In this document: positions 1 through 12,332 of the stretch, piece after piece
Position numbering within the stretch: the stretch's first letter is position 1
Layout of the letters: each line of letters starts with the position of its first letter
Origin: Paraspadella gotoi
Taxonomy: Eukaryota; Animalia; Chaetognatha
NCBI GenBank assembly: GCA_051294375.1
Contig: JBJCIZ010000930.1
Location: 1-12,332 of the forward strand
Length of the DNA stretch: 12,332 nt
Direction of reading: 5' to 3'
Program-made: the position numbers and the translations under genes
Notes under the pieces: generated by a model
Told to the model about the DNA's origin: nothing
Database searches by the model: none
What the model saw: only the letters and a program-made list of their open reading frames with translations

Positions 1-2
1 AT

Positions 3-1583
3 GCCGAATCGTCCAAAGGAAAACGTACAAAAGATTCGGATACTGAACACTGGTCGCTGCGAATCGCGCGGCAGTGCTCAAATTCACATAAAAAACTTCG
101 TTTGATCGCGACGATAAAATCCGTGATCATGAACTGGATAGAGTGGAGAAAAGCATTGCGCCATGACGCAGATGCTAAACCAAAAAAGATGAAATGGTTA
201 AACCTAAATGACCTAAAAGAAGCTGAAATCATTCAATGCCGAGCATTACAACGCCGCTATTTCCCGGATGAATACCGTCAACTCAGAGAAAAAAATGTAC
301 GCTTCCCAGATGCGAGAGCTGAACTGACGCAGACGAGATCTCCGCTACGCCAGCTCAACCCATTCTTAGATACTGAAGATGTTATACGAATTGGCGGCCG
401 GATAGGAAAAGCGGACTTGTCATATGAGACTCGACACCCGATCGTGCTCCCAAAAAATGACCCGATCGTACGTGATTATATTTGCTATATACATGAGCAA
501 GAAGCTCATGCGGGCGTTGAACATGTTCTCGCGAAGATCCGGCGCCGTTTTCATATCCCGTCAATGCGCCAGGCCGTGAGATCCGCCCTCAAAAAATGCG
601 TCAGCTGCCAGAAAAATTTCCGCCCCCCGGCGACACAAAAAATGGGCGATATACCCGAAGACCGCTTGACCATCGGAGAACCGTTTTCAGTGGTCGGTGT
701 TGACATTTTTGGCCCCTTCCATGTCGTCCACGGTGGCCGGGGCAGCGCCAAACGTTGGGTAGCCTTGTACACGTGTTTTAAATCCAGAGCCGTTCACCTA
801 GAAGTTTTACATGATCTATCTTCTTCCTCATTTATTAATTCAATAATCCGGTTCAATTCCCGCCGCCCCGGAACGAAAAAATTCTATAGTGATAATGGAA
901 CGAACTTACGTGGAGCGGACACGGAATTGAAAGCGGCAGTAACAAGATGGAGAGAAGAACAAGTTCATAAAAAGATGATAGAATATGGGGTTGAATGGGT
1001 TTTCGGTCCTCCCCATGCCCCGCAATGGGGCGGCGTGTGGGAGAGACTTGTACAATCTACGAAAAAACATTTAACCGCAATTCTGAAAAAAGATAAACTA
1101 CAACTAGAAGTGCTAACAACAGCACTAGCTTCGGTTGAAAGTATACTAAACCGCCGCCCGTTAACGCGAATCGGCGAAGATCCACGTGACATGGAAGCTT
1201 TGACGCCAGCCACAATTCTCTACCCGAGCGTCTATGCGCCCTCGAGAGCAATAATTGTGCCTCCAGAATCCGTCGACGGCGACGCCTTGAGGAGCACTTG
1301 GAAACAGGCGAGACGTTTGAGTGAAGATTTTTGGGATCGGTGGAAACATGAATATGTAGTTACACTTCAACAGCGTCAAAAATGGAAAACGACACAGGAA
1401 AATTTAAAAGAAAATCAACTGGTTTTAATGGTAGACGAATTAAAATCACGGGACCAATGGAGATTAGCGCAGATCATTGACGCTGGGGAAGGTACGCATG
1501 TGAGACGCGTTCTTGTACGCACAGCTGATGATAAAGTCTATGAACGTGATCGTAATAAACTTGTACCTCTTGAATGTGACTAG
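3..1583 (+). CDS. pol: BEL/Pao Pol polyprotein, C-terminal part (post-RNase H linker, integrase HHCC finger, DDE core, DUF5641-like tail); 5'-partial
   Basis: The frame is open from position 3 (AESSKGKRTKDSDTEHWSLRIARQCSNSHKKLRLIA...), so 102 is not the true start. Family-typical motifs: LNPFLD..IRIGGR, HPIVLP, H(492)-X4-H(507)...C(597)xxC(606), VGVD(702)IFGPF, RAVHLE, SD(891)NGTN, PHAPQWGGVWE(1041)RLV, LNRRPLT, ALTP, FWDRWKHEY..LQQRQKW. The second D and the E are 49 residues apart, longer than the canonical DD35E spacing, as is usual for BEL integrases. No stops or frameshifts. Confidence 0.96.
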   Translation, partial: AESSKGKRTKDSDTEHWSLRIARQCSNSHKKLRLIATIKSVIMNWIEWRKALRHDADAKPKKMKWLNLNDLKEAEIIQCRALQRRYFPDEYRQLREKNVRFPDARAELTQTRSPLRQLNPFLDTEDVIRIGGRIGKADLSYETRHPIVLPKNDPIVRDYICYIHEQEAHAGVEHVLAKIRRRFHIPSMRQAVRSALKKCVSCQKNFRPPATQKMGDIPEDRLTIGEPFSVVGVDIFGPFHVVHGGRGSAKRWVALYTCFKSRAVHLEVLHDLSSSSFINSIIRFNSRRPGTKKFYSDNGTNLRGADTELKAAVTRWREEQVHKKMIEYGVEWVFGPPHAPQWGGVWERLVQSTKKHLTAILKKDKLQLEVLTTALASVESILNRRPLTRIGEDPRDMEALTPATILYPSVYAPSRAIIVPPESVDGDALRSTWKQARRLSEDFWDRWKHEYVVTLQQRQKWKTTQENLKENQLVLMVDELKSRDQWRLAQIIDAGEGTHVRRVLVRTADDKVYERDRNKLVPLECD

Positions 1584-1768
1584 ATCCGCTATTAAATTTG
1601 TATATTCACTACCCAATTGTGTATATTACGTAAATATTTCCCTTCTCCCCCCTCTTCCCTTCTGTTTTTTGGACTTTTGTTTTTTTTTTTTTTTTTTGTG
1701 GATTAAATGGATAACTCGGAATCGAATTATAAGTATAAAACTGATCTATGAACTGGACTCCAGCTCTT

Positions 1769-1814
1769 AATAAACATACACATTTGTAAATCTGTTGTAA
1801 CAAAAATAAATAAA
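1769..1814 (+). promoter_or_regulatory. AATAAA cluster between pol and the second gene (possible polyadenylation signals)
   Basis: AATAAA at 1769 and overlapping AATAAATAAA at about 1805-1814, followed by T/GT-rich sequence. The AT-rich background makes chance matches likely. Confidence 0.3.
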
Positions 1815-1914
1815 TGTTGATTGACTTTGATATTTCTGGATTTCCAAATAATCATACTAATCATATTTTTACGTTTATCAAATCCAGAGTTTCTTTGCTA
1901 ATAAATACAACGAA

Positions 1915-2978
1915 ATGGCTCAGCCAATTCGCCAATCAGCACCGCGTTTTTTCCAACTGAATGTGCCGGGTAGCGGAACCACCGTAGTGACCTTTCACCC
2001 TATGGCAATAGGCCCGGCTTCAGCATGGATTGCCTTCGGCAGGCGTCGCAACGCCCCATCAGTTTATGCTATCCTCGAGTCGATGTCCTCCGACTCAATC
2101 GTACGCGAACTCCGTGCTTGGGCCGAGACAGGAGATATATCAGCCCTATCCCCTCCCCCTGGAACTGCCAACATGATATGGGATCTTCGCGCAGCAACCG
2201 GACGCCCTATTAGCATCGTGGACCGCGCAGAATGGAATACCGGGAGATCCATCAATCCAGGCCCGGATGCCATTGTCACCACCTTACAAAGTGGAATGTA
2301 CGCCGACCTCGAGGAAGCTCGACGCTCTCTCTCCGCTGCCCTTTCCCGCAGAGATAGGCCCGTACACCGAACATCAAGCGCCGACCGATCCGCTTCAACA
2401 AGGCCTTCTCCATTTCAACCCCCACCACGCGCGCTTGCCCCCCCCCCTCTGATGCCGTCGGGATCTCCGGCGAAGAATCCAGAGGTTAGGGTGGAATCAG
2501 AACCAAGAAACCCGAATCCAAGGAGAGAGATGCCAGATACAAAAGTGAAACAGAAACGCACGGGCAAACGTCTGGAAAGAAGTCAACAACGAATGCAGAA
2601 ATTTGTGCAAAAATTAAAAGAGAACACAGAGACCGAGTCGGCCTCAAACCCCCCATCGATCTCTACACTGGCCGATCCGCGGCCAATACCAATGGATCAG
2701 GATTCCAATCCCTTTAATCTACGACCTCTTCGACAATCCCCCCCAATTAAGTCTGGACATTCCGGCTCTTCCGACATACTCATATACAGACCTATCTCTA
2801 CGAAAAGCTGGTCTGAACAAGTAGAAGAAGCACACAAAGGAAACCAAAAGAAACGTGACATCGAGATCGATCACGACCCATCGACCGGAATTACCGGGCA
2901 TGTTCCTATGCATACGCCAAAAGCGACATCGACGCCGATTCGTGACACAACTTCGCCAATGAAGACGGGGGATCAGAG
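1915..2978 (+). CDS. Exon 1 of a predicted 668-aa protein of unknown function (candidate retroelement accessory protein)
   Basis: ATG in good context (cGaaATGG) at a sharp AT-rich to GC-balanced transition, then more than 1 kb of open frame. The first ~145 aa look globular; the rest is Pro/Ser/Arg-rich. Composition returns to AT-rich at the proposed donor AG|GTTTTT (2979). Confidence 0.75.
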
Positions 2979-3061
2979 GTTTTTTCTAAGCATGATAAAC
3001 AAACAGATATAAAAATAAATTTAGTTTTATCTTTGTGTATTAAAAATTATTATTTCTTTAG
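2979..3061 (+). other. Predicted 83-nt spliceosomal intron, phase 2
   Basis: GT at 2979-2980, AT-rich interior, TTATTTCTTTAG acceptor ending at 3061. Removal gives AG+G (Arg) followed by CGT GAA in the frame of ORF 3033-4004. The donor is a weak consensus match. Confidence 0.72.
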
Positions 3062-4004
3062 GCGTGAAATTCGTATTATCCCTAATAATGGACCGGAACC
3101 CGTGATCAACGTGACCCTCAAGGAGGTCCCGGAAGATTGGCTGGAGACAACTGTCAGCGAAAGACGAAAACGCGATTTCGGCTCCGAATCAGATTCAGGA
3201 GCAGAAAGCGAAGCTACATTGACGAATCAGACTGCTCCTCCCGCCCAAGTTCAACCATTGCAGTCAACCCCTATCGAAGCACCAATCAAATGGGGTCTAC
3301 CACCAGCAGAAAGGAAGGAGGCCCTCGATAAATATAACAAAGACCAGGAAGAACTTTTCAATTCCGGGAAGATGTCAAGGCGCGACAGGGAAAGGTGGCA
3401 GGACTATAAGGAGTGGATTAAGTCGCAAGAATCTGCCACGTTTAAAAGACCTCAACCCCTTCCGCCACGAAAGAAGAAGATGCCCCTTCCCCCTCACCGC
3501 GGACATCCGCAGTCATTTTCTTCCTCGATCGACGACAACAGATTCCGTTGTCGTGATGTGCGGGAGGAATTCCGTGCAACCGCCATCACTTTCGTCGAAA
3601 ATGCGTCGGAAAAACCAGACGCAAATCCCCAGCAAAATGAACCTGCGACCGTGGTGAGCGAGATTACGACCGCGGTTTCCCCAAACGTCGATGTAATTCC
3701 GACGGAATCTGCGGAGACCCCCGATATCCTCTTCCCTTCACACATATCGTCACCCAACTCTTCTTTCAATACGACAGCATCAACAATAAATATCGCGGAG
3801 TCATCGGCAGATCCAACTCTCCTTTCTTCCGCCAACGAGTCATTTGACTCTGCATGTTCGACTTGTACACAGCCGGCATACACGATGCCAGGATTGGAAA
3901 GAATCTCGTCGCTCCCTCTTTTGCATATAACTCCAGAACGGGAACGTGCCTTGCTCGGAGAGGACGAAAACGATGAAAGAATGGACGACGACGACGATCT
4001 GTGA
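3062..4004 (+). CDS. Exon 2 of the predicted 668-aa protein
   Basis: Open frame of 943 nt whose track start is only a TTG inside AT-rich sequence. Contains a charged, Trp-containing segment (KWGLPPAERKEALDKY...RWQDYKEWIK), basic clusters (RRKR, PRKKK), a Ser/Thr-rich region and an acidic tail (EDENDERMDDDDL). Confidence 0.75.
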
Positions 4005-4547
4005 GAGAGGTTCGACACGTCTTTTCTTTTTGGACCCGGACACGTTTAAGGACTCGAATTACGGAAAATGGACTCGCTTTTATATTTGGAACCATGACGG
4101 CTTTACAAGTTAAGATTGTACTCGCCAACAAACCCGCCGGTTCGAGCTCGAGCCATAGGGGATCCTAGACGGTCGGATTTCCGACTACCAGGATCCTTCT
4201 TGAAGATAAGGCCCCACTTGTAAAGCAGGTAGCTCGTTTTCTTTTTTCTCTATCATAAAGTCAGATGAACTGGTGACATTTTATTCAAATTCGTAAAACC
4301 GCGTCAACCCTTTTTTTTTTTTTTTCTTTTTTTCCTTTTTTACAATTGAAGATCTAATTGAAAACCACAGCAGTAGCGTTTACTTATATCGGAACTCCGA
4401 TGATTATTGCTGTCGGAATTCCGACGTTATAGTTTGAAAGAAAGACGCAGTTTTTTTTATTTTTGTAGGATGTATTCATGTTTATTAATTTTCTTTGTTA
4501 ATCATGTAACGAGATTCGAAATTGATATAGAACCTGTTAACTGTTAA

Positions 4548-4553
4548 AATAAA
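4548..4553 (+). promoter_or_regulatory. Possible polyadenylation signal for the spliced gene
   Basis: First AATAAA I see downstream of the stop at 4004, with T-rich sequence after it. Confidence 0.3.
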
Positions 4554-4736
4554 ACGATCATTAAATTTGATTATTGCGTTTACAGACGGGCCCTAAATAT
4601 TTTCATTAAGGTTAAGTTTATTTCTATTTCATTTTTCTATTTTCATTCCTTTACCCCCTCACCCCCTCATTTTTTTTTCCTCTTTTTCGATTTTTTTTTC
4701 TTTCCTTTTCCTCTCTCTCCTTTCTCATTTCATTTA

Positions 4737-4795
4737 TTTTTTTTTTTTTTTTTCTTTTTTCTTTCTTTCTTTCTTCTTCTTCTTCTTCTTCTTCT
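4737..4795. repeat. Poly-T grading into a (TTC)n microsatellite
   Basis: Directly visible. Other poly-T tracts lie at about 1680-1697 and 4311-4341. Confidence 0.9.
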
Positions 4796-4874
4796 CATTT
4801 TCAATTTTTTCACCTCCTCTTGCATCATCTTTCCCGATCAAGGGCAAACTTAGCCGCTTTCCCTTTGGGAAATC

Positions 4875-4900
4875 GGGTGGGGGTGATGAGAGATGGCACT
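4875..4900 (+). other. Candidate polypurine tract and start of 3' LTR
   Basis: GGGTGGGGGTGA (4875-4886) followed by TGAGAGATGGCACT. It is an isolated G-run after a long pyrimidine-rich tract and is followed by TG. The other LTR copy is outside the window, so the LTR end cannot be placed. Confidence 0.42.
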
Positions 4901-5127
4901 TATTTTTCTCATTTTACATCATTAAGAGAGAGATTTCAATATCTCATATCCGTTCATGAAACAACGTGGAGGAAGGAAGATTTGTATGAGTCGGTCCGTC
5001 TGTCCCATCTGCGCTTACAGTTTCCCTACTGTTCCCTTACTCTTACTCGTTCTTGGAATTCAAATTAATAATTTTATGGCTTAGGCATCGACTCTCTTAT
5101 TGAGTAATTAAAAAAAGGAAGTCGAAA

Positions 5128-5177
<50 letters not shown>

Positions 5178-5226
5178 GAGAGAGAGAGGAGAGAGAGAGA
5201 AGAGAGAGAGGGAGAGAGAAGAGAGA
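5128..5226. repeat. Interrupted (GA)n microsatellite
   Basis: Directly visible, about 100 bp. Confidence 0.97.
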
Positions 5227-5875
5227 ATGGGAATGAATATTATGCAAAGGGGGGCGTCGTCGTAAGCAAAGGAATGAGACTGAGTGACGCTTCTTGGCTT
5301 TCACCTTGCTGTCAACTATTGACTGTCGCTTGTCTTTTCTCGAACGTTGACTGTCGACCCGACTTGAGATCTTTAACATCTTTTCCCCTTTTCAGTTTCG
5401 GATCCCGATTGCGGAAGAATCCTCGATCGTTTTTAAAATCAATCTGTCCGCTCGAACAATCGCGCCTTCGAAATTACTCGCTCAAGATTTTTTTTCTTTT
5501 TTTCCGGCCCTAATCCTAGTTCTTTTTTTCCCCCTTTTTCACAGAAGGTCTTACCGAACACTCCCTGCCGGCTTCACTCTTGCGAGGGCGATGGGTTTCT
5601 GCTTCGGCAACGACAACGAACAACACCACAACGACCACGACCAAAACGACATTCAAATTCGATGCAGTGTCCAAAGGTGCAGCGGGACATCTATCCTAGG
5701 AAATTAAACTGCGTCGTCGAGTCGTTTGTCGGTAGTCGTCGTTCTTTATTGTTTCTTATCGTTTGTTAAATTATTTTTTTCCCCATCCTAAAAATCAATG
5801 TTAATCATTAAATTTTGGTGATAAAAAATATAAATCCAATTATAAGTTGGAGAGACATGGTACACAACGAGATGG

Positions 5876-5904
5876 TAATTAATTAATTAATTAATTAATT
5901 AATA
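5876..5904. repeat. (TAAT)n microsatellite, self-complementary
   Basis: About 7 tandem TAAT units directly after GATG|G. Confidence 0.93.
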
Positions 5905-6424
5905 TTGATTAATTTAAAAACGATTTGTATTAACTTATTCAACAAATTAATAAAGGAACGGCCTGCGTCTGCAAACTTTCTCTCCGACCAGCGCCGCTGA
6001 CTGACCCGCGCCCCCGCGTCGACGGTGTTTCATCATCGCACTCCCGACGGCTGGTCTCCATCCATGGCTCCGACGCATGTCGAGAAGACGAAAACGTCTT
6101 CGCGACGCCGGCGGCCGGCCGCGGGCTGATCGTACGGTGCGGCGCTGACTGCTACGCCCGCTGCGCGCCACAACGCTGGCGCTTTATCGACGTGGAACGC
6201 GCCGGACCTCGAATACCTTTCAAAAAATTTTAATCATCCTCTGGGCGGATTTCGATCGAACGGGGGAAGAGATGGGGGGGGAAATGGTGGAGGAGATGGC
6301 GGAGGAGATTGCGGAGAAATGGGGGAGAAGATGGGGGAGAGATGGGAGAAGAATATAGGAATGAGACGAGAGAGGAATTCAAGAAACTCTACAGAAAACG
6401 GAGGAGAAGAAAAGATAGGAGAGG

Positions 6425-6810
6425 AAAAGGAATCGAGGGCGACCGGGAAGAGATGATAAGAGAAAAAAAGGGAAAGACGTGAAGTGAGATGGAAATGAGA
6501 CCAAAGTAGATGGAAAGAAGAGGAATGAGAATTGGAAGAGGGAGATGGGAGAGGAAGGATTCTTGAGGGCGACTGGAAAGAAGATGATAAAGGAAAAAAA
6601 AGGGATAAAGACGTGAGTGCAGAATGGGAAATGGAGACTCGAGTGAGATGGAAAGATAGAGGAGGCGAAAGGAAAAAGGGAATGGGAGAAGAAAGGATCT
6701 CGAGGGCGACCTGGGAAGAGATGATAAAGGGAAAAAAGGGAAAAGAACGTGGAGGGAGATGGGAAATAAACTCGAAGTGAAGATGGGAGAGGAGAAGGAG
6801 AAGAGAAGAA
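6425..6810. repeat. Degenerate tandem repeat, three copies of a ~130-137 bp purine-rich unit
   Basis: The anchor GAGGGCGAC occurs at 6435, 6565 and 6702. Each is followed by AGATGATAA, an A-run plus GGGA, ACGTG and ATGG(G)AAAT. Confidence 0.88.
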
Positions 6811-6889
6811 AAAATGATAGAAGGAATTCAAGTGACGAAAGAGAGAAGGAAGAGAGAGGAGAATTGACGATAGATTTTAGGACGAAACG

Positions 6890-7460
6890 ATTGAATTATA
6901 GATTTAAAGAACAAACGGAGAAGAATGAGGGAGGAAGAAGTAAGAGAAATGAAGAATGAAACCGTTAGGAGTATGAGAATTGAATTAAAGAGGATTTAAA
7001 GAACAAGGACGGTTAAATAACAAGAAAAATGAATTCCCAGAGGATTTGTAAGAAATAAGACAGAAAGAGAAAAGAGCGAAAATTAAGCAGTTTTAAGATG
7101 AAACGATGAAGAAAATGAAAGGAGGATCAAGAGGGATTCAAACGAACAAAAACGGTAAAAGAGATGAGAGGAAAATTGAATAGATGACTTAAGATGATAC
7201 AGCGAGGATATGGGAAGAGACAAGAATGAAACGAACGATACCAAAAGAGATGAAGACAGAGAATCACAAAAGGATTTAAAGAACGAACATTGATTGTTAG
7301 GGGAAGTAGAATTTACAGAGAATTTGCAGGAACGAGAATTAGAGGAGATCGACGCAAGATATTTAAAAGAACGAAAACTTTAAACACAGAGTATTCCAAG
7401 AACGAAATTAGAAAAAGATTTACGGAGGATTTAAAGAACGAAAACGACGAAGGAACGAAA
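6890..7460. repeat. Degenerate purine-rich minisatellite with a GATTTAAAGAAC core, spacing roughly 45 or 90 bp
   Basis: GATTTAAAGAAC at about 6901, 6993, 7273 and 7428, with variants at about 7043, 7135, 7320 and 7361. Confidence 0.7.
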
Positions 7461-8654
7461 AGAAACTTGACATCGGTCGGTGAAACGAGACGCTTGGGAA
7501 ACGCGACGACGCGAACGAGATGGTGAAAGAGGAGTAACTCGACGCCGGCGCCGGCGTCGCCACAAAAACCGCGCCTAGACGCCTGTCGGATGACGCTGAG
7601 ACAGGAACACGCCCACCCGACCTCCGCTGAGAATCACAGGCTTCAACCTCGTCAATTTGGGAACAAAATGAAGACGAGGACGCGATTTGGAACCGAGCTC
7701 GACTCATGCGCCACTTTTGGTGGCGAGAAGACGAAGAACCATGGACTTGGAGAGATTCGTCGCGAGATGAGGCTGAAGATCGTCAAGGAGAATGAGGATC
7801 GGAGACGTTATGGGATTTCCCGATTTCCATTTTCTTTGTTTCACAATGTTGATGAATTGAATTTTTATTGAATTAAAAATATTCCGAGTTTCATTTTGAA
7901 ATTAAATAGACAATACTGGAGCAATAAACCTAAATAAGGGAGCTATCTTAGAAATACCAAGCTGACGGAAATGTTTTTAATTTGCCGAACTATTTTAAAA
8001 ACCAAAAATCCCATTCAAAGACCGAAATTAATTTAAAAATGAACCACGTTCTTCCTCAGATTCATGTCCATCAACTCACAACGACTCGGCCCACTGGCTG
8101 TTTGCAGCGGCTGCAAAACAAAACTTTGCATAGGAAAACTCTACGGAATTATGCTCTTCTTATCTCTTCTTACTTATCAAGTTTTTTTACATGGTCAATC
8201 CTCACATTCCAGTGAGGAGAAATGTCAATTACAAATTTACCAAAATGAAACATTATGATTATCCTTGATTTTTAATAAACTATGGTGGTGGGTTAAAAAC
8301 TTCATAACATAATAATCAGGATCCTTAAAGCATTCAATCAAGACTAGTTTTAATACAAGACTAGCTTTATTAATCGATCTAATTTTAATATCACCCCAGA
8401 GTACTACTGGCTTCCTATTATTTAGTTGTCAAACAAAACTTACTGAGTACTTAACTGCGTACGACTTGGCCATTAATTATTCACGGTTTTCAGCTCTACT
8501 GTTTGACGTTATTTTGGAACAGGAACACATTCTTCAAGGATTCAACGTCCATTTACGGGCCCTTATTTAACGAAGACAACGGGGTGGATCTCCCTCCTTT
8601 CGTTTCCCATTTCAAACTCATTTGCGAATACTCGGGCACACCAAACAGGTTGAA

Positions 8655-8665
8655 AGAGGGAGAAG

Positions 8666-8734
<69 letters not shown>
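8655..8734. repeat. Interrupted (GA)n microsatellite
   Basis: Directly visible. Confidence 0.97.
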
Positions 8735-9075
8735 TTATTTAAACCTTGATGATGTCGTTCTGTATCAAACTTGATATGAAATAAACTTTTGTCAGTCTCA
8801 TTTAGGACTCTTAGACCCTCAGGTTAGCTTACATCGGCGGAAGCGATACACAGAGTCGACACAGGCCTTTTACGTATGTAACGAAAGACCGTCGAATCCG
8901 AAAAAAAAAACAAACCCAAAAAACAAAAAGACGAAAGATTTTTTTTCGCCAAAAGTCTCGCTCTGGCGACCAGCGGGTTGAAGGGGTCCTAACCCATAAA
9001 ACCGGACTTTGAATCTGTTCGGCCGCGCTCGCGGCAAAGAAAGAAACAAGTCCCTTCCGCCCGCGCGCGTGAAAT

Positions 9076-9105
9076 GAGAGAGAGAGAGAGAGAGAGATAA
9101 GAGAG

Positions 9106-9153
<48 letters not shown>

Positions 9154-9154
9154 A
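9076..9154. repeat. Interrupted (GA)n microsatellite
   Basis: Directly visible, flanked on both sides by CpG-rich sequence. Confidence 0.97.
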
Positions 9155-9339
9155 TACGCGTTCGTGGCCGGAAACGACCGGCCGCATTCCGCGATCGGCG
9201 AAAGTGAACTTTGTGACGCGTGGGCCGACGCCGAGCTTGCGAACGCTTGCCGAAGCTGGCGCGACGCTTGCCGGACCTTTGCGCCGACGCTGCCTACGCC
9301 GAACTCGATGGCTTCGAGACAATGAATAATTTCAGAGTC

Positions 9340-10150
9340 GGATCTTTTTCTCCCCATCAACAGACCGAATTTCCTTTTCCCCTCCTAACTTTTTCTCATT
9401 CTCTTCTCTCGTTTATCTTCTCTTTTTTTTCTCCTTCCTCCTCTTCCTTTTCTCTCTCTTTTCCTCGACTTATTCTCTATTTTCCCCCCTTTTCCACTTA
9501 TGATATATTTCCCACAATTCCGCTACCCAAGCCCCTTACTTACTTATTCTCCATTTCCTTCCGTATTTCCGCTCATCCCCTTATTCCCTCATACAAACTC
9601 TCCCTTTTCTCTCACCACCAGGGAAATCTGCTCAACTACCGGTGCAGTGGCGTGCTTGCCGATCAATCTCTTACAACGACAAGCTTACGAACCTGTCTAC
9701 TCTCTGGTTTCATTTTCCTCCTCCTCGCACTTTTCTCTCCGTCTTCCTCTGGGTCTGGAGAAACGCCAGTCGACCAGGATGTCCTTCGTGAAGGGTGAGC
9801 GACCTTGACAATGGCAATATGTGGTCGCCGAATGAGACCAAAATTCCTTCGCCTGACTCTATCTGTTTGTCATGTAGCTATTTCCGTTCGTTTTTCTTCT
9901 CCTTATTTTTTCTCTTTATTACCTTTTATTCGAACGTTTTGGTCCATGTATCATTAATTGACAGTGGTGCTTTAGCTTTTCCTTCTCCCTTTTTTGCAAT
10001 CAACGCGGCGCCAAAACCGCCCATTTCGTTCCTTCTTCCCTCGTGTCAATCACACAAAGGTCTCCATCTCTTTCCTTCTTGCCTCAACCTTGGCCTCTCT
10101 CCCTTCCCTTTTCCAGTCCATCCTTTCGAATGTCGATTTCTTTGACTCAA
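9340..10150. repeat. Pyrimidine-rich low-complexity block with a few interspersed balanced segments
   Basis: Strong C/T excess on the + strand. The Phe/Ser/Leu-rich ORFs here reflect this bias. Confidence 0.7.
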
Positions 10151-10802
10151 CGTAAAGCCTTTTCTCTGTTTTCGATTTCGACGACGAGGCCGCTTTCGTG
10201 CCGCCGCTACGCCACATGCAAACGCCAACGCCTACGACACTACCAGCATCACCAACGTCACCCAACGTCTCTTTTTTCCTTCTCCTCGCTTCAGGTTAAC
10301 CTCACGAGGATGGAAAGAAGCGAAAAATCGTAAAAAGACAAAAGACTCTCGCGAAATTCAGCTTCGGTCTATCTGCGGACAGGGATGGCGTGTTTCTTCC
10401 TTCAATTAGTCGAAATTCAAACATAGGTGACGTCAATCAAAAAAGATCAATATAAGTAAACCGAGCAATAAAACCCGACGAAAAAATTTTATCAATCAAT
10501 CAATCGATGAATTCAATCAAAATATTTCCCCCCCAAGGCGGAATCGTCGTCCGCGGCGCGTGTGGACAACTCTGGGACGATTTCAAACGCATCCACATGC
10601 ACGAATTACACGGGAGCACGCTGGCCAGCCAGGGAGCGGAAACGCCATGGCCGCCCCAGCCCGCCCCTCCAATCAACGGGCACCCAGACCACGCAACTCG
10701 GCATCAAACAGGTGAGAATCTAGGAAAGGATAATATAGTTTAGGTATGCAGTCTTTTGGGAAGTTAATTACGAAACAATCAAAAGCAAAACAGATACTAT
10801 TA

Positions 10803-10849
10803 CTGAAAATAATTTTTGATCTGTTATTTTAAAAAAAATGTAAACTTAC
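10803..10849 (-). other. Candidate 47-nt intron on the minus strand
   Basis: The minus strand reads ATG|GTAAGT...AT-rich...ATTTTCAG, a full match to both splice consensus sequences. Confidence 0.4.
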
Positions 10850-11309
10850 CATTTCAAAATTTACATCTCTTTGAGTCTTTTCTTCTTTCGTTTGTCTTTT
10901 CAACCTTAGCCGGGCAAATCTACCTAAAACTGAACAATCCCCCGAAAAAGAAGTGGATCTAGAACGGGCACGCCCACCTTCTCGCAACGATACGGGCGCC
11001 CCACTAAACGGGCGCCAAGCTCCATCCCGCGACGTCCCCTCCTCCTCCGGACGGGCGCCAACGCATCGTGACGCCGGGAGAGGCAACCACCCATGTCCAC
11101 CTTGCGTGACAATCTCTTCGCGAGACGCTCAGTCAGCGCATGCAACGCCCTAAACCGGGGGTTCGGCGGCGGCGGCGGCGTACTCGGCGGGCAAAACTGT
11201 AAGCCAACTCCGGGCAGCAAAAACAACGAAGCCACCACAGCAGCCCGCGCAGCGTGTGCAACAACGCCGCACGCGGCGGCAGCATGCAGCGCGGAGGCAG
11301 CGAACTAAT

Positions 11310-11336
11310 GGCGGCGGCGGCGGCGGCGGAGGTGGA
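11310..11336. repeat. (GGC)n trinucleotide repeat, with a second shorter run at about 11165-11179
   Basis: Directly visible. Confidence 0.9.
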
Positions 11337-12332
11337 AGCAGTCCGTTCATTGGTTCATCATCGGTGAAGCGAACCGCGGCAAGGTCGGCAACTTGAAACC
11401 GACGGCCACCTGCGCCGCCCCGGAAAAGATCCCCCCCGTTGTTTTTTGATGAGGAGAGTTCGTGGCGCGTCCTCTGAGATCGGGAACACACTTTCGACAA
11501 GATACCACTTCTCCCTTTTCTTTCCCCCCTCACCGCTTTTTTCATAAAAAGAAAAATAAAATCGACCCCGTCGCAACCGAGTACCCGTTTTTTTTTTCCG
11601 ATGATTTCGTTGTATTATCAACAAAACCTATTTTTGGGTTTTGGTCACGAACTTCATCATATTTTTTCGCTAGTTTACTATCAGTAGTTACAAAATCTCC
11701 AAAAGAAAACCGCGAATTCGTTCTTTGCTTATAAATTAATTGTTACACCTTGTGATGAAATATATCACTTTCTACTTAGACGAAAAAAAAAAATCAAATT
11801 TATCTTTATAATGTCACGGAATGGTACCGAACCTGGATCCCGTTGACGCCTCCTTGTTTCCGACCCGTCAAGGCCGGTACTGGGTGAGAACCCTGTCTCT
11901 CTCTTCGTCTTCGTCGAGAGGGAGGTAGGCCGCGGTTGTTTTCCGACGCCTCTCCGAACCGTCGTGACCTCCTGCACCCCGTGATGGCGTTGCTGAAGTT
12001 CCGGAGTGGTCGAAGTGAAGGAGGTGCCACCACCCTGTGACGCCGTCTTCAGTGTCCCGGGCCCATTGCGACGAAGAGACTGATAGGTCTTTATGGTCTC
12101 TAGGGAATAGGCGCTATGGCCTTAATCTCGCGTCATCTACGAAAGTTGTGACAAGGTACGTGTTTTGAGTAACAGGGCCTCATAGCCGGTAAAAAGGCAG
12201 TTTAGAGACGGGTCCTGATATATATAACACTACTCATGTATCTCATAAAGGTAATGACAACAACAATGTAAGTAATAAAAGCCAGACCTAAAAGGTCAAG
12301 AAAAGATCAAATGAACCAATGAAAGGTGCAAT

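Follow-up and report, generated by a model that had tools for sequence, protein, structure and literature searches.

The window, as we call the whole 12,332-nt stretch of Paraspadella gotoi DNA that was analyzed, probably contains a real accessory gene at positions 1915-4004 of the forward strand, lying inside a BEL/Pao retrotransposon in the slot that env occupies in other elements. Granted that the gene is real, it is reasonably likely that its product is a nuclear regulator of some kind. The fullest explanation that we can offer, towards which we lean slightly, is that of an intron-split accessory gene for a disordered nuclear protein that aids the survival or export of unspliced genomic RNA. 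A role specifically in RNA export or splicing control, resembling that of CERV or Rev, is our best single guess at the function, drawn by analogy and tentative.

The window begins within pol. An ORF at positions 3-1583 of the forward strand, open at its 5' end and free of stops until the TAG at 1581-1583, encodes the 526-aa 3' end of pol, namely an integrase with a zinc-binding domain, a core and a DUF5641 C-terminal domain. Integrase is the last pol domain, which is consistent with the BEL/Pao order (PR-RT-RH-IN, with gag 5' of it). A Pfam search matched the ORF to PF17921 (E 2.6e-12) and PF18701 (E 5.9e-21), and 311 homologues were found, with a top identity of 45%; those that are sufficiently long contain PF05380, which we take to be the Pao peptidase family. 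The upstream ORF is thus a BEL/Pao pol, as stated in the original prediction, and belongs to the Belpaoviridae, with the integrase end alone being inside the window. BEL/Pao elements have paired LTRs of 0.2-1.2 kb, with a PPT (polypurine tract) of about 10 nt 5' of the 3' LTR; the 5' end of the element lies outside the window, and no second LTR was found within it. For placement among the named BEL/Pao superfamilies Pao, BEL, Tas, Suzu, Sinbad/Sailor, Dan and Flow, a motif search of the PMC3118150 supplements gave no usable lead.

Contigs of run X1 are identical to portions of pol and of both exons of the accessory gene. The RNA nature of these contigs is only a guess and they may be the window's own source, so the run is mute on expression and splicing. 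X1 also holds pol contigs that are about 88-91% identical to the window (with mismatches at 35 of 371, 23 of 218 and 77 of 656 positions). Of the 123 differences, 40 are listed, and 34 of these fall in third codon positions; the run thus contains a sister family that is under selection.

Between the pol stop and the ATG at 1915-1917 lies an AT-rich spacer of 331 nt (1584-1914, 28% GC). A pattern search of the spacer found no sequence resembling a polypurine tract (PPT), in agreement with the earlier claim that no PPT separates pol from the extra gene. The spacer contains a pyrimidine tract (1637-1697), a candidate branch point (CTAAT, 1857-1861) and, 27 nt 5' of the ATG, a candidate splice acceptor (AG, 1886-1887) that might serve a subgenomic mRNA. 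This acceptor is the best among just four AGs in the gap, which does not amount to a significant test, and the pattern of an acceptor before the ATG is likewise not significant (AGs without an ATG before the start are 2 of 4, 11 of 17 and 3 of 14). The ATG itself has a strong context, with A at -3 and G at +4. A purine at -3 together with G at +4 was found in all five extra ORFs examined, as compared to 10 of 72 other ATGs, where it should be considered that each of the five start codons had been selected for being the first ATG, or a conserved one, in a long ORF.

The gene is read from two ORFs on the same strand. The frame of the ATG at 1915 is open to 3009 and a second frame is open from 2946 to the TGA at 4002-4004, the two overlapping at 2946-3009. 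When the region was simulated 3000 times with an order-2 Markov model, a pair of ORFs on one strand, each with 313 aa or more, came up in 0.1% of cases. According to the original prediction, removal of an 83-nt, AT-rich GT-AG segment fuses the two ORFs, and its coordinates are correct: GT is found at 2979-2980 and AG at 3060-3061, the frames of exon 1 (1915-2978) and exon 2 (3062-4004) are both stop-free, and the exons sum to 1064 + 943 = 2007 nt. The predicted phase-2 intron (2979-3061) ends with a T-rich tract and TTTAG. Its GC content is 0.17, as compared to 0.535 for exon 1 and 0.507 for exon 2, and the next-lowest 83-nt window within 1915-4004 has a GC content of 0.36. Indeed, a maximum-likelihood search for a low-GC segment, based on composition and using no splice signals, placed its edges at 2980 and 3060. 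The case for the intron rests on composition, as 26 other GT-AG pairs of up to 300 nt would also restore the frame.

One should also consider that there may be no intron, in which case the AT-rich segment would be either coding sequence or an insertion. Ribosomal frameshifting would then join the frames overlapping at 2946-3009, unless these were split by mutation or assembly error. The donor (AG/GTTTTT) is weak beyond the GT, the gene of the nearest readable relative (L001, described below) is one continuous ORF, and the exon 2 frame has no stop from 2946 on through the AT-rich segment, as occurs in 6% of 20,000 shuffles (14% if any frame is allowed). Read in the exon 2 frame, the segment has a codon-usage score no worse than that of the exons. 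This possibility is, however, opposed by the course of the GC content, which passes from 54% to 17% and back to 51% with the changes falling exactly at GT and AG. A weak additional argument against it is an X1 contig that is identical to window positions 2813-2994 without a gap, as this contig ends 16 nt into the segment and X1 is perhaps the window's source. For the latter reason, it is neutral that no X1 contig contains the 2978/3062 joint and that one contig, spanning 3015-3383, crosses the acceptor unspliced. Two further runs, X2 and X3, gave nothing that could be placed on the window. We consider the absence of an intron to be improbable, and it is quite likely that the intron is spliced.

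The predicted spliced product is a protein of 668 aa that ends at the TGA. The part encoded by exon 1 starts with about 130 residues that are predicted to be ordered, followed by Pro/Ser/Arg-rich disorder, and includes a basic patch at residues 210-229. Exon 2 encodes, in this order, an acidic/Ser linker, a predicted charged two-helix hairpin, a basic Pro-rich patch with a Lys/Arg cluster, Ser/Thr-rich disorder and an acidic tail. The predicted hairpin (about nt 3303-3434) comprises exon 2 residues 81-101 and 106-124, modeled by single-sequence AlphaFold2 with a block pLDDT of 77-90. The model of the first 146 aa of exon 2 has a pLDDT of 62, while that of the N-terminal 162 aa has a pLDDT of 41 and is unreliable. 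When the exon 2 model was compared to the PDB with Foldseek, the best E value was 3.8; the models are too poor to classify. No DNA-binding or chromatin-reader domain was found in the window protein using Pfam, the PDB and Foldseek.

The window protein is not an Env. It shows neither the signal peptide and C-terminal transmembrane anchor nor the Cys-bonded, fusogen-like ectodomain that were looked for. As judged by a hydropathy measure only, it has no transmembrane or signal-like stretch, the top 19-residue values being 1.18 and 0.85, and thus the claim that no signal peptide or transmembrane helix is evident was confirmed. The non-Env character that had been assigned to the gene was upheld as well, given this lack of a hydrophobic segment, the presence of only three Cys in the 667 residues read (none in exon 1 and three in exon 2) and the absence of any fusogen match in Pfam or the PDB. 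Exon 1, moreover, has no N-glycosylation motif. It could still be argued that the gene is a decayed or unrecognizable env, considering its position, or a chance pair of GC-rich ORFs, as low-complexity GC-rich DNA favors long ORFs. The protein features just listed and the rarity of such a pair in the simulations largely exclude both, and we consider this explanation highly improbable.

Homologue searches, in which exon 1 and exon 2 were taken as separate pieces, placed the protein in no known family. Exon 1 yielded 0 matches among 1.84 billion representatives and none among viral and metagenome contigs, exon 2 yielded no match in a 5.8-billion collection (lengths 172-548) or among viral contigs, and neither exon had a relative in Pfam or among PDB sequences. 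Likewise, no match of the window protein to CERV or Rev was obtained via Pfam, the PDB and the 1.84 billion representatives, where it should be noted that CERV itself is not among the compared sequences. A second copy of the window gene was not found.

Downstream of the gene, a non-coding stretch (4005-4874, forward strand) that is T-rich towards its end may represent a 3' UTR inside the element. It leads to a G-rich candidate PPT (4875-4883), detected by pattern search, with TG next to it at 4884, and to a weak candidate 3' LTR of 1152 nt (4884-6035) that has 6-nt inverted ends; such an end match at 1152 nt is expected about once in four by chance, a value that was estimated rather than computed. 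The first PPT-like pattern 3' of pol is at 4879, 875 nt past the gene stop. This accords with the expectation that a PPT-like tract appears only some 870 bp after the gene, although the pattern is found at chance level (1 seen, as compared to 2.2 expected for a simulated stretch of the same make-up). X1 contigs cover 3807-4303, which includes the end of the gene, and 4452-4635, and none covers 4781-5100. At 4229-4468, donor-like and acceptor-like sites are found 240 nt apart, which could reflect a 3' UTR intron or chance. Three long GA microsatellites are located at 5124-5227 (within the weak LTR candidate), 8652-8730 and 9075-9156. Positions 6240-7460 are strongly purine-rich and include diverged tandem units of about 130-137 nt (6413-6802, 77% identity), and a perfect 20-nt GC-rich palindrome is found at 7540-7559 within a GC-rich island. 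On the minus strand, several ORFs of 99-154 aa that are GC-rich and Pro/Ala-rich overlap one another (10829-11614); no Pfam match was obtained for them. Finally, a 342-nt segment at 11812-12153 with perfect 6-nt inverted ends (TG...CA) resembles a solo LTR of another element; no target-site duplication was found in its flanks.

The gene might alternatively belong to the host, or to another mobile element, and simply adjoin a BEL/Pao copy that was cut off after pol. Introns are ordinary in host genes, the LTR is only a weak candidate in a window that is a patchwork of repeats, and no homologue ties the gene to retroelements. In addition, one X1 pol contig (about 88% identical) departs from the window at 1579, at the pol end, with 56 unlike letters. 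Such a departure can be read either way, as it fits a diverged spacer and equally fits a relative without the gene. However, pol is intact to its natural stop, and a conserved host gene would more likely have found a match among the 1.84 billion representatives. The spacing, start context and protein make-up match those of L001 and L002, two loci of the same pol clade. A host or foreign gene is thus quite unlikely, and we continue to prefer a gene carried inside the element.

The clade was defined by a pol tree of 76 sequences. For this tree, 80 metagenome loci were retrieved by means of a pol alignment (the best 80 of 214 confirmed), loci with fewer than 300 aligned residues or with stops were left out, and 23 proteins from the homologue search were considered. 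Three loci from pol scans of viral and prokaryote genome contigs are outside the analysis. The window pol sits on a long branch in a 14-member clade together with L001, L002 and P0001-P0011, with a FastTree support of 1.0 and an SH-aLRT of 100 in a 39-sequence subset. The clade consists of unnamed records only, and the tree includes no named reference elements. Downstream DNA is readable in two of the 13 other clade members, L001 and L002, and both have a sense, non-Env ORF in the slot, starting 358 and 249 nt, respectively, after the pol stop. An extra non-Env gene after pol is apparently a trait of the clade, being present in all three readable members.

The L001 extra protein has 612 aa and is disordered and basic, with an acidic tail. 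Its gene is intronless, and a G8 PPT-like tract is located about 150 nt past the ORF. The protein cluster has 33 members, the full-length ones being found on contigs of up to 8.1 kb, and a sister family shows 56% identity across the whole length. Among the four full-length L001 family members listed, differences cluster in the 135 codons 5' of the ATG in five of six pairs (e.g., 23 of 135 upstream of the ATG versus 2 of 612 in the protein), with the remaining pair showing no difference, and in the sister family, the same upstream concentration is seen in two of three pairs; these counts serve as an amino-acid proxy for selection and are not dN/dS. The distribution of differences points to selection acting on the L001 protein. 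In both families, the ORF (L001:2513-4807) also continues without a stop for about 150 codons 5' of the conserved ATG, where it overlaps the end of pol, and this part varies much faster. The last 25 residues of the protein are near-invariant between the families and include a Trp-acid-acid-Ile word, which, we presume, resembles the autophagy LIR motif.

The L002 extra ORF (L002:2573-2715) opens with Arg-Ser repeats, comprising 15 RS/SR pairs in 47 readable residues, and is thus SR-protein-like. Such repeats are typical of splicing and export adaptors. The contig stops after these 47 codons, and an acceptor-like site is found 39 nt 5' of the ORF.

When the window and L001 extra proteins were compared, BLASTP gave E values of 0.73 and 0.36 and hhalign a probability of 0.3%. 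A shuffle test of exon 1 against L001 gave a p of 0.015, which is probably compositional, and a short Asn-x-Gly-Pro match between the two was rejected as not significant. No homology between the two genes was thus detected; they have slot and protein style in common, while common descent and function are unproved.

The wider set of loci was considered as well. Of 37 loci whose sequence extends for 400 nt or more past the pol stop, 25 have a PPT-like pattern no further than 310 nt from this stop. Among the other 12, an ORF of 150 aa or longer that starts with ATG occurs in four (L001, L050, L052 and L061). L061, from another branch, is a circularly permuted whole BEL/Pao element with a 188-nt end overlap, and its 159-aa Arg/Ser/Pro-rich ORF between pol and the PPT (L061:1769-2248) therefore lies inside the element. 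The distance from the PPT to the gag ATG in L061 is only about 330 nt. L050 (5506-6255) and L052, both BEL/Pao and near a Daphnia-annotated pol, contain a 249-aa post-pol ORF with Cys/His knuckle-like motifs; no Pfam match was found for this ORF.

We propose the following mechanism. A subgenomic mRNA would be spliced from the 5' leader to the acceptor near 1887, and removal of the 83-nt intron would then allow translation of the 668-aa protein. The full-length RNA would keep both introns, be packaged and be reverse transcribed, and the intron would persist in the DNA because this unspliced RNA is the form that is copied. An element with internal splice sites needs a route for the export of unspliced RNA, which CERV provides in Cer1. 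The protein, with its basic patches, charged helical hairpin and acidic tail, may bind the element RNA or host RNA-processing factors, as CERV does for Cer1. A CERV-like role is suited by a disordered basic protein and by the RS-repeat version in L002. The original prediction of an accessory protein carried inside the element is strengthened by the extra ORFs in the slot of L001 and L002. The nuclear export signal patterns are at chance level (present in 41-81% of shuffles) and lend no support to the export role. The notion that a kept intron implies regulation like that of complex retroviruses is reasonable but not new, considering CERV of Cer1 (PMC10309623). Moreover, L001, the nearest readable relative, has no intron in its gene, which shows that the intron does not occur throughout the clade.

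The accessory gene could also perform another job, such as anti-silencing (chromatin or piRNA counter-defense) or LTR transactivation via the acidic tail. Divergence is fast between families whose pols are 42-50% identical, as would be expected if the protein were at odds with the host, acidic C-terminal tails are found in both the window and L001 families, and the basic patches could bind either DNA or RNA. Against such a job, no DNA-binding or chromatin-reader domain was found in the searches described above, and the Arg-Ser repeats with which the L002 ORF opens rather suggest a part in RNA processing. We regard these other functions as unlikely. A broader generalization of the export reading, which we consider doubtful, is that this deep unnamed BEL/Pao clade is 'complex', every member having a long, fast-evolving, disordered nuclear regulator after pol, made from a spliced mRNA and controlling the splicing or export of its own genomic RNA. 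The regulator would then be of an RS-repeat type in one family and intron-split in the window family, and would represent an independent solution in Belpaoviridae to the problem met by Rev and CERV.

Third genes are known in Belpaoviridae. The env-like genes of roo (F-type), Tas (gB-like) and nematode Atlas (phlebovirus Gc-like) and those for Chuviridae-like glycoproteins in mosquitoes (PMC8742986; accessible parts of PMC13524379 and 10.1101/2021.11.23.469668) share the element family and the post-pol position with the window gene. These encode membrane glycoproteins, whereas the window protein lacks a hydrophobic segment, is nearly free of Cys and was matched to no fusogen. The ICTV profile of BEL/Pao lists the env-like gene as the only third gene and describes replication as poorly understood (PMC8742986), and the Atlas preprint notes that ORFs overlap in belpaoviruses of C. 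elegans (10.1101/2021.11.23.469668). Among other LTR elements, the ORF3s of the bdelloid rotifer Juno, Vesta and TelKA encode GDSL esterases, DEDDy exonucleases, coiled-coil or membrane proteins (PMC5408684, in part), and plant Retand elements carry extra ORFs in antisense (PMC11963269, in part). Neither corresponds to an intron-split disordered protein in BEL/Pao, unlike the window gene. Drosophila MDG1-group elements have the accessory non-Env genes sORF1 and sORF2, of which sORF1 was seen in nuclei; these are short and mostly 5' of gag, with sORF2 being transmembrane and fusogen-like, whereas the window gene is long and post-pol (10.1101/2025.03.14.642691, in part). In the literature compared, which also included parts of PMC3118150, PMC2996953, PMC7998251, PMC2678813 and PMC8556966, an intron-split non-Env gene after pol in BEL/Pao was not found described. 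Repbase and GyDB are outside this scope and could bear on novelty, and nematode Cer reports (Bowen and McDonald 1999, Ganko 2001) may describe extra BEL/Pao ORFs.

By analogy, the closest precedent is CERV of Cer1, a Ty3/gypsy element of Caenorhabditis elegans, which is a spliced non-Env gene in the env slot that is needed for nuclear export of genomic RNA, according to PMC10309623. In the same source, cerv shares 5' exons with gag and has its 3' part in the polyprotein frame, whereas the window gene starts at an ATG of its own past the pol stop. CERV is predicted to have three folded domains and has a Cys loop, whereas the window protein is mostly disordered. Furthermore, the window element is BEL/Pao, with an intron wholly within the post-pol ORF; CERV was compared here by description, not by sequence. 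Of the features considered in comparing the window protein to CERV and Rev, basic patches are present and export-signal patterns are at chance. Extra non-Env ORFs in LTR elements, including a spliced one in the env slot, are thus already known. What is apparently new is the occurrence in BEL/Pao, the intron inside a post-pol ORF, the orphan protein and the trait of an unnamed clade. If our explanation is true, accessory genes with a regulatory role exist in BEL/Pao, and these elements face the need to export unspliced RNA; as these proteins have no detectable relatives, any function found would define a new protein family. The window element would also offer a third lineage, after retroviruses and Cer1, in which to test how an intron can survive in an LTR element although reverse transcription should remove it.
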